A DNA stretch of 63,984 bases, filler included, from Perkinsus olseni (Eukaryota): NCBI GenBank assembly GCA_013115125.1. It is 15 parts of 15 records of this genome, joined end to end, with 100 filler letters (N's around TTAATTAATTAA, not from the genome) between each part and the next. Parts side by side here need not be neighbours in the genome. Positions count along the whole stretch, not along the records: positions 56,574 to 60,768 come from JABANN010001306.1; 14 more parts are not named here. One strand, 5' to 3'. The translations under genes and the position numbers were made by a program. The notes below the pieces were generated by a model. The model saw only the letters and a list, made by a program, of their open reading frames with translations, had not been told where the DNA came from and did not search any database. Position 1 is the first letter of the stretch. Each line of letters opens with the position of its first letter. Shown here piece after piece: positions 1 to 63,984 of the stretch.

Positions 1-157
1 CTTGGTTCACTATTTCTCATCTTGCCTGTAATTGTTCGGGTTCAGCGTTGAGTTCATTAATTAGCACCCCGCCATGAATGGAAGAATTGCTGCGGTTAGG
101 CCGCTCCGTAGTGTCGAGGTAGCTGCGGATTTCCAGAGGTTCCGTTTGTACAGTGCA

Positions 158-547
158 TTACCAGGATACAATTCCGAATGAATCGGAGCTCCTAGTCCAT
201 GATGAAGATGGGCCGTACTGGGATTGTATCTCTAGGTGATACCACATGTAGGCACCCCTCAGGACCAAAGTAAATGCAGGAGAGTGAATGCAGTAGAGGC
301 TGAAGGACATCTCCACTTTTCGCCCGAAGAGCGAAGGACTTTTCCCCAACCGTTGAACGGCGAGTTGCCCTGGGTCTCCCACAGTGCCGCCGTAATCAAT
401 ACCGGGGGTCCAGTAGCTTGATACCCTCGTAGATTCCTCCGGAAAGGAATCTTCCACATGTGGTGGCTCTTCCATGCCCTCGCAGACCGGAATTGGCCAC
501 CAACCATCAACTAATACTGGTGGACAGATCCAAGAGGGTAAACCCAT
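158..547 (-). CDS. Hypothetical protein, probably the first exon of a gene running off the window
   Basis: ATG-started 129-aa ORF in a gene-dense contig; no recognised motif. Confidence 0.3.
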   Translation of the reverse strand: MGLPSWICPPVLVDGWWPIPVCEGMEEPPHVEDSFPEESTRVSSYWTPGIDYGGTVGDPGQLAVQRLGKSPSLFGRKVEMSFSLYCIHSPAFTLVLRGAYMWYHLEIQSQYGPSSSWTRSSDSFGIVSW

Positions 548-652
548 TCGATGACACCAACGCTACATTTATATAGTCGATGAGCAGCTTGAGAAACAAT
601 AGTATATATCACGCATCGAGTATCGCGTTAGATTACTGCTTAACAGCCTTCA

Positions 653-2519
653 TCATGCATGGTCCTGTACCTGTTGGGCAGCAGCAACAGCAGCAGCTCA
701 CTCGAAGCCAGCGGCGGATGTTGCCTACCATAGCAGCCACAGCTAGCGCTTCATCGGGGGCGAGAACACTCTCAGCTGCTGCGATCAACTTGGTAATATC
801 CTCCTGAAGGCCTCCCTCGGAGGAAGTTGCGCGTAGTGTATACAGGAAGGCTTCGTAAACCTATGAGAAGGCAATGAACACCCCGGGGCTAACGAGGGTA
901 CGCTGCACCTTGCCGAGCACTTGCATTGGCTGGATGCTGTCCAGCCCCGCTAGAGTTTCATCCAACTGCTTTGACATCTGAGCCAGCTGCCTCGCCCGCT
1001 CCTCGCTGTCTTCAAGATGAGCGATCTCCGCCCCTCTCCTGGCCGCAAAGTCATCGCAAAAGCGGGAGAGCAACCCATTGACGGCAGCTTCAGCCTCCGT
1101 CTTATCGAGACCAGCACATACAGATATAGACAGCCGGTCCACGACTGACTGCTTAATGATTTTGGCTATCAAAGCCATGGTGTCCAGCTCATTCTCGTCA
1201 CCCGACTTCCACGCTGGTATCGAATCCACACCGAAGAGATCGCATACCTCGTCAAGCATGAGAGAACCAAGCTCCTCGGCGCCCATCTGCTTCCAGCAAT
1301 CTAGGATCTCTGCAGCACCGGTAGATAGGGTACCACACACCAGAGCTAGCGGACGCTCGCTCTTAGCCTTCACGCACTCCTGGCGCGCTTCAGCCAGCTT
1401 CGCCTCAGTCCACTTGCCAGCTGCAGTCCGCGCGAATAATCGCCATCGGTCGTCCACCTCCCCATAGGTGGTTGCGAAGGAGAGAAGAGCAGTGATTGCG
1501 TCCATGTCCAGAGACTCCGCTACTCGATTGAGTACTGGCGCCAATGCCGACTCACAGAAGCTCTCCTCGAGGACTTCAAGCTCACGCAGTGCGTTCCGGA
1601 CCTCCACGTAGCGTGGCATGTAGATGGTGGCCATCTGCTTCGGTGCTGATTGCTTGAACAACTCTCGGAGCTTCATCGACTCGATGGTCCTAAACTCCTG
1701 TGAAGCAGACGACTTGTCATGGACCGCCTTGACCATAGCCAGCCTGTCCGCCGTGGTGAGGTCGAAGTCAGCCTTGATTCTATGACGGAGTCTTTCGTCA
1801 GCGGCATCAACTATCCTCAAGCACTTTTCCTCGAGGTCATGAACCGTCCGCAGCTCCTGGCCGAGCGTATGCAGCGTCTTCTCGCAGTTCAATCTGTACC
1901 CGGAGACCAGAGCCAAGTCATCCGTTTGCGCGGCTAGGGTGTCAGGCAATCGTCGTAGGGCCTCTAGCTGCTGTACCTGAAGACAATCACAAGTGCCTGC
2001 AGAGGAGGGCTTCTGACCACCTACTCGATCGAGATCTGTCACTGTGTTTACCAGCTTATGGACGGACGTGTCGTCAGAGGGCATGCCACTTTGTGCCACA
2101 TCACAAGCACTTCTGATGGCCCCCTTGGCCACCTTGAGGTCGCCATGCTTTTCGTCCAAGATATCCCCGGTGGTTTGGCTGACCTCACTAACGGCCTTAG
2201 CAGCGCCTAGGAACTTGGTGCAGTTCTCGTAGAGCAGCATTCGCAGATCAGACTGGAGCTCAGCGCTTCCTTGCGACAGCTTGACGTATGCACGAGTAAG
2301 CTCGGATACGCCCTGACTGTCGTAGTCCCCTTCGCTCGACGGCAGCACCGAGTCAACCGAGTCACTGCGGCCTTGAGCTTTAATGGAAGAGTCGGCAGAG
2401 GAACTGTCGGCGTAGTAGGAGCCAAGCAGTAGCCCCAGGCGTCCGGGCTTGGAAGGCGAATCTGCAGGGGAGTCCGCTGAGGGGTCGTCGGTGAATGCTG
2501 GTGAGAGGGCTGATGACAT
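653..2519 (-). CDS. VPS51: VPS51/Ang2-like GARP tethering complex subunit (spliced; 3' end approximate)
   Basis: ELQSDLRMLLYENCTKFLGAAKAV resembles the Vps51 N-terminal motif (LVYENYNKFISATDTI), preceded by LLGSYY; probable 48-nt GT-AG introns at 1977-2024 and 861-908. Confidence 0.7.
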
Positions 2520-2683
2520 CAAAAACAATCCTACAGATAGGAATGGAGTACTGCTGGTCTCGGAGCACTGCGCAGCTGAATGGATAGGAAACTTCCAAAC
2601 GTGGTGCTAAGCGCAGAAAGGTTAGTGAGTACGTTAAAATGATGATGAAGGCAGCAATACTGTAGACGGGCGCAGGGGCACCA

Positions 2684-4298
2684 CTAATTAGATGAAGGGC
2701 TTAACCGATCGAACACAATACCAGTGTCGCCACGATGAACGTAGCCCCTCGTGAAGAGCTTTTGCAACCATCGTCTCACAAACACCATACCATCGATATC
2801 ATTGGAGACCATCCTTACACTCGACCCGTTCTTGCCACTAAGATAAGCATGCACGTCCAGCCAAGTGGTGAATTCACTGCCGACCACCGAGTTGCTGTCT
2901 AGAGAGCACATGTACGCAGCCATCTTTACTGCTAGGTCCTGACCTTCCTCTGAATCGAAGTCGGGGGTGCGGACCTTCGGGACCTTCACCGAGGGAGAGT
3001 CGGGCCCGAAGATAGCCTCTAAGGCATCGGGCTCGGTGGGAGACTCCTCATTCGTGCCGCGAAGTGCCATAGCCAGCTCCTGTGCTCGGTGAGCCGCTTC
3101 TGGATCGTTGAGGACAAGGCCAACAACAGGGCGTCCAGACGCTACCACGGACCTCAGCTTCAGACTTCGCGTAAGCCTTGCCATCTCCTTGGGGTCGGGT
3201 ATACCGTCGACCATGAGCGACTCCAATAGAGCCCACAGGGAGAACAAAGCACCAGTGACCATGTGCTGACACACTGGCCTGAGGGAAGGAGCCACTACTG
3301 GGTAGAAGCCTATCGGCCCTTACCTCCGATTGATGTATGCCTGCTCCCATTCCTTCTGCCACTCGTCTATCTCCCCAAACCCTCTGTATCGCAGCCGAGG
3401 AGCCTTCCGTGATGAAAGCAGCTCACGAGGCCTGCGTAGTAGTATATTGGGTAGGTCAGGGCGCACAAGGATGAAGGTAGGCCTGCGACCGCTGGTGGAG
3501 GCCCGTAGAACAAAGCCAAGACCGGACTTAGCGGGGGGCAGAGGATCGTAACTAGGAGAGACGATGAACCTTACTCATCAGGTTGTAGTCCTACTCGTAG
3601 AAACCTTCGGGCACTCCCTCGTCAGCGGTGGCGTGCAAGGTGACCGAGCCTCTCTTGGCACTACGAGCTGCTGCTAAGGAGCTGCTGCCTCGCGGTCCGC
3701 TAGAGTTCCACGACGAGAGGTACCGGTCGAAGACTGACCCCCAGGCGGTGCCAACGTCACTTGAGAGGGTCAGCAGGTGTGTTTCAGGACCGTTGCCAGC
3801 GCATAGGAGCTCCGAGTTCACAACTTCCATGCTCGGCCTACTGCCGTCCACGTCCTTGCCACCTAAATGGGGAGGCTAGCGATAATCCTAGGGCTAGTCC
3901 CGACGCCTCACCACGTGTCAAGAGATCGTCCTCTTTCCTCAGAGCATCGTACTGGCAGTTGTAGTGATGGGTGAACCACCGCCTGAGGGCATTCTGGACC
4001 TCTACTGGCTGGATGAGGCATCGATTGAGGAAGAGGTTGAAAGCAGCGACCGTCTCACTGGGGGCGGATGACTGAAACACCAACGTCACGGGAGAGAGGG
4101 CCAATGAAGAGCTCACGTCGAGAGAGCGGGCCTGGCTGGAGGATGTGAGGCCGGCGTCGTCCATCACGTGTGATATGATCTTGAGAAACTCTTCCCGACA
4201 GGTCCACGGTCCAGGACTCCGCCACACTTCCTCGGGCAGGTCTTCCTCATGGGGCTGTGAAGTCGGGAAGATTTGAATAATCCTACACGACCGCAGGG
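2684..4298 (-). CDS. SBNO: Strawberry notch (SBNO)-family helicase-like protein, C-terminal exons
   Basis: Collinear blocks FLNRCLIQPVEVQNAL, THLLTLSSDVGTAW, EGFY, HMVTGALFSLWALLE and LRSVVASGRPVVGLVL match the SBNO C-terminal motifs FLNRILGMEVHQQNAL, ERGMSW, GFY, LCGSVLSVWTKVE and RLRTEDGQRIVGLII; short introns separate the ORF pieces. Confidence 0.75.
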
Positions 4299-5259
4299 NN
4301 NNNNNNNNNNNNNNNNNNNNNNNNNNNNNNNNNNNNNNNNNNTTAATTAATTAANNNNNNNNNNNNNNNNNNNNNNNNNNNNNNNNNNNNNNNNNNNNTC
4401 AACATGGTCAAGAAGGCAGCCTGCATCTTCTTCGCTCAGTCATCACAGATCTATCGGTGTCGAAATCTCCCGGTCTAACGAGTCAAAATCACACTCTAGT
4501 CCCTCTTTGGCGGCGTCTTTCAAACAGAAACTCCGGTCAGCCCCATTTTTGTCAAATCAAGCCTCTCGCCGCTCAAACAATCTCTCCCGACGTCGATGAT
4601 TTCGACCAGCAGACTCTGGCGTTCCTCGAGAACCCCTTCACTGCATCATTTTCGGTGGCTCTCAAAAGCATCCCGGTAGGTACATCGGTTGGCGTCGGCA
4701 AGCCTCACATATCTTTATCCAGGACAGCGTCTACTCATGCATCCTCCTCGAAACCACTAGGTCATCTTGTCGCGGAGGAAGGCTAGGATGCTTGTCTGTC
4801 TACCTTTCTGAACCGACCGTGGTACGACAATCTGCCTTCGGCCTGGAAATGAATGGACAAACTCGACTGCTCCAATGACCGCAGTCTTGAGGCTCTCAGC
4901 ATCGCTCTCATAGCAGCTCTAGGTCTTTTCTGCAGACTATCTATAAGCGGCCTTATAGACGCTAATGCTGGCTTGGCCTTCCTTGGTACGGTATTCGGAG
5001 CAGCATACGCCGAAGAAGTTACCATGTGTTCCCGTTATACATTGGAATACCTTCTAGAAACTATGCTCTTCTTGACGGTCGTTGCTCCGATTGCGCTCTG
5101 CTAGACCACAACAACAGGCGATAACTTGCATTACAAGTCTTGGTCGAGCACCTTCCCTCGATGACTTAGGTCAACATTCATCGAGACAGCACCAACGAGG
5201 TTCGTTGGGTCCCCTCTCCTTCTTCACCGAGACACGTTGACAGCCAAGAATTGCGATGT

Positions 5260-5567
5260 ACATCATACAGTACAGTTGCGAATATCCCAAACTCCAGTAT
5301 CTAGCTGCACAGAACAAGCGATCTTATCTGGGACATTCATCGATCGAACTTATTCATCGATCGAACTTAACCCTCAAACAAGGCTACAGCTCGCACAAGG
5401 TCTCCACTGCCCGAGAGACATATCGCTGATTTGCGCCTCGTAACAACCTGGTCTCGGCTGGGTTGGGTGAACACTCAGGTATCGTGTCTATCTCACAACT
5501 TGGTCTACTTCTCAGTCGAGCTTTGAACTTTCCAATAAATTGACCGCGTGATCTTTTCGTACCAAAT
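5260..5567 (+). repeat. About 300-bp dispersed direct repeat, copy 1
   Basis: ACATCATACAGTACA...CTTTTCGTACCAAAT recurs, diverged, at 7659-7937. Confidence 0.85.
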
Positions 5568-7658
5568 TCGAATGAACCAATACCAATACCAAATGGAATG
5601 AAGTTGAAACCGAATGTACGAACCAATATTGGGCGAATGATTTTTTTCGAAAAACTCGTGACCGGACAGATCACATTTAGAATATCTTTGGATCCATCGC
5701 TCATGGACGAATGGCAGTGCACCTCGCACTGGGCCAGGCTGGATATTTACCCGATAAGTGCGAATGACTTTGACACCAGTGATGGCAGCGCGCTCCCACC
5801 CCGAGGGTCGCATTCAATTTCCAAACCTTAGAACTTGGCCAACGCTTCAGACACTCTTAGTTTAATATGGTGCTGAAACGTCAGCTTTCTGTCAATCAAG
5901 ACCCCCAAACACCCGCAACACCTTGACGACATGGATCGGTACGTCCCGCTGGGTGAGGTTTTCACCAGTACAGCGTGAGATAAGAGTCTGGTTCTTTTCA
6001 GCTCAACCCCGCGTCATCAGCCCATACAAGCAGATGTCATTCAGCTCTCTTCCACTCGTTCCACTTCAGCTCCCATTCTCGCGAATAGGTTTATCGTCGT
6101 ATCATGAACAAAGAGCGTCAAATGTATTCCCTGGGTTTTCAGAGACTCGAAGCGATCCAAGAGAGAGAAGGTGCTCAGCATTTCCAAAAAAGCCCAAGAA
6201 CACTTCCATGCTGGACCCCGCGATGCAGACTTCGTTCTCCGTGGTCGCAACCGTAGTCAGAGCTCACAGCCTGGCCCCCCAGATAGCTTTTCAGCATATC
6301 CAGCAAGTGAGGAGGAACATTGTGCTCAGCTCAGCGGTTCGGACATCGAGCTGTACTGTGGCAACCGGGCAGTTCCTGCCACGCCGCTTCCCAGCCCAAT
6401 ACAGCTCTACCACGCGGTGAACCGCGCTGTCCACGCTCTTACCCCTACAAAAATCATGCACGGCAGAGGAATGATGTTGCAAGTGCTGTTCAATGGTTAG
6501 TTCGGCATAACCTAGTCAAGTTGTGTGTAATATAGGCGGCTAGCAGCCTTCAGCCGCGCCGATATTCCTACCAGCTCTCATGCTGGAGCCAACGTACTAT
6601 TAGGATGAGATGAGTGTAGTGGAACCGTGGCCCTAGTGTCCAGATCAGTGCTGTTCAGACTTGAGGGCCGTCACGCTCTGTGTCTGAGCACGGGTGTGTT
6701 TACTCTAAACACGATCTCAGCCATTACCTTTTTTGTATTATCTGCATAGTATGCAGTGCATACCTTCCAACTATGCAATTTGATGTGTAACCGAGTGGCG
6801 GCGTGCTTTTTTATACCGCTGCGGCGGAATCGAATCGGCGAAGGCTGCCTGTGGTCGATAGTCAAGTCGATCCCGGAGCATCCCGCACGGCAACATGCCC
6901 GTATGCCAGCGTGCTTTCTATCCTAGCTTGACCTATACTCACAGGGTCTTTGTCATAGCCAGTTTTTTTCTGTTATCACTCTTGCTCTGCGTTTCTCTCA
7001 TCGAATCTTCCCTGTGACACTTGCTTTCGCCTATCGAATTCTTCTTGGGCAGAAATTTGACCGCATTACGATATTTTCGGAAAACTACTTCAATCGATAA
7101 ATGGTTCAACAGGAAGAGCGCGCGATTGATTTCGAGCCATTTAAGGTTCAAGCTGGCGAAGAATATTCTGAGTGTAAACTTCACGCAATGAAGTCACCCA
7201 GCTTAGTGATCCTCTCTCCAGTTGAAAGCGTACCACTTAGGCTGTATACGATTTCTCTCTGTACCACCTGAACCAGTTTCATGTTTGCCGGCTTTGATGG
7301 TGCACGGGTTTTGGGGCGCCAATCTGCAGTGTATCAATTCCCAGTCCGCCGATCGTGACCGAACCAGAGAATGAATAACAGTCTGAGAGAGTGTTCCGCG
7401 ATTCCTTCAGAAGTATCCGTTCCAGGGTATGATCGATGCTGGAGTATTTATCAATCGTTCAAGGCATCCTTCCTTGTAGAAGCCTACCAAACTCCACAGT
7501 TTTTTTAGCTATGAGTTGCTGTTCTCGCCTGGCATGGATAAGGGGGTCTCAGAGGTTGGTTTGATACTCATAAGTTGAGAGTTGGGTTGATTAAGGAGTG
7601 TGGGTACTTATTTGACCTGACACTCGGGCCGAAACTCGTGCCGTTAGGGTTGTAATGA

Positions 7659-7937
7659 ACATCATACAGTACATTTGCGAATATCCCAAACCTGAGTATC
7701 TAGCTCCACAAAAGCTCCAATCCCATCTCGGACATTCATCGTTCGAACTTAACCCTCAAACAAGGGTACAACTCGCACAAGGTGCCCGAGACATATCGCT
7801 GATTTGTGCCTCCGTAATTACCTGGACTTGGGTGGGTTGGGTGAACACCCAGGTATCGTTCTCATCTCACACCTCGGTCTACTTCTCAGCCACAAACTTG
7901 CCCAATAAATTGACCGCGTAATCTTTTCGTACCAAAT
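7659..7937 (+). repeat. About 280-bp dispersed direct repeat, copy 2
   Basis: Diverged copy of 5260-5567 with small indels. Confidence 0.85.
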
Positions 7938-8869
7938 CATTTCGACCGACAGGAATCTGCTTGTCCCGTCCACCATTTTGTCCTATTGCTCGTAACTACC
8001 ATACTGAATACCAGACTACAAGACTAGCCAAGTCGTCACTATCCCTCGACCATTTTTCATTAACCGTCCGGATAGAGAAGCGATGCACGGGTGTGGGCGC
8101 CGAATCACCGTGGAACCTCAAGTGGAAGAAATAACCAAAAAACCAGTTTCTATGAGAAGTTGGGGCCGGGGCGCTAAACTGCATCACTCCGAAGCTCCGC
8201 AAATATCCCATCTGATCATTTCAGCCATTCGAACTCTGAGCATTTTTTCGTCCAGACTGTCACATTCCTGAAGTGGGTGGTCCTGAGAAGTTTCAGGGTC
8301 CTTCAAGGCTTGACCTTATCGGCGAATGGCACTTCGAGAATACCGTCGCGTGCTGGTGCGAGCTTGTACTACCACTGTTTAACGGGTGATACAGTCTAGC
8401 GAATTGAGTTAGCGATGGGCAAGAAGAATACAAGGCGGTGCACAGTAAGCCCAGCTCAGCATTCCTACACGTAGACACGTCCACCTTGCTTCGATTCGTT
8501 CAGCTATGGTCCATCTACTATTTCCTTGGTCAACTTTTTTCTCCCCCGCCGTTTACTCCTCTTATGCTCTAAAAACGACTGTTACTCACCAACACCTCGG
8601 GCAGTAAGTTCTGGAGTAAATCGTTTTTCCTCACCGGAGTTTTTCTAAACACCTGTTTTTGCACCACTTGCACTGTCATTTTCAANNNNNNNNNNNNNNN
8701 NNNNNNNNNNNNNNNNNNNNNNNNNNNNNTTAATTAATTAANNNNNNNNNNNNNNNNNNNNNNNNNNNNNNNNNNNNNNNNNNNNGAGTATTCAGTGTAC
8801 GAGCCGTGTACGAAGCGATAGTGTACGAGTTTTCGGTGTACGAATCGTAATACACCCATCCCGGAAGAT

Positions 8870-9646
8870 GTGTTTACTCCCCCTCAAGGTCGTGACTATG
8901 CTTCGGCCCGGGAACCGGAGTCGGTTGTTCTATCAACCCCAATTCCGGTACCTCTTGCCCCAGACGCAACACTTGGTTGGAGACTACATCGTGTGGAAGT
9001 TCAACCCGGCCCTGCTCAACGCCAGATGGCACCGCAACTGTTGGTTAATGACGAGGTTGCTAATGTACGGAGCCCTGACTCTCAAGACTCTGGTGTGCGG
9101 CGAGACGAGATGTTGGCCCCGGAGATCCCTGAGGTTCCCGAGATGGAGGAGGCAACCGATGATGAGCCTCCTTCGGTACCGTCACGAGCATCTTCGGCCC
9201 GACCTTCCTTGGTGCAGTCCCCAGCTTCCTCGGAAGCAGGTTCGGCTCCACCAAGTGCGGATGGTGACATCTCTCTGCTGTCGGCGCCATTGACTAGGAC
9301 CCCAGCATCTAATGCTTCTTTGGAGGTGCAGCAAGAAGAACATTCTGAAGCGGATGACTTGTCATCGCTTCATGATCTCTTCGCGACTCCCGAGGGTAGT
9401 TCGGCCCGTAGTGCTGCTACCCCGTTGGCCGAAGGTTCGGCCCGTTCAGAAGGTTCTGACCATCCAAGTCCCATGGTGGCCGCTGATGACTCTGGCGACC
9501 ATCAAGATGTTGCTGCTGATTCTCAACCTCAAGGTCGTTATCAGCCTGAGGTAGCCCCCTCGCATGTGTCGAGATCTGATCGTACGGTTCGACCGCCTAG
9601 GAGGTATTCGCCTGGTGCTTATACTTCCCAGGGTGGCCTTAAGTAA
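8870..9646 (+). mobile_element. Low-complexity C-terminal tail of an LTR-retrotransposon pol, followed by a PPT-like tract (9691-9702) and TG start of a probable LTR (9703)
   Basis: ORF ends SRSDRTVRPPRRYSP, typical of gypsy/BEL pol tails; GGGGAGGAGAGG then TGT follows. Confidence 0.5.
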
Positions 9647-10248
9647 GGTCTATGTGAAAATCCCACCCTTGACCCGTGATAGGATTTTGCGGGGAGGAGA
9701 GGTGTATGGGATATGTTGTTTCTGTACTTGGCTAGCCTGATTACCCTTGTTTTAAGTCTCTCGTTGGCAATGACGAAGGTGTGACTGCCCTTTTGAGCTC
9801 TGTCCTGGTGTCTGCGGTTCCGCTGTGACAATTGTGCACGATTCGAAATTTTACGCGCTTGTAATGATCATTGTAATTGTATTGGTACCTGTAATTGTAA
9901 TCGTAATTGTAATTGTGATCACCGTAATTATTATTGAGACTCTCATGCCCACCTTCGGACGGTATGATGGAGGACTCACCACATAAGTTCACGGTAGGCT
10001 CGGTGCAACATCTGCATCGGCTTACTGCTATTCTGAGAAGTCGTCTGGTTATTGTCTGTTAACCGGGCTTCTCTAGATTGATGCGAGCGAAAATTTGTAG
10101 TCATGCGTCGCTACGCTCCGCTCATGACGAAACGTTTGTAGTCATGAAACGGTTCGCTCCGCCAAGTTTCTGGAAGTTATTCCTCGGCTCTTGTGACTAT
10201 TAGCCTTGGATTATTGTCTTTAATTTCAACTTCGCAGGATTTGGTCCT

Positions 10249-11527
10249 ATGCCCCCTGGAGGTATCTTATCTACGCTTCAGGAGCTGCTTGGTGTGGCTC
10301 CAGAGCAGCGCGGAGACTCCCTCCAACACTATTGTAAGCTCGTACGCCAAGAAGACCCGCCTACGCCTGTTTCGGCCCGAGTCTACGACGACAACGACAT
10401 TGTTGGGTTGACTTGTAACCGTCGCCCTCGGCCCGTGACTGGTGAGGATGGTGTGGTTCGCAAGCTTCATGATCGCAATGGTCAACTAAGAGGTATCGCC
10501 CCTGACAGTGACGCCGATCATTCGCCGAAGTGGTTTTTGGCCCGTTCGGTTAGCAGTGCCGTTCGGTCCTTGGTCTCGTGGGGATGCCCTTGGGTGAGAG
10601 TAGAGGTATTACGTGAGAGTTGGGGAAAGCCCTTCCTGTGGGACGACTGCGCGGCCGAGTTGTTGCCATGTGCCGCCTTCTGCAAGAAGATCGTTCAAGT
10701 CCCCTTGGCTGATGATGATACTCTGGTTGCCCCCTCTACGACTCGCCCTTCGGCCCGCTCCGATTTGGCCCTGCTTGCCTATTCGTGTGGTACCGTTCTC
10801 ACTCGAGACCTTGCTTACTTCTGTGAGACCTGCACCACTGTGGTGAAGATGAGAGGAGTTCGGCTTGAAGACCAACTGTATAGTTTGGCCCGTCACTTCA
10901 ATAGTGCCGGCCATAGGAGTAACCAAGGCTCTCTCCCTGGGAGAGCTCATAGAGGTCGACTGAGTGTGTTCCCCTTCTTCTTCGTCGATCACGAGTGCTT
11001 CAAGCGGCTTTCGGCCCGTCAGTTCATGGACGATCTCAACAGTGGTGGCCTTAACCCGGCGCTGCGAAGGTTCGCTTCGACTCTCCGAGATCGACTTCGG
11101 CCTGATGGGCATTTCGTCTACATCCACAAAGGCATGGGAAGGTTCTTCTGTTTGGCCCGTCGGAGCGACTTTGCTCCGTCGGCTGGTCATCGTCCCGGCC
11201 CGTTACCCTTTGTGTTGGAAGAAGGTACCTGCTCCTACGATCGAGTGATTTCGGCCAGTTTACAGCGGCTTCGGCAGGAGAATTTTGGTGAGCCTGTTAC
11301 TTCGGTATCGACTCCTCAGCCTTCGGCCCGTTCTTCGGAGCCTTCAAGGATCCCGCCGCCGCCACCGCTGCCAGTTCAACAAGTGGTCGAACCTTCAAGA
11401 AGATCGTCGTTATGGTCAACCTCGAGTGCTGGTACCCCTCAAGACGATTTCCCTCAACGCACAGTCATGCACTGTCTACACAACACAATGGAGCTGTGCT
11501 TATACAGTATCAGTATCACAGTATCTA
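10249..11527 (+). CDS. Retroelement-associated ORF with a C2H2-type zinc finger; reading frame runs into a MITE
   Basis: 453-aa ORF containing YFCETC...RHFNSAGH; shares the TTCGGCCCG motif with 8870-9646. Confidence 0.45.
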
Positions 11528-11991
11528 CAGGGCTCCAAGTTGAAATAGAATATTGCGTTTTTTTGGAATTTTTCTTACACTTTGACGTGTTTCGGGCTGA
11601 GACTCGGTAGGGTATGCTAATACATCCCACTATAGATTCACATCATGGTATCATGGTAATCTCTACATGACACATCTAGGTATAGGTATTGAATACGCGG
11701 CTTTTCGATTGGTGTACAGCTTATCATCAGATTCGCATTATTTCTCGTGATTCTCTAGCAAAAACGCGGATTCCAGGGTAAAATTTACAGTGTATATTCT
11801 ATTTCTATTTGGCAACTTTTTCGAGCTAATTTCCCAGTTCTCGTCTACCACCGCGAGATGATAGCTGAAACTCATAGAGTATCTATAGTGGGATGCATTA
11901 GCATACCCTACCGAGTCTCAGCCCGAAACACGTCAAAGTGAAAGAGAAATTCAAAAAAAAACGCAATATTCTATTTCAACTTGGAGCCCTG
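11528..11991. mobile_element. Tc1/mariner-type MITE, 464 bp
   Basis: About 110-bp TIRs CAGGGCTCCAAGTTGAAATAG.../...CTATTTCAACTTGGAGCCCTG, flanked by TA on both sides. Confidence 0.9.
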
Positions 11992-13583
11992 TAGTAAGAG
12001 TCATACTAGCTTCGCATTATCACTCCATTCTCTCAAGTATTCCACTTACTAGCTAATATTACTGTAGCTAGTCCGCTCACTTACTTACTGCTCTAGTATC
12101 TCGTTCACTATGAGCCCAATCTAGTTATGTTGTGTTCTACAACTACACCTGCTGCAACGAGATAGTGCAGTGAGCAGCTCACTGTGAGCTTTCTGACCTC
12201 ACCAACAACTCAATCAAGGAGTTGCTTCATGGTCACATGGTCACACACCGTGACCATACCCTGCGACCCTGCAAGGACCGTCACAGGCAGAATCGGTAGG
12301 TGTGAGCCACACCTACCGATCTCACACCGTCTGAGTACGAGCCTCAGTGTGAGTGACACTGCGACTGCCGTCGTGACAGTCACGTGACAGTGTCACGTGA
12401 TGGGGCTATTGAAAGTGAAGTTAGGAACTTCGGGTTGTGTAAGAGATCAGTAGCTTCGGGCGAGCCCTACAGTGGCTTTCGCTAAGTGTAACAGTCCTTG
12501 GAAAAGTGAATTTACCTAGTTGATCACGGCTCTGAGTTTCGAGCGCAGTTGTTTTCCGACTTCTAGGGCTGAGAGACCGTACAGTATGGAGTTTCGCCGG
12601 TAAGTGAATAAACGTTCAGGGTTTGCTGGGGGAAGTACGCTGTCGTTGCCCTCCGTTCATTAGCCCGCGCTCGGTAGTCTCCGTGTATTGTTTCAGGTTC
12701 TGTCACGCGTAGACTACCTTGAAGTGAATTCCCTCGTACCAGCTCTCTCAAGATTGCAAGAATGGGTGGAGACGAGACGCTCGGGCGAGGCTCCGAATGC
12801 GTTGGAGCGCCTCAGCATTTCCCAAGGAACTAGACGACATTTTCCTGGAGAAATTTCTTCATGGAGCCGATTCCGCTTACGTGGGACGTTTCCGCGAGTG
12901 TCCTAGTAGCCGCATTGTGTCTCCATAGCTTGGTTGTGATCTTCCCGCGACAATCCGCGATGAGAGGCCCTCTCCTTACGTACACACTGTTATCAGAGAT
13001 TGTGGGTGGATGCGCTGGCGGGAAGCCGCCGACAGGATGGGTTTCGCCGGACAATCTTCCTGCAGNNNNNNNNNNNNNNNNNNNNNNNNNNNNNNNNNNN
13101 NNNNNNNNNTTAATTAATTAANNNNNNNNNNNNNNNNNNNNNNNNNNNNNNNNNNNNNNNNNNNNTATATGGGGGTCGAGGATGATATCATCACATTAGC
13201 GAGTTGTTGTTGTTGTTGAGACATCAGCAAATTGGCGGTAGGGTCGAGACGGGGGGATACAATTGGCGGATAAGGAAGTCATTTTAGCGGCAGGCCTCAA
13301 ATAAGGAAATCAATTCCGCGAATAAGGCACGCAATTTCATGATTGAGGAAATCAATTTCGCCGATAATTTGCGTCTTCTCCCTGCCATATACCGGGAGCA
13401 GACGTCATCCTAATTCAAATTGAAAAGCAGAATTACACCTGTCGACTGCTTCATGAAATGCCGCCGGTGCCATAGTCGATTCTCAGTCACCTGACAATAA
13501 CCGTAGTCGGGACTGATGACACTTTTACCCTTGTTGGAGTTTTAACGAGCTCACTATCAGGTTCAAGTTTTTCTTCTTAACAC

Positions 13584-14153
13584 ATGAACTACCCTATCGT
13601 GGCTGCCCTGCTTGTCATCTCTCTTGTCGTTGCTATTCAAGACGGTGATCCTCAGGATGCCGCTGTGAAGAAGTTCGACTTCCCGGTTGCCCAGGATGGC
13701 GACGCAAGGAAGCGCTACTTGTTCCATGATGACTCAGTCGTCAGTGCTCTAGATCACTTCACCGGTCGTTCTCTGACGAGCGATGCTCTTCGCCTCCTTC
13801 AAGGCGGAGCCGGTGGTGCTGGTGGAGCTGGTGGTAATGGCGGCCCCCTCGGTCCTGGCGCAGCCGGTGGTGCTGGCGGAGCCGGTGGTAATGGTAACGC
13901 TAACAATGCTAACGGGGCTGGCGGTGCTGGCGGCCGCGGTGGAACTAATAATGGCGGCAGAGGTGGTGCAGGCGGCAGGGGCGGGAGTGCCGGCGACAAC
14001 GGTGCAGGCGCTAGGGGCGGAAATGGCGGCAGCGGTGCGAATAATAACGGTGGGGCTGGCGGTGCTGGCGGAGCCGGTGGCAGTGACGACGGAGGCGCGG
14101 GTGGTGATGGTGGCAACGGTGCCCCTAATGGTCGCATTCTCTCATCCGTATGA
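13584..14153 (+). CDS. Secreted glycine-rich (GGX/GXX repeat) protein
   Basis: Signal peptide MNYPIVAALLVISLVVA; about 110 aa of GGA/GGN/GGR triplets with varied codons. Confidence 0.85.
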   Translation: MNYPIVAALLVISLVVAIQDGDPQDAAVKKFDFPVAQDGDARKRYLFHDDSVVSALDHFTGRSLTSDALRLLQGGAGGAGGAGGNGGPLGPGAAGGAGGAGGNGNANNANGAGGAGGRGGTNNGGRGGAGGRGGSAGDNGAGARGGNGGSGANNNGGAGGAGGAGGSDDGGAGGDGGNGAPNGRILSSV

Positions 14154-17100
14154 GAAGTTCTGGCATAGGGACGAGAAGTGTAGCATCGCAATTTGATGCC
14201 TCGACGGTTCACTCCAAGCTGAGCACCTCGGCGAAGTGGATCCGTCTATTTATTTCGATATTAATCATTCTGTTCTTCTTTCACGAAGCAAGCTTGTTAA
14301 AAGCTGCTTGTACGATCATTTCCCCTTTAGCTTTGGCTGTGCTATAGGGTTGGCACAATGCTGGGGTACATCGATTATTGATTCGCGTTTACCTCATTAG
14401 TTTTTTGCTCGTTTTACCTTGGCGCTCAGTTTTGTGTTTCACGAGTTACCGATTTTTTCGGGTATGATCACAGTTTTAAGAGTTCAAGAGGATAAATCGC
14501 AATCACAAGCTCTCCGCGATTGAGTATCCAGACATGCACGCAACGATAGGGCCCTTCGTGCCACTAGCATGATGCAGTCGACTGGACTTCAGACTGCGCT
14601 CGCCGTAACTTGCGGTCCGTAAGACAGACTTGAGTTGCCGTGTGGTGTGACGGGTGGGCACTGCCGGCGCGGAAAACCCCAAGATGAATGAGCTCCCACC
14701 TCCAGTGACTCGCACTATCATCGCATGCGAGTATAGATGAATCTCAGCATGATAGCGAGGATCATGACGGGCGGCTGCCCGTCAGATTGTCGCAATCTGT
14801 GCATTCCAATGAGCGCTCTCCAGGTGGCAGATTCCGTACCGGCATTGGTAAAGCCGGCAACGCCGCATTGCTGGTCTTCAGTCGGGCTTAACCGCAAAGA
14901 ACCTAGGCTGCAAATGCCGAAGCTTCAGACGCCGTGACTTTCTGATCGAGCAGCTCGCTCACATTAGATGAGGCGAATCCTTGAGGTCCGAAGGACGACG
15001 CTGAAAATACTGTGACGGTCTAAGACCGTCGGTCTTCTGGAGTTGGCTGCCAAAGCTCTTCAACGCCAGCTTCGTCTTACATATATCGCTCCCTGCGCAG
15101 TTCACTTGATCCGAGGGCAACCCTTGCCGCAACGAAAATTCCCGAAACTCGAGGTCATCTCGATTCAAGTCGATTGATGACTGCCTACAGTGCTATTACG
15201 AGACTCTGTGTACCTACAGCTACTCATGAGCTACAAAGTTATTGCCTATAATAGTTGAGAGAGATGGTGAGTCGATGGATGGGTTGAGTAAAACACCCTT
15301 GGAGGGAACACACTACTTTGATCTAACCGGCTGCGCGGAGCTCCCAGGGAGTTGAGGACAATCACATTCGATCTCCGATGGCGAGCATTTCGACGATGAA
15401 CAAGAAAGAAGCGGAGTCAGATCTCAATGTAGATCGATCTCTCGGTGACCGTGATGACATAGCAATTGCTGTACGAAGATGAACTTCTCTTCACCTCTCG
15501 CGGTGAGATGTCTCAGTCCAGTTGCGAGGTTATGACGATTCTGTATCACAACTTTTACACCGAATGATGCCAATTTCACTACCGTAGAGACGTGATGCGA
15601 TATTCGAAGAAATGCTTGAACCCAAATTCATGCTCCTCAGTACAGTGTCGCTGCGACACTGTCACGCGATATGCGTGCAAATTCATTCACCTGATACACA
15701 GAAGTGATGCTGAGGAACTTGCCGACATCGAATCAGATCGGCCCATTCCATGGGCCCTATCGTACTCGTCTATCGCGGATTGGTCCTACTATTGTCGTTA
15801 GTGCTTTGAGTCGGAGCCTCTGACGACTCCACAATCGGGTGGTACTGTAAGTTACAATCTGTAACGGTTGCAGTGAAACCTGCGACCCGTGTGATGAATC
15901 TTAACGCACCTGAGGCTCAGGTCCTGAGCCGGCGGTGACATTATGCTCCACATTCTCAGGTGATGCCAATAACCAAAGCAGCTGTTGAGATCCTCTGTGA
16001 GTCACAGACTGCGTCATACAGCCACCGAATCGATTGAATTCTTCCTCCTGGGGAACCCAAGGTGGGCTCAGCGCCAACATCAAGCGTGAGAATCCTAAGT
16101 AGAGGGGATTGTCCGCCGGACAATGTCCGGCCCATAGATTGAGTTGACCTCTCGTCGGCGGCTTTTTACACAGCCAAGAAAGTTGGGGGCCAACTATCAG
16201 CCACGCTAGAGTGTTCTCACGTGAATTGGCAGTCAGCCTCGCATACAGCCTTCCCGAATCAGGAATCTCGATGATCTCTCAAGCCAATTCGAAATTGCTG
16301 TTTGATGGCTGCCATGAGTCCGGTTGTAGCGTATAGAACCGAAGCCCCGATTCGGGAGGAGATGATCAGAAGCAGATGGTTCGGAAGCAGGAAGGATGTA
16401 GCCGGCAAGTGCCAGTCGGCGACTTCGTGCCGAGGCAAGTCAGCATCCAGCCGAGAACCATATCCAACGACCATCCCGGACCAGGAGCGGCACCTCAGCT
16501 ACCACATCAGTGGCAGCCACTGCGGGTTGGTAGGGGAAAAAATTACGATGCACGAGCTGGATACATGATATTATGATCGGTAATCCCAGGCCCCTCCAGG
16601 TCGGAGCACTTTCCCCGCGGCCCAGGTCACACAGTTGTGGGTGGCTAGGTGAAATGGCCCCTTACTGAGCGGTCAAGGTGCCATGAGGATCCTTTGACAT
16701 AGGATCCTCATGATATAGGACCTGTGTGCTCAATGGAAGCTTTCCTTATACATCGTGCTGTACACGGTATAATCTCACGTCTCTCAGCACAGAGGGCGCC
16801 GCCTGTCACCGTGACGGTGTCACGCCAATTTTACAGAATAGTGACCTATGTACAAAGTATGCCCGGCATGCCACGGTGAATAATGTCTGCAGCTTACAGG
16901 CTGTAACGGTGTCCGAGCGAGACGGTCGACTGGGAAAGCTGTCCACCTCACCGTACGCTGAACAGGCCGAACATAACTGGAGGGCATAAGGAAAACTCAA
17001 GAAAGTCCAAGTGCGGTGAGTAATTGGCAAGTAGTTCCGTTTTTAGCTAAACGCTAGAACACGGAACGCTTCGTGCACGCGTGCTTCACGAAGACTCTTG

Positions 17101-17668
17101 CACTCGATGCAACGGAACCACTGTCCTTTTACCGCTGGGATCGGCTCAGTGTTACGGTGTCGAAGCGATTGGGAATCTATGGTGTGTTGTCGCATTTTGA
17201 GTTTTCAACGACACTATTCATCATAGTGTCCCCATCACTCTTGACTGCGCGACCCGGTGACGCAGCTAGGTGTGGTATACATCCCATGGACGGGCTTCCT
17301 GCCTTTTGGCCAGTGCCTCGGCTTCCAGGCATGACGTCTGAGTGGTAGTGGGCTCTAAGACGCCGCGTCTTTTGATGCCTAATAGGCTCTTTGTCGCTCC
17401 GATGTTCTAAGTGCCCGGCGTGCGCAGGCGAGTGCATTGAAACGGNNNNNNNNNNNNNNNNNNNNNNNNNNNNNNNNNNNNNNNNNNNNTTAATTAATTA
17501 ANNNNNNNNNNNNNNNNNNNNNNNNNNNNNNNNNNNNNNNNNNNNATGCCTCGGAGGAGACCGTACGCGGCTTGGCAATTGGCTAAGAGCGCACAACGTT
17601 GTCGGCCTCGCTGACGGCCCACGGCTTTCTTTCATCAACCGCTACGTCTTCAACGTCGCCGTATATCA

Positions 17669-18118
17669 ATGTACCTGTGCCTAGCTGGTCTGTTCTTCAT
17701 CTTCGCGGCTGCACATTGCGATTCTGATGCCTTCCTTGGTGCGACAGAAAGTTCCAGTGGTGGGCTCGGGTCCCCCGTTGATGAAACATACGTCCTCTAC
17801 GACTCCCCTACCAAGAAAGCCCCTATCCAAAGCATCCGGTTCACTCGTGAGCGAGGCGGCGTGGTATACATAACCACTCGCAAAGGCCGTCTACCCAGAG
17901 GTGAATACGACTGTGGGTACTATCTCTCTCAAAAGGGCGGTGCACCCAGGTATACGTTGAGGCTGGCGAAAGAATGTGATGAGATCGTTAAGGGCTCTGA
18001 TGGTTATTACGACGAATATTTTCTCACTGGTTGCAACATCGAGAATGGCTACCAGTACCTAAATGTGCCCATCTCTCCCTCTGGGTATGATGTCTACCAG
18101 CTGGTTCCGTCAGACTAA
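17669..18118 (+). CDS. Small secreted protein, paralog of 21002-21436
   Basis: Signal peptide; shares GxLPRGxYxCGY, ECxEIV, YFLxGCNxE and PxGYDVY with the paralog. Confidence 0.85.
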   Translation: MYLCLAGLFFIFAAAHCDSDAFLGATESSSGGLGSPVDETYVLYDSPTKKAPIQSIRFTRERGGVVYITTRKGRLPRGEYDCGYYLSQKGGAPRYTLRLAKECDEIVKGSDGYYDEYFLTGCNIENGYQYLNVPISPSGYDVYQLVPSD

Positions 18119-18366
18119 GATGTCCGCGGCCGATGAGCCTTTCCCTTTACAAGCTCGTCAAGGCGTTAGTCACCAAACTTTTTTTCCGGGATTATAGGGA
18201 TCATGAGGGATGCTCATTGTGATGTAGAATCATTAGTATGATTTTACATCCCTGAGCGATGATCGCTCTCTGTAGCCTTTCATTTCCAATTTTTCAGCAG
18301 ACGACATATACATCTCAGACACAAGTTTTTGAAGATTATCCGATATTGTCGAGTTCAACTCGAGTT

Positions 18367-19565
18367 TGCTAGTGATTTGCCAATTGAGTCAACACCACAC
18401 TGGATAATAGCAAGGGAATGCCTTAGAAAGCCTCGTTTAAGTTGATCAATGGAGTTTCACCCGTAATACGCGAAGTGGCGTTTTTCTTCAAAATTATCGG
18501 CGAGACTCGAGTGATGTGTAAAACGCGATTTACACTCGGCACTTCGCGGTATATCACTTTTTTCGCGAAACGCTCCGTGCGTTTTTCGCGAGAGGGCGTT
18601 AATTGCGTTATGAATTTCGCGAAATGCTCCGACTTCGTGTTATTTCGCGTTTTCTGCGCTTTCCACTAGGCGGAAAACTGAAGTGAAATTTCGCGAGAAG
18701 GGCTTCGAACTCACCCCTCTCATGATGTGAAAAACACGATTTACATCCCATTTTTCGCGATAAACCCGTTTTTTAGCGAAATGGTCAATGTGTTTTTCGC
18801 GAAATGGTCCCCACGGCCATCTGTATTTCGCGAAGTGATTTGACTTCAATTCACGTCGCGATGTTCGCGTTTTTCACTTGACGAAAAACGCCATTTCGCG
18901 TATTACGGGTGAAACTCCAAAGTAGACTTTCTTCGCAGCTTAAGCTTAGCCATAGGCTTCCTTCACCCGGGAGAGACACATTGTGTGCTACGGGGGATTG
19001 GGACAGCGATAATGATGCACCAGCATCTTCCATGCCGCCCCAGCTGGAGAAATCGTCCGTAGTGCACAAATGTACAGAGGTTTACTTGTCCGCCTCGGAG
19101 AGAACACTCTAGTCTCCAACCTTACCAGCCGTGCCACACGTACGGTGCAACCTCGTCACGAGAGTTGCCCCGAACTAAATCGGAATAGCGCTTCTTCTAC
19201 TCATCACGAGATAAAGTAAGTTCTATCGTCACCACATACCCTCTCACGGGCATCCGCGGCTCTCACTGACATCACCTCAGCTCAGACATCCCTCCCACTA
19301 ATCCATCGGTGTATCGTGCTACTCAACTGGACAACTCACTATTCGTTCGTCTTTCCCGGACCGTGCACCATGCTAGTGATTTGCCAATTGAGTCAACACC
19401 ACACTGGATAATAGCAAGGGGATGCCTCAGAAAGCCTCGTTTAAGCTGATCAATGTAGACTTTCTTCGCAGCTTAAGCTTAGCCATAGGCTTCCTTCACC
19501 CGGGAGAGACACATTGTGTGCTACGGGGGATTGGGACAGCGATAATGGTGCACCAGCATCTTCCA
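18367..19565 (-). mobile_element. TRIM (miniature non-coding LTR element) with about 195-bp LTRs at 19371-19565 and 18367-19032 (the latter MITE-interrupted)
   Basis: TG...CA direct repeats; PBS TGGTGCACGGTCCGGGAA abuts the 5' LTR on the minus strand; GGGGCGGCA precedes the 3' LTR; flanks AGTT/ACTT. Confidence 0.8.
18451..18918. mobile_element. MITE of 468 bp (possibly PIF/Harbinger-like) inserted in the TRIM LTR
   Basis: About 35-bp TIRs GGAGTTTCACCCGTAATACGCGAA.../...TTCGCGTATTACGGGTGAAACTCC; empty site GATCAAT|GTAGAC is seen in two other LTR copies; 3-bp flanks AAT/AAA. Confidence 0.88.
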
Positions 19566-20439
19566 ACTTGTATCACTGATTGAGTTCTCACCAGTTGCGG
19601 ATGGATTTTAACTCGGAAGTTCCGAGTCGGAACCGCAGCATGATAACGGTCGTAGCTCAGCGCCTAGAGCCACGAACGAGCAACGCGTGCAGCCGAGCAC
19701 GCACGGTGCGCTTGTCTTGATAACCACTGTGTGTAGCTGAACTGAGTTATTAGAACCGGAGCTGCCCAACCAAACGTCTGAAGCCTCTCGACCTCACGAA
19801 GGTCGTCATTTCCTTCTCTGAAACGATCTACGTGATGCTCGATGTGACTCGACTGCCTCTAACCAGAGTCAAGTAGTTCGGAGCGACCTGGCGGTCCCGA
19901 AGTCAGCTTTGAAGGTCATCCGACCTCCCAGATCATTCTTACAGATCATTCTCATCACTTTTCTCAATGCCCGAAGACCTCCGTGAGATTCGGTGAGTTA
20001 ACCTGTTTTCAGATTGTTTTTATATCGGAACCCATTTCGTATTGCTCCTCGTTAAGTATTGCTCCTTCACAGGATTCTTCAAGCAACTTGCTGGCGATGT
20101 TTCGGGGATGTGGTTTCTGGTCGTATTTCTTCGCTACGACTAAGTCTGGAAGTCTTCAAGACTGCTTCAGAACCGTGATGATGAACAGTACTCGAGGAGA
20201 GGAGCTGAGTGTTGGGTTGTTTAAGTGAGGTTTCACCACGCAGTAATGCAAAAGCCCAAACCAACGGAAATGATTGACAGTGCTCGGTCTTCGGTTCCGG
20301 GTGGCGATCAGCGATCAAATTCCGCGAGGCCAGATACACTTTCTTAACTTTAGAAAGTTTGAATGCCCTTGTGCTTGTCCTTGTGTCGCGGAGAGGCTTA
20401 CGAGGGGTGCAACTCCAACCAGCAAAGGGATGGAAGCTT

Positions 20440-20862
20440 CTCTGGTTGAATGTGCCCCTGAGGAAAGCTTCCTGACAATCTATCTGATTGCACTGCATGT
20501 CAACGCTACAGAGAGCCCCTAACTGAGCACATCGGCAAGAGTCTAAGCCGGAACCGTCAGCGTTGGACTGTAAACCCGCACACACGTGCCTTCAACACAT
20601 ATGCAATTAACATGAATCGTTTGTTCAATTTGGATCCTGCTGAAAGAGTCGAAATTGAGTAAGATGAGACAGGCCCCAGGCAGATCTGATGGTAACCCAA
20701 CCGAGTTGTGCGTAGAAAATGATTTCTGATATAGATCTTATGAGCTGTTGCTGACTCGGAAAATGTTGAATGAAGGCTCCACAGCAAAATGTATCACCGT
20801 CTTCCGCTGTATAACCCATGGCGATGCCGGTTAACGCCAAACGCGTTAAAAAATTACCCCAT
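20440..20862 (-). pseudogene. Possible small Cys-rich secreted protein, spliced or degenerate
   Basis: Pieces LALTGIAMG..DGDTFCC and VNCICVEGTCAG..DSCRCAQLGALCSVDMQCNQIDC; the upstream ATG is out of frame. Confidence 0.3.
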
Positions 20863-21001
20863 GGACTAAGCTGATTTCGAGGAGCGTCAGATTACATAGA
20901 AGGAGGACGATATCCACCGGATTATCCTTGGTACGGACAGACTTGAATCTGATGGATCGGGCCGGGATTGGCCGAACTGATAAGCTAACCGGTTATGAGA
21001 A

Positions 21002-21436
21002 TCACAGCGTCCTGTAGACATCGTACCCAGTCGGTGCAGTCGGCACATAGAGGAACTCGTAGTTAGACTCTACGTTACAACCACTGAGGAAATAGTCGTC
21101 GAAGTAACCGATAGAGTCTTCAACGATCTCCCTGCATTCATCAGACAGCCTGATAGCATACCTGGCGGCGCCCTTGTGTTGAACAAGCTCATACCCACAT
21201 TCGTAGTCGCCTCTTGGCAGATGGCCTTGAATTGATTTTATAAGAACCTTCTCACGACTAAATTCGAATCTTTCAATATCAGGCTCCCCAGTGGATGAAT
21301 AATAGAAATAGTACGTTTTACCAGCGAGAGATCCGCGTCCGGGCCCCAAGAGAACCGGAGGCTGCCCAGCAAGGCTCTCAGAGTGACGCTGGGAAGCGAA
21401 GAAGATTAAATATAGACCAGCTAGGGGGAGGTGCAT
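21002..21436 (-). CDS. Small secreted protein, paralog of 17669-18118
   Basis: Signal peptide; three conserved Cys and the same shared motifs. Confidence 0.85.
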   Translation of the reverse strand: MHLPLAGLYLIFFASQRHSESLAGQPPVLLGPGRGSLAGKTYYFYYSSTGEPDIERFEFSREKVLIKSIQGHLPRGDYECGYELVQHKGAARYAIRLSDECREIVEDSIGYFDDYFLSGCNVESNYEFLYVPTAPTGYDVYRTL

Positions 21437-22091
21437 TGAGGTAGGATAGAGTTGAAGCTGAATTGGTTAATACGATGAGATAAACCGGGCGCCATTAATG
21501 ACGCCGACAAAGTTGTGCGCTCTTAGCCAGTTGCCAAGTCGCGTACGGTCTTCTCCAGTGCATGCCCAGGGAATGGAAATCCGGGTTTGAATCGACTAAT
21601 CTGTTTCAATCGGCTATTGCGTCCAATCTTGATCAAGGAGAGCATCTCAGAGAAACCTCCTGTCAAGCTGCTCCGTAATGTCGGATTGCAAATCTCCCGT
21701 GTCCATCATGCCCGTGCATGTATTTCTGCCCGATCCTCGTTGTGCGGAACCCTGTGCGATTCAACTTTTGACCAAGCGTGCTCAGTCGTTCAGGAGGTAT
21801 TAATCCGCCTACGNNNNNNNNNNNNNNNNNNNNNNNNNNNNNNNNNNNNNNNNNNNNTTAATTAATTAANNNNNNNNNNNNNNNNNNNNNNNNNNNNNNN
21901 NNNNNNNNNNNNNTTGCCGACGCGAAATTGGCGCAGTGGTAGGAGCGCTTGTTATCTAGTGGATCAACCGGGATCGATCCCAAAAGTAAGCGACTAGAAA
22001 TTGAAGTGCTAGAGTCTCTGGGCCCGGGAGATGCGCGCGCGGAGCCCGCGGGCAATCATTTAATCATTATTTTTGGGCGACGCATTGCCCA

Positions 22092-22330
22092 GCTGTACGA
22101 AAATTCCGAAAAGTACGAAAATTCGATGTACAAAGTAATACTGTACGAGTTTCAACTATACGAGTCGGACCTGTACGACTATTCACTGTACGTACTGGAA
22201 GTGTACCACTCGATACTGTATCAATTGTCAGTGTGCGAGTTATCAGTGTATAGCCCAAGACTGTACGTGTGGAAACTGTACGGATCAAGCTTGTACGAAT
22301 GCAATTTCCACGAGTTGTCGCTGTACTGAA
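22092..22330 (+). repeat. Degenerate 15-bp-period array with TGTACGA core
   Basis: About 16 units with a conserved core and a variable 6-7-nt remainder. Confidence 0.8.
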
Positions 22331-23017
22331 CGATCCTAGCCGGGTAAAACCCTCCTGCATCACCGCCGGTGATTCACCGGGGAGCTTCTGCCAGAAGTAC
22401 ATGATCATGAAGGACATGCTTCCATGCTGTCTCAATGCCGTGAATACACTGAGGCACCGGGACTTGCGTTCGTGATCGAATCCTTCCATTGCGAAGCCCG
22501 GGAGACCGTGCACCTTTGACCTCTCCCGCCACCTTTCCGGGTCCCGTCCCATTCGTTCGTATACATTCTGCCATTCCAGGTCCGCACTTGCCACCCGTGG
22601 ACGGCACTACTTGCTTTAATCTCACTTCTATCATCGACAGCTACTCGAAATTCTTCCTAGTGCGTCCTACTCAACACCCACCAGACTGAAAATGTAACCG
22701 GGCCCCAAATTTTGTCTACGTTTCTCTGTTTTGTATGATTATTTGTATGAGTATTTTTTCTGACAAAATACTGCATTAGAAAAAGTTGATTCACGTCTCA
22801 AGCCACCAATTCCCGCAGGCTTCTAACTCCTGCGTAGGACCGAACCAAGTCGTTCCCGGCCGACCGCTTGCCGTGGTGACAGCCGACGGCGTATGACGCT
22901 ATCGGCACTGTATAACTCGACAGCATACGACGCCGTCTGCACTGTACAGTCCTCGCTCTCCCGAGCTTTGGTCTTGTCTTCACCTGGCGGATGTTCACGA
23001 CTGAGGGCCACTGAAGA

Positions 23018-23101
23018 CTCGTACACGGAAAACTCGTACGCAAAATACTCGTACACATAATACTCGTACACAAAACACTCGTACACATAATGCTCGTACA
23101 C
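23018..23101 (-). repeat. 15-bp-period array (CTCGTACAC+N6, six units), inverted relative to 22092-22330
   Basis: Read directly; the same motif also occurs at 8786-8850. Confidence 0.85.
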
Positions 23102-24153
23102 CCTGCGAAAATTTTTTAGTCAAGTCGGGGAGCCGCTCCGCGACTTGCCTAAAAGATAGTGCGTAGACACCCCAATCCTGTCGTCTGTGACACCCCGATG
23201 CCGGGTTCTACAAATGGATTCAAGTGGGTCCGGTGGTCGATATTACATTTATATTCTCCTTCTTTCGGGTGAAGAAGTCCCCTTCGTGACAAATAGCTAT
23301 ATATTGTCTCCCTGACGAGCCCGGTATCATTCCAATCGTCGCGAGCTTCTTAGTCTCTTTCGTGGAGTTGCCAGTGCCGCACGAATTCTTCAACAACTAC
23401 TCCCTGCTCAATATCAGTCATGTTAGTCACTAGGTAAATGAAGTTGAAGCTTGTTATAGAGTGTGATGATGCTGCCTCCGTCCGACGGTGCGAGACCACA
23501 GCTTCTACGCTCAAGATGACCTCAGTCGAGACGGACGTCATTATTCGGTTGGTTGGCGCGCTTGGCACTCGACTTCACTTCATCAAGGCTTTGGTCCCCT
23601 ATGGGATTCGCCACTTGACGGGAATATCTAACACAAGGGCAGACGGGTTAAGCAGGGTGCTCGAAGCGCCCAATACTGGTTCATCAGCGACCATTCACTC
23701 CTTGTTTGGAGCCGTCATTGCGGAAGAGTTCACTTCCTCCAGAAAGCAGAAGAAGGGACTCTTCGAGGCGGCCGAGAAGATGCATGCCGAGGGCGAGCGC
23801 GATGCCGACACCGATTGCTGTTGTGGTGGGTGCCCTAGACCTGCCATCTTTAGGAACCCATGCTATTCATGGGGATGGTGTTCATCTGGTGCAAGAATGT
23901 CTCTCTTTCGCCAGCCCCGAAGGGCTCTTTGGTACAGGGATATGCTCGGTCTACGTCGAACACTTTTTTATCGAGTCTCTTGAGACGGGTGATGCCTTAC
24001 CGCCTGCCCTTGACCCAATCTCGGGGTTGAGGCTTCGGCAACACCTTGGAATGAAGGATTTGTGACGCCTCTGGCGGGAAGTGGCGCTTCAAGTTTGGCC
24101 TCTCAAGGACAGAAGAATCCGAATGCCATCGCCGCTAAGGTGTTCCTTCCAAA

Positions 24154-24693
24154 ATGGAGGATAGATTTCGGTTTCGGGAACATAACGAGATGGTCGGCAT
24201 TGTCTTCTATGAGGCGGGGCTTGGTACTCTAGATAGTCAGGGTAACTTCACTGCGACAGTACCTCAGACGATACTGGTAACCAAGTACCTACAGAGTCTC
24301 GAGATTGTTGCCGAGGTGTATAAGCGTGCGATGGCTGACCTACAGACCAAATACCGATGGAGTGAGATAAGCGATATCCTGAATCAGGCCTTTGGGGATC
24401 GAGTTGCTATGCGTACTGAAGTCGCGCGCCGACTCCGACACCTGAGGTTCCGAGGATTTCAGCATGTCGATGACTTCATCCATCAGTTTACCATCATCAC
24501 TAACATGTGGATGCCGATCTACTCGTCGGGGTTTAGGGAGTCGCGTTACCTTGTGGCTAGCTTCCTCGCCAAGCTACCGTCTGATACTCTGGAAGGGGTG
24601 GTCAATGGAATCTTGCGGGAGGTTCCCAAGGAGGGTGCTCCGATCGGAGAGGATTATGTTCGGCTCCGTAGTACGGCCCCTGCTCCGAAATGA
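24154..24693 (+). pseudogene. Retrotransposon gag fragment
   Basis: RWSEISDILNQAFG...LRHLRF...VDDFIHQF matches the retrotransposon gag pattern. Confidence 0.6.
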
Positions 24694-26259
24694 GCTCCTT
24701 TTGTTGATCTGTGCGATTCGATTAGGCATTTTCGGATACTAGTCATGAATCCACTTTAGTTGGTCCACTTTCCGAGTCTCATCGGAAATAGAACGGCAAG
24801 TGAAGGGGGCCTCGTATGCGACCTCATGGAGACCAATGAGAACCTTCCGCCATCGAGCACATGTACCATTTGTCACTATAATAGCCCTCCGCCGGTGGTC
24901 ACCGCTGATGTGCACAGCGCCTTTTGCATGCTACGGTTGTGCAGTTCTTTCCGAGCGTCTGCACAATATTTTTGCCGATACCCGGGAGACCCCAAGTCGT
25001 CCTCATGACCACCACAAATGTCTCCCCGCTTCGCGTTACATTACGGCGGCAGAGGGAAGTATCTATCTGATCGAGTATGTTTTGGATGTTTGTTTGGTCC
25101 CGAGTCGCTTGAATGCTCACTCAGACGACAGATATGGTCATTTCGCACTTCACCTATCTGCATTTGGTGTCGAGTGGCACACTTTGTTGATGATCTGTTG
25201 TTACATTTTGCGTTTGAAGACGCATGCAAAATTGTATTCTTGTTATCGGTATTATTATGCTCTCTATCCCTGTGTGGATTTGCAATCTCTAACCTGAAAT
25301 TTGCTATCCTAGTACACCAGTCGGTACACTCGCAGGTGCCGCCCTATCATACTTACGTTCGGGATTCCATGCCGGTCCTCGGAGTTCTGCTCTCGTACGA
25401 CCACAGGGGCTTGTGGTGGACTGTAACAGACGGTCGGGGCTCGAGAAGGCTAAACGATTGCTGAAAGCCGACAGTTGGTCAAGTCAAACAGTGTACCGCA
25501 TTGATGGCGCTCTCGGTGTTGATAAGACGGGCTTACATGCAACGTATCCGTGAACAGATGCTGGCCTATATTGATGAGGGTCTTGAACATCCAAGTCATC
25601 ACGACACCCCAATCCTGTCGTCTGCGACACCCCGATGCTCGGTCCAACAAATGGATTCAAGCGGGTCCGGTGGTCGATATTACATTTACATTCTCCTTCT
25701 TTCGGGTGAAGAAGTCCCCTTGGTGACACATAGCTAGATATTGTCTCCCTGACGAGTCCCGTATCCTTCCAATTGTCGCGAGCTATGAAGATGCCTGTGG
25801 ATACCTCCCGCTCGTGACATCTATGGATGAGAAGGGATCACACAACGCCACAGACCTAGAAACCCCAGAGGATGGTGCACACCTGGACAAAACTTGGTCG
25901 CTTCAATAAACACTAGTTTCTTGCCGACGCGAAATTGGCGCAGTGGTAGGAGCGCTTGTTATCTAGTGGATCAACCGGGATCGATCCCAAAAGTAAGCGA
26001 CTAGAAATTGAAGTGCTAGAGTCTCTGGGCCCGGGAGATGCGCGCGCGGAGCCCGCGGGCAATCATTTAATCATTATTTTTGGGCGACGCATTGCCCAGC
26101 TGTACGAAAATTCCGAAAAGTACGAAAATTCGATGTACAAAGTAATACTGTACGAGTTTNNNNNNNNNNNNNNNNNNNNNNNNNNNNNNNNNNNNNNNNN
26201 NNNTTAATTAATTAANNNNNNNNNNNNNNNNNNNNNNNNNNNNNNNNNNNNNNNNNNNN

Positions 26260-29200
26260 ATTCGCCTTCTTCCAATTTATGCGTTCCCTCGAGGATGAGT
26301 CCAAGGGTGAAGTTACTCCTTCAACTATGTAATTCGCTAATGCCTTCTGATGCCTATCGGTCGATATATTTTCCTGGATAAGAGTTTTTATCAAATGTGT
26401 TCCTCACCGTTAATATCAGTGACTGACGATAATCTCGTTTGTACAGCGTCTGTAAACTCGATTATTCTGACTAAAAAGTTGTTTTGTTCAAAGGATTCAC
26501 TGGGGTGGAGGTGAATAGCGAAATGTTTCCTATAGCCGGAGGGACAGGGCTGTATGATCACATTAGCAGACAGACAGACTTGCAGAATTACAGACCTGCA
26601 GTACAAACTTGGTTTACTAGCTACGGTAGAAGGGTATCGAGCTAGGCAGGACAATACGACCAAGACGATACGAGTGACTCCTTCCTGAGCATCCAGCTGA
26701 GGATAAAATGGTCCATTATCTCGGTGCCGCTGCACGTGTACTCGAGGTTTCATGGACTCCAGCCTGGAGACTTAGCCTCCAGGTACTCATGGAACCCACA
26801 ATCACCAACTAAAGTTTGCACGTTTATCCAAACTAGACAGCAAAAACTAAGTAGTAGTTTAGTTCCCACGTTCAGTTTGCCCTGGGAAAATATACGCCGG
26901 AAAGATGCTCATCTTGGAGGGGCGGTGCGGCAACGGTGCTGTTCTCTACCAGGGTGATCAACCCGACTCAGGGAGCATCGGTACATGATACACGGTAACA
27001 CATGCCTTTCACCGCGAGTGGCGACTTCTGTGTCTGTGGAGTTCCCCTTCGACCTGTTACGACAAAGACAGCGAAGGCGACAGTGCGTGATGGTGTGGAC
27101 CTCTTCGACTCGTCGTTTGAGTGTCTCTTTCTCATCCTGTAATGAGCGGCATTGCTGTATGAGGATCGTTGGCGTCTGGAAACTGCCGCTACCTACAGTC
27201 ACTACAGCACCCAACAACATCATCGTCACCTCGATTCCCACCTCTTCGACTTTGACTCTGTACAACCGCATTAAGTCTGCCTATCTCCCTATCCCCGTTC
27301 TCCAGCGAAGAATACTTGTTCCAGGCGTGAAAGTAAAGACCGAGCAAATAGTCACCTCTGTTGTCGAGCAGGAGCCTTAGCGACTTCCGCCAGAGTTCCT
27401 CGTAGCGAGCCTGAAAGTTCCGCAACTTCAAGTAGCGACCACCAGTCGAGCTGTACCCTCTTCGTCTCGCTCTCTGCAACGCTCCGCCGTAGCTCAGATT
27501 TTTCCTTGGCATGCCTCTGACCTTCAAGGCGCAGATGACGCTCGTTCTCTGCCATCACTTTCGCGTAGGCTCTGCGGAAAGAAGGCCTCCTCCCTCAGGC
27601 GGAGACCTGAATCTTCTCTGTGCGTCAGAAGCGAAGATCTCACTCATTGAAGGTGGCAGTTCCACCGCCAGACCGCCACCACTGCAGCTCCTGCTTGGCA
27701 TCGATCAGGCCAGTTTCCAAAACTCTACACCTTTCGGTGAGTTTCTCAACGACACGCTCGAGAGTGTGCAGGACATCTGATCTCGGGACGTGACACAAGT
27801 GGATCGTCTGAAGCACCTACGCTCGGTCTCAGCCTCGTCGTCCCTACGACCGGTGAGTGCATCAATCAACCGCTCCAGAGTGCCTCGGTCATCATCGTCC
27901 TCCTCGCCCCCGCCTACGATGGAAGGGACAACCCTGTCTCGGGGAGCAAGGGAAGGGCTCACTCCTCGGTGTTGTTTGCAGTGAGCTGGATAAGGAAGGC
28001 AGTTTCTGAACAATTGCCTTGGACAAGTGCGAAGTCAGCTCGATGTGAGATACTCACGGGATCGACGAAGACCACGGGTGGGAACTCGGCGGAAGTGATG
28101 GGAGGTGGTCCAGCGACTGGTGGCAGGGCGCCGGCACTGTCCTCAGCCCCGGGCTGCGTTAGCCGGGCTAATCTCTCCCGCAGCCGTCGGATGATCTACA
28201 TCCAGTTGACCAGTTGACTTTGCACGCGGCTCCAGCCCTTTGGAGTCCATAGGATCGCCATAATCGCTGCAGCATAGTATGGAGCCTTTCCTACCTCTTC
28301 TTGCGCGGCTCGGAGACTACCGCCTTGCTCGTTTGCTGCTTGGAGAGAACGGATCTGCAACGGCAGCCAGTGAGGAGCTTCTCAGCACAGGTTCGGAGTC
28401 CACCTTGCTCTCCCTTGCCTCAACATCTTCTTTCAATATCCGAATCTCCAACAAAGCAGAGTCTCGTTCGCGTGTGACCTGATCATCGCGATGGGCTTGG
28501 CCCGATAAAACGCGCTGAGCCCGGGCGCGCCGGGTCACCCCTCCACAGAGGGCGCAGGGACCCACTCGGAATTAACATGTAGCATGGCTGGGCCTGTGGA
28601 TGGGATGTTCGGTTGTTACCTTCTCGAGCTCTTTAGTCGTTTTGCTCAGCATCTCCACAGCCTGGTCTCTATCTGCCGGATGGAGGACTGTACTAGGCTG
28701 CCGAGGGGTGCTGCGGGAAGTGGAGTCCTGAGGGTGGTGGCAGTGCTCCCGAGGAAGCCTCAGCCGAGTTCACCTGACGCCTCTCCAGGTCGGGATCTCC
28801 TTGAAGTGTACGAACTTCGCCCTGAACACACGCCTCGGTTGGTAAAGTGAAGGCCATCTGACTTGTGCATCTCGCAGTTTCCCTTGCAGCCCGTCCGCTT
28901 CCGCTAGGTAAGCTTGAGACGCTGAGAGCGCGAGAGGACCCGAAGGTCTGCAGGGATAGGGGGTACTTCTTCTTTCAAAGTCCATAGCCTTTCTCTCCTC
29001 GTTCAAGGATCTTCTCTCCTCGCCCAATCTAATGTGCTCACTTCGAATCACGTCCACTAGCCGGGCAACTTCCTTGCGGATATCGGACTCCTGCTGCGGC
29101 AGGGTGCGCTGTAGTGTCTTGTTGTTCTCCAGAAGTGGATTTATCTGCAACCCTAGTTCACATTACTGGTAGTATGCTGATAACTAGTGATCACCCTCTT

Positions 29201-30502
29201 CATGAGCCGCCTGCCCTTGGCACCAGCCAACAGTGCCTCTCTCAACCGGGCCTCGGCATCTTGTATTTGGCCTAGGTTGAGTGGTCCATGCCGCATACTC
29301 GGACGACTACGATCCACGACCAAATTGATGGCGGTACGAGAATGGCGAACTCAAGTGGCATGCAGATAATCAAGTGACAGCGACATGTTTCATCATGAGC
29401 CCCTCATGTGGCAGCATCAACATGAATAATCGTCATCAGTGTGAGGAGCGTGAAAGCTGAGCCCCAGGCTCTAAAGGTGAGCTATGAGACCCCCCGAGCT
29501 GAAGCCTTCTTCTGCTCCTGCAGGAGGCTTCCGAGTTTCTTTTCTGTTGCTTCGGTGCAAGCCGTCTGACACTGGTTAAGCTGATAGAATGGTCTTCGCT
29601 CGGTTACCTGTGAGGGTGCTTCACAGAGGCTCCTAGTTCGCTCTAATGAGGCCTCCGCAAGCCTACAACATCTTGAACGCCACACTCGATCTGTGCAGCC
29701 ATGGACTGCATAGTGTTCCTTGAGTCCTGGACAGCCCTTCGGTCTCCCTCTTGCAGACGTTAAAGCAACTGGAGAGAACCGTCACTCCAATAGCGGACCG
29801 CGCCTCAATATCCATAGTAGCCTCCCTCACCCTGTTGTATCCTCGCTGAGCTATCAGCTTCGCTTCTCGTATCAACTCGTCGCTGCCGCTGTTGGGGTAG
29901 GGTTCATAAAGCCTGATTGCTCTCTCTACAGATAAAGCGAAGGCCTTGGCAGTCGTGAAATGGCTCGTGTTGTTATTGTCCCCCACCTGAGCTAGTGGTG
30001 TGTCTCAGGAGGAGGTATGAGGAGAATACCATTACCCTGAACCACCTCCGTAGATCTTCCACGACCCTGCGTTGTGTGATTTTGATCTCCTCGGTGAGGA
30101 GACGCTCCTCGATAATCTTGTCGATCCAGTGAGGATTAGATACGGGGAGCACCATTGCAGCACAAAAGGTATTTGGGGTAGTCAACTGGGCAGCAGAGCC
30201 TCCAACAGAGACTCTCCATTATAAGGGGACGGGTGAGTTCCAAGTCCAAGAGGCTTGAGACGACGATAATGTCTCGGCCTGTAGATACCACCACCTCCCC
30301 TTGTACCATTTCTTTCGCAACTTATATTGACACGTTATCTCAGCACAAGCCCAACTGCATAAGAAAGAGAGGAGATCGACGTCCACATCTCTTATTGCTA
30401 AACATAGGAAATTATAAACAACAAAGTCTTTACATAGTTGAAGGAGTAACTTCACCCTTGGACTCATCCTCGAGGGAACGCATAAATTGGAAGAAGGCGA
30501 AT
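26260..30502. repeat. Contig bounded by a perfect 73-bp inverted repeat (26260-26332 / 30430-30502)
   Basis: Exact reverse complement at both contig ends. Confidence 0.92.
26909..30185 (-). pseudogene. Fragmented, probably multi-exon coiled-coil protein gene
   Basis: Series of same-strand charged helical ORF pieces (LGEERRSLNEERKAMDFERR, LEIRILKEDVEARE, KEKSELRRSVAESETKR), with apparent frameshifts. Confidence 0.45.
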
Positions 30503-30603
30503 NNNNNNNNNNNNNNNNNNNNNNNNNNNNNNNNNNNNNNNNNNNNTTAATTAATTAANNNNNNNNNNNNNNNNNNNNNNNNNNNNNNNNNNNNNNNNNN
30601 NNT

Positions 30604-33600
30604 TTCTCTTATAGTGGTTCGTCTGGTCCGACTAGACCAACGACTGCTGCATCTTCGAGTGCTGCTACGCCGACTACTACCGCGCCAGCGAAGATGGGCT
30701 TGGCTATGTCTGCGATTGAGGAGACGACGCCGAAGCAAGGATCTAATGTCAGAGCTATTGTAGTGAACATTGTGGGGCAAGATGCATCCCCGATTCCTTG
30801 CGTGGCTGCCGTAGATTCATTGTGTGAGGTGTCTGTTCTTAACTCTCGTCTACTTTCGAGAATTGGACATGAACCTTCATCACTACCCCCGGTGAATCTT
30901 CAGGCGTTTGGTGGCTCGGTATGCGAGCTACGCCAATCTACTACACTCAACCTAGTATTAGGTGAGCGCAAGTGCAAGATAGATTTGTATGTTCATGATT
31001 TAGGGTGCAACATGGACATCATTATCGGCGCCAATCTACTATCATTATGGGGCTGCATTATCGATTGGTCCCAGAACATCATCATCTTTCCCGAAGGTGA
31101 GAGGTTCAACTTCCTTTCTTTGACCTCGGCTTATAAATTCTTAAGCGTAAAGCCTTTGAGTTTGGATCTGCCGGTTCCCGCAGATAGGCTTGATGACTAC
31201 CTCGGTGACCTATGCGATGAAGATCTAAGAAAGTTCCTGATCCTACGGTTAGAGGACTTCCAACTACCGCAACTCGATTTTGAGATAGAAGGTAGTGATT
31301 GTCCTTATCAATGTCATACGAGCTATGGGGTACATCCTCAGCTGCGTGAAGGTCTGGATGCTCTACTTCGGCGAATGATGGACTCACACCAACTGCGAGA
31401 AGTAGTATATCAACCTGATCGATTTATCTCACCTGCCTTTGCGAAAAGCAAAAACAGGATTGAGAATGGTGTTTTAGTGGTAAGACTCCTTGCCGATCTA
31501 CGACTGCTAAATGAGCGGGTGAAGGCACCGCCCCGTGATTGGGCCTTCGAAGCTCCATCTCTGGAGGAGTTCCTCGGAGGTATCCCTAGTGGTGATGGCT
31601 TCTATTCGGTTTTAGACATCAAGGACGCTTTTCATAGCGTCCAGTTGTCTCCGAGAGTGAAGAAGTACATGACCATCCGAGTGGGATCAAGGTTATTCGA
31701 ATATCAAGTAATGGCACAAGGACTATCCTTGTCGGCATTATATTTTAATGTCCATTTGACAGCATGTTTTAACCGGCTGTTCCATCAAGCCTGGAGACTA
31801 TGGTTATCAATATGGATCGATGATATTCTAATACATGGACAAACTCTACGGGTGACTCAGATTCGTGAGAGAATCATGAGAATTGCGGTTGATGTGCTAG
31901 AGAAGTCGGTATCGTCGAAATCATCTCCTGCGTCAGACTCTGCTGATTGTGTAGGTCTACACTTCGAGAAGGGTTACTACTGCCTCAGTACTGCATCTAT
32001 TGAGAAGCTCAAGCGAGTTCTGGATATTGAACCGCGCAACATCTCTGAGGTGAGACGCCTAATTGGAGTCATACAGTATTCGGCGACTGCTTTCCAGTTC
32101 GACCCTGGTCAGCAGAGTGGCTTCACGGAAGCATTGGCTCCAATATATGCGGTCACGACGGTCCAGAACAAGAAGTTCACATGGACTGATGAGGCTAAGC
32201 AAGGAGTACGCAGGTTGCAAGACCACCTCTTCAACTTGAAGTTGAAGCAATGTTCTATGAGTGATATCACTCGGGGAACGTGGGTCTGTATAGTGGATGC
32301 CAGTATAACTGGCTCCGGAGGCGCTTTGTTCGAGGTCAGTCCGTCGGTTCTTCCACAAGATATTACTATCGAGACTCTCCACGATAGCGAAGTGTGCTCT
32401 CTGGTGGCTATTACTAGTCATACCTTTACGTCTTCAGAACGTAAACTGCACATATTCGAGCAAGAAGGACTCTCTCTGCTAATGGCCTGGCGTCGCTGGG
32501 GGAAACTCTGGTTAACGACAAGTAGATCAAAGCCTCTGGGATCTATAAATTGTATACTGATGTCGGACTCGTCCACTGCTCTCTCTAGGTTTAAGAGCTA
32601 CACGGTGGTGGATGATCCTCTGAGTAATATTAAAGCTCGGAGATATTTGAGCTGGATATCGGAGCTTGAAGCATCAAAGTATGCCGGTATTGTGTATAAA
32701 CACATATCGGGAGAAATGAATAGCTTACCTGATATTCTCTCAAGGTTCCATGAACAGCTCGACCGGCAAGCTCAGGAGCGACTACTTAAACCTTCACAAG
32801 CTCTTGGCTATGCTTTGACGACTCCTACTGGTGAGATTTTACCTGACTCGCTGAGAGTGGTTCACTTGGCTTTTGACCGCGACCAGGTTGTCACGTTGGC
32901 CCAGCTGCAGCGACAGGATGAAAGCTTATACCAAGGAGTACGTGTGTGCGATATTATGAAGGTGATAGATGCTGATAATAGTAACGTGCCCGTTGACCTT
33001 CCGAGAATAGCGATTAATAAAATCCGTTCTTGGCTCGGACATTCTATGTGGTCTCTCGTCCATCCCAGTACCACAGGTATGGATGGGGGCAGGCAGCATC
33101 GACTACTCTACGTTCTCTCATCGTGCAGAACACTGTCACTTGAGGAGACGGATGTTAAACAACAACCACACCTGGTGGTAGTGCTATTACCTCGAGACTC
33201 TAGTGAGTCTTCTTTTCGACAGGAACTTCTGCGAGAGGCTCACGGACATGGTCATAATAGTGTGGCGGGAACTCAAAGTGAGTTACTGAGACTTTGTTGG
33301 TGGCCTGGTTGTCTAGTCGAGGTTAAGCGCTACATCAACTCATGTACTTGTAGGGAGAGTCTGGATCCTGTTCCGAGTTCTCGAAATTACGGTGTGATTC
33401 CAATGGCTTCACATCGCTTCGAAGCGATCGGATTCGATCATAAAGCTCTTCCAGAGTATGTTCATTCCACCTTTTCGGACGTACTGACGATTGTCGATCT
33501 CGCTTCAGGGTATACTGTCTATGAAGGGGTTCGCTCAGTGGGTACTGCCGAAACCGCGAGCGTGGTGCTGCGGAGGTGGGTTGGACGGTTCTCTTTGCCT

Positions 33601-34674
33601 GATCTTGTGATAACAGACCTTGCTCCGGGTTATGTTAGTAAGATGTTTGCTTTGATCAGCCAAATCATGGGTTGGAAGCACAAAACGGTTGGTGTTCATA
33701 ATGCTCAAGCAAATGGAGTTGTTGAACGGAAAAATGCAGTCCTTTCTCGCTTATTTAAAATAAGTAGGGGCTCCATTAATTCTGACGAAGATCTTCAACT
33801 GTGGCTTATGGTTGCTGAAATGACCGTTAATCAGGTTATGCGGCAAGGAGCTGGTCCGTCGGCAGAGTGCTCTACTGCTCATGAGAGGTTATATGGTGAG
33901 TCTCCACGTAGGGAGATTACCATGTGTCCCGAAGTAAATCTCGATGGTGTTAATGAGATGGGACGAGCTTGGATTCACCAACTCAAGGTGGTAGTGAACG
34001 CTTTGATTGAAGAGTACAATGTCTGGCGTTCAGAGCAAGCTCTATATAATATGCGCGATAAGCGTGCCGATCTGGCGAAACGCCGGAAGTTGGACTTGGC
34101 TTCTCGATCCGACATTGTAGAGGGAGCTCATGTTTTGTTCGAAGACCAAGAGAGAGAAGTAGTACGACTATACCGTAATCCTTTAGGGGATCCTACTATG
34201 GTTCTTCTTGATGATGGAAGCTCTGTTCAAGTATCAGCTGTTACTCTTATTAGGGATATCAGTCGCGAGCCTACCATGGTTAGCGCTAGTAGGCTGTCTA
34301 CCTATGATGAAGGCACCTTCGTTTTCTTCCGTATGAAGAGTGACCAGCCTGATGAACCAGAGTGGATGATACATGTAGGAAAGGTTGTCAACTACAATGA
34401 GGCCAAAGAGACCTATAAACTGCATGCCTACCGGGTAGGTGGCAGCAGTTCCCGACTGCGATGGTTACCACAGTGGGAAAGAGCACGCTCAGGAGGAGGA
34501 ATTGAGTATGTGAGAGCCCGGAAGTGTCCGAGCAATGCTTCTCCTTCCTTACTCGATATCAAGCGTGAAGATGTTCTGCTGGATTGTGATTTATCACCTT
34601 CAGGTAGTCTTGGGCCGAAAGCTCGCGACTGGCTCCATTATATGGGAGTGACTAAGCCGAATGCTTCGGACTGA
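30604..34674 (+). mobile_element. pol: Ty3/gypsy-type pol (PR-RT-RH-IN), intact ORF open to the contig edge; PPT near 34751-34761 and LTR start TG at 34765
   Basis: AAVDSL protease; DLRLLN, LDIKDAF and WIDD in RT; VDAS, EQE, SDS and HISGEMNSLPDILSR in RNase H; HHCC-like finger and D-D-E in integrase. Confidence 0.93.
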
Positions 34675-36247
34675 GCTTGATGCTGATAGCTATCCGTCCA
34701 GTGTTTGTATTATTTAAATACTACTTACTGTTATGTTAACTACTCCAGATAAGGATGGGGGCCCTGTAGAGGATAGCAGAGTCTTCATATTATCCTTCAT
34801 CTCTCGTAGTAACTGAGCGGTACTGTTTTTCTTTAGTTTGTGTNNNNNNNNNNNNNNNNNNNNNNNNNNNNNNNNNNNNNNNNNNNNTTAATTAATTAAN
34901 NNNNNNNNNNNNNNNNNNNNNNNNNNNNNNNNNNNNNNNNNNNCTGGTCGCAAGACAGAGTCGCCTGGGAACTACGACTTGGCATGAAGATAGAGGAGGG
35001 TGCGGTATCGCCCGATTTTGTCGTCCAACTGCACTACACCGATGAAGCACCTACCACCGAGTCATCAGATGAAATAGAGCAGATTGCTTGGGACAGTCTG
35101 CAAGCTGAGTTGCGTCAGGGAACCCCAGATGGCCGAGTGGTCGGTCGGAAGTCCACATCGGCAACAAGGCGGAATGACGAAGCTTCCCCGGCTAAGCGAG
35201 CGATGATTGGGTTATGATAGACTCTATCGAATGGAGGTGAGTGGCCCTAGATGACTCACAGAGCACGTGTGAACGGATAGTTGAACTCGACGACCAGTGA
35301 CTGTCTCTGATAGTAATCAACTTGGTTACGGTTGAGGATTGGCCATGACTATCCTGAATCAGCACCTCCCAGAACAGAGGCGTTCTAGTGATGTTGATTT
35401 TGATTGTGGATGTTACGAAATGTGATCTGCTTCGCGTTGGCGTCAGTAACTTTCTGAGGCTCTACTGAGTCACTCAAGAGTGAGGCACCTATAAGTGTGT
35501 CGAATAGCACATCAGTGTTCGGACATTACGCGATAATCACGAGTGCGATACCTCATTGCAACATGCTTACAGATGGTTCTAACATCATGGTTGTGATCGC
35601 ACGAGGGCAGGGCCTGGGCGGCTAATGCCTCCGGGCAGTTTCGGGAGATTGGCTCCTTGACTACACCTTCTCAAGTTGGAAATCTCAACGTCTGGTTGAG
35701 AAAGCGGAGTTCTATATAACGCGTTTATGCATTATGCGATCAAGTATGTTTTTGAGGAGCAGTGAGGTTGTACCCTTCAGAGTGGCAGCACCCCAACCTT
35801 TACTCCCCCGTGAGGAACTCAGCGTTGCTAAGGCTACGATAGGCGTTGAGCTATTAGAGAGCGAAAAGCAGAAGGGGATGCAAACGACGTGATCGAACAT
35901 GCTATTCGCGAAGTGGAGTACCCTTGTGTTAATGAATATCCACGCGCGGAACGGATAGGCCCCTTTATATTCGCACATCCAAATCCTCTCACTTCCGCCA
36001 ATTTGGTAGTCCCCTCATGGAACTTCCATGCAGATCTACCCAGCATCATTCACGTAAACAACGTGAATAGATCCAGTTGAGCCGTGGCGTCCACGTTCAG
36101 GATATAACGGAGTTAACACTTCCCGATGAACACGTAATAACCCGTTGCCTCGTTACCGTTTTCCACGATTGTGTTTCACAACTGCGTATTTGACACGAAG
36201 CGTTGTAGCGTTTCAAACTTGCACGGGAAATGGTGTAGTCCGGTGGA

Positions 36248-37240
36248 TCAACTCGGACTCAAACCGTGCGTGCGAAGCCAGCCGAGATTGCAAGTTGTGT
36301 TGCAATTCTGTCTTGGAGAAATGCTGAACGATTTCTTGTGGGTGAATCTAGACCGGGAGGAACCTGTCTTGTGGTGGATCAGCTCCAGACAAGTCCATAA
36401 TACCGGCACGTAGACGAAGTCAGCCTCAGTGATGACCTTCACAGAGCAGCGGCTTGACTGAAGCCATTGAGGGAACAGCACCTCAGTGTTCCAGAACTTG
36501 TTGCGAGCGTAGCAGGATAGGGCCGAGTCGGCGCTGAGCAAAGCGCTGTCGTAGGAATAAATCCTAACGTCAGTGGGGCAATCTTGTAGGGGTTCCCTAG
36601 GGCCCACAAAGATAGGATAGTGGTCGAAAGCATGGAAGTGGACCATTTCGATCCACCGGCAATCGCGGCCTAGAAATTCCTGATGCTTCCGGATTTCAGT
36701 TGAAGCAAGCTGATACCACCAGCTGGCTTCTCTAGTCCCGAGCCGAGAACTGATCTCCGGCAACATGTCTAAGATGAGGACGGCAACACCTTGAGCGCAG
36801 TCAAGAAGGAACCGTTGCGGCTCTTTCGCGATCAGCAGGAAAAAGGCGTCAGACATTTCATTGTGTTTCACGACACTATCACCGACGGAGACCTTGGCGA
36901 GCCTCTGGTTGAAGAAGAGCGTCTTCCAGAAGGAATCTTTGATGAGCTCGTGAACTTCCCCTCGGCATTGTAGCTCGGTTCGGTCTAGGTCGACCTGTCC
37001 TGCATCGATGGTGTCGAAGCAAGTGCCGAAGATTTCATCCATGATTCGGAATCTCTCCTGGGTAGCGGGAGTAGGGTCGTGACAGCAGATGTCGTACGAA
37101 AAGAAGCCGTCCCAGCATCCCTCCTGATGGTTGGGGTCGCAGCAGACTTCAGGCGACAGGGTACCGGAGAACCAACAGGTCCGATGGCCGATAGCCGCGG
37201 CTCCCACGACCACGTTCAGGGATAACGTCGAGAAATTCAT
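36248..37240 (-). CDS. Exostosin/GT47-like glycosyltransferase, N-terminal part, apparently truncated
   Basis: VRIYSYD..EVLFPQWLQSS..EADFVYVPV GT47 motifs; N-terminal signal and two CW-x7/8-CC repeats. Confidence 0.7.
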   Translation of the reverse strand: MNFSTLSLNVVVGAAAIGHRTCWFSGTLSPEVCCDPNHQEGCWDGFFSYDICCHDPTPATQERFRIMDEIFGTCFDTIDAGQVDLDRTELQCRGEVHELIKDSFWKTLFFNQRLAKVSVGDSVVKHNEMSDAFFLLIAKEPQRFLLDCAQGVAVLILDMLPEISSRLGTREASWWYQLASTEIRKHQEFLGRDCRWIEMVHFHAFDHYPIFVGPREPLQDCPTDVRIYSYDSALLSADSALSCYARNKFWNTEVLFPQWLQSSRCSVKVITEADFVYVPVLWTCLELIHHKTGSSRSRFTHKKSFSISPRQNCNTTCNLGWLRTHGLSPS

Positions 37241-38209
37241 TTCAAAACCCTCGAGAGGGATGCAAACACCAACTCGAAATATCTCCACCTAGAACTACGA
37301 CTCGCTTCATCAGCAGTCCACTTCAACCCACCCCCTTTTTGTTTCGGTATCTTCCGAGCTTTTGATCAAGTTCCATCAGGCCTTAGGCAGAAGTGATAAA
37401 GGACATATCAAGGATCTCGGCAGCCGCCATGATTGATGATTGAATCATGCCGAGTCGGCATTGCCGACGTTCACATCCCGGTATCCGATCTCGACGGAAA
37501 CAAATAAGTTCCCTCGCCGATGTTCCTACGACATTCATTACCAAGCGTACATACTCTTTGTTATAATTTATCAGCAACAGACCGAACAAATTACCGCATC
37601 ACTTCCGATAGGTGACGACCGTAGACTCGAGTGGCACTCACTTCAGCTGTAAGGGAGGCAGCACGTCGCTGCGAGGTCCCCTTCGTGACGGATTTGCATG
37701 AAATTATCCGAAGCCGAAGGGATTAGCAGATTTCTCGAAAGGCTGTTACAGCGCTCCGGCTCAGCGTGTTCTTCCACTCATCCGGTGGATCGAGTCGGAT
37801 CCGAGCCGGTCATGCGGAGTCAGCCGAGATTACGAGTGATTGTTGGGGTGCCGCTAACCCGCACTCTTGAAACCCGACACAGCCTCAGCCCAGTAGCGAA
37901 GTGTCCGTTGAAGGGCACCGTAAAATGAGATGATCTCGAGCATGAAGCTCAAGAAGAAAAAGACCCTTGCGTGTTCAAGTACAACTTGTACTGACCAAGG
38001 GCGGCGAAGGTAGGGCAGATTGCCCCGAGCAGTGCTTGTATAAGGCACAAGAAATAAGAAGTAGGACAGTAGTAAGTTAGCAGGTACAGAAGCTCCCCAC
38101 CATCATCGGGTCTCCACATTGGAGTGAACTTCGCACGAGCAAAATTTTGCGACCCCCAAAAAACGGCCGATAGACCACGGGACGGATTGATCGGGGGGCT
38201 CGAACGTCT

Positions 38210-39031
38210 TCAACCGACCGTACCGAGAGCAACAGCGGCCCCTTCCAGAGTTACAACGATAGTGTTGTCAGTACGGAAGGTAACAGAAGACAAGTCGGCA
38301 ACGTCGCTGAGATCAGGGAAAACCACCTGCTTCTCGGGGCATGCATACTGCACCCTCGCGAGGAGGTCATACAGAGTACCCTGTCCAACAGACTCCAACT
38401 CGTAGTAAACGTATGGACGCCCAGTCTCACGGCGGACAAGCCTGAAGGGAAGCCGGCCAGTAGGTTGGCCACCGCATGTAGCCTGTATACCAACAATCCC
38501 AGTGGTAAATATGTGGTAGGACAGCGTCAGGTGGGGGGCCGTCTCTTCTCTGTATCCAAATTCTCCCACGCTCAGAGAGCGTGCGACCCTTATGAACTCA
38601 ATCGACGCTCCCCGAAAGTTGGTGAGGAAAGAGTCACCGCTGTTGTAATGTATTTCCGTGAAGTCTCCAGTCTGGATACCAGCAGGCGGGTAGCTATCAT
38701 CGGGCTCGATCCGGCCAGCGTCGAGTAATGCCTTCTCGATGACCTTGTACCAACCCCTCAGGGAGCCGGACGAGAAATCGACCGTGTAGTTCGAACCACC
38801 AATCTTAGTCAGAGGGAAGCGACCAAACGATCTACCGGTGCATGGAGGATTAGGCCTGGACAAAGATAGAGGCTCCGCGGTCGCGTAAAAGCCTAGTACA
38901 GCAGTTTGGGCCTCAACGCCGACAACAATGAAGTGGTCCTCACCATAGTGAATGTACTCGCCAACATCTTGAGCGGTGGTGAGAAGCACAAGTAGAGCGA
39001 CAACTAGGCAAGCCGGGGCGACGATCATCAT
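38210..39031 (-). CDS. Secreted two-domain beta-rich protein resembling expanded Perkinsus families
   Basis: Signal peptide ending TTA-QD; internal repeat VGEYIH/VGEFGY, FPL, GDFTEI/DLSSV. Confidence 0.8.
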   Translation of the reverse strand: MMIVAPACLVVALLVLLTTAQDVGEYIHYGEDHFIVVGVEAQTAVLGFYATAEPLSLSRPNPPCTGRSFGRFPLTKIGGSNYTVDFSSGSLRGWYKVIEKALLDAGRIEPDDSYPPAGIQTGDFTEIHYNSGDSFLTNFRGASIEFIRVARSLSVGEFGYREETAPHLTLSYHIFTTGIVGIQATCGGQPTGRLPFRLVRRETGRPYVYYELESVGQGTLYDLLARVQYACPEKQVVFPDLSDVADLSSVTFRTDNTIVVTLEGAAVALGTVG

Positions 39032-39281
39032 CCGGTGCGTTAAGTAGGACACGGGAGGAGGGGGGGGGGGGGCAACACTGCAAAAGAGGGCGAATTAGCA
39101 GCCACAACTGTCAGCTGTGTTACTGGTTGAGCTTGGCATAACACAAGGGAAATACTTGGGAATAGAAGCATACATATTAGTNNNNNNNNNNNNNNNNNNN
39201 NNNNNNNNNNNNNNNNNNNNNNNNNTTAATTAATTAANNNNNNNNNNNNNNNNNNNNNNNNNNNNNNNNNNNNNNNNNNNN

Positions 39282-41702
39282 AACACCAAGTGCTCGCGGA
39301 AGCACTAGTGTCCACCCATACCTGCAAGTCGAAGGTATTCGTGCAGGTTGATGGATGGACTCCCGGGCATCGCTACACCCCAATGTTGGTGACGTGCATC
39401 TCTTTTGGAATACCAGTGGGTGTCACTGCCGTACCGTCTGCCACAGAGACTCCCGATACTACAGAGTGGAGGACATATCCATTGGTTGGACGCGAACTCC
39501 GTGCGAAGGAGAAAGAAACTGGAGAGGAACTGGCGGAGTACATATTCGACGAAGTATTCCAGCCCCTACTCGAAAGTAAGTATTTTTGGTCGAACGTCCG
39601 AATCTCCTTTGGCAGATGATATTTGGCCCAGTGGAGTTGTCTCGGACAGCGCGCCAAATATAGCCGCAGGTGTGCGAATCGCCATCGAGAGGCTGAGGGA
39701 TGCTGACTGCGCTGAATCTGCCTCTTTCTGTAACCCTGCCACGGAAGAAAGGCCCCCTATCTTTCATCAGCATTGTGCCTCGCACTTACACGGCATTCTA
39801 GTCCGGGAGTTACTGAGCGACGAGGGACAGTTCGCGGACCTAACCAGATTGGCCGTAGCAGCCCGGGCCCTAACGACCCTCTCATACCCGCACAGACTCT
39901 ATAAAGGAAAGATGATTGCTCAAATTTTCCCTGTGCGATGGCTCACCGGAGCAGCGGCGATAAGAGGTGTTCGAGACAACTGGAACGTGCTGGGAGCTCT
40001 CGTAGAGGATCTTCGTGCGGATTGGGATAGGTGAGCCTGGACTGAATGGCGCTTTTATTGTGAGCGACTTTGTTGACAGAATCGGTCTCGTCAGGTTGAG
40101 CGGACCTACCCGAATTGCCCTGGACACCTTTGTTGAGAAGCTCGATGGGGTATCAAGTGACTATTTGGATGAGGTCTGTGCGCTTTTGGATCCCCTCGAG
40201 AGACTGAATAGAGAATTACAACAGGAAGGAGTGGCAGTCATGCGAGGACTCAAGCTTACACACGAGTGCTACTCCCAACTGTGCAAAAACACACTCCTTA
40301 CTAAGGCATCTAGGGATCTTGTTCGAAAAAGGTACGTCTCTTCTCTTCGCGAACTCATTTGCGCCTATCGTTGTTGCTCAGGCTTCGCATGATTGAGAAA
40401 AAGAGGGGATTTGTTAGATTCTTCTCTCCAACATCGTGGCAGGCTGATCGCAAAGTGCAGCGTGTTGTTATCAAACGCTGTCGCCGAGCCCTTCGTGATT
40501 TTGATGAAGCATACCCAGGTGTTCTTGATCTTGAGGAAAGCTTGTCTCACGCAGAGCAGTTCTTAAGAGGCACAGGTGAGCCTACCCCTAGCATTTAAAT
40601 TAAGAATTCGGTCCACTTTTTAGGCTGTTTCGCCAAGTACTCAAGATCAGAGAGCGATCAGGCGTATTGGCAGCAAGTTAGTGCGGAACAGAGGTCGACG
40701 TTGGCGGACTATTTGTCCATCTGCGCGTGCCAGCCAGTTTCCAATGCTCCTATTGAACGACTATTCTCATCTTGCAAGGCTGTTACGAAGTAGGAATCGT
40801 TAAAGGTGGTTGGCTACGTTGTGTAGTTTAGATGATCCATACTGCATATTTTGAAATGTTCTCCGCTCCGAGAACCTCCCAAACGCTTCCTGTGTTAGAT
40901 TAAATGCGAAGCCTTCGACTATATTCCGGCAGGTAGTGCTCAGATGGATGGGAAAGAGGGCCATACAAAGAGAAGTGATCCGGGAGGTTGCAGAATCCGG
41001 CTGGCTCTTTACTTGGCTCTATACTCAGATACTCGAAGCCGCGGCGGAGCGACGACCAAAATCCAACCCTGAAGGAGATATCTTGCTAGACACGTCTTCG
41101 GATTCTGAAGAGAATGACTATATCGAGAGTGGGAGCTGCGGCTCGGAGGCCTCAGGGCTCACTCTCGGAACAGACTCCGACTGGGAGGATTGTTCATTCT
41201 TGAGCAACGACGACGTCCGGGGGGAGGATACTACCGCACAGCCACAAAGGCGCAAGCCTGTGACCCAAGTCCGAGAACTCAATGTAGAGTTTGGCCATGA
41301 CGCGAGTCCAGGTACTACAGGGCGGATAAAGCGGACGCTTCGTGCCGACGATGGTCTAATAAAGATATGTCATGCATTCGATCAGGTCCTCATGTTGCTG
41401 GGTCTCCTGTGAGAATTACGCCAGAGCAAGTGGCGGCGGAGCCGGACGGTCTGGAATGCATCCATCACACCCTCGCCGACACAGGCTGCGGCAGTGGGGC
41501 AGGAAATTGGCGGCGTGATCGTGGATTCATATTCCCAGAAACGTCATGCACCTCCAGCGGCCAGTTGCCAACACGCAGGGCTCGGCTCCGATATTTCATT
41601 TATTACCCCGACATGAATCCTCCCACACGCAGTGATTCTTACACTCTCAGAGACCTCAATGCTAAGATTGAGGAGGGCGAGATTGTGATAGACTCCGTGT
41701 AG
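39282..41702 (+). mobile_element. hAT transposase (5' truncated, spliced) with an intact catalytic set and a C-terminal extension
   Basis: VDGWT, VVSDSAPN, CASH, VRW and PVSNAPIERLFS; introns at 39576-39615, 40031-40079 and further downstream. Confidence 0.85.
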
Positions 41703-41917
41703 TCATATGTCTGTTGTGGGACTCCGTGTAGTCTCACTTTATTGTGCAGCGCGTGCTAGAAATTCTAGCCTTGAACAGTTCTAGTAGAACTCTCTTCCAT
41801 TGATGCTTTGGTATTGGGTTAAAGTGAATTTATAAGTTGGAAGAGCTGGACGTTGGGTGTTTATGCTTGACGGATCGTCAGCGTGGGCCCTGTTATATTA
41901 TCCCTATATTCACCGTA

Positions 41918-43517
41918 ATGAGCCATCGTCGGTCTGGGCCTGGGAGGCCACCTCCCGCGAATGACATAAACCCCTACGACTACTACTATGCGAAGAATCC
42001 GGACTCCAAGAGCAGTGCTTTGTGGACCTGCGGCATATGCCAAAAGACCTCTACAGCTGCGAAGCCGAATGCAACTCAGTTCCGGGAGCATCTGCACAAA
42101 TTCCATGAGGACGTTATCACCGGTCAAACCCATGGAGATGATGTCGTTGTCCAAGCCGGTTCAAGCCGTGTTCAGGCCGAGGCTTCCCAGGCTGTTCCAG
42201 CCATCAGACAGCCGCCTACATACAGCACAACGGTAAATCGCTTCTTCATTCCGCTACCTGACCAACCGACGATAAACCTCTTTGAAAAGCGGTTTGTTGG
42301 TGCGCTGATGAGCGTCGGTGTCCGGCCTATCGTAGTGCTGAAGGACGTTGAGCAGTTTGCTAAATCACTCCGTGTTCTACGCCCGGGGGTGAAGCTAGAC
42401 TGGAATCCTGAGAGGCTCGGGTTTCTCCAGAGGGCTGTCACAAAAGATGCTGTAGACTTCGCGCAAGACACTATCGTCCAGGAGAAGACCAAGTCGCAGC
42501 TCAAGGGTAAAACTCCGGTGACGCTCATCCTCGACATGGTTGAGCCATTAGACAAGGGCGATAGTGAGACTATGATCTTCATGATTTTCGCTTGCATTTC
42601 TTTATCTGGTGGGCTCAAAGTTGTTCCACTCCAAGGACGCACTGTGGATGTGTCCGTACGCGATGGCGCATCGAGCTGCTCAACCGAAAGTGACGTACCA
42701 CTAAGGCTAGATGGTGCCATGGACGTAATTACCAAAGACTGCCTTGGTAAACTTCACGAGAGTAAGTTGCGGGTGGAGGTCCCAATTTACCAATTGGGAA
42801 TCGTCGTTATATCTCAGATGATTTGGAGGTCTTCGCCGTTATCACTCGGTCTGATCCTCTCCTTGACGAGCTACGTGACCTACTTGTGGTTACCCTCATG
42901 AAGTCTACGGAGGGCAGCTTGAACTTTCTACAACTACCTCGCCTATCTCTTCTGTGCTTCGTCGAGAAAGTGGAAGCGATCATAGAAGATTTCATAGTCT
43001 CACCACAAAATTCCAATCCATTGTCAGATTGGTACAGAATGTGTACATCCGTTGCTGGCTTTGTTGAGGATCACCCCCTCTACAAAGGAGGGGATGTCGC
43101 CCGTGAGGTTGTGGGATGTTTCTCCAGCGCATACCCTACTGCACAAGCGATTGTTGACGAGTGGGTTCCTATACAAGAAGCGCTTGCGGCCAGTGCCGTT
43201 TCGGAAACTTGGAAAAGGTAGTATGCTCCATCCACCTTGCGCGTGGTGACGCTACAGTTGACAGGTTGACTCGTAAGAAGCAGCTGCTTCATGCAAAAAT
43301 AAGCGGCTCCTTTTCTAATCCTGAAACACACCAAACCGCACTGAAATGCGCGGGGGTTCTACGAGTTCTTACTGATCTAAGATCGCGCTTCTGTGAAGAA
43401 TCAACTTCGTTATTTCAAGCTGTTTCGCTGGTAGACAAGGCCATCTAGGCACACACACGCAGCAAAGCCGCTAGCCGTGCGATGTCGAGTCTGGCTTCAT
43501 TGTGTTGCGATGGAGGT
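41918..43517 (+). CDS. BED-finger hAT-derived paralog with degenerate catalytic motifs (3' truncated)
   Basis: WTCGIC...FREHLHKFH BED finger; TLILD; intron 42762-42817 at the same position as in the upstream transposase. Confidence 0.7.
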
Positions 43518-43688
43518 NNNNNNNNNNNNNNNNNNNNNNNNNNNNNNNNNNNNNNNNNNNNTTAATTAATTAANNNNNNNNNNNNNNNNNNNNNNNNNNN
43601 NNNNNNNNNNNNNNNNNGTCAGCGCATTGCAGGACTCTTGTGCGCGCTCTGACCATTAGTTCCACGCATACTGTGACGCTCAGACCAG

Positions 43689-45005
43689 TTGCTGTGGCGA
43701 GTGTACCCAACACACCGATTTTTTTTCGTGTCATCGCCTCAGAGTTTCTCACAGAGAGTGCAAGCGGCGCAGGTTGATATCGCGGAGCTTCGAGACAGGG
43801 CGAGGGTGGACAACGACCTGTGGTTCACGATGTGCGAAGCTCTGGCTGGCGAAGAGGGCCACCTGGTGACGGTAGCGGACCTGGGCTTTATGCACCCAGG
43901 CGACGTGTCGGCGTTCTTCGACTCTCTCGAGAATGCGCTCGACCGTTCGCGGGCCGGTATCCTATATGAACTGTGTAGGGAGGCCTGTGGGTTGCCGAAC
44001 GTCTTGGTTACCACGGCTGCGGATCCGGCTCCCGAGAGTGGCCCGGTGCGTGATGCTTCGAGCTCGTCCGTTGAACCGCCTCGTAAGAAGGCCAAGATGA
44101 GTCTCTTCATTGACGCGGTTGATGAGTCCTCGTTCGCGGTGGTCCCACCGCAGACCTACGATTCCTTGGTGAGTGCGTTTCGCAAAAGGTATGGTGACGT
44201 GGAGGATGTCGAGTTGCCGACGTTGGAGCAGCTGTCTGGTGTGCAGGCTAAGGTACTCGAAGGTTCATGCCCCTACTGTGATTTCTCGGTCTTCACGGTC
44301 GCCCCACGTGAAAGGTTACGTCGTCTGAAAGCCCAGGGCTGGTCTTTCAACCAAGAGGGCGAAGCTCAGAGAGTGGGATCCCTGCGTATACCTACTTTCG
44401 CAGAATGGTTGGCCAGCTTCGAACTGTTCTCGAATGCTCTACTCATGTTGGAGGTTGCTACGTCGGCCGACTTGAAGAAGTACAAGCAGTTGGTGTCCGG
44501 CCTGCAGGATACGTACAAGGACTTCTGGCTGCAAATCTATTCGGCCGACGATTTTATGCGAAGCGTCCGGCTACCTCGTTACAAGACCTCTGACGAGGTT
44601 AGCTGGGGGGCTTGCTTCGTTGCGGCCTGTGTCGATCTGGCCTATTGGGCCGATCGCGTCGACCGCGTGATCTTCAAGCTCCGCGCGGCGGGTGCCACCA
44701 GTTCTCCGGCACCTAGCTCTGCGCAGGCTTCTGGTGTCCCGGCCTCCACCTCCACTCCATCCACTTCCCTCTCGTCCGGCAAGAAGAGGCAGATATGTTT
44801 CGCCTACCAGAGTGGCAGGCACGGTGATGGGGATTGTCCAGCTGGACGTCGCCATGTCTGCATGAAGTGTCGTGCCGCCCACCCGTTACCACGTGGTAAC
44901 AGGGATTGCCCGCGTCCTAGGGCTTCTCAGGGAGGCGCTACCTCCGATCCCCCGGACACCTCCAAGTCTACAGCTCGGTCGTCCAAAGCCGCCGGGGCCA
45001 ACTGA
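43689..45005 (+). CDS. gag: DIRS/Ngaro-type gag-like ORF1
   Basis: C-terminal ICFAYQ...C...HVCMKC...H zinc finger; followed by RNase H and YR. Confidence 0.8.
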   Translation: MLWRVYPTHRFFFVSSPQSFSQRVQAAQVDIAELRDRARVDNDLWFTMCEALAGEEGHLVTVADLGFMHPGDVSAFFDSLENALDRSRAGILYELCREACGLPNVLVTTAADPAPESGPVRDASSSSVEPPRKKAKMSLFIDAVDESSFAVVPPQTYDSLVSAFRKRYGDVEDVELPTLEQLSGVQAKVLEGSCPYCDFSVFTVAPRERLRRLKAQGWSFNQEGEAQRVGSLRIPTFAEWLASFELFSNALLMLEVATSADLKKYKQLVSGLQDTYKDFWLQIYSADDFMRSVRLPRYKTSDEVSWGACFVAACVDLAYWADRVDRVIFKLRAAGATSSPAPSSAQASGVPASTSTPSTSLSSGKKRQICFAYQSGRHGDGDCPAGRRHVCMKCRAAHPLPRGNRDCPRPRASQGGATSDPPDTSKSTARSSKAAGAN

Positions 45006-46432
45006 ACCGAGGCTCCCGACCCGAACACGTCTGGTCAGCCTGGGGTCTCGAAGGCTTCTGACTCTGGCTCGAGTCATGTCACGACTTCCCCAATTGGTGG
45101 TCTACGTCGCTCTGATCTGACTGCTAATGCTCTTCCCCGTGGTCGGGTCGCGCTGGCTCGTGTGCGCCAGTCCTTTGAGTCATTGTTGCTATCTCATCCG
45201 TCTGTGATTGAGGCTCTTCTACTGTCTGCTGACCCCTTCCAATGCTTGGAAGTGAAGTCCGTCGTTTCGTTGGCACGCGCAGAGCTTGCGCGTATTCTGT
45301 CTTGCCCGTCGTCTGCCCTACGGCCTTCTCATACCTGCTCTTCAGTGCGAGGCCATCTTCTGGCTGCTTTCTGCTCTGCAGTAGGAGATCCAGATACCGA
45401 GGTTGCCAATTGGTTTATCAAAGGGTGCCCTGTCGGCCTGGCTTCGCCTATTCCTTACTGCAATGTTTTTCCACTGAGAGACGCGGAGTGTGATCGCGCC
45501 GGCTCCCGTTGCCTATCAGATGGGTTGGGGTGGTTTTTTCGTTGCACCAGGCCGGCATTGTGGTCCGCATACCGGATGAGAAGTTGCGGTCTGTTCTGGC
45601 CTTAGCTGAGTCTGCTCTGTCGAAACGTTGCATCCCGGTGAAGATGTTAAGACGTGTATGTGGGAAGTTCGCGTGGATTGGGCAGACGGTCCCTTTTGTG
45701 CACGCCTTCGTCTCTCCCCTTTGGAGGTGTCTCGGATGGGCCGACCGCCACTCCGTCTCGGCAGTCAGAGTCGAGAGTCTCCGCCCGTCGCTGGTCTGGC
45801 TCAAGACTTTCATAAACCTCCACTTCGAGTCTGTTCGGCAGCAGGATGCTGCCGAAGGTTGCTACTCTCGTGTGTACCCGTGTGCCTCTCTCACAACCTC
45901 CCCGTGGTCAATCGTGGTCGATGCCTCGACTACAGGTGTGGGCGGTGTCCTCTACGAGGGCTCGCGCCCCGTATCTTGGTTCGCTGATTCATTGAAGAAG
46001 GTCGACTTCGAGCGCTTCGACTCCGCTCCTAGAGATTGCAAGCGTCAAGCGGTTTGGGAGGCTCTTGCGATCTTGATTGCCTGCCGTCTCTGGCTCCCTT
46101 CTCTCCCTAGGTTTTGGACTGTTAAGTGCTGTAGTGATTCTCGGACGGCTCTCAGTTCCTTGATGTCTCTCAAGTCTCGCAGCAAAGCGTTAATCCTCAT
46201 CGCCCAGGAACTTGCCCTAGACTGTGCTCTGGAGGGAAGGTGGTTTAACCTCTCTTTCTCTCATGTCCCTGGTGCGTCTAATCAATGGGCCGATGCCCTC
46301 AGCCGTTTGTCTGAAGGCATTAGCATTCCGTCAGCCCTTGAGTCTGTCCCGCGTGTGCCGTGTCCGGATAGGTCTCCAGACGCAGGCTTCTGGCGGGTCG
46401 CTGACCCGCCTCAGTGCATTGCGATGCATTGA
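45006..46432 (+). pseudogene. DIRS-type pol with the RT core deleted and RNase H retained
   Basis: Pre-RT GCPVG region joins directly to the RT end (RWVGVVF..IPDEK); VDASTTGVGG, EALA, SDS and HVPGASNQWADALSR present; no YxDD. Confidence 0.8.
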
Positions 46433-47120
46433 TTGCACCTTAGACAGGTCGAGTTTCCCGGGTTAGATATGCTGCGTGTTTTCGTCTTGCGGCGTCCATG
46501 TCCGAGCTTGCCTGGGTTTTGGGAGTGTTTGTCGGGGCTTTGGTTTGTAGCTTGCATCCGGTGTGCCCCCGCGGGCCGTGCGCCACGGCTGGAGAGTGTC
46601 CTGTTAGCTCGCTACTGCGTGCCAGTTTGCTGCTGGCATTCTGGTTGTAGGTTTGTTCGGGGTGAGCTTGGAATGGTGGAGAATTTGAGGTTTGTGTGGC
46701 CATGGTCCGCCGTTCCTTCGAAACACCATGTTGCAGTTGGCTTTGGGTGTCTTGAAGACACTGCTCTTCTCTCCGCTGGAGATCCTCCGGGCATGTTGTG
46801 GCTCGAATCGACGAATGGTTCTCCATTCCGGCGTTCGGTGATCTGAGCCCTGCTTAAGGGTTGTTGTGTCCCTTAGTTATAACAGGGTAAGCTGTGGCTT
46901 TTTTGTCACGGTCCTGTCCACACCCGTTCTTTCATCTCGCTCGCCTTGGCCATTTGAGAAACGGTTCACCATTCCTCGTCGGGTCAGCCGTCTATAGCTC
47001 TTCCTGCGTATCCACTTGTTTCGGCTCGCTCGTCCCTGATTGCTTGCGGCTCCCTCCGTTCACCTTGCTTGGGGTGTTTGGCCCTCAGGTGTCTCGCTCA
47101 GTTTCAGGTTGTCTGCTGCT

Positions 47121-47726
47121 ATGCCTTCGCCTCCTCGTCGACAGCGCCCCAAGTCTCGTGGTGATCCGTCGACAGCTCTGAAGCTGGTTCAAAATCGTCG
47201 GTCCCTGGAGAAGGCAATATCTACGTTCCGTGGTCTTACCTTCGCTAGTTCCACAAAGTCGACTATGTTGGCCCGGTTGAGACTTTGGAAGCGGTTGTCG
47301 ATCGGGCTCGGCATCGAGTTCACTCCTCTCTCCGCCAACGGAGTCGAGTCGATCATGGCGGTTCTGCGATGCGCCGGCTACCGGTCGGCGGGCTGTTATT
47401 TGAGTGCCATTATCAGCTATAATCGTGATCAATGGCATGTTATGGATTCCGCAACCGAGGCTGCAGTCCGGAGAGCACGGTTGGCGTGTAAGCGCAACCT
47501 TGGTCCGCCGACGCGGATGCGGGGCATTTCTCTGGCCGAGCTCCGCCTCCTAGCCTCGAAGCTCACTGGTTTCTATGCTAAACAGAGGGTCGCTGGCTAT
47601 CTCATGGCTAGTTGGTTCCTCCTGCGTTGTTCAGAGGCACTCGCTCTGGATATGCAACATATCCGCTTTGATGAAGGCTCCAAGACTGTCAGTGTCACCA
47701 TCGCCTCTGTAGTGTTCCCGGCTTGA
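47121..47726 (+). pseudogene. Tyrosine recombinase of a YR retrotransposon, N-terminal half
   Basis: ASSTKS..W..Y helical domain and WFLLRCSEAL box I; stops before HxxR/Y. Confidence 0.8.
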
Positions 47727-49317
47727 CCAAACCGTTCACTAGAGACAGCAGGAAGCTCGCCACCCTTAGAACGCGACGGAAACTGTGACATAGGGGAAAT
47801 GGGTTAAACTCTTGATACTTCTTGAATAAGCCATACATTACAACGTNNNNNNNNNNNNNNNNNNNNNNNNNNNNNNNNNNNNNNNNNNNNTTAATTAATT
47901 AANNNNNNNNNNNNNNNNNNNNNNNNNNNNNNNNNNNNNNNNNNNNGCCAGAGATTGGTCAAGTGCGCAATATAATCCCTACGAATGGGAGTACGATTGT
48001 TCGTCCGGACTATACCTTGAGTCTTGCCACAAGACGGATGTGCGTGTTGTGGACTGCGGTGCCAGCTCGGGGCCCAGAAGACAGCGAGATATTGCGAACC
48101 GCCGTCAGACGGTTAGAAAAAAAAAGTAGGGAAAGTTTCCTGGGAATTTTCCGGGAAATTCCCAGGAAATTCCCTTCCCGGGAAATGCGAACTTTTTTTC
48201 CCAAAAACGACAACCCTGCCCATGAAGCGAAGAAAAGTCAGCGTTCGTTTGCAACAACGGGACTGGCACCACCGGTACTGGCACCGTGAGGCGTGGCGAC
48301 ACATGAGGCCGAACCAGTTGCGCCTGGGTTCAACACGTGAACTCAAGCCCGAGATTTCTCCCATGAAACGTCCCTTCAAAAAGGATTAAGTACGGCTGTC
48401 CCACTGTGGGACTCCCACGTTCCGTTTGGCACCGTCGGTGTCCGTCGGGCGGACATCGTCGGGCGATCATCGCACCGATGAGTTGGAAGCCAAACGCAGG
48501 GTTCCACGCCGGATGGGAACAGTGGTCACTGACCAGTGGTCCACTGATCAGACTACTAGGCTGACTCTGCCGTACTTATACGAGGTTTTGGGCACCTGGT
48601 TTCCCTGTCTTACCTCAACGCGCGCGAGCGGATTCACGTCATCTTACTCGCGTCAGCTTCGTGCACTGTAGAACAGATGAAAATGGCTTGGGCCCGTCGC
48701 ATAGCATCGAGGGGAATCAAGTTAACGCTGGCAGTGTCACTGTCGTATGGGGTTGCTCGCTCAAAATGCGAGTGCAACACAGTGCTTTACCACTAGTAAA
48801 TTACTAGTCATCGCTGAGTGGGTGGCGTCACTCGTCAAGAGGCGCTGATGATAGTAGGTCGATAGAAGAGCTAGGAAAGCTCTGAAATCGCGGGCCTCAC
48901 TTCCTCACTCACCACCATGGGCAACTTTGTTCGCACTGCGATGACTAACAGCCAGCCATGTGCCTTGTTCGGCCTTCGCTCGTAAACCGCTGCGTAAGAG
49001 ATGTCGGTTCGAGGATATCGATCCTCCCGCTCGCAGCAAGTAAGCGAGTCACGCCCGGAGTAAGGTTAACCGTCCAGGCGATATCGGAAGCCGAGCGAAT
49101 CTGTCAGGCCGTTGGGGATCCCAACTCGGGACTATCCAGGGATCGTGGCACGATCATCGTGCCAGGCGCTCGGGTACTCGCTGGGTACAAGTATCCTAGC
49201 AACCTTCGGTCAAGTTGAGCCAACATCTAATCCTTCAGGCCACCAAGCCACCAACAGGCCTTCGGGAGGCCTGTCGTCGAACAGTGATTGATTGACTTGC
49301 CGAGTCATGAAGCACAG

Positions 49318-49511
49318 TGGAAGATGCTGGTGCATCGTTATCGCTGTCCAAATCCCCCGTAGCACACAATGTGTCTCTCCCGGTTAAAGGAAGCCTATGG
49401 CTAAGCTTAAGCTGCGAAGAAGTCTACATTGATCAAGTTAAATGAGGCTTTCTAAGGCATTCCCTTGCTATTATCCAGTGTGGTGTTGACTCAATTGGCA
49501 AATCACTAGCA
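49318..49511 (+). mobile_element. Solo LTR of the TRIM family at 18367-19565
   Basis: TG...CA, near-identical to the reverse complement of 19371-19565; perfect 4-bp TSD ACAG. Confidence 0.9.
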
Positions 49512-50911
49512 ACAGGCTCGCGTGCACGCCACTCGCGGCTGCAGCAGTTAAAGCACCATAGCCTAGTTTCAGTCTGACAGTGTCAGCAGGATGGCATTTT
49601 GCGGTGACCGCTGGGCAGTGTCGCTTGATAGATAGTTATTCAGAATAACTTTTCTCCCTGAAGGTCAGGGCCTGACCCCAGATTCCGAAGCTCGAAGAAG
49701 TGCGCATAGCGTCAAGCGTTGGACTTCAGCCTGAGACTCTGTCCGGCACACGCATTATATGGGGCGCGCATTAGCGGCTAGCAGCCGCCACCGGCTACGG
49801 TCGCGGTTCGCTCAGAGACTGCATCCCCGCTACAGCGATACGAGTCACCGATTGGTCGTGTCACACGACTCGTGTAGCATGAGCAGCCGTATCAAAGTGC
49901 GACTAGCACTTTGGTGTGCCCTGTCCTAACCGTAGGCAAAGTCGAAGGCGATTCGTCGATGGTCGCATCAATGAGGCGATTCGGGATCGCGCACCGCAGT
50001 GTAGCATACGGGATAGATTGAGCGAGTCACACGCAGCGAAACGTCAAGCTTCGAGAATATTTGCGTGCGAGATTTGGATCAAGTCGCTCGATGGGTAGAG
50101 ACCCTGCGGTTGAACCCACCTAGTTCAAGAACTAGCGTCGGGGATCTCGGGATGCGATGGCTAGCCTTCCCGTATCTCACGGCCGGTGATCTGAGTCAGA
50201 TAGAGTCATACTCATAGTCACAGGTACGCTGAGTCAGACAATATGAACTTGCGGCCCAGTTGCAGGACCTGGACATCGGTAAGGTACTATGTTTCCCGGG
50301 TCCGACCCGCCGGGTCGCGGCTGCTTTCTGGGCCCAGGTATCAGGCGCTGGTTTCTCTCAACTTAGTGAGAGAGTTAGCAGTTTATTGAGCGCAAACTCA
50401 GCATCCCCTACACGTTCGTTATGTGGCGCGAGACAGTTGCATGTCAACGACTACGCGTGAAAGACAAAGGTCCAGGCCTGGAGCTTCAGGCCCACTAGAG
50501 CCTTGGGGGCTCCAAATTCGAGCTGAGTAGCTGGGCGGACTTCGGTCAGGGAGAACTCGCCTGTCTGGTAATGGAAGCAAGTACCGAAGAGGGTGTAGAC
50601 ACGCACTGTCGGCAGACTCAGGCTCTGGGTCGCCAAGTGTCTTGCCCTCGTCGGTGCTTCACGGGCCGGTTCGTACCGAACCGACCTACTAGGCCCACGC
50701 GACCAGGAGTGGGATATCTAATGAAGGTTAACTTGTTAAACTAGGTTAAAGGCTAACAATGATGGCATGTGCCGTTGTGTATAACTCAAAACTGCCTTGT
50801 TGAGGAATAGCAAGACTTGATTATACACCAAGATTAGTTTATAAGTAACGAATGGAATGGTATTGCCTAAATATTTAGCTCAGCTAACACAATGGGGACA
50901 ACAGGGGACAA

Positions 50912-51331
50912 TTGGGACACGAGTGTGAGGGATACATACCACAACAATCTGAATCAACAATAGTTAAGATGGTCTGCCCTCATATCAGCACAGGCAAGGA
51001 CATGTCCTTCACTACTTTCTGCGATCTCATTCATCATGCAGTTTACTCGTGGAATGACGCCAAGCGCGGTGGTATCAGTCCATGTTCGCCAGTCTGTTCC
51101 TTCCCGGCTTCTATGGGCATGCATGTGCCACGACAGTGTCGTCAAGGGTGCGACTACGTTGATTGGTGGGTTGTCGACCCACTTCCCGATCAAGTCATCG
51201 CTACAGGCACGCGAGTGCTGGGCCGCTGTCCGTCTCCATTGGCTAAGCTAAACTTCCGACGGTATACAGTGATCATAATTCGTCAGGTAAGTGCAAATGA
51301 GTTTATCACGAAGTGTTGGGTCATGAAGTGA
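50912..51331 (+). pseudogene. Decayed retrotransposon integrase C-terminal fragment
   Basis: AVYSWN..GISP pattern; purine tract near 51416-51426. Confidence 0.35.
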
Positions 51332-51718
51332 GTACGCATAGTCGCGATATCTGACAAATTCTGTCGGATGTCGACCGTTGCTGATTTCGTTCTTTTCCTT
51401 TGCAATAGTCACGCCGAGGAGGGGGGCGCGTTATGGAGCGCTGTCGACTGGCGTGGTTATCAATTTGGTAATGATCGATTTCAGCTCAGCACTTGTACGC
51501 ATAATCCCCTCGCGAGACCTTTATCAGTTCCGCTACCTGCTGACATCATTGGCTCATAGCGATTCGGTGTTGCGCCAGTACGGGACACCCGCACGAGCCA
51601 TAGCAGAGATTTACACGTATGAGTTCGAACTGTACGGATCGAAAAGGAAATTTGTTAGACGGAATGTTAGCGAGCTTGCCTTATGCGTACTGATCGCATG
51701 TGTTCGATGTATTAATCG

Positions 51719-51752
51719 ATGAAACAAAAATGAAACAAAAATGAAACAAACA
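51719..51752. repeat. (ATGAAACAAAA) x3 tandem repeat
   Basis: Read directly. Confidence 0.9.
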
Positions 51753-52137
51753 TGGATAGGCGCTTGTCAATCTCGCCCGTGTTTGTCAAACTTGGCTGTG
51801 ATACTGTCATTCTTGCATGTGATAATTTAGCCCATGCCAAACTTGAATCTCACATTGACATTCTTGGTTTTAACAAATTTGACATGTGCCAAACTTGTGT
51901 GTTCAATGACGAACTCGCCTGTGGCATTGCCACTCTTGCTTTTCACTTGTCAGACTTGCACGGGAGATGCTGTAGAGGTTTAACAGTTCTGTACATACGT
52001 ACTACCCGACTATACTGACACAATCCATAATTCACAGCAACGCAAAATGGTGCCATTATTGTCATATGACACTGAGTACATATTAGGGAAACATCAAATA
52101 AACTGAAAAGTTCTGGAAAACATCATCACCGATCTCC

Positions 52138-52164
52138 CATCATCATCATCATCATCATCATCAT
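52138..52164. repeat. (CAT)9 microsatellite at the contig end
   Basis: Read directly. Confidence 0.95.
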
Positions 52165-52264
52165 NNNNNNNNNNNNNNNNNNNNNNNNNNNNNNNNNNNN
52201 NNNNNNNNTTAATTAATTAANNNNNNNNNNNNNNNNNNNNNNNNNNNNNNNNNNNNNNNNNNNN

Positions 52265-54949
52265 TAGTCCAAGCCCTGCATAACCGCAGGTATTGGTTCA
52301 TCATAGATGAAACTTCTGATTGTGGAGGACGCGAACAAGTAGTACTGGTTGTGCGTAGCGTTTGCCCAAAAACGATGACGCCGAAAGAAGTATTTATCGG
52401 ATGGTACGCTACTGAGATGCAAGATGCAGAATCTCCGACGGCCTTGGCTAAGGATAGTCTGATACTATATGGTCTACCCATCGAGGACTGCTGTGGTATT
52501 ACTGCCGATGGAGCGCAAAGCATGCTAGGCATCAACAAAGGGCTTAAAATCCGGTTCAAGAAAATGAATCCTTCCATATTGCATAGTGCTGGTCATGCCC
52601 TGAATGATTCAGGCTGAATGTGGTGATGCGTCAAGCGGTGGAGAGTATGGCCCTTGTCAGACAGCTATGCAGATAGTGGGAAGGATAGGAAGGTATATCA
52701 AGAGCTCACCGAAACGCTTGGCTGACTGGAAAGCCTTCACCCAGAGGACTGGCGAAGTAGCTGAGGTCCTCAGCCTGAGGATCTACCAAGCAGCTTCGAC
52801 GAGTCCACCGATCACGATGAGCCACTTTCTTCTGATGGAAGTACTCTGGAAAAGGAGGCTGAAGTGGGAGAAGGTCACCGTTGAAACTCCTGTCGGAAAC
52901 CCGTTGGCTGTGCAACGGCAGGGCGGCCCTGCCAGCGGCATTTATGCGGCCCTGGTCAACTATGAATCTCTCCTGGATAACTTCGGCGAACGGTCTTCCG
53001 ACGTTGGCAAGCCGAGCTCAGCTGAGGGCAAGGCGCGGGCTCGGGAGTTCTTAAACTCCCTTGTCAAGGGACCCTTGACAACTTCCAGGATTATTATGCT
53101 CTCCGTGTCCTCGAAGACATCTATGACCGGGTACTTCCGGCGCACACGGTGGTGCAGGCGCCTGGCCTTCTAGTAAGCACTGTGAGGTAGTACCTCACAT
53201 GTACCTCTGTGAGGTAGCAGTGCTACCGTATCACCTCACATTTACATCAGAGGTACATGGTATCGGGCCTCAGGCGAGCGCTCCATGAGTACTCCCAAGA
53301 CTGGGAATCTCTCACTGCATTCTACGAACAGGTGAAGGCCGACGCCCGGAGGTTGAACATAGAAGCACCAGAGCTGCAGAGGGCGGCAAGGCGAGGACTC
53401 AGAACTTCGGCTCTGAAAGATGAACAGATCGACAATCTCCTTATAGTCAACAAGTTGGCCGTATCCACCGCGGCTTGCGGCTCCAGCTCTGCGACCTCAT
53501 TAATGAGAAGTATGATGTCCATGATCTGGGAATGGACCATTCCCAATGGTATCGCAGATCGAGGAGGCTATTCTGACCTCGGCACCTGTGAGCGATGAGC
53601 AGCTCACCATGAGCTGAAAAGTCTCTATCCGGACTTCAGTTGGAAATCTTTCTCTCAAGAGAGAGCGGTCGTGTGGGCATGGTTGACAGGTCAAGGCCGT
53701 TGCACTGCAACGGTTGCAGTGGTGACAACATCTCTCCCGATGATGCCTTGGATGCCTTGAAACCACAGTATCGCGATATGAGGACTAGATTTCTTGTCTT
53801 ACCCTCGAGCACCTGCTCTGGTGAAAGGGCATTCAGCGCCCTTGTGAGAATCAAGACCAAGCTCAGAAGTACTCTGCAGCAGTCGCACTTGAATTCGTAT
53901 GCTATTTGCGGCCTGAACCGATGCTTCTGTGACGCTCTGGATTTCAATTCAATTGCTAACGACTTCATTCGCGCAAGAAGTAGTCGGAGTACTCACTGTA
54001 TCCTTAGCAATATCCAATAGCATCCTTCTTTCTCAAGCCTAGTCGACAGCCAGAGTGTTTCTGTGTGTGCCTGGCGTAGTGAGTGAGCTAAACATCGTAT
54101 TGTGTAGCTTCCTTGTACACCTTCTGATGCCTAAGGGTCTTTGCAAAACCCAAATTTCAAGAAGTACGTTGGTTGGGTTGAGAACAGTGAACGCTGTCAA
54201 GAGGCTTCATTTGGCCAGATGATCAGTACGGAGCCTAAAGGCCCCTCGTGTGCATATATCATCAGATGATATATGCAGATTCTGACCGATGATTACTGAT
54301 GGCATATCATCCACTACTTTGGAAGCACTACTTTTGGAAGTTTCTCGCCGGCCCCAAAAAAAATCAGAGATCAACGGGAGCACTGATTGGCCCGCGCGCA
54401 GAACAGCCGTGCGGCCCGTCTAGGGCCTCGCCACAATTACGACGCCTATGTCGATTATCAAGTCCTGGATTGATTGTCGGACGAAACAGAATCGCTTATA
54501 GGTGTCAGAATTTGCTTATCGAATACAATTGCGCTTTCTCTCTGCAGAACGGGCGCAATCGCCGGAAACCTGTGTCTCCCCACGCCATTATAGATTTCTA
54601 TACGGCTCGCGCGTAAGCTCCCCACGGAACCTTTATTGGATCATCCAGCCAGAGCTCCCGAATCCACCAATCGCCTCTCAGGATACTCGAAGAGTGTCTA
54701 CGGTTGATGTTGTGACCATGTCTGCACTATAGTCACGGCACGGCTTCACCCGTCCGGGACAGGCTGTCCCGGACTGACAACCAGTATCTGACATCATCCT
54801 GCGCTTTGCACTCGCGTGCATGAGTATATGTGCTAGCCAACGCTAGTGATCATATCATCGCTTAACTCCCTTCATTGAGGGGCCCTCAAGGCTGTACTGA
54901 CAATTTTTTGCGCCCTATCGCGACTCGAGATTCTCCAATAGCCGCCCTG
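52265..54949 (+). mobile_element. Degenerate hAT (Tip100/ZMYM1-like) transposon; transposase 52265-54020, probable right TIR ending at 54949
   Basis: IDETSD..EQ, TADGAQSM, HSAGHALN (CxxH lost) and LPSSTCSGERAFSAL..LRSTL; stops and frameshifts; ATAGCCGCCCTG end. Confidence 0.85.
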
Positions 54950-55245
54950 CACTGGGATATAGTGCATGCCTTGTCGTAATTCCCTCTGTTTTTATCAGTT
55001 GTCTTGAATCAACCACACACGCGCCCTTGAGTGGTGCCACGACAAGCCCGCTTACCTGAAGCTACCGCGCCCGGCCCGTTAAGTAACAAAGCAAGAAGAC
55101 TGTGCTTCATGAAGCTCGTCATAACTATCTTATTGCTAATTTTGGTTATATCATTCGGAGGCCCCATCTGCCGCAACAGCGACAAGAATTGCCCCAAGGC
55201 AGTACCCAAATGCCTAAGGGGTCAGTGTACACAGGGTGTATCTCA

Positions 55246-55421
55246 ACTGATCCAGTATAAATTCGTCCAGTGGTCATCTCACCCAAAGGTGCAACTCGTC
55301 CATCTCTGTGCGTCCAGTATAAATTCGTCCAGTATAATTCCATCCAGCGTGACGGTTTCGACCATGTTTCATCAACCGTTTCCATGGGATTTTTCATTTG
55401 ATCCAGTGTCATTTCATCCAG
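55246..55421. repeat. About 15-bp-period subterminal repeats (TCGTCCAG core) downstream of the MULE
   Basis: Repeated TTCRTCCAG units. Confidence 0.7.
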
Positions 55422-55599
55422 GCATTACTCTTTGCGTGAACAGAACACGAACTCTTGCAATTCCTCGGAACACACATCACTTACGATCATCATCATCGGA
55501 TCAAATCGAATAATAGCATTCAGCCATAAGGACGAAAAGTAACTTCATACAAAGCGAGGCATTGGGATCATTGTTGAAGTAAAGAAATGATGATGAGTA

Positions 55600-56115
55600 T
55601 CAAAAGTGCTCGACTGATGGAATACTCCCGCCCGTGGGGACGGGTATAGCACCAAGATCATTCGTTTCATGAATAATAGAACGTCCTGAGCGTATACTTC
55701 CCCTAGCTCGAGTGAGAGCCTCGCTACAGGTCCTCAAATAAGTGATGTATTGAAGGTCTGGCAGTCGTTGAGGATTAGGATGCCAAGAAGTCCCACAATA
55801 CTCTGGAAAATTCGCATTAAATGATCGAGCCAAAGTCTCCTCGCACTCCTTACGGCTTCTAGTAGGCTTACGATAATTATCCCCACATTGCAGGCGGTGG
55901 AAGAGCCTATCATACTCATCGTACTGGTCAGTGATGACCAATGCAATATGATAGAACCCAGGGTGACGGATTGACAGAGTGTTATTGAGAGTATGGTGAT
56001 ACGCCTCAGCTAAGTTAGACGTTCTCTCACTAGAGCCGGGGTGGTTCCACTTAGTACAAGGAAAAAGCGGTGGGCGCGAATCAGTACCAATGAACGTTTT
56101 CGTGAAATACTTCAC
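55600..56115 (-). mobile_element. MULE/Mutator transposase C-terminal fragment
   Basis: YFTKTFIG..FP..WN..RTSNLAEAYHHTLN..HPGFY motif series. Confidence 0.85.
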
Positions 56116-56703
56116 GCGTAGAGTACTTGTAGAGTACTTGTACTTGTAGAGTTGGCGGCACCATCGGGATGGGTGTCCGCGGAATCATGAGGCCACTCCG
56201 AGGGAAGTTGGTCTGGAGAAACATGGAACAAATTTGGCGGTTTCTGGCGGATTACCTGAGCGTGCCCTCCTGAACGGCGGCTGAGTAGGCACTTGAGAGC
56301 CGTTAGTCGGTGGTGGCTGCGTAGGCTGAAGTTGGGTTGGAGGAAATAAATCCAATTCTAGAAAGACGTAACCTGAAAGAGAGAAGCTTATAGCTAGTAG
56401 GGTGTGGGAGAGCAGTGAAATCGTGTATGACCTTCATCTGCTTGTCCTTCCAGAAGAGGCAGCTCGCGGTGCGNNNNNNNNNNNNNNNNNNNNNNNNNNN
56501 NNNNNNNNNNNNNNNNNTTAATTAATTAANNNNNNNNNNNNNNNNNNNNNNNNNNNNNNNNNNNNNNNNNNNNGCAGGGCTGCCTATACGGAGCTCCAGG
56601 ATATCACATTAGATATCCGAGGTCGGCTCTGGCAGGATACAAAACAAGTTGGCTTGTGGCATATTCTCGGCTCAGGGCGTTGTGGCGTCCAGGCCACTGC
56701 CCC

Positions 56704-56824
56704 TTTGTCGTCTACCTAGCCATGCTCGGTCAAGTTGTTGTTATCGCCCATCACGGGACGATAACCTCGCTATGCCAGCAAAAGGGTACTGATGAGTCTG
56801 TGTGGCAGCAGACGAAACGTCAGA
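56704..56824 (+). ncRNA. Hammerhead ribozyme (type III fold) in the 5' LTR
   Basis: CTGATGA 56789-56795; stem II GTCTG/CAGAC; GAAA 56814-56817; stem III TTTGTCGT/ACGTCAGA (one U-U mismatch); GTC triplet 56710-56712; stem I TACCT/GGGTA. Confidence 0.78.
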
Positions 56825-59800
56825 TTGGGTTGTCAGACGGTAAAAATAACAACAACTTGAATTACCTCTCAGGGTTTGAGTTGTGAGTGCCCTTCAATCG
56901 GCTCGGGAGTGAGGCAGTTTGTTGTCCCATGACCGTGTCGGAAGTTGGGGAGAATGAGATCAAGGTTCATGTGTCGGCCCCCGTACCCTTCCCGTCCAAA
57001 GGAAGTTTCGAGGACCTCCGTCGCATGCCGGACGATCTCACTCGTGTCCGACGTTGGGGAATCAGTCAGCAACAAACGGACCGTGCGACCGTGGCAGTCT
57101 GCTTGAGTCATCTGCAAGCGGACGTGTTACGCCACCTAGAGCTGTTCAAGCCCGAATTGGAGTATGCCACGTGGGAGATCTTCAAGTTGGAGTGTCTCCG
57201 TGCCACTAAGGTCCTGTTGGGAGGAGGACTACTGAATCATGAGTTCCTCCAGATGAAGATAAGAAAGAAGGAATTTGGGCTGAAGACCGAAACAGTCGCG
57301 GAGATTAGATTGAATTTCCCGGCTGGAGGGGCCAACTCGGGTAAGACGGCTAAGTTCCCTCTGAGATGTGGGGAGAACACCCTCTGGGTCGAGGCCTACG
57401 TAGTGGATGACTTGGTGAAGGGTAAAACGGTCTATATAGGGAGACCGGATTTGAACAGAAACCGAGTGTGTCTGGATTTGGCAACGGGACGCTTCCGGGT
57501 GAGAAACGCCTGGATGAAGCTGCCCGAGGGTACTCAGTGTTAGAGGGTTAGAGTGTGAACTCTTTGCTAGATGTAGTTTTCTTCGGGAATCGGTGTGGTG
57601 TTAGGGAGCTCGGGTGTCTGGGAAGGGAAGCCGTTCTCCGTCCTGTCGGTAAAGGATCGTAACTTGTTCGGTGACCGTTCTCGGGTACGGGTCGTCGGCG
57701 TGACGTTGGAGGCCCTCGCTGGCCAAAGGCGTGGCGTTCGTGGCTCCTTTGCCGAGACCCCCATGACAGCGCAAGAAGGGAGTGATCGGCTAACGCGTTG
57801 CCACCAAATCGGTGTCCGGGTTCAGTCGTGTGCTTGCAGATCCTGTCATGACATTCTCCGCTGAAGAACTCAACGAGCTGAAAGGGTTCCGTTGTCTGCA
57901 AGATGGACCCCTAGGGTGTGCCAAAGGGATTAAGTTCCGCGTGGACACGACCACAGAGAGTCCGGTCTTCTCCCGACCGTATCGGATGAATCCGATCGCG
58001 GCCAAGAACACCAATAAGTTGGTCAAAGAATTGTTGGATGAAGGGGTGATTGAGGAGACAACCAGCCCGTGGGCGTCCCCCGCGTTTGTGGTACCGAAAC
58101 GAGACGGGAGTGGCAGACTGGTGGTGGATTATAGGAAGTGGAACAAAATTACCGTCCCCGATCGCTACCGCTCTCCAACAATAGAGGAAATCTTGGGAGG
58201 AGTCTCGGAAGGGGCGCATTTCTCGGTGATTGACCTCCGAAAGGGGTTTCACCAAGTCGAAGTGGAGGAGGCGTCCCAGGGCAAACTCGCCTTCATGATC
58301 GGAAACAAGCAGTACACCTTCCGAAGAATGGCGATGGGCCCCCGGAACGCGCCGGCGTGTTTCCAACGAGCGGTGGATGCCGCATTCGGAACCTTATTGG
58401 CGCAGTGTTGTTTCGTCTACTTAGACGATATAATAATATATACCCCTAAAGGGAAGGGAAAGGCGGGGCATCTTGCGGATGTGAAACGGACTCTAAGGGG
58501 CTTTGGACCTAGCCGGGTTCACTACTCGCTTGGATAAGTGTAAGTTCGGACTTGACAGCCTGGACTACCTGGGACACCGGATAGAGCGGGGAGTCATCCG
58601 GCCGATGTTCTCCAATGTTGAGCGGATTATGCGGTCCAAAAGGCCGTGGAATCTGCAGTCGCTACGACGGTTCCTCGGAATGTGCGGGACCCACACGGGC
58701 GATTTGCCCGATGGATAGCGGCGCTGCAGCAGTTCGGGGGTATGACAGTGCAGTATCGCACTGGAGTGAGCAATGTGGCGGCCGACTACCTCAGTAGGGA
58801 CATTGAGGTCGAGTTTGCGCCAATCGAGACCCGGATTCGCACATTGGATGGGTTGAAGAAGGCCCAGGATGAGGACGGGGACTGTCAGGCTTGGAGATGT
58901 CAGGGTAAGTTCCCCAGCGGAAGCGGTCTGGAGCGCCAAACGGCGATCACAAGGGATCCTGGAACGGGAGTTATCACTCTTCACGGTAAAGCGATAGTCC
59001 CACCACTCTACCGAAAGGAAATTCTGGATGATCTCCATCGGTCCACCGGGCATGTTGGGATAAATAAGCTCTATGAGCTGTCTCGACGGGTATTCTTCTG
59101 GCCTGGTCAGAAGGAAGCTTGCCGAGAGTATGTGAATGGTTGTGAAGGGTGTGCCCGCACGAAACCCGCGACCCATCGCGCCGTGTTGCGACCTTATGAG
59201 AGCAAGGATCTCTTTGCGGATATGCAGGCCGATATCTGTGGGCCACTACCGCGCACTCAACGCGGGAACGAGTATTTACTCGTGATAGTGGATCAGGCGT
59301 CCAGGTTCCCCTGGGCTTATGCCCTGAAGGATACGAGCGCTGCGACCATCGTGGAACGATTAGGAGAGGTCTTTAGCTTCACTGGCGCACCGATGCGGTT
59401 AGGGATGGACCAGGCCCAGTATTTTACTGGGGCGTTAACAAGGAAGGTGATGGAGTTATATCAGACGGAGGTGGTGTCGGGGCCGCTCTATCGGCCACAA
59501 GCCCGAGGGCTCGTAGAAAGGACGATCGGCACTGTGAAGCGTAGGCTCGCCGCCAGTGTGAACGGGAGCGAAGATTGGGATACCTGTATAGACTGCGTTC
59601 TGGCTGGAATAAGGGCTGCAAAAAGTGAAAGTCTTGGGATGAGCCCCTTTGAGTACCTGACTGGGCGACACATGAGATTACCCTCTATGGTGGGAGTCGC
59701 CGAAGTCAAACCGATTCAGGATGACGCACGGGCTGCTGACATCAATCGCGCCGAGCGAATCCGTCAGGTTCTGGTGCGAAGTCGGCGAGTGGCTGAAGCC

Positions 59801-60183
59801 CATTCCCGCACTCGGAGTCTCCAGAACGTCCTTGGCACACGGAGTACCCTTGTTCCCCAGTTTAAGTCTGGAGACTTGGTGCTATTCAGCAAGGGGTTGA
59901 AGCCCCGAAGGAAGAGCGCGGTGGCCGGGTTGTTTATCGGGCCGTTAGAGATAGTAAAGAGTCTGAGCCCGTTTGTGTATAAGGTGAGAGGAGGAGGAGA
60001 ATCCTTCATCGCTCACGCAGACAATCTGAAGGCCTACCGTGGGAAAAAGCGGGTACTCCGGGATGAGGATGACGGGAATTCGCGGAAGAAACGGCGGAAC
60101 ATGGTGAGAAAGTTCGGAAAGGACGAGAACCAGTAGATCGTCTTTTCCCCGCTTGAGGAGTATATGGTTGATCCTCAGGTACG

Positions 60184-60313
60184 AGTCGCTCTCGTGGGTG
60201 AAGAAGACACGAGAAGTTCGTCTTCAGTTGTGGAAGACGAGGAGTCTAGTCGCTCTCGTGGGTGAAGAAGACACGAGAAGTTCGTCTTCAGTTGTGGAAG
60301 ACGAGGAGTCTAG
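60184..60313 (+). repeat. 64-bp exact tandem duplication in the element's 3' UTR
   Basis: Units start at 60184 and 60248. Confidence 0.92.
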
Positions 60314-60511
60314 GCCTAGCGGAGACCGCGGTGTTGATCATGATCATGAGTAGTTTCGTACGTACGCAAATCGAGTTGAGTTCACTCTAAAGGGAGTCCA
60401 GTGAGCGATGAGGCTGGGTATAACACCGAGCCTTGTAGCGAGCGGCAGGCTGAACTGAGAGGCACGGAGACGGCAAGTGCGGGGGAGTTGTGGCGTCCAG
60501 GCCACTGCCCC

Positions 60512-60632
60512 TTTGTCGTCTACCTAGCCATGCTCGGTCAAGTTGTTGTTATCGCCCATCACGGGACGATAACCTCGCTATGCCAGCAAAAGGGTACTGA
60601 TGAGTCTGTGTGGCAGCAGACGAAACGTCAGA
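60512..60632 (+). ncRNA. Hammerhead ribozyme, identical copy in the 3' LTR
   Basis: Same sequence as 56704-56824. Confidence 0.78.
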
Positions 60633-60868
60633 TTGGGTTGTCAGACGGTAAAGGCGTGTGAGCAGAGGCAGTTGCGCTAAATCTATACCATGCAGGTGCC
60701 TATTTGGCGGGCAGGGCTGCCTATACGGAGGTCGAGGATATCACATTATCGAGACAGCAAATTGGCGGNNNNNNNNNNNNNNNNNNNNNNNNNNNNNNNN
60801 NNNNNNNNNNNNTTAATTAATTAANNNNNNNNNNNNNNNNNNNNNNNNNNNNNNNNNNNNNNNNNNNN

Positions 60869-63800
60869 CAGCACACGTTCGTCTTTTTTTTGCGCAGCTT
60901 CTTCGAAAAGTTCGATTCAAGGTGCAAGCTGGTATTTAGCTCGTATGACAGGCCACACATCAAAAATGGCGAATCGTACTTGAACGTTGATCGGTCGCTC
61001 ACCTGTAGCATCCGTCTTCCTCCCGGGTCATGCCAAGCGAATTCGATTGACGAGCCTGTGGAAAATTTCCGACATGAAAGTCCTCGGGCATCCTACGGGA
61101 CTTCAGCTCCTCCCACGAGAGCTCCGACAGACCGACTTGACGGAACCAGATGGACTCGGCATACATATTGTGTAATTTGAAGTCCGGGGCAGTCGGAGGT
61201 CGAAGAGCTATGAAAATCGTAGCGTTGTCAGGGGTACCTTTCATGGCCAGCTTACTTTACTGCAGTACGCGTCTCCCTACTTGTGTAAATTTCGGTGATG
61301 ACAAACGCACTATTCGCCTTGCCACCAGAGCTACACCGTGACGAACTGTGCCGGATTTGCATGGTTCCTGAAACGGGAGTCGGTTGGCTCTGTGGAATTC
61401 CGAGTGATACCTCACCGAGATCAGAAATGCAAAAGGGGTAGCTCCAGGCTCCTAGAGACATTGATGCGTCCGAAGCACCGGCGTGCTTGGCCTTAGAGCG
61501 CTGCACGCTTGAAAGCATCGCCGACCGACCAAGGGCTGCTCGGGAGGGGGCTAGTCCAGCGGGCTCGACGCAACAGATATGCACCTTCGAGGGAACGTCT
61601 AGCCGTCAGGCGAGCACACGATTCCCTACCATAACTTTCTCATCACCTTTCGCTTGTTGTGGGTGGAATGACATGCGGCTCGACGGATGAATGCAAAAAT
61701 AATGAAGGCCCGACTCTTCTTGTATCTAGCATGGCTTGAGCCAACTTAGTGGCGTCAGTACCGCAACTCACCCAAATCTGCCGTCCCGTCAAGTTGACGA
61801 ATATGAACCTCGGGACGAGCTCGATCACGCGGGTTCTTATGAATGGAGGCTGGCTGAGCGTTATGTTCACGCCTAGCCAATGTGCCGGCTGTCGGTCGCC
61901 CCTCGGTATGATAACCTGCCCTGAGGCGGCGGCCTGAGGGAGATGACCATGGCGTGAGTATCACCCACTGGCGGTCTCACATCGACTCTGAACGGCTCGC
62001 TGAGCTCGTCACTCGACTGGACGGCCGGAAGGCATGCGGCGCGGACCCTCAGAGTCTTCCTCGGATCCCGGTTGGTACTCACGTCGCTCCTCGAGTGAGT
62101 CCAGAAGCGACCAACTTGCGAACGATTGGCAACCAGACCATCGCCGAAGCCAACCCGCCACAAATAGATAGGAAATTCCAGACGATTTATGACCCAGTAG
62201 GCGCTGTAGAGCGTCACGAATCTCGTGGAGGACTGCAGACGGATGCGTCCATCCAGTGATAGGGGCAGGGCCTCCGATGGGTCAAGAGCGCTAGCCACCT
62301 CTACACGGATGTACAAAGGAGCAGTGCCCTTTTCCCTTTGGGGCTTCAGCCTTAGCACAGAATCGCCCAATCTTGCTTTTGAGAAGGAAACGTCGACCGG
62401 GTCGCTCACGAAGTCACCAGCTTGGACGAGTATTTGCTGCATAAGGCGCGGGCACTTTGCATTCTCCCCCGGCTGGAGGTCATGACAAACCCATCCAGCG
62501 CTGCCATCCGGATCGATGCCAGGCGGAATCAGATGAACTGAGACGCTACGGCAAAGTCGGTTGCGGATCTGCAGGGCCCACTCTAGAAGAATCTCGAACG
62601 ACAAATCAGACGTTCTCGAATTCCGAGCTTGGCTGCTCACAGCGATGACAGTAGAGATGAGAGATAACTTCTGGGCTGTGCCGTCGATAGGTACATCGAA
62701 TTCGAATGACGAGCCGGGCATCNNNNNNNNNNNNNNNNNNNNNNNNNNNNNNNNNNNNNNNNNNNNNNNNNNNNNNNNNNNNNNNNNNNNNNNNNNNNNN
62801 NNNNNNNNNNNNNNNNNNNNNCAGTAGAGATGAGAGATAACTTCTGGGCTGTGCCGTCGATAGGTACATCGAATTCGAATGACGAGCCGGGCATCTGGCT
62901 ATAGTCCTTGATCTGTGTGGATTGGTACCGAGCCAAGCCCTCAAGAGTGGCCCTCGGGAGCAAAGGTGAAATGCATTGCTCCAACCTTCGCCAGGCTTCC
63001 TCGCTATCGGAGCCGTCCCATCGAGAGCCTTGAATAACAGGTTCGCATATCTTCCAGAGACCGAGTCCAATCGCAGCGAACTTCTTGTCACCGATAGCCC
63101 GAGGCTTCGAGCGGAAACACTGCTCAGGTAGCATCCAGTCGATCGGAATAGGAACGGCCTCGCCTGGCGCCAAGATCAGATGGGGTGGTACATATGTGCT
63201 CCGAACAAGCTCTGCTCTAGTCGAGCTTTTCGAGCCTCTCGGGTGATTGCTCGCTCCTCTTGTTTGCATGAAAGACCCACCCGAAGGAACATCGCCCCCT
63301 CCGGAATTTGTCCATGGTTCCCTCCGTGGTCCAACGATCACTAAAATGGCACTCGTGTCGTTGACAACAGTGTAGAGGGAAGATACGCAGACATCCCATA
63401 CTGATAGGGTGGGGTGCAATTCTACCCTGACCATGATCCGGACCGTGGTCCACTCTCGACGAGCTCGGTTGAGGATGCCACTCTCGTTCTCGACACTGCC
63501 TCTTGTCGGCGATGAATCCCTGATTACCCCCTTGGGGGTGCTTCGCAGAACGTTCGTCGCTCTAAATGCTTCGACGGGCACCCGGAAGCTGTGGACGCGG
63601 GAGCAAGACTGATTGAGGGACCCCAGCCGTTCGAGGAAGACTTTATGGCATCCCAGTTGAATACACAGGTCGAAGGGTAGAGTACTGCCGTCGCTCTCAT
63701 TAACCGGCAACGCAAATCCGTCGCGGCAGCCGTTCACGACCTCTAGCCAGTCATCAATGGTTTTCCCAGTCCTCGTCACTCCACGTTCCGGATCTTCCTT

Positions 63801-63984
63801 CGCGGTGCGCACCAAAATAGGGAGGCCAGTCAGGTTCATGAGCTTGGGGCCCCTGCGCCCAGCCATGCCTACGTCCAAAGAGCTAAGAGACCCCTTGATG
63901 TCGACCAAAGACGGGCGTGGCTGCGCAGAGGCGAGGTAGGGAGACGCGGAGGAATCAGGACTTGGAGGCGGCGAGGGTAGACTA
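60869..63984 (-). CDS. VPS13: VPS13-family lipid transfer protein, internal exons (VAB/SHR-binding repeats)
   Basis: VTLYSAYWVINRLEFPI, TRVIELVPRFIFVNLTG, WSYPFCISDLG and YTVVNDT motifs; short introns; N gap at 62723-62821. Confidence 0.82.

Follow-up and report, generated by a model that had tools for sequence, protein, structure and literature searches.

To our knowledge, the only hammerhead ribozymes on record within long terminal repeats (LTRs) belong to plant retrozymes, small non-coding elements whose origin and autonomous partners have been deduced and not observed. Hammerheads in terminal repeats were reportedly also described, by Cervera and de la Pena in 2014, for Penelope-like elements, which have a telomerase-like reverse transcriptase (RT), a GIY-YIG endonuclease, minimal hammerheads of type I, and pseudo-LTRs that arise when copies insert in tandem. 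The HDV-like ribozymes of R2 and L1Tc free the element RNA from a co-transcript and set its 5' end. The relevant passages of PMC4918200, PMC7761336 and PMC11722881 present retrozymes as non-coding elements with LTR-borne hammerheads, those of plants being 600-1000 nt long, with LTRs of ~350 nt, a 4-bp target-site duplication (TSD) and a tRNA-Met primer-binding site (PBS) (PMC4918200). In the plant retrozyme NbRZ1, a 115-nt promoter precedes the start site, which is LTR nt 116 and lies upstream of the ribozyme. Penelope-like elements with terminal-repeat hammerheads also figure in PMC8557442 and in a 2026 bioRxiv preprint. The original prediction for the locus studied here, a hammerhead in both LTRs of a protein-coding element, named no described case, and this stands: our search of the literature on hammerheads and Perkinsus found none (its matches concerned sharks), and the retrozymes are described as non-coding.

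The window analysed is a stretch of 63,984 nucleotides, filler included, in which 15 parts of 15 records of the Perkinsus olseni genome (GCA_013115125.1) are joined end to end with filler. An LTR-retrotransposon insertion of 3972 nt occupies positions 56681-60652, with its coding strand on the plus strand. The 5' LTR (56681-56844, TGTGG...GGTAAA) and the 3' LTR (60489-60652) are both 164 nt long and identical at 164/164 nt; the direct repeat scored as 170 nt and 99%, with a spacing of 3808 nt, is the LTR together with six flanking bases. A 5-bp TSD, GGCGT, flanks the element (56676-56680 and 60653-60657), and the empty site with one GGCGT copy was present in the RNA-type contig run X7 (joint 56675->60653, 'both' = 5) and also, as loose ends, in run X6. 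With its identical LTRs, TSD and empty site, 56681-60652 is a genuine, young, transposed element of the Ty3/gypsy (Metaviridae) type, as had been predicted, and its RVT_1, Integrase_H2C2 and rve domains bear this out. The alveolate host is confirmed by the named best protein matches, which come from Perkinsus olseni (100%) and P. chesapeaki (70%). The PBS position (56846-56860) begins 1 nt after the 5' LTR, and a purine run, GGGGGAG (60481-60487), occupies the polypurine-tract position 1 nt before the 3' LTR; a repeat search also found a tandem pair of identical 64-nt copies (60184-60311) in the 3' untranslated part. Searches of viral, metagenome and prokaryote collections, and of predicted proteins, yielded no sister LTR.

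The coding content is that of a damaged copy. ORF1 (56887-57543, plus strand, first ATG at 56930) is gag/protease-like and has no Pfam match, and no protease D[ST]G motif was found in ORF1 or in the element copy searched; its resemblance to retroviral-like aspartic protease clusters, at 0.90 in Atlas features, is to be read as a lead only. The RT open reading frame (57794-58537, plus strand, Met at 57848) holds the N-terminal and palm parts (RVT_1, E 5.6e-21; residues 1-165 of sister protein P0002 by tblastn), and the C-terminal part lies in another frame (58437-58694, plus strand, by tblastn), with the tblastn pieces in frames 2, 0 and 2 and a frameshift near 58440-58495. This part ends at an RNase H deletion point at ~58685-58690; a DNA contig break falls at 58684-58688 in run X6. 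In sister proteins P0001 and P0002, RNase H (PF17917, PF17919) is listed between RT and integrase, and residues 232-344 of P0002 and 1-138 of P0001 have no counterpart in the element by tblastn. The integrase frame (58622-60136, plus strand) comprises the zinc finger, the DDE core and the C-terminal part (Integrase_H2C2, 1.4e-15; rve, 8.8e-9) and is 100% identical to P0001. RT precedes integrase in the window copy, from which RNase H is absent. This copy is defective, its RT being split over two frames, its RNase H deleted and its protease motif lacking; the description of the element as gag-pol-bearing therefore holds for the RT and integrase domains but not for an intact RT, RNase H or D[ST]G motif. 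A Penelope-like element was considered as well and is ruled out by rve, Integrase_H2C2 and true LTRs with a TSD.

Each LTR carries a type III hammerhead motif on the plus strand, at 56704-56824 in the 5' LTR (predicted cut 56712/56713) and, identical and offset by 3808 nt, at 60512-60632 in the 3' LTR (predicted cut 60520/60521). A complete core in both LTRs had been predicted, and every listed part was found when the pairs were verified singly. Stem III joins 56704-56711 to 56817-56824 by 7/8 pairs, with a U.U mismatch at 56708/56820 and only three contiguous pairs beside the core, and the cleavage triplet GUC (56710-56712) places the predicted cut after C56712 (C60520 in the 3' LTR). Stem I (56713-56717 with 56784-56788, 5/5 pairs) closes a 66-nt insert (56718-56783) to give a stem I arm at 56713-56788, with an internal loop, AGCCA/AAA, just above the stem. 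The catalytic core and stem II (56789-56817) consist of CUGAUGA (56789-56795), a stem of 6/6 pairs including one G.U (56796-56801 with 56808-56813), the loop GUGGCA and GAAA (56814-56817). All conserved core positions are present (C3 U4 G5 A6 N7 G8 A9, G12 A13 A14 A15.1, U16.1 and H17), as are the pairs G10.1-C11.1 and C15.2-G16.2 of the Rfam consensus line; stems I and II are closed and stem III is open, which is the type III topology. The two predicted cuts lie 3808 nt apart, and the arithmetic of the earlier figure was correct.

A loop-loop contact between UGGCA in loop II and UGCCA in loop I had also been put forward. The two are indeed complementary, with UGCCA at 56773-56777, but every predicted fold engages UGCCA in pairing within the arm of stem I. 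The internal loop just above that stem contains GCCA (56719-56722), which is complementary to loop II UGGC (56803-56806) over 4 Watson-Crick pairs (random frequency 0.035) and may be the better-placed partner, making it a candidate contact in the modelled folds. Approximately 40% of hammerheads are estimated to use such loop contacts (Perreault et al., PMC3088659).

The motif is of non-random quality. Our own descriptor matched only the two LTR motifs across both strands of the whole window, even at 3 bp per stem; the 30-nt core/stem II string occurred twice in the window, with 0 expected, and 41 Mb of composition-matched random sequence yielded 28 lenient matches, none of the observed quality. 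A two-step null estimate gave ~6.6e-4 motifs per Mb per strand, or ~8e-5 per window and 1e-7 per LTR. Across ~250,000 such windows, should the scan have been so large, ~20 chance motifs of this quality would be expected, so that much of the weight falls on the motif's position within LTRs. The core positions and three helices in the correct order, together with the low chance expectation, speak for a hammerhead, as does, by analogy with retrozymes, the sense-strand placement in both LTRs, where known LTR-borne hammerheads do the same job. On these grounds each LTR motif is probably a genuine hammerhead.

The Rfam hammerhead models count against this, with no hammerhead reported at gathering (cut-off 48.5 bits, RF00008) and only sub-threshold Hammerhead_3 matches in E-value mode, of 17.4 bits in the 5' LTR and 16.6 bits in the 3' LTR (E 5.6 and 9.7), which vanish when the whole window is searched. 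In the sub-threshold alignment only the core and stem II are placed correctly, stems I and III being mis-assigned, and the model is unable to place the 66-nt stem I insert. As an indicative control only, IMG/VR was searched with the same 21-letter core pattern, and of the 11 matches obtained none was reported at gathering, an indication that genuine hammerheads can miss this score. Several of these 11 matches sit in phage tRNA arrays.

Low Rfam scores would also be expected of a non-cleaving motif, a chance or decayed look-alike in an LTR whose structure has other uses, namely the self-priming fold, a long helix that closes it and a hairpin of 35 nt, CUGAUG...CGUCAG. Consistent with this, the stem III is imperfect, the minimum free energy (MFE) fold of the LTR is not the hammerhead but has the core paired to the strand of stem III, the motif comes from a single family, and a very large scan entails multiple testing; moreover, the two copies are identical and so lend no covariation support. 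We nevertheless judge a look-alike unlikely, given the ~1e-7 expected per LTR under the null model, the presence of all core positions and consensus closing pairs, an insert that folds so as to close stem I, and the IMG/VR matches that likewise stay below gathering.

Folding predictions bear on both readings. When folding is left unconstrained, the MFE structure contains stems I and II, and the hammerhead fold lies 0.4 kcal/mol from the MFE for 56700-56830 but 3.7-5.3 kcal/mol above it for the whole LTR, where CUGAUG pairs with CGUCAG. The stem I arm (56713-56788) folds by itself into one long irregular hairpin (z -3.33, 1/200 shuffles as good). The 3' end of the LTR, AGACGGUAAA (56835-56844, plus strand), had been offered as an alternative stem III; it cannot be one because it does not follow GAAA, and in whole-LTR MFE folds it instead forms a 10-bp helix with 56704-56713 that competes with stem III and occludes the predicted cleavage site.

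Returning to the preferred reading, of a genuine hammerhead, we infer the following course of events. A transcript with a whole LTR would fold stems I-III during synthesis and cut itself after C56712 or C60520, yielding an RNA with a 5'-OH end 17 nt ahead of a self-primer-like segment. The LTR provides no more than 31 nt before the predicted cut, so that a complete 5' hammerhead needs transcription from the flank or a start within the first ~23 nt, and the ribozyme would most likely trim the product of transcription that enters from outside or begins at the LTR's very edge; this lack of promoter room, unlike in NbRZ1, counts against a hammerhead. Cuts in both LTRs would release a 3808-nt unit RNA, which on ligation would become a circle containing a single complete LTR, the arrangement of plant retrozymes. 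Once the RNA has been made, the 10-bp helix that 56704-56713 forms with the LTR end may mask the site and shield uncut or ligated molecules. Taken together, a self-cutting hammerhead in each LTR, an externally sourced transcript and a circle-forming RNA make up our leading interpretation, held tentatively and with slightly less than even confidence. A circle junction would read like an intact LTR in any case.

The primer-binding site complicates this interpretation. Positions 56846-56860 are the complement of the LTR's own 56730-56744, a 15/15 match to a segment within the stem I arm; they lack a TGG start and do not match a tRNA 3' end. It is possible to imagine a hammerhead that is genuine but serves solely to fix where a linear genomic RNA begins, as ribozymes do when they cut co-transcripts in the non-LTR elements R2 and L1Tc (HDV-like). 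In the 5' LTR the ribozyme would be transcribed in full and cut at 56712/56713; in the 3' LTR the transcript would end before the core (before ~60592), so that the 3' copy is never complete and redundancy is kept. The ordinary LTR pathway would follow, with 56730-56744 priming the PBS as in Tf1 and proteins made from a separate RNA started or trans-spliced near 56913. The self-primer match, which links the canonical PBS position to a segment 17 nt downstream of the cut, fits this, as do the 31 nt of upstream LTR and the self-priming of Tf1/Tj1 from a 5' mRNA segment, which is predicted in other lineages too (PMC4600332, PMC6317226). In known elements, a self-priming PBS works on linear, terminally redundant RNA (PMC4600332), which counts against the preferred reading, since cleavage within the 3' LTR would abolish the redundancy of any RNA that is not then circularised. 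At the same time, the LTR has no mapped 3' end, and an uncapped 5'-OH genomic RNA would be unusual in LTR elements. We also know of no polyadenylation signal for Perkinsus, and we consider a linear RNA of this kind unlikely.

RNA-type contigs add a further, partial view. In two studies (X8, X10) they span 56912/56913 to 57507/57570 and start beside AG; ORF1 has a depth of 399 vs 5-9 for pol in X7, and RNA-type contigs hold it at 25-50x the pol depth, making it the most abundant part. These contigs hint weakly at a distinct messenger for ORF1 and are in keeping with the linear RNA, against which it must be said that none of the three RNA-type contig sets (X7, X8, X10) covers the LTR.

One nt after the predicted cut, 56714-56734 (plus strand) is the best spliced-leader match in the window, at an edit distance of 4 to both PmaSL1 and PmaSL2 (query sequences as printed in PMC3101222 and PMC9399869), with runners-up at 5 (SL2) and 6 (SL1). 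This likeness, which is suggestive only, could mean that the LTR arose around a spliced-leader or SL-RNA-like sequence captured by the element, the RNA 5' end lying at ~56714 through transcription or trans-splicing. The 5' LTR transcript would then lack the cleavage-site strand, and the hammerhead would act only on the 3' LTR, in 3'-end processing or in a self-limiting role. LTRs with small-RNA-gene sequences are on record, as in Cassandra, Helenus and Ajax (PMC10886601). We regard such a capture as very unlikely: three other SL2 matches at distance 5 occur in the window, a distance of 4 is near chance at window scale, and a linear cycle of replication would suffer if the 3' repeat were cut away. 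Furthermore, the exon-intron GGTA motif conserved in Perkinsozoa (PMC9399869) is absent at this stretch, where AAG and then TTG stand instead.

A more far-reaching version of the preferred reading is that of a Perkinsus Ty3/gypsy lineage with coding copies whose unit-length, possibly circular RNA would be excised by the hammerhead and self-primed from the stem I arm, with proteins coming from a separate spliced-leader-capped messenger; such a lineage would be an autonomous counterpart of retrozymes with no need of its own promoter. We hold this full combination to be somewhat unlikely. If a coding Ty3/gypsy family with an LTR ribozyme does exist in so distant a eukaryote, the ribozyme-in-LTR design is no plant oddity, the family is a candidate for an ancestor-like state of retrozymes, and ribozyme cutting and ligation in place of promoter-defined ends and redundancy becomes testable. 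Perkinsus is culturable (PMC4858233), so RNA ends and circles can be sought directly.

Among known systems, the HDV-like ribozymes of R2 and L1Tc involve another ribozyme class and another element class without terminal repeats. It shares with Penelope-like elements a protein-coding retroelement with hammerhead motifs in its terminal repeats and differs from them in its DDE integrase, true LTRs with a TSD and type III motif. As in Tf1, Tj1 and sushi-type elements, the post-LTR PBS complements the element's own LTR transcript and not a tRNA (PMC4600332, PMC6317226); in Tf1/Tj1, however, priming falls to the very 5' terminus of the mRNA and involves no ribozyme (PMC4600332, PMC6317226), whereas the putative Perkinsus primer forms part of the stem I arm and begins 17 nt downstream of the predicted cut, and the likeness is one of PBS complementarity. 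The plant LTR retrozymes (Cervera, Urbina and de la Pena 2016, PMC4918200), like the element, have a sense-strand type III motif in both LTRs (here at motif level), two cleavage sites (here predicted) that bound a unit RNA, flanking TSDs and Ty3/gypsy-like ends (PMC4918200). Unlike them, the Perkinsus element is 3972 nt long, with 3808 nt between predicted cleavage sites in place of a small non-coding unit of 600-1000 nt, and encodes RT and integrase (though in a defective copy). Its LTRs measure 164 nt, 31 nt of which precede the predicted cut, and it has a 5-bp TSD, an alveolate host and a self-complementary PBS instead of the retrozymes' tRNA-Met PBS with Ty3/gypsy-like boxes. The motif is probably a genuine hammerhead in a new version of the known retrozyme arrangement, with a mechanism predicted from its sequence.

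The window is made up of 15 small contigs (4.2-4.3 kb), size-sorted, unplaced and joined by linkers of the form N...TTAATTAATTAA...N, so that genes on either side of a linker are not genomic neighbours. The contig that carries the Ty3/gypsy-type element spans 56574-60768, and the element fills nearly all of it. A repeat search of the window found direct repeats spaced 3808 nt apart; trimmed to their true ends, these are a 5' LTR (56681-56844) and a 3' LTR (60489-60652) that agree at all of their 164 positions and are flanked on both sides by GGCGT (56676-80 and 60653-57), a 5-bp target-site duplication. Contigs assembled from public sequencing runs preserve the empty site with one GGCGT: those of the RNA-type run X7 contain a joint from 56675 to 60653 with five letters common to both sides, and loose ends in the DNA run X6 run directly from flank to flank across the insertion site. 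The element is a true transposed insertion, as confirmed by these public runs. An additional joint in the run contigs leads from 60710 back to 56574 and reveals a ~160-nt tandem repeat as the insertion target (56574-56680 and 60653-60768 in the window). The depth of this repeat unit lies above that of the element, and its units, empty site included, also occur in X7, a run guessed to be RNA. In X6 the LTR contig has a depth of 687 vs 309-341 for the internal contigs, about twofold, so there is no excess of solo LTRs. The contigs of runs X6, X7, X8 and X10 contain no variant letters, and hence these four runs give no sister-copy variation. A separate contig of the window, 21914-26159, has the same 239 nt at both ends, 100% identical, suggesting either a circular molecule or one unit of a tandem array, traversed once by the assembly.

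The best protein match to the integrase ORF is P0001, a protein named Perkinsus olseni (100% identical, with 94% of the ORF aligned), followed at 70% identity by P0002, named Perkinsus chesapeaki; the other 20 of 22 matches are much weaker. These relatives place the host among alveolates of the genus Perkinsus and bear out the alveolate host of the original prediction. Further relatives of the element were not found in viral_contigs by protein scan, among the 578 pattern stretches matched in metagenome_contigs by protein-alignment scan, or in the other 14 contigs of the window by tblastn and self-blastn. A search with the LTR-spanning ORF gave no candidate protein running through the LTR, and the hammerhead-plus-stems pattern had 0 matches in genome_contigs. 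The single metagenome_contigs locus that shares an LTR 20-mer (L009) was rejected as a chance match in unrelated repetitive, coding-like sequence.

Judged by its sequence, the element copy in the window is defective. It encodes a reverse transcriptase (RVT_1, 5.6e-21) and an integrase (Integrase_H2C2, 1.4e-15; rve, 8.8e-9), and P0002 matches the reverse transcriptase in two different frames, the second-frame part being 58437-58694. The RNase H, some 113-137 residues kept in both P0002 and P0001, is absent here at ~58685-58690. Fuller copies do exist, since P0001 is 100% identical over the integrase and retains RNase H. The DNA contigs of X6 break exactly at the point of this deletion (58684-58688), which may reflect deleted and fuller forms of the element coexisting. 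ORF1 has no Pfam match, with noise only at E up to 10, and no frame of 56845-57900 contains a D[ST]G protease motif; its language-model features resemble those of retroviral-like aspartic proteases (score 0.90), which we take as a lead only. In the RNA-type runs, ORF1 (56912/13 to 57507-57570) is covered 25-50 times as deeply as pol, and contigs from two studies start at 56912/56913, adjoining an AG; these observations hint weakly at a separate, abundant subgenomic messenger, perhaps trans-spliced. Numerous runs from a second organism (organism B), each with a small share, probably contain just the 56912-57570 part. Two identical 64-nt copies stand in tandem at 60184-60311, within the element's 3' untranslated part.

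Every element of the hammerhead proposed in the original prediction is present in the LTR sequence, with coordinates and pairs checked. In the 5' LTR, stem III (56704-11 with 56817-24) forms 7 of 8 pairs, with a U.U mismatch after three contiguous pairs, and runs into the cleavage triplet GUC at 56710-12, with the cut predicted after C56712 (60520|60521 in the 3' LTR). Stem I follows with 5 pairs (56713-17 with 56784-88), then the core CUGAUGA (56789-95), a 6-bp stem II (56796-801 with 56808-13) closed by the loop GUGGCA, and the core GAAA (56814-17). The connectivity is that of type III, and the closing pairs match the Rfam consensus line (A before CUGAUGA, GUC...GAC, GAAAC). A C/D-box snoRNA reading of UGAUGA was ruled out by eye, the CUGA box being absent downstream. 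The 66-nt insert of stem I is predicted to be structured rather than a floppy loop: folded alone, 56713-56788 forms a single irregular hairpin with stem I at its base (z -3.33, 1 of 200 shuffles as good). Directly above stem I lies an internal loop, AGCCA/AAA, whose GCCA is complementary to UGGC in loop II; a 4-bp match of this sort is found in 3.5% of random loops. Perreault et al. (PMC3088659) estimate a pseudoknot contact of such kind in about 40% of natural hammerheads. The loop II contact with UGCCA at 56773-77 suggested previously is complementary as described and so possible by sequence, but UGCCA is paired in all predicted folds.

The Rfam hammerhead search put forward as a check on the motif returned 0 matches at gathering in the window. 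In E-value mode the whole window gave no hammerhead and 2 weak unrelated matches, while the contig on its own gave two sub-threshold Hammerhead_3 matches of 17.4 and 16.6 bits with stems I and III misplaced; the Rfam model is unable to span the long stem I insert. We also used a descriptor (CUGANGA, stem II, GAAA, A15.1-U16.1, H17, stems I and III, and a loop I of up to ~100 nt), and on both strands of the window it matched the two LTR sites only, even at 3 bp per stem. Applied to 41 Mb of random sequence from a first-order Markov model with the window's composition, the same descriptor found 28 lenient matches; 3 reached 4/4/3 bp and none had the quality of the two LTR motifs. The 3' half with a stem II of at least 6 bp arose 5 times in 15 Mb of random sequence, and 295 of the 149,994 upstream 120-nt windows contained a matching 5' strand. 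The combined chance rate is ~6.6e-4 per Mb per strand, equivalent to ~8e-5 for the window and 1e-7 for a single LTR. Scaled to 250,000 windows, roughly 20 chance motifs of such quality are expected, and the weight of the evidence therefore rests on location: the sense strand, in both LTRs, of a young transposed element. A look-alike without cleavage, which the Rfam result and the expected number of chance motifs would allow and the location argues against, seems unlikely, and we consider the LTR motif to be quite probably a genuine hammerhead.

A 21-letter core pattern matched IMG/VR 11 times at 8 loci; Rfam at gathering called 0 of these 11 places, its only calls being 3 type II hammerheads at other positions in one locus (L006), an outcome that neither validates nor undermines the pattern. 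The matches in three of the loci (L004, L005 and L008) lie inside phage tRNA arrays and beside GOLLD RNA, and are below the Rfam gathering score.

Over 56700-56830 the hammerhead-constrained fold is nearly as stable as the minimum free energy (MFE) structure (-42.7 vs -43.1 kcal/mol), and stems I and II are already present in the unconstrained MFE; in the competing fold, CUGAUG pairs with CGUCAG. The full LTR adds a 10-bp helix between 56704-13 and the last ten LTR bases, and the hammerhead fold then lies 3.7 kcal/mol above the MFE, or 4.8-5.3 kcal/mol with flanks. The LTR-end strand that had been offered as an alternative stem III is not a hammerhead helix and belongs to a competing fold. This strand is transcribed later than the complete ribozyme, the order customary in ribozymes that cleave their transcript as it is made and are hidden afterwards. 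From this order we infer that the hammerhead would cut during synthesis and afterwards be locked by the competing helix.

At the primer-binding position, one base past the 5' LTR, 56846-60 is complementary at all 15 positions to 56730-44, a segment of the stem I arm that begins 17 nt past the predicted cut, and a tRNA-type TGG start is absent. Self-primed reverse transcription is on record for Tf1 and Tj1, and other lineages are predicted to use it (PMC4600332, PMC6317226). From sequence, then, the pair reads as a Tf1-like self-priming signature and not as a tRNA primer-binding site. Cleavage of the 5' copy would yield a 5'-OH RNA whose first base lies 17 nt upstream of the self-primer. The chief alternative with an active ribozyme is that transcripts contain a complete hammerhead at the 5' LTR alone, with RNA ending before the core in the 3' LTR, so that the ribozyme would define the 5' end in an otherwise ordinary, self-primed linear cycle. 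Such a cycle fits the self-priming signature better, because the terminal redundancy on which it depends would be lost once the 3' LTR was cut. We hold this alternative to be rather improbable, on a par with the look-alike without cleavage.

Only 31 nt of the LTR lie upstream of the predicted cut, and a complete 5' hammerhead needs transcription entering from the flank or starting within the initial ~23 nt. For the plant retrozyme NbRZ1 the start site has been placed at LTR nt 116, ahead of its ribozyme, and the preceding 115 bp suffice as promoter (PMC12029980). The 21 nt at 56714-34 (also 60522-60542), which start one base past the predicted cut, are the window's best match to both published P. 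marinus spliced leaders (edit distance 4; next-best matches elsewhere in the window at 5 and 6). We treat this suggestive likeness as a lead only; chance could explain it, as could descent from a trans-spliced ancestor RNA. That the LTR is centred on a spliced leader, and the 5' hammerhead copy never complete, would accord with this likeness, and is the least probable of the readings considered here. The contigs of X7, X10 and X8 leave 56714-56853 and 60354-60633 uncovered and are neutral on LTR RNA; as assembled contigs, the data of the four runs compared (X7, X10, X8, X6) are unable to show RNA ends. These four come from 21 runs listed, each in contig form, and X10 is the one among them that represents the small-share runs of organism B.

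The best reading, which we favour at somewhat less than even chances, is a genuine ribozyme that trims transcripts passing through the LTRs. If both copies were cut, a 3808-nt unit would be released, and its ligation could give a circle with one LTR, as for the unit RNA of retrozymes (PMC4918200, PMC7761336, PMC11722881). The literature searched describes no hammerhead within LTRs of a protein-coding LTR retrotransposon and none in Perkinsus, although the supplementary species lists of hammerhead surveys could hold such entries; among the papers listed, those on P. olseni transposons included nothing relevant, and those on hammerheads in alveolates did not contain the term 'hammerhead ribozyme'. 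A Penelope-like element is excluded by the DDE integrase and true LTRs. The element would work like a retrozyme and yet is none, as it is coding, 3972 nt long, with 164-nt LTRs, a 5-bp target-site duplication, a self-priming primer-binding site and a protist host.

What the first reader, a model, noticed from the sequence alone, without database searches (positions are those of the whole stretch)
56730..56860. No tRNA PBS: a 15-nt tract perfectly complementary to the element's own LTR
Seen: one base after the 5' LTR lies ATAACAACAACTTGA (56846-56860), the exact reverse complement of TCAAGTTGTTGTTAT (56730-56744); there is no TGG-starting PBS. Known: Tf1/sushi-group elements self-prime from their own 5' RNA. 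Inference: this is self-priming, with the primer's 3' end oriented toward U5. The primer segment sits in hammerhead loop I and overlaps a competing hairpin (GTTATCG/CGATAAC), suggesting a cleavage-then-priming switch.
Basis: partly seen in the sequence, partly recalled or inferred. Interest (0 to 1): 0.8.

Follow-up and report, generated by a model that had tools for sequence, protein, structure and literature searches.

The report
Self-primed, ribozyme-bearing Perkinsus retrotransposon
A jumping gene in the shellfish parasite Perkinsus olseni seems to start copying itself from a piece of its own RNA rather than from a tRNA, and its terminal repeats also carry a self-cutting hammerhead ribozyme, a combination I did not find described.

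Summary
ATAACAACAACTTGA (56846-56860) starts one base after the 5' LTR. It is the exact reverse complement of 56730-56744, a tract also present in the 3' LTR.

The host element is a real Ty3/gypsy-type LTR retrotransposon of Perkinsus olseni. It spans 56681-60652, has 164/164 identical LTRs, a GGCGT target duplication, an uninterrupted target copy seen in reads, a polypurine tract and RT/integrase ORFs. This copy is defective: its RNase H is deleted.

Each LTR holds a full type III hammerhead. It is the only descriptor hit in the window, and 1 of 200 shuffles gave any hit. Rfam scores it only 17.4 bits. The 22 bases after the predicted cut resemble the Perkinsus spliced leader.

Self-priming is the best reading, at about 0.55. 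The tract meets the published operational criterion.
- Tf1/sushi membership is not supported, because there is no chromodomain.
- The tract is not at the ribozyme-defined RNA 5' end.
- The cleavage-then-priming switch depends on how much RNA is folded.

No relatives with LTRs could be fetched, so covariation remains untested. I rate it a new variant of known kinds.

The parts
56574..56680 (.). 5' flank. It is part of a roughly 160-nt tandem satellite into which the element is inserted. The last 5 bases (56676-56680, GGCGT) are the target-site duplication.
   Evidence: a 38-nt block at 56574-56611 recurs at 60711-60748; the joint 60710->56574 ('goes back') and the joint 56675->60653 with 5 shared letters. 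TSD GGCGT on both sides.
56681..56844 (+). 5' LTR of 164 nt, running TGTGG...GGTAAA. The T at 56680/60488 could also belong to the LTR, which would give a 165-nt LTR and a 4-bp TSD.
   Evidence: repeat 56675-56844 / 60483-60652. (164 of 164 identical to 60489-60652). (uninterrupted target joint).
56704..56824 (+). Type III hammerhead ribozyme motif. Helix III is 56704-11/56817-24. The predicted cut is after C56712 (GUC). Stem I is 56713-17/56784-88 with a long distal extension. The core CUGAUGA is at 56789-95, helix II at 56796-801/56808-13, and GAAA at 56814-17.
   Evidence: my descriptor hits only 56712 and 60520 in the window, and 1 of 200 shuffles had any hit; the unconstrained MFE of 56681-56830 is this three-way junction. 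Rfam Hammerhead_3 is the top hit but scores only 17.4 bits against a gathering score of 48.5, with E 0.25; no hit in the larger searches.
56713..56734 (+). Spliced-leader-like 22-mer that begins at the predicted ribozyme cut and forms the 5' strand of stem I.
   Evidence: edit distance 4 to the P. marinus 22-nt SL. This is the best site in the window on both strands, and the next best is 6; a published P. marinus 'S-like' SL primer aligns to 56720-56744, with 0 of 2000 shuffles as good.
56730..56744 (+). Proposed self-primer tract TCAAGTTGTTGTTAT. It comprises the last 5 nt of the SL-like 22-mer plus 10 more nt.
56740..56765 (+). Local hairpin (GUUAUCGCCC / GGG-A-CGAUAAC) that overlaps the last 5 nt of the tract. 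It forms the tip of stem I.
   Evidence: Pair list; sequence.
56846..56860 (+). Primer-binding site ATAACAACAACTTGA, 1 nt after the LTR. It is a perfect complement of 56730-44 (duplex -18.3 kcal/mol).
56852..56884 (+). Competing local hairpin. PBS bases 56852-60 pair with 56876-84 (arms alone -6.7 kcal/mol).
   Evidence: present in the MFE of 5 of 5 larger contexts..
56929..57543 (+). First ORF of 204 codons from the ATG. It is gag-like by position only and has no Pfam family above threshold.
57812..58537 (+). Reverse transcriptase ORF (RVT_1, YLDD). The closest solved structure is Ty3 RT.
   Evidence: E 5e-21. (4ol8, E 1e-27).
58505..58684 (+). Deletion scar. About 137 residues (RT thumb and RNase H) that are present in relatives P0001 and P0002 are missing. 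The frame holds 4 stops here.
   Evidence: tblastn of P0001 and P0002. (RNase H families in P0002). (translation).
58646..60136 (+). Integrase ORF (H2C2 zinc domain, rve core, SH3-like C-terminus). No chromodomain.
   Evidence: 100% identical over 95% of the ORF to a partial Perkinsus olseni protein.
60184..60313 (+). Two exact 64-nt tandem copies in the 3' untranslated part.
60481..60487 (+). Polypurine tract GGGGGAG, one base before the 3' LTR.
60489..60652 (+). 3' LTR, identical to the 5' LTR. It carries its own hammerhead (cut after C60520) and a copy of the tract (60538-52). It is followed by the TSD GGCGT at 60653-57.

Best explanation
The two tracts are the primer-binding site and the self-primer of a young but defective Ty3/gypsy-type LTR retrotransposon of Perkinsus olseni (56681-60652).

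Proposed mechanism:
1. The element RNA folds back so that 56730-44 in the LTR pairs with 56846-60.
2. An RNase H-type cut after U56744 leaves a 3'-OH. The enzyme must come from an intact relative, because this copy has lost its RNase H.
3. Reverse transcriptase extends that end through A56845 into U5. The result is a strong-stop cDNA of about 101 nt (56845 back to 56745), which then transfers to the 3' LTR.
4. The hammerhead in the same LTR most likely trims upstream or read-through transcript so that the genomic RNA begins at U56713. That end is the start of a spliced-leader-like 22-mer.

What is shown: the tracts, their position and orientation, the element's anatomy, and the ribozyme motif. 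What is inferred: that the pairing primes, where the RNA starts and ends, that the ribozyme cleaves, and any ordering of cleavage and priming.

The element works like Tf1 in priming. I do not file it in the Tf1/sushi clade.
For: - The 15-nt perfect complement starts 1 nt after the LTR. It has only 3 sites in the window, against a shuffle expectation of 0.05.
- 12 control tests on other repeat pairs gave complements of 4-8 nt.
- It meets the published operational criterion for self-priming.
- There is no TGG in the 30 nt after the LTR, and ARAGORN finds no tRNA gene in the window.
- The element is genuine and young. The LTRs are 164/164 identical, the TSD is GGCGT, a PPT is present, and an uninterrupted target copy is bridged by contigs.
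- RT and integrase are of Ty3/gypsy type.
- Relatives with RNase H exist in the species and the genus, so trans supply is plausible.
- My hammerhead descriptor hits only the two LTRs, and 1 of 200 shuffles gave any hit.
- The hammerhead fold is the unconstrained MFE of the nascent LTR RNA.
Against: - No family member with an LTR could be fetched, so nothing shows that the two tracts co-vary. In a young copy, perfect pairing is expected under self-priming, but it is also uninformative.
- The tract is not at the ribozyme-defined 5' end. It sits 17 nt in. A 32-nt primer with a 17-nt unpaired 5' tail would, on the standard model, leave a non-homologous tail on the plus-strand strong-stop DNA. That is my reasoning, not a test.
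- This copy lacks RNase H.
- In 5 of 5 larger folding contexts the duplex is absent from the MFE, and enforcing it costs 3.8-7.2 kcal/mol. In those folds the PBS pairs locally with 56876-84.
- In the 351-nt context the duplex probability is 0.001.
- Host tRNAs and small RNAs could not be searched.
- Rfam does not call the hammerhead.
- The same ribozyme in the 3' LTR would cut R off the RNA unless polyadenylation or misfolding prevents it.
Confidence: 0.55

Rival explanations
1. Retrozyme-like cycle. Both LTR hammerheads cut, after C56712 and after C60520, and release a unit-length 3808-nt RNA with no terminal repeat. That RNA is ligated into a circle. The tract-PBS pairing then primes on the circle, or helps fold it, and reverse transcription runs round the circle to rebuild both LTRs.
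For: - Identical complete hammerheads lie in both LTRs.
- This is the model proposed for plant retrozymes, whose cleaved RNA also lacks R (PMC4918200 discussion passage).
- It removes the problem that the 3' ribozyme would cut off R.
- Retrozyme LTRs also adopt folds that hide the hammerhead (same paper), as seen here in larger contexts.
Against: - No circular junction can be told apart from an LTR with the data laid.
- Cutting a circle at 56744 puts the primer at the end of its own template, so a second template molecule would be needed. That is my reasoning.
- Retrozymes are small, non-coding and use a tRNA-Met PBS. This element is 3972 nt with RT and integrase ORFs and has no tRNA-type PBS.
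Confidence: 0.15
2. The 15-bp pairing is a structural or regulatory helix and not a primer. It might sequester stem I to switch the 5' ribozyme off, or serve packaging or dimerisation. The true primer would then be an unidentified host RNA, or a small RNA made in trans from LTR or SL-like loci that carries the same tract.
For: - The pairing is topologically exclusive with stems I and III of the hammerhead (pair list). It replaces them in the MFE of 56681-56875.
- Only the 5' LTR has the complementary tract beside it.
- P. marinus holds more than 100 SL-like genomic copies without an intron (PMC3101222 section 16). One published primer to them aligns through the tract, so similar RNAs could exist in trans.
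Against: - A regulatory helix has no reason to start exactly one base after the LTR, where every LTR element must have its PBS.
- No other PBS candidate is visible.
- The authors of PMC3101222 detected no transcripts from the SL-like loci.
- The known P. marinus SL RNAs match the tract only over TCAAG.
Confidence: 0.15
3. Chance complementarity, or an assembly artefact at the LTR/internal junction.
For: The contig is a short draft contig, and it lies in a window that is stitched from many such contigs.
Against: - Shuffle expectation is 0.05 against 3 sites found.
- Controls gave 4-8 nt.
- A 3399-nt Logan contig bridges 56815-60213 with no differences, although that run may be the source of the window.
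- Seven runs hold at least half of the sampled words.
Confidence: 0.02

Closest known systems
Tf1/Tf2 (S. pombe) and other predicted self-priming LTR retrotransposons (Tf1/sushi group, Tj1, Tcn1 clade, TAR copia)
   Same: - No tRNA PBS.
- A stretch of the element's own 5' LTR RNA is complementary to the site just after the LTR.
- The orientation lets the primer be extended into U5.
   Different: [quoted passage not shown] Here it is 15 nt and lies 17 nt inside the ribozyme-defined RNA.
- No chromodomain.
- The host is an alveolate parasite.
- A hammerhead lies between primer and PBS.
- This copy has no RNase H.
Plant retrozymes (LTR elements with type III hammerheads)
   Same: - A type III hammerhead sits inside each LTR.
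- PBS and PPT are next to the LTRs.
- The LTR can fold so that the ribozyme is hidden.
- Mobilisation is presumed to depend on Ty3/gypsy enzymes.
   Different: - Retrozymes are 1-1.5 kb and non-coding, with LTRs of 300-400 bp, a tRNA-Met PBS and 4-bp TSDs.
- This element is 3972 nt with gag-like, RT and integrase ORFs and 164-nt LTRs. Its PBS is self-complementary and its TSD is 5 bp (or 4 bp).
Ribozymes at the 5' ends or in the repeats of other retroelements (hammerheads in Penelope-like pLTRs; HDV-like ribozymes of R2 and L1Tc)
   Same: A self-cleaving RNA in the terminal region could free the element RNA from an upstream co-transcript. For Penelope-like elements I saw only the search listing and abstract. 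The R2 and L1Tc examples are recalled and were not read here.
   Different: Those elements use target-primed reverse transcription and have no integrase, PBS or true LTRs. This one is an integrase-bearing LTR element.
LTR elements whose LTRs embed small-RNA-derived modules (Cassandra 5S, Helenus tRNA, Ajax 5S), and spliced-leader relics in dinoflagellate and Perkinsus genomes
   Same: - A small-RNA-like sequence sits inside an LTR (abstract of PMC10886601).
- SL-like copies without an intron are known in P. marinus, and most start with T, as this one does.
   Different: - Here the module is SL-like, at edit distance 4 of 22.
- It is not followed by the conserved GGTA donor (passage; sequence).
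- It doubles as ribozyme stem I and as part of the primer tract.

Membership tests
Ty3/gypsy (Metaviridae-type) LTR retrotransposon | Direct LTRs, target-site duplication, PPT before the 3' LTR, PBS after the 5' LTR | tested here: met
   LTRs 164/164 identical, GGCGT on both sides, an uninterrupted target bridged by contigs, and GGGGGAG at 60481-87.
Ty3/gypsy (Metaviridae-type) LTR retrotransposon | Pol order RT - RNase H - integrase, with Ty3-like RT and integrase | tested here: met
   RT lies before integrase, and the best solved matches are Ty3 RT and Ty3 Gag-Pol. RNase H is deleted in this copy but lies between RT and integrase in relative P0002.
Self-priming LTR retrotransposons (mechanistic class) | At least 10 bp of complementarity between the 5' LTR and a site starting 0-5 bp after it, with no tRNA match | tested here: met
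   15 bp starting 1 bp after the LTR. The criterion is from PMC6317226. The tRNA half of the criterion was tested only by the absence of TGG and of tRNA genes in the window.
Self-priming LTR retrotransposons (mechanistic class) | The primer is the very 5' end of the element RNA | tested here: inconclusive
   The RNA 5' end is unknown. If it is the predicted ribozyme cut (56713), the tract is at +18 to +32, unlike Tf1 at +1 to +11.
Self-priming LTR retrotransposons (mechanistic class) | An element-encoded RNase H cuts the RNA duplex to make the primer | tested here: not met
   About 137 residues including RNase H are missing from this copy. Relatives have the domain. The cleavage itself cannot be tested with these tools.
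Tf1/sushi clade (chromoviruses) | Chromodomain at the integrase C-terminus | tested here: not met
   no chromodomain family at E up to 10 in the last 161 residues; none of the 120 listed relatives lists a chromodomain family.
Tf1/sushi clade (chromoviruses) | RT/integrase phylogeny groups it with Tf1/sushi | not tested
   No Tf1/sushi reference sequences were available from any tool. The nearest relative found is a P. chesapeaki protein at 51% identity.
Hammerhead ribozyme, type III | Conserved core (CUGANGA ... GAAA, A15.1-U16.1, cleavage triplet GUH) with helices I, II and III, helix III being the open one | tested here: met
   GUC, helix I of 5 bp plus an extension, helix II of 6 bp, helix III of 7 of 8 pairs. 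It is the only hit in the window, and 1 of 200 shuffles gave any hit.
Hammerhead ribozyme, type III | Reaches Rfam RF00008 gathering score | tested here: not met
   17.4 bits against 48.5, E 0.25, in a 190-nt search. No hit. The model aligned the core but could not span the 76-nt stem I.
Hammerhead ribozyme, type III | Self-cleavage | not testable with these tools
   No raw reads could be laid. Contigs cannot show RNA ends.
Retrozyme | Type III hammerhead in each LTR | tested here: met
Retrozyme | Small, non-coding, tRNA-Met PBS | tested here: not met
   The element is 3972 nt with RT and integrase ORFs and has no TGG-type PBS.
Retrozyme | 4-bp TSD; circular RNA intermediate | tested here: inconclusive
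   The TSD reads as 5 bp (GGCGT), or as 4 bp if the T belongs to the LTR. Circular RNA cannot be tested with these tools.
Spliced-leader (SL) exon or SL RNA gene relic | Similarity to the Perkinsus SL and the conserved exon/intron GGTA junction | tested here: inconclusive
   Edit distance 4 of 22, the best site in the window. The junction reads AAG/TTGT, not GGTA (against the passage). The P. olseni SL itself was not available.

The most novel reading that the evidence does not exclude
Perkinsus harbours a lineage of integrase-bearing LTR retrotransposons whose short LTR is a composite of three overlapping devices.
1. A type III hammerhead cuts exactly at the first base of a spliced-leader-like 22-mer. 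The genomic RNA therefore gets a defined, leader-like 5' end without a conventional promoter-defined start, and without being trans-spliced (trans-splicing would delete R and the PBS).
2. The end of that leader plus 10 more bases is the self-primer.
3. The nascent RNA first folds as a ribozyme and later refolds onto the PBS.

The element would thus be independent of both host start sites and host tRNAs. It would be a coding counterpart of the non-coding plant retrozymes.
Probability: 0.2. Interest if true: 0.85.

Novelty: new variant of a known kind. Interest (0 to 1): 0.62.

Why it matters
Self-priming and LTR-borne hammerheads are each known, but in separate worlds. Self-priming belongs to Tf1/sushi-type and some plant elements. 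LTR hammerheads belong to non-coding plant retrozymes. An LTR element with RT and integrase genes that carries both, in an alveolate that trans-splices its mRNAs, would link the two.

It would also give a concrete case for asking two questions: how a retroelement fixes the ends of its genomic RNA in an organism where mRNA 5' ends are made by trans-splicing, and whether retrozyme-like elements have coding relatives.

None of the searches that combined hammerhead, LTR/gypsy, retrozyme and Perkinsus or protist terms showed such an element among the titles and abstracts listed. One search returned only two papers, both about sharks. That covers only the held open-access library and only the listed rows. 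Supplements were not available.

Tried and rejected
- Whole genome. None is held for this window, so host tRNAs, small RNAs and other copies could not be searched.
- Relatives with LTRs.
  - Integrase protein against viral contigs: 0 relatives.
  - Hammerhead-core pattern in viral contigs: 3 hits, all with unrelated flanks that I read as phage-type hammerheads.
  - SL-plus-hammerhead pattern in metagenome contigs: 115 loci with 117 matches. 0 of 117 had a full type III descriptor at the matched core. 7 carried a dinoflagellate-type SL 3' part (part of the print-out was cut).
  - LTR-specific pattern in genome contigs: 0 hits.
  - P0001 protein in genome contigs: 2 distant loci at 30-34% identity. 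Neither had LTR pairs around the match or any hammerhead.
- Rfam: no hammerhead in the 4.2-kb or whole-window searches.
- Reads.
  - No variant letters or indels were listed, so there is no within-family variation to test for compensation.
  - Runs X7, X8 and X9 had no contig over the LTR/PBS (56714-56853). A hole proves nothing.
  - The joint 56675->60653 cannot be called an empty allele, because the flanks are a multicopy satellite. It may be another repeat unit.
  - Contig depths cannot rank parts of the element.
- Folding as proof of a switch was rejected, because the result changes with the window folded.
- A type I reading of the hammerhead (cut at GUA 56840-42, with the 15-bp helix as stem I) was rejected. 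The bases next to the core do not pair (read).
- The idea that the known SL RNA is the primer was rejected. Only TCAAG matches.
- The original Tf1 papers are not held, so I relied on a review passage.
Full report
**What the window is.** The window is a chain of draft contigs of about 4.2 kb, joined by N44-TTAATTAATTAA-N44 spacers. The finding lies in the contig 56574-60768. Its integrase ORF is 100% identical, over 95% of its length, to a partial protein that its source names Perkinsus olseni. No whole genome is held for this window.

**The observation.** ATAACAACAACTTGA at 56846-60 is the exact reverse complement of 56730-44, and also of the same tract in the second repeat at 60538-52.
- With up to two mismatches allowed, these are the only 3 sites in the window. 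The shuffle expectation is 0.05.
- The pairing is exactly 15 bp, with a duplex energy of -18.3 kcal/mol.
- It starts one base after the repeat ends.
- For 6 other direct-repeat pairs of the window, tested in both orientations, the longest such complement is 4-8 nt.

**The element.** The repeats are the LTRs of a retrotransposon at 56681-60652, 3972 nt long.
- With the boundaries below, the LTRs are 164 of 164 identical.
- Contigs of two runs join 56675 directly to 60653 with 5 shared letters. This gives an uninterrupted copy of the target and a GGCGT duplication (56676-80 = 60653-57).
- Because a T precedes both LTRs, a 4-bp duplication with 165-nt LTRs fits equally well.
- The flanks are a satellite of about 160 nt. 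A contig runs from 60710 back to 56574, and 38 nt are shared between the flanks. The uninterrupted copy may therefore be another repeat unit and not an empty allele. I claim youth only from the identical LTRs and the intact duplication.
- A polypurine run GGGGGAG ends one base before the 3' LTR.
- The LTR begins with TG but ends in AAA, not CA.

**Coding capacity.**
- The first ORF is 204 codons and is gag-like by position only, with no Pfam family.
- An RVT_1 reverse transcriptase follows. Its closest solved relative is Ty3 RT.
- The integrase has H2C2 and rve domains.
- Between RT and integrase, about 137 residues that relatives P0001 and P0002 possess are missing, including their RNase H families. 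They are replaced by a stretch with 4 in-frame stops.

This copy is thus non-autonomous. Relatives with RNase H exist in P. olseni, and a 51% identical protein exists in P. chesapeaki.

**The hammerhead.** Each LTR contains CUGAUGA, a 6-bp helix II and GAAA. Helix III has 7 of 8 pairs, the cleavage triplet is GUC (cut after C56712 / C60520), and a 5-bp base of helix I continues into a long irregular stem.
- My type III descriptor finds only these two sites in the window. 1 of 200 composition-preserving shuffles gave any hit.
- The unconstrained minimum-energy fold of 56681-56830 is exactly this three-way junction.
- Rfam does not call it. There was nothing in two larger searches. A 190-nt search gave 17.4 bits against a threshold of 48.5. 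That alignment caught the core but not the 76-nt stem I.

I take the motif as real. Cleavage itself is untested.

**The leader-like 22-mer.** The 22 bases that follow the predicted cut (56713-34) are the best match in the whole window to the 22-nt P. marinus spliced leader. The leader sequence was taken from PMC9399869. The edit distance is 4, and the next best site scores 6.
- A published primer to P. marinus 'SL-like' genomic copies aligns to 56720-44, through the end of the tract. 0 of 2000 shuffles did as well.
- Those copies number more than 100, have no intron, and 'most started with T' (PMC3101222 section 16). This one also starts with T.
- The conserved GGTA exon/intron junction is absent.

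The resemblance is suggestive, not proven. The tract consists of the last 5 nt of this 22-mer plus 10 more.

**Is it self-priming?**

For:
- The site sits where every LTR element has its PBS.
- No tRNA-type PBS is visible.
- The orientation lets a 3' end at U56744 be extended through A56845 into U5.
- The published survey rule is met: at least 10 bp starting 0-5 bp after the LTR.

Against or open:
[quoted passage not shown] Here the tract starts 17 nt after the ribozyme cut. By my reasoning, a 32-nt primer with a 5' tail should hinder the second strand transfer. So either the RNA starts at 56730 or the tail is removed.
- RNase H must come from another copy.
- The 3' LTR ribozyme would remove R unless the RNA ends before the catalytic core or folds otherwise.
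- No covariation test was possible.

**The 'switch'.** The 15-bp helix crosses stems I and III, so the two folds exclude each other as nested structures.
- For 56681-56875 the duplex fold wins: -63.4 against -57.5 kcal/mol with the hammerhead enforced.
- In 5 of 5 larger windows the duplex is absent from the MFE, and forcing it costs 3.8-7.2 kcal/mol. In those folds the PBS pairs locally with 56876-84.
- The duplex probability is 0.63 or 0.82 in short contexts and 0.001 in a 351-nt context.
- In the 3' LTR context the hammerhead is not the MFE either.

Sequential folding is possible, but these computations do not show it.

**Search for relatives.** Five scans of public collections gave no related LTR. 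Contigs of four runs showed no variant letters over the stretch.

**Comparison with known systems.**
- In mechanism, the closest match for priming is the Tf1-type self-primer.
- In LTR content, the closest match is the plant retrozyme. Retrozymes are non-coding and tRNA-primed.
- Membership in Tf1/sushi is not supported, because no chromodomain was found.
- The literature searches I ran listed no coding LTR element with a hammerhead, and nothing linking Perkinsus to hammerhead ribozymes. I saw listings and abstracts only. Supplements are closed.

**Verdict.** Self-priming is the best explanation, at about 0.55. Tf1/sushi affiliation and the switch are unproven. The combination of a self-complementary PBS, an LTR hammerhead and a leader-like 5' segment in an integrase-bearing element is a new variant of known kinds.

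Noticed in passing
window 56912-57545: In three runs of guessed-RNA or unknown kind, contigs over the first ORF carry far higher contig depth than contigs over the rest of the element: 399 against 1.5-10 in X7, 76 against about 1-4 in X8, and 5-8 against 0.6-2 in X9. The tool warns that depth cannot rank parts of a gene. Contigs of X8 and X9, from two different studies, both stop exactly at 56912. This fits a trans-splice acceptor AG at 56912-13, because the leader ends in ..CAAG and so shares AG with the genome there. With that acceptor the 5' UTR before the ATG at 56929 would be 15 nt. This is a weak hint only.
   Followed up: partly
window 56574-56680 and 60653-60768: The element sits inside a tandem satellite of about 160 nt. 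The satellite's contigs have 2-5 times the depth of the element in the DNA run.
   Followed up: partly
window 56841-56844 / 60649-60652: The LTR starts with the canonical TG but ends in ...GGTAAA and not CA. One extra A (56845) lies between the LTR and the PBS.
   Followed up: no
window 21914-26159: This whole contig begins and ends with the same 239 nt at 100% identity, spaced 4007 nt apart. It may be a circular or tandem unit, or an LTR pair cut by the assembler. No self-complementary site follows the repeat; the longest complement is 5-7 nt.
   Followed up: partly
window 31483-33909: A second, distant Ty3/gypsy-like fragment, with RT-like and integrase-like tblastn matches at 26-27% identity to P0003 and P0004, lies on another contig.
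   Followed up: no
window 60184-60313: Two exact 64-nt tandem copies lie between the integrase stop and the PPT.
   Followed up: no
window 62649-62895: A 99-N gap (62723-62821) is flanked by the same 74 nt on both sides. This is probably a scaffolding artefact.
   Followed up: no
window 56720-56744: The published P. marinus 'S-like' SL copies share with this LTR both the leader 3' half and a following TGTTGTAT-like stretch that real SL RNAs lack. They may be LTRs, or relics, of related elements.
   Followed up: partly
L082 2791-2920: One chance hit of the metagenome pattern contains what looks like a complete, compact hammerhead of another type with unrelated flanks. My type III descriptor did not call it.
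   Followed up: no

What the first reader, a model, noticed from the sequence alone, without database searches (positions are those of the whole stretch)
56713..56734. Predicted ribozyme cut exposes a 22-nt spliced-leader-like 5' end
Seen: the sequence right after the predicted cut is TACCTAGCCATGCTCGGTCAAG. Known: the Perkinsus/dinoflagellate SL is 22 nt, DCCGTAGCCATYTTGGCTCAAG. An ungapped comparison gives 15-16 of 22 matches, with TAGCCAT and the terminal TCAAG in exact register. Inference: the element may encode an SL mimic, or a captured SL relic, that ribozyme cleavage places at the RNA 5' end, possibly aiding translation without trans-splicing.
Basis: partly seen in the sequence, partly recalled or inferred. 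Interest (0 to 1): 0.8.

Follow-up and report, generated by a model that had tools for sequence, protein, structure and literature searches.

The report
Ribozyme-bearing retrotransposon repeat with leader-like start
The 22 bases sit just after a convincing self-cleaving ribozyme site in the terminal repeat of a Perkinsus retrotransposon and do resemble the host's spliced leader, but nothing shows that they act as one.

Summary
Bases 56713-56734 read as quoted and match the spliced-leader (SL) consensus at 16/22, and Perkinsus marinus SL1 at 15/22, with TAGCCAT and TCAAG in register.

The cut is well supported. A canonical hammerhead sits in both 164-bp LTRs of a defective Ty3/gypsy-like element of Perkinsus olseni, a genus that uses this SL.

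At that exact offset the match beats 20,000 of 20,000 shuffled LTRs. As a plain hit it is ordinary: two unrelated 16/22 sites occur in the same 64 kb.

The 22-mer already has structural jobs:
- nt 1-5 form hammerhead helix I.
- nt 18-22 begin a 15-nt self-primer, perfectly complementary to the primer-binding site just after the LTR.

The SL's Sm-like site and GU donor are absent. A ribozyme product has a 5'-OH, so no cap. Assembled RNA contigs start near 56912, not 56713 (weak).

My odds:
- incidental resemblance, about 0.5
- decayed SL relic, about 0.3
- working SL mimic, about 0.05
- no real ribozyme, about 0.08

Family-wide LTR conservation could not be tested here. The firmer novelty is a retrozyme-like, self-priming LTR element in a perkinsid.

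The parts
56681..56844 (+). 5' LTR (164 bp, TGTGG...GGTAAA)
   Evidence: Direct repeat 56675-56844 = 60483-60652 with one mismatch, at 56678. The DNA unitig 56679-56844 is bounded by branch points. The target-site duplication sets the left edge.
60489..60652 (+). 3' LTR, identical to the 5' LTR
56676..56680 (+). Target-site duplication GGCGT; the second copy is at 60653-60657
   Evidence: A contig of run X7 joins 56640-56680 directly to the sequence that follows the 3' LTR. This is an uninterrupted unit of the target repeat (read).
56704..56824 (+). Hammerhead ribozyme with open helix III (type III topology); the twin is at 60512-60632
   Evidence: Core CTGATGA...CGAAAC is found 2 times against 0.1 expected. 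Helix III has 7/8 pairs, helix I 5/5, helix II 5/5, and the constrained fold is -42.7 against an MFE of -43.1 kcal/mol. The descriptor search finds only these two sites, with 0 hits in 300 random sequences. Rfam Hammerhead_3 scores only 17.4 bits against a gathering score of 48.5.
56710..56712 (+). Cleavage triplet GUC; the predicted cut lies between 56712 and 56713 (60520/60521 in the 3' LTR)
56713..56734 (+). The SL-like 22-mer. nt 1-5 are the 5' strand of helix I, nt 6-17 are part of the long imperfect helix I extension, and nt 18-22 start the self-primer. It contains ATG 56722.
56730..56744 (+). Self-primer candidate TCAAGTTGTTGTTAT
   Evidence: Perfect reverse complement of 56846-56860. 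0 of 5000 shuffles give a complement of 11 nt or more.
56846..56860 (+). Primer-binding site, 2 nt after the LTR end, with no tRNA-type TGG start
56929..57543 (+). ORF1: gag N-terminal part fused to the C-terminal part of the protease. The gag C-terminal part and the DTG active site are deleted.
57812..58537 (+). Reverse transcriptase ORF (RVT_1, E 5e-21); the frame ends early
58646..60136 (+). RNase H tail plus integrase (Integrase_H2C2, rve). 100% identical to a Perkinsus olseni protein.
60481..60487 (+). Polypurine tract candidate GGGGGAG, just before the 3' LTR
   Evidence: Read.
56912..57570 (+). Stretch covered by the abundant RNA-type contigs: X8 56912-57507, X10 56913-57570, X7 57001-57545

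Best explanation
The 22-mer is the first 22 nt of the downstream product of a hammerhead ribozyme. The ribozyme sits in each 164-bp LTR of a defective Ty3/gypsy-like retrotransposon of Perkinsus olseni.

Its bases are already used by the element's own RNA structure. nt 1-5 pair with GGGUA to make helix I. nt 6-17 lie in the long imperfect extension of helix I. nt 18-22 open a 15-nt stretch that is perfectly complementary to the primer-binding site just after the LTR. On this reading the likeness to the host SL is incidental, and it is not an SL function.

Proposed working (inferred):
1. Transcripts that run through the element self-cleave in both LTRs. This gives a 3,808-nt unit with a 5'-OH and a 2',3'-cyclic phosphate and no terminal redundancy.
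2. As proposed for plant retrozymes, a host ligase may circularise this unit.
3. After cleavage, the 5' region refolds onto the primer-binding site and primes reverse transcription, as in Tf1-type self-priming.

Shown: the sequence anatomy, the fold energies, the statistics and the insertion structure. Inferred: cleavage, circularisation and priming.
For: - Element anatomy: identical LTRs, RT and integrase domains, a 5-bp target duplication and an uninterrupted target unit.
- Ribozyme: all core bases are present, GUC is the cleavage triplet, and the three helices form. The hammerhead fold lies within 0.4 kcal/mol of the MFE. The descriptor search finds only these two sites, with 0 hits in 300 random sequences.
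- Self-primer: a 15-nt perfect complement at the primer-binding-site position, with 0 of 5000 shuffles giving 11 nt or more. The MFE of the cleaved 5' region forms exactly this helix (-52.2 kcal/mol, z -2.47).
- Precedents: self-priming from a 5' stretch of the LTR transcript (PMC4600332 and PMC6317226, passages), and hammerheads in LTRs with primer-binding site, polypurine tract and target duplication (PMC7761336, passages).
- SL features are missing: the Sm-like site and the GU donor are absent. SL RNA intron primers show no likeness above background.
- Two unrelated 16/22 hits occur in the same window.
Against: - The in-register match is rare: 1.4e-5 per position, and 0 of 20,000 shuffles reach 16 at the offset. 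Neither helix I nor self-priming dictates which bases are used, so these roles do not explain the likeness.
- A gapped alignment recovers 19 of the 22 SL bases.
- A second SL-like site, at 49193, shares three non-SL bases and the following TTG with the LTR 22-mer. That hints at a common SL-like source.
- Rfam does not call the ribozyme: 17.4 bits against 48.5, with a different and poorer pairing.
- No cleavage, circle or priming has been observed.
- A related copy of the same species (P0005) lacks the 39 nt that hold the primer-binding site.
Confidence: 0.5

Rival explanations
1. Decayed SL relic. An ancestor's genomic RNA was SL trans-spliced, and reverse transcription fixed the SL at the start of the transcribed part of the LTR. 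The hammerhead now recreates that same 5' end. The SL copy has since drifted and has no SL function today.
For: - The in-register match has a per-position probability of 1.4e-5, and 0 of 20,000 shuffles reach it at the offset.
- The host genus uses this SL. P. marinus holds over 100 genomic SL-like copies without an intron, most starting with T, as this one does (PMC3101222, passages).
- SL relics are the accepted mark of retroposition in dinoflagellates (10.1101/783902, passages).
- The gapped alignment gives 19 matches.
- A P. marinus 'S-like' primer, which is SL plus downstream bases, aligns at score 12, the window maximum.
Against: - The longest exact block is 7 nt, so it would fail the word-size-9 BLAST criterion used for relics.
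- Equal ungapped scores occur twice elsewhere in 64 kb.
- An SL tail on minus-strand strong-stop DNA would not pair at the 3' LTR, so capture needs a rare event (inference).
- The two LTRs are identical, so nothing shows drift from a better SL.
- No family alignment was possible.
Confidence: 0.3
2. Working SL mimic. Ribozyme cleavage exposes an SL-like 5' end that recruits SL-dependent factors and helps translation without trans-splicing.
For: - The match and its register.
- ATG 56722 lies 9 nt from the predicted 5' end and is in frame with ORF1, with one TGA between them. A related copy, P0005, is annotated as starting at this ATG and reading on into gag.
Against: - The cleavage product has a 5'-OH and no cap (PMC7761336, passages).
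- The Sm-like motif of the SL is not kept.
- From 56713, three AUGs and the folded ribozyme precede the ORF1 AUG.
- The contigs of X10 (RNA on record) and X8 (kind not on record) that cover ORF1 start at 56913 and 56912, with no loose end, while the DNA run goes on (a weak hint).
Confidence: 0.05
3. There is no ribozyme. The hammerhead-like motif is a chance feature of an ordinary LTR, and the 22-mer has no defined place in any RNA.
For: - Rfam gathering search: 0 matches.
- The best Hammerhead_3 score is 17.4 bits, E 0.5, with another pairing.
- Helix III has one mismatch, and the unconstrained MFE does not form it.
- There is only one sequence, so no covariation can be assessed.
Against: - The core pattern is found 2 times against 0.1 expected.
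- The full descriptor gives 0 hits in 300 random sequences.
- The constrained fold is isoenergetic with the MFE.
- The setting matches known LTR-borne hammerheads.
Confidence: 0.08

Closest known systems
Plant LTR retrozymes (type III hammerhead in each LTR)
   Same: A hammerhead with open helix III in both LTRs, a primer-binding site right after the 5' LTR, a polypurine tract before the 3' LTR, a short target duplication, and a unit delimited by the two cut sites (PMC7761336, passages).
   Different: - This family encodes gag, protease, RT and integrase, whereas retrozymes are non-coding.
- The LTR is 164 bp rather than about 350 bp.
- The primer-binding site is self-complementary, not tRNA-Met.
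- The target duplication is 5 bp rather than 4 bp.
- The host is a perkinsid alveolate, not a flowering plant.
- No circular RNA has been shown here.
Self-priming LTR retrotransposons (Tf1/sushi group, Tj1)
   Same: The primer-binding site is complementary to a 5' stretch of the element's own LTR transcript rather than to a tRNA (PMC4600332 and PMC6317226, passages).
   Different: - In Tf1 and Tj1 the primer is described as the 5' end of the mRNA. Here it begins 17 nt inside the predicted ribozyme-made end.
- Pfam finds no chromodomain.
- Phylogenetic placement was not tested.
HDV-like ribozymes at the 5' end of non-LTR retrotransposons (R2, L1Tc)
   Same: A self-cleaving RNA that stays on the downstream product and frees the element's 5' end from a co-transcript (abstracts of PMC3774820 and PMC3383444 in the listing).
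   Different: Those use a different ribozyme fold, belong to a different retroelement class, and have one ribozyme per element rather than one per terminal repeat.
Genomic SL relics of dinoflagellates and Perkinsus
   Same: An SL-like 22-mer in DNA, without an SL intron, at the 5' edge of a reverse-transcribed unit.
   Different: Only 15-16 of 22 match and the longest block is 7 nt. It lies inside an LTR and exactly at a ribozyme cut, not upstream of a retrogene.

Membership tests
Hammerhead ribozyme | Conserved core CUGANGA ... GAAA and an NUH cleavage triplet | tested here: met
   CTGATGA 56789-56795, GAAA 56814-56817, GUC 56710-56712
Hammerhead ribozyme | Three helices around the core | tested here: met
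   Helix I 5/5, helix II 5/5, helix III 7/8. Constrained fold -42.7 against MFE -43.1 kcal/mol. Descriptor search: 0 hits in 300 random sequences.
Hammerhead ribozyme | Score above the Rfam gathering threshold | tested here: not met
   0 matches at gathering. Hammerhead_3 scores 17.4 bits against 48.5. The 66-nt insert in helix I is outside what the model allows.
Hammerhead ribozyme | Self-cleavage | not testable with these tools
   No raw RNA reads were on offer; only assembled contigs could be laid.
LTR retrozyme | Hammerhead in both LTRs, plus primer-binding site, polypurine tract and target duplication | tested here: met
LTR retrozyme | Non-coding and non-autonomous, with a tRNA-Met primer-binding site | tested here: not met
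   RT and integrase ORFs are present. The primer-binding site pairs with the LTR itself and has no TGG start.
LTR retrozyme | Accumulates as circular RNA | not testable with these tools
   Contigs cannot show circles. No joint 60520 to 56713 could be sought, because the stretch laid ended at 60180.
Self-priming (Tf1-type) LTR element | Primer-binding site complementary to the 5' part of its own LTR transcript | tested here: met
   15/15 nt complementary; 0 of 5000 shuffles give 11 nt or more
Self-priming (Tf1-type) LTR element | The primer is the very 5' end of the RNA | tested here: inconclusive
   It starts 17 nt after the predicted cut. The true RNA 5' end is unknown.
Perkinsus/dinoflagellate SL (gene or relic) | Near-identity to the 21/22-nt SL | tested here: not met
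   15/22 to PmaSL1 and 16/22 to the degenerate consensus, with a longest block of 7 nt
Perkinsus/dinoflagellate SL (gene or relic) | Sm-like site within the exon and a GU donor after it | tested here: not met
   ATGCTCGG in place of ATCTTGG, and TT follows the 22-mer. Intron primers show no likeness above background.
Perkinsus/dinoflagellate SL (gene or relic) | The host uses this SL | tested here: met
   Integrase ORF 100% identical to a Perkinsus olseni protein. SL trans-splicing is reported for the genus in PMC3101222 and PMC2868825 (passages). The SL of P. olseni itself was not seen.

The most novel reading that the evidence does not exclude
The LTR holds a drifted copy of the Perkinsus spliced leader, captured from a once trans-spliced genomic RNA. 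The hammerhead is kept because it regenerates exactly that 5' end from read-through transcripts. The family would then have exchanged SL trans-splicing for ribozyme processing. It would replicate as a unit-length, probably circular, self-primed RNA: a protein-coding lineage of retrozymes in an alveolate parasite.
Probability: 0.2. Interest if true: 0.8.

Novelty: new variant of a known kind. Interest (0 to 1): 0.5.

Why it matters
Hammerheads in LTRs are so far described for non-coding plant retrozymes. Those are assumed to borrow the enzymes of Ty3/gypsy elements (PMC7761336, passages). A gag-protease-RT-integrase family that carries the ribozyme in its own LTRs and primes itself would link the two.

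It would also place ribozyme-processed retroelements in the alveolates. My searches found no paper on the subject. 'hammerhead' with 'Perkinsus' gave 2 papers, both about sharks. 'retrozyme' with 'dinoflagellate' gave 0.

If the SL likeness proves to be descent, it would show an LTR element recording its own trans-spliced past. It would also offer a natural case in which a ribozyme replaces trans-splicing for 5'-end formation.

If the likeness is chance, the finding as written is ordinary, and only the ribozyme and self-primer anatomy remains of interest.

Tried and rejected
**Sources that were closed or empty**
- Own genome: not held.
- Cluster members: switched off.
- As a result, no second LTR copy could be read.

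**Searches for relatives**
- Metagenome scan for SL blocks plus a hammerhead core gave 10 loci. Nine are true dinoflagellate SL RNA genes with a chance CTGATGAG...CGAAA downstream and one looks bacterial, so none is a relative.
- Viral contigs: the protein scan confirmed nothing. The core-pattern scan gave 2 loci, which I did not examine.
- The LTR translated as a 68-aa peptide found only P0005 among longer proteins.
- The exhaustive profile search gave 3 hits. I read two of them, both long repeat proteins at 31-38% identity with no TDE...TKR signature, and rejected all three as spurious; the third (E 2.8e-4) was not read.

**Other comparisons**
- SL RNA intron primers against the LTR scored no better than about 1,000 background sites.
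- Extended homology between 49050-49400 and the LTR region is limited to a 23-nt block of score 26. 2 of 300 shuffles reach that, which is not significant for a window-wide search. Nothing at 49193 lies in a repeat.
- The Rfam alternative cut at 56768 was rejected because helix III is mostly unpaired there.
- A tRNA primer was considered. The window has no tRNA genes to compare, and the primer-binding site lacks a TGG start.
- The bacterial promoter and terminator scan is irrelevant to this host.

**RNA cover**
- In runs X7, X8 and X10 no contig covers 56695-56911, which holds the LTR, the ribozyme and the primer-binding site.
- The idea that AG 56913-56914 is a trans-splice acceptor is only a guess from where the contigs start.

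Full report
**What the window is**

The window is a chain of contigs of about 4.2-4.3 kb each. They are joined by runs of N around a TTAATTAATTAA linker, which occurs 14 times. The finding lies in one 4,195-bp contig, 56574-60768. Neighbouring contigs say nothing about its genomic surroundings.

No whole genome is held for the window. The integrase ORF is 100% identical to a protein that its source names as Perkinsus olseni. Other partial proteins of that species match ORF1 at 81-96% identity.

The genus trans-splices an SL of 21-22 nt. P. marinus carries more than 100 SL-like genomic copies without an intron, 'most starting with T' (PMC3101222, passages; PMC2868825, passages).

**The element**

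A 170-nt direct repeat, 56675-56844 = 60483-60652, has one mismatch. It flanks ORFs with RVT_1 (E 5e-21), Integrase_H2C2 and rve domains.

Laying contigs of public runs gave three results:
- A DNA unitig spans exactly 56679-56844 and branches at both ends into the 5'-LTR and 3'-LTR contexts.
- A contig of run X7 runs from 56640-56680 straight into the sequence that follows the 3' LTR.
- That contig fixes a 5-bp target duplication, GGCGT (56676-56680 and 60653-60657).

The LTRs are therefore 164 bp, 56681-56844 and 60489-60652. The target is a tandem repeat of about 160 nt.

The copy is defective. Alignment with P0005, P0006 and P0007 shows that the gag C-terminal part and the protease DTG site are deleted. 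The RT frame also ends early.

**The ribozyme**

CTGATGA...CGAAAC occurs twice, once per LTR, against 0.1 expected. With the cut after GUC at 56712:
- helix III has 7 of 8 pairs
- helix I has 5 of 5 pairs and closes a long imperfect hairpin
- helix II has 5 of 5 pairs

The fold forced into this shape costs -42.7 kcal/mol, against -43.1 for the free MFE.

A descriptor search of both strands finds only the cuts at 56712 and 60520. It requires the core, helix II of 4 or more pairs, helix III of 7 or more out of 8, and helix I of 5 or more pairs. It finds nothing in 300 random sequences of window length. The thresholds were set after seeing the site.

Rfam does not call the ribozyme. There are 0 matches at gathering. 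The best result is Hammerhead_3 at 17.4 bits, E 0.5, with a different and badly paired helix III. The 66-nt insert in helix I is the likely reason.

I put the ribozyme at about 0.85. Cleavage itself is not shown.

**The 22-mer against the SL**

The sequence is as quoted. It matches the consensus at 16 of 22 and PmaSL1 at 15 of 22, with TAGCCAT and TCAAG in register.
- The per-position probability is 1.4e-5 for the consensus and 2.5e-5 for PmaSL1.
- Of 20,000 dinucleotide shuffles of the LTR, none reaches 16 at the offset, and 44 reach 16 anywhere.
- In the real window, 2 unrelated 22-mers of 124,296 also reach 16.
- A gapped alignment recovers 19 SL bases at score 12. That is the window maximum for PmaSL1 and a tie for PmaSL2.

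The likeness is therefore not remarkable as a search hit. It is remarkable for falling exactly on the cut. I take the chance reading as still the more likely, but not by much.

**What the 22 bases do in the element**

nt 1-5 are helix I. nt 18-22 open TCAAGTTGTTGTTAT (56730-56744). That stretch is the perfect reverse complement of 56846-56860, which starts 2 nt after the LTR, where a primer-binding site belongs. No shuffle of 5,000 gives a complement of 11 nt or more.

The MFE of the cleaved 5' region forms this 15-bp helix around the ribozyme core.

This is the signature of self-priming, known from Tf1, Tj1 and the Tf1/sushi and Tcn1 groups (PMC4600332 and PMC6317226, passages). It gives the TCAAG block a job. 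It does not explain why these bases, rather than any others, are used.

**Against a working SL mimic**
- The candidate Sm-binding site that PMC3101222 names within the SL is not kept.
- No GU follows the 22-mer.
- SL RNA intron primers show no likeness above background.
- A hammerhead product has a 5'-OH (PMC7761336, passages), so it lacks the cap.
- From 56713, three AUGs precede the ORF1 AUG.
- Contigs of X8 (kind not on record) and X10 (RNA on record), from two studies, start at 56912 and 56913 with no loose end, while the DNA run continues.

One point cuts the other way. The first AUG, at 56722, lies inside the 22-mer and is in the ORF1 frame, with a single TGA between them. P0005 is annotated as starting at this AUG. 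It reads 38 of 39 residues identical through the ribozyme and then goes on into gag, but it lacks the 39 nt that hold the primer-binding site. The one substitution, Thr to Ser, can be made by a change at the bulged A of the helix I hairpin. That is an inference from a single case.

**Mechanism proposed**

Cleavage in both LTRs would give a 3,808-nt unit without terminal redundancy (spacing). As in the retrozyme model, such a unit needs circularisation, or an uncut partner RNA, for complete reverse transcription. Self-priming would start that synthesis. All of this is inferred.

**Relatives**

None could be read. The metagenome scan returned true dinoflagellate SL RNA genes and one bacterial chance hit. 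The viral collection gave nothing usable. Protein searches with the LTR peptide found only P0005 and spurious repeat proteins.

**Print**

The searches found no paper on hammerheads in Perkinsus and none on retrozymes in dinoflagellates. None links hammerheads, SLs and retrotransposons in this sense; that search gave 3 unrelated papers. The search for 'Perkinsus', 'retrotransposon' and 'LTR' returned 22 papers, of which 12 were listed, and by title or abstract none of the 12 describes this family.

**Verdict**
The place and the excess over chance are real. A relic origin is possible, at about 0.3. A function as an SL mimic is unsupported, at about 0.05.
- The better-founded novelty is a retrozyme-like, self-priming LTR retrotransposon family in a perkinsid.

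Noticed in passing
49193-49217 (+): A second SL-like 22-mer (16/22). It shares with the LTR 22-mer three bases that differ from the SL (positions 4, 15 and 17) and the next three bases, TTG. It has no hammerhead and lies in no repeat. It may point to a variant SL-like source sequence in this species, or it may be chance.
   Followed up: partly
56574-56680 and 60658-60768: The element is inserted in a tandem repeat of about 160 nt. In the DNA run this repeat has a higher k-mer depth (437-1345) than the LTR (671) or the interior (302). It is also present in the probable RNA run X7 as uninterrupted units.
   Followed up: partly
56722-56886 (+): ATG 56722, inside the 22-mer, opens a 54-codon frame through the ribozyme and the primer-binding site. 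It is in the same frame as ORF1 and separated from it by one TGA. A related protein of the same species (P0005) starts at this ATG and reads on into gag, but lacks the 39 nt 56839-56877.
   Followed up: partly
56912-57570 (+): Contigs covering only the truncated ORF1 have far higher depth (399, 76 and 6.6 in X7, X8 and X10) than those over RT and integrase (about 2-10). This suggests a short abundant transcript of the deleted gag-protease fusion.
   Followed up: no
60184-60311 (+): A perfect tandem duplication of 64 nt lies between the integrase stop and the 3' LTR.
   Followed up: no
30604-34671 (+): A second, unrelated pol ORF of 1,356 aa with RVT_1 and Integrase_H2C2 domains fills almost a whole contig. 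No LTR is in view.
   Followed up: no
21914-22152 and 25921-26159: One contig begins and ends with the same 239 nt at 100% identity. It may be a circular or tandem unit, or an element bounded by repeats.
   Followed up: no
L001-L009: Lake-metagenome contigs carry a canonical dinoflagellate SL RNA gene (SL followed by GT). By chance it is followed by CTGATGAG...CGAAA without hammerhead helices.
   Followed up: partly
62649-62722 and 62822-62895: An identical 74 nt lies on both sides of a linker-less run of N. This is probably an unclosed assembly overlap.
   Followed up: no
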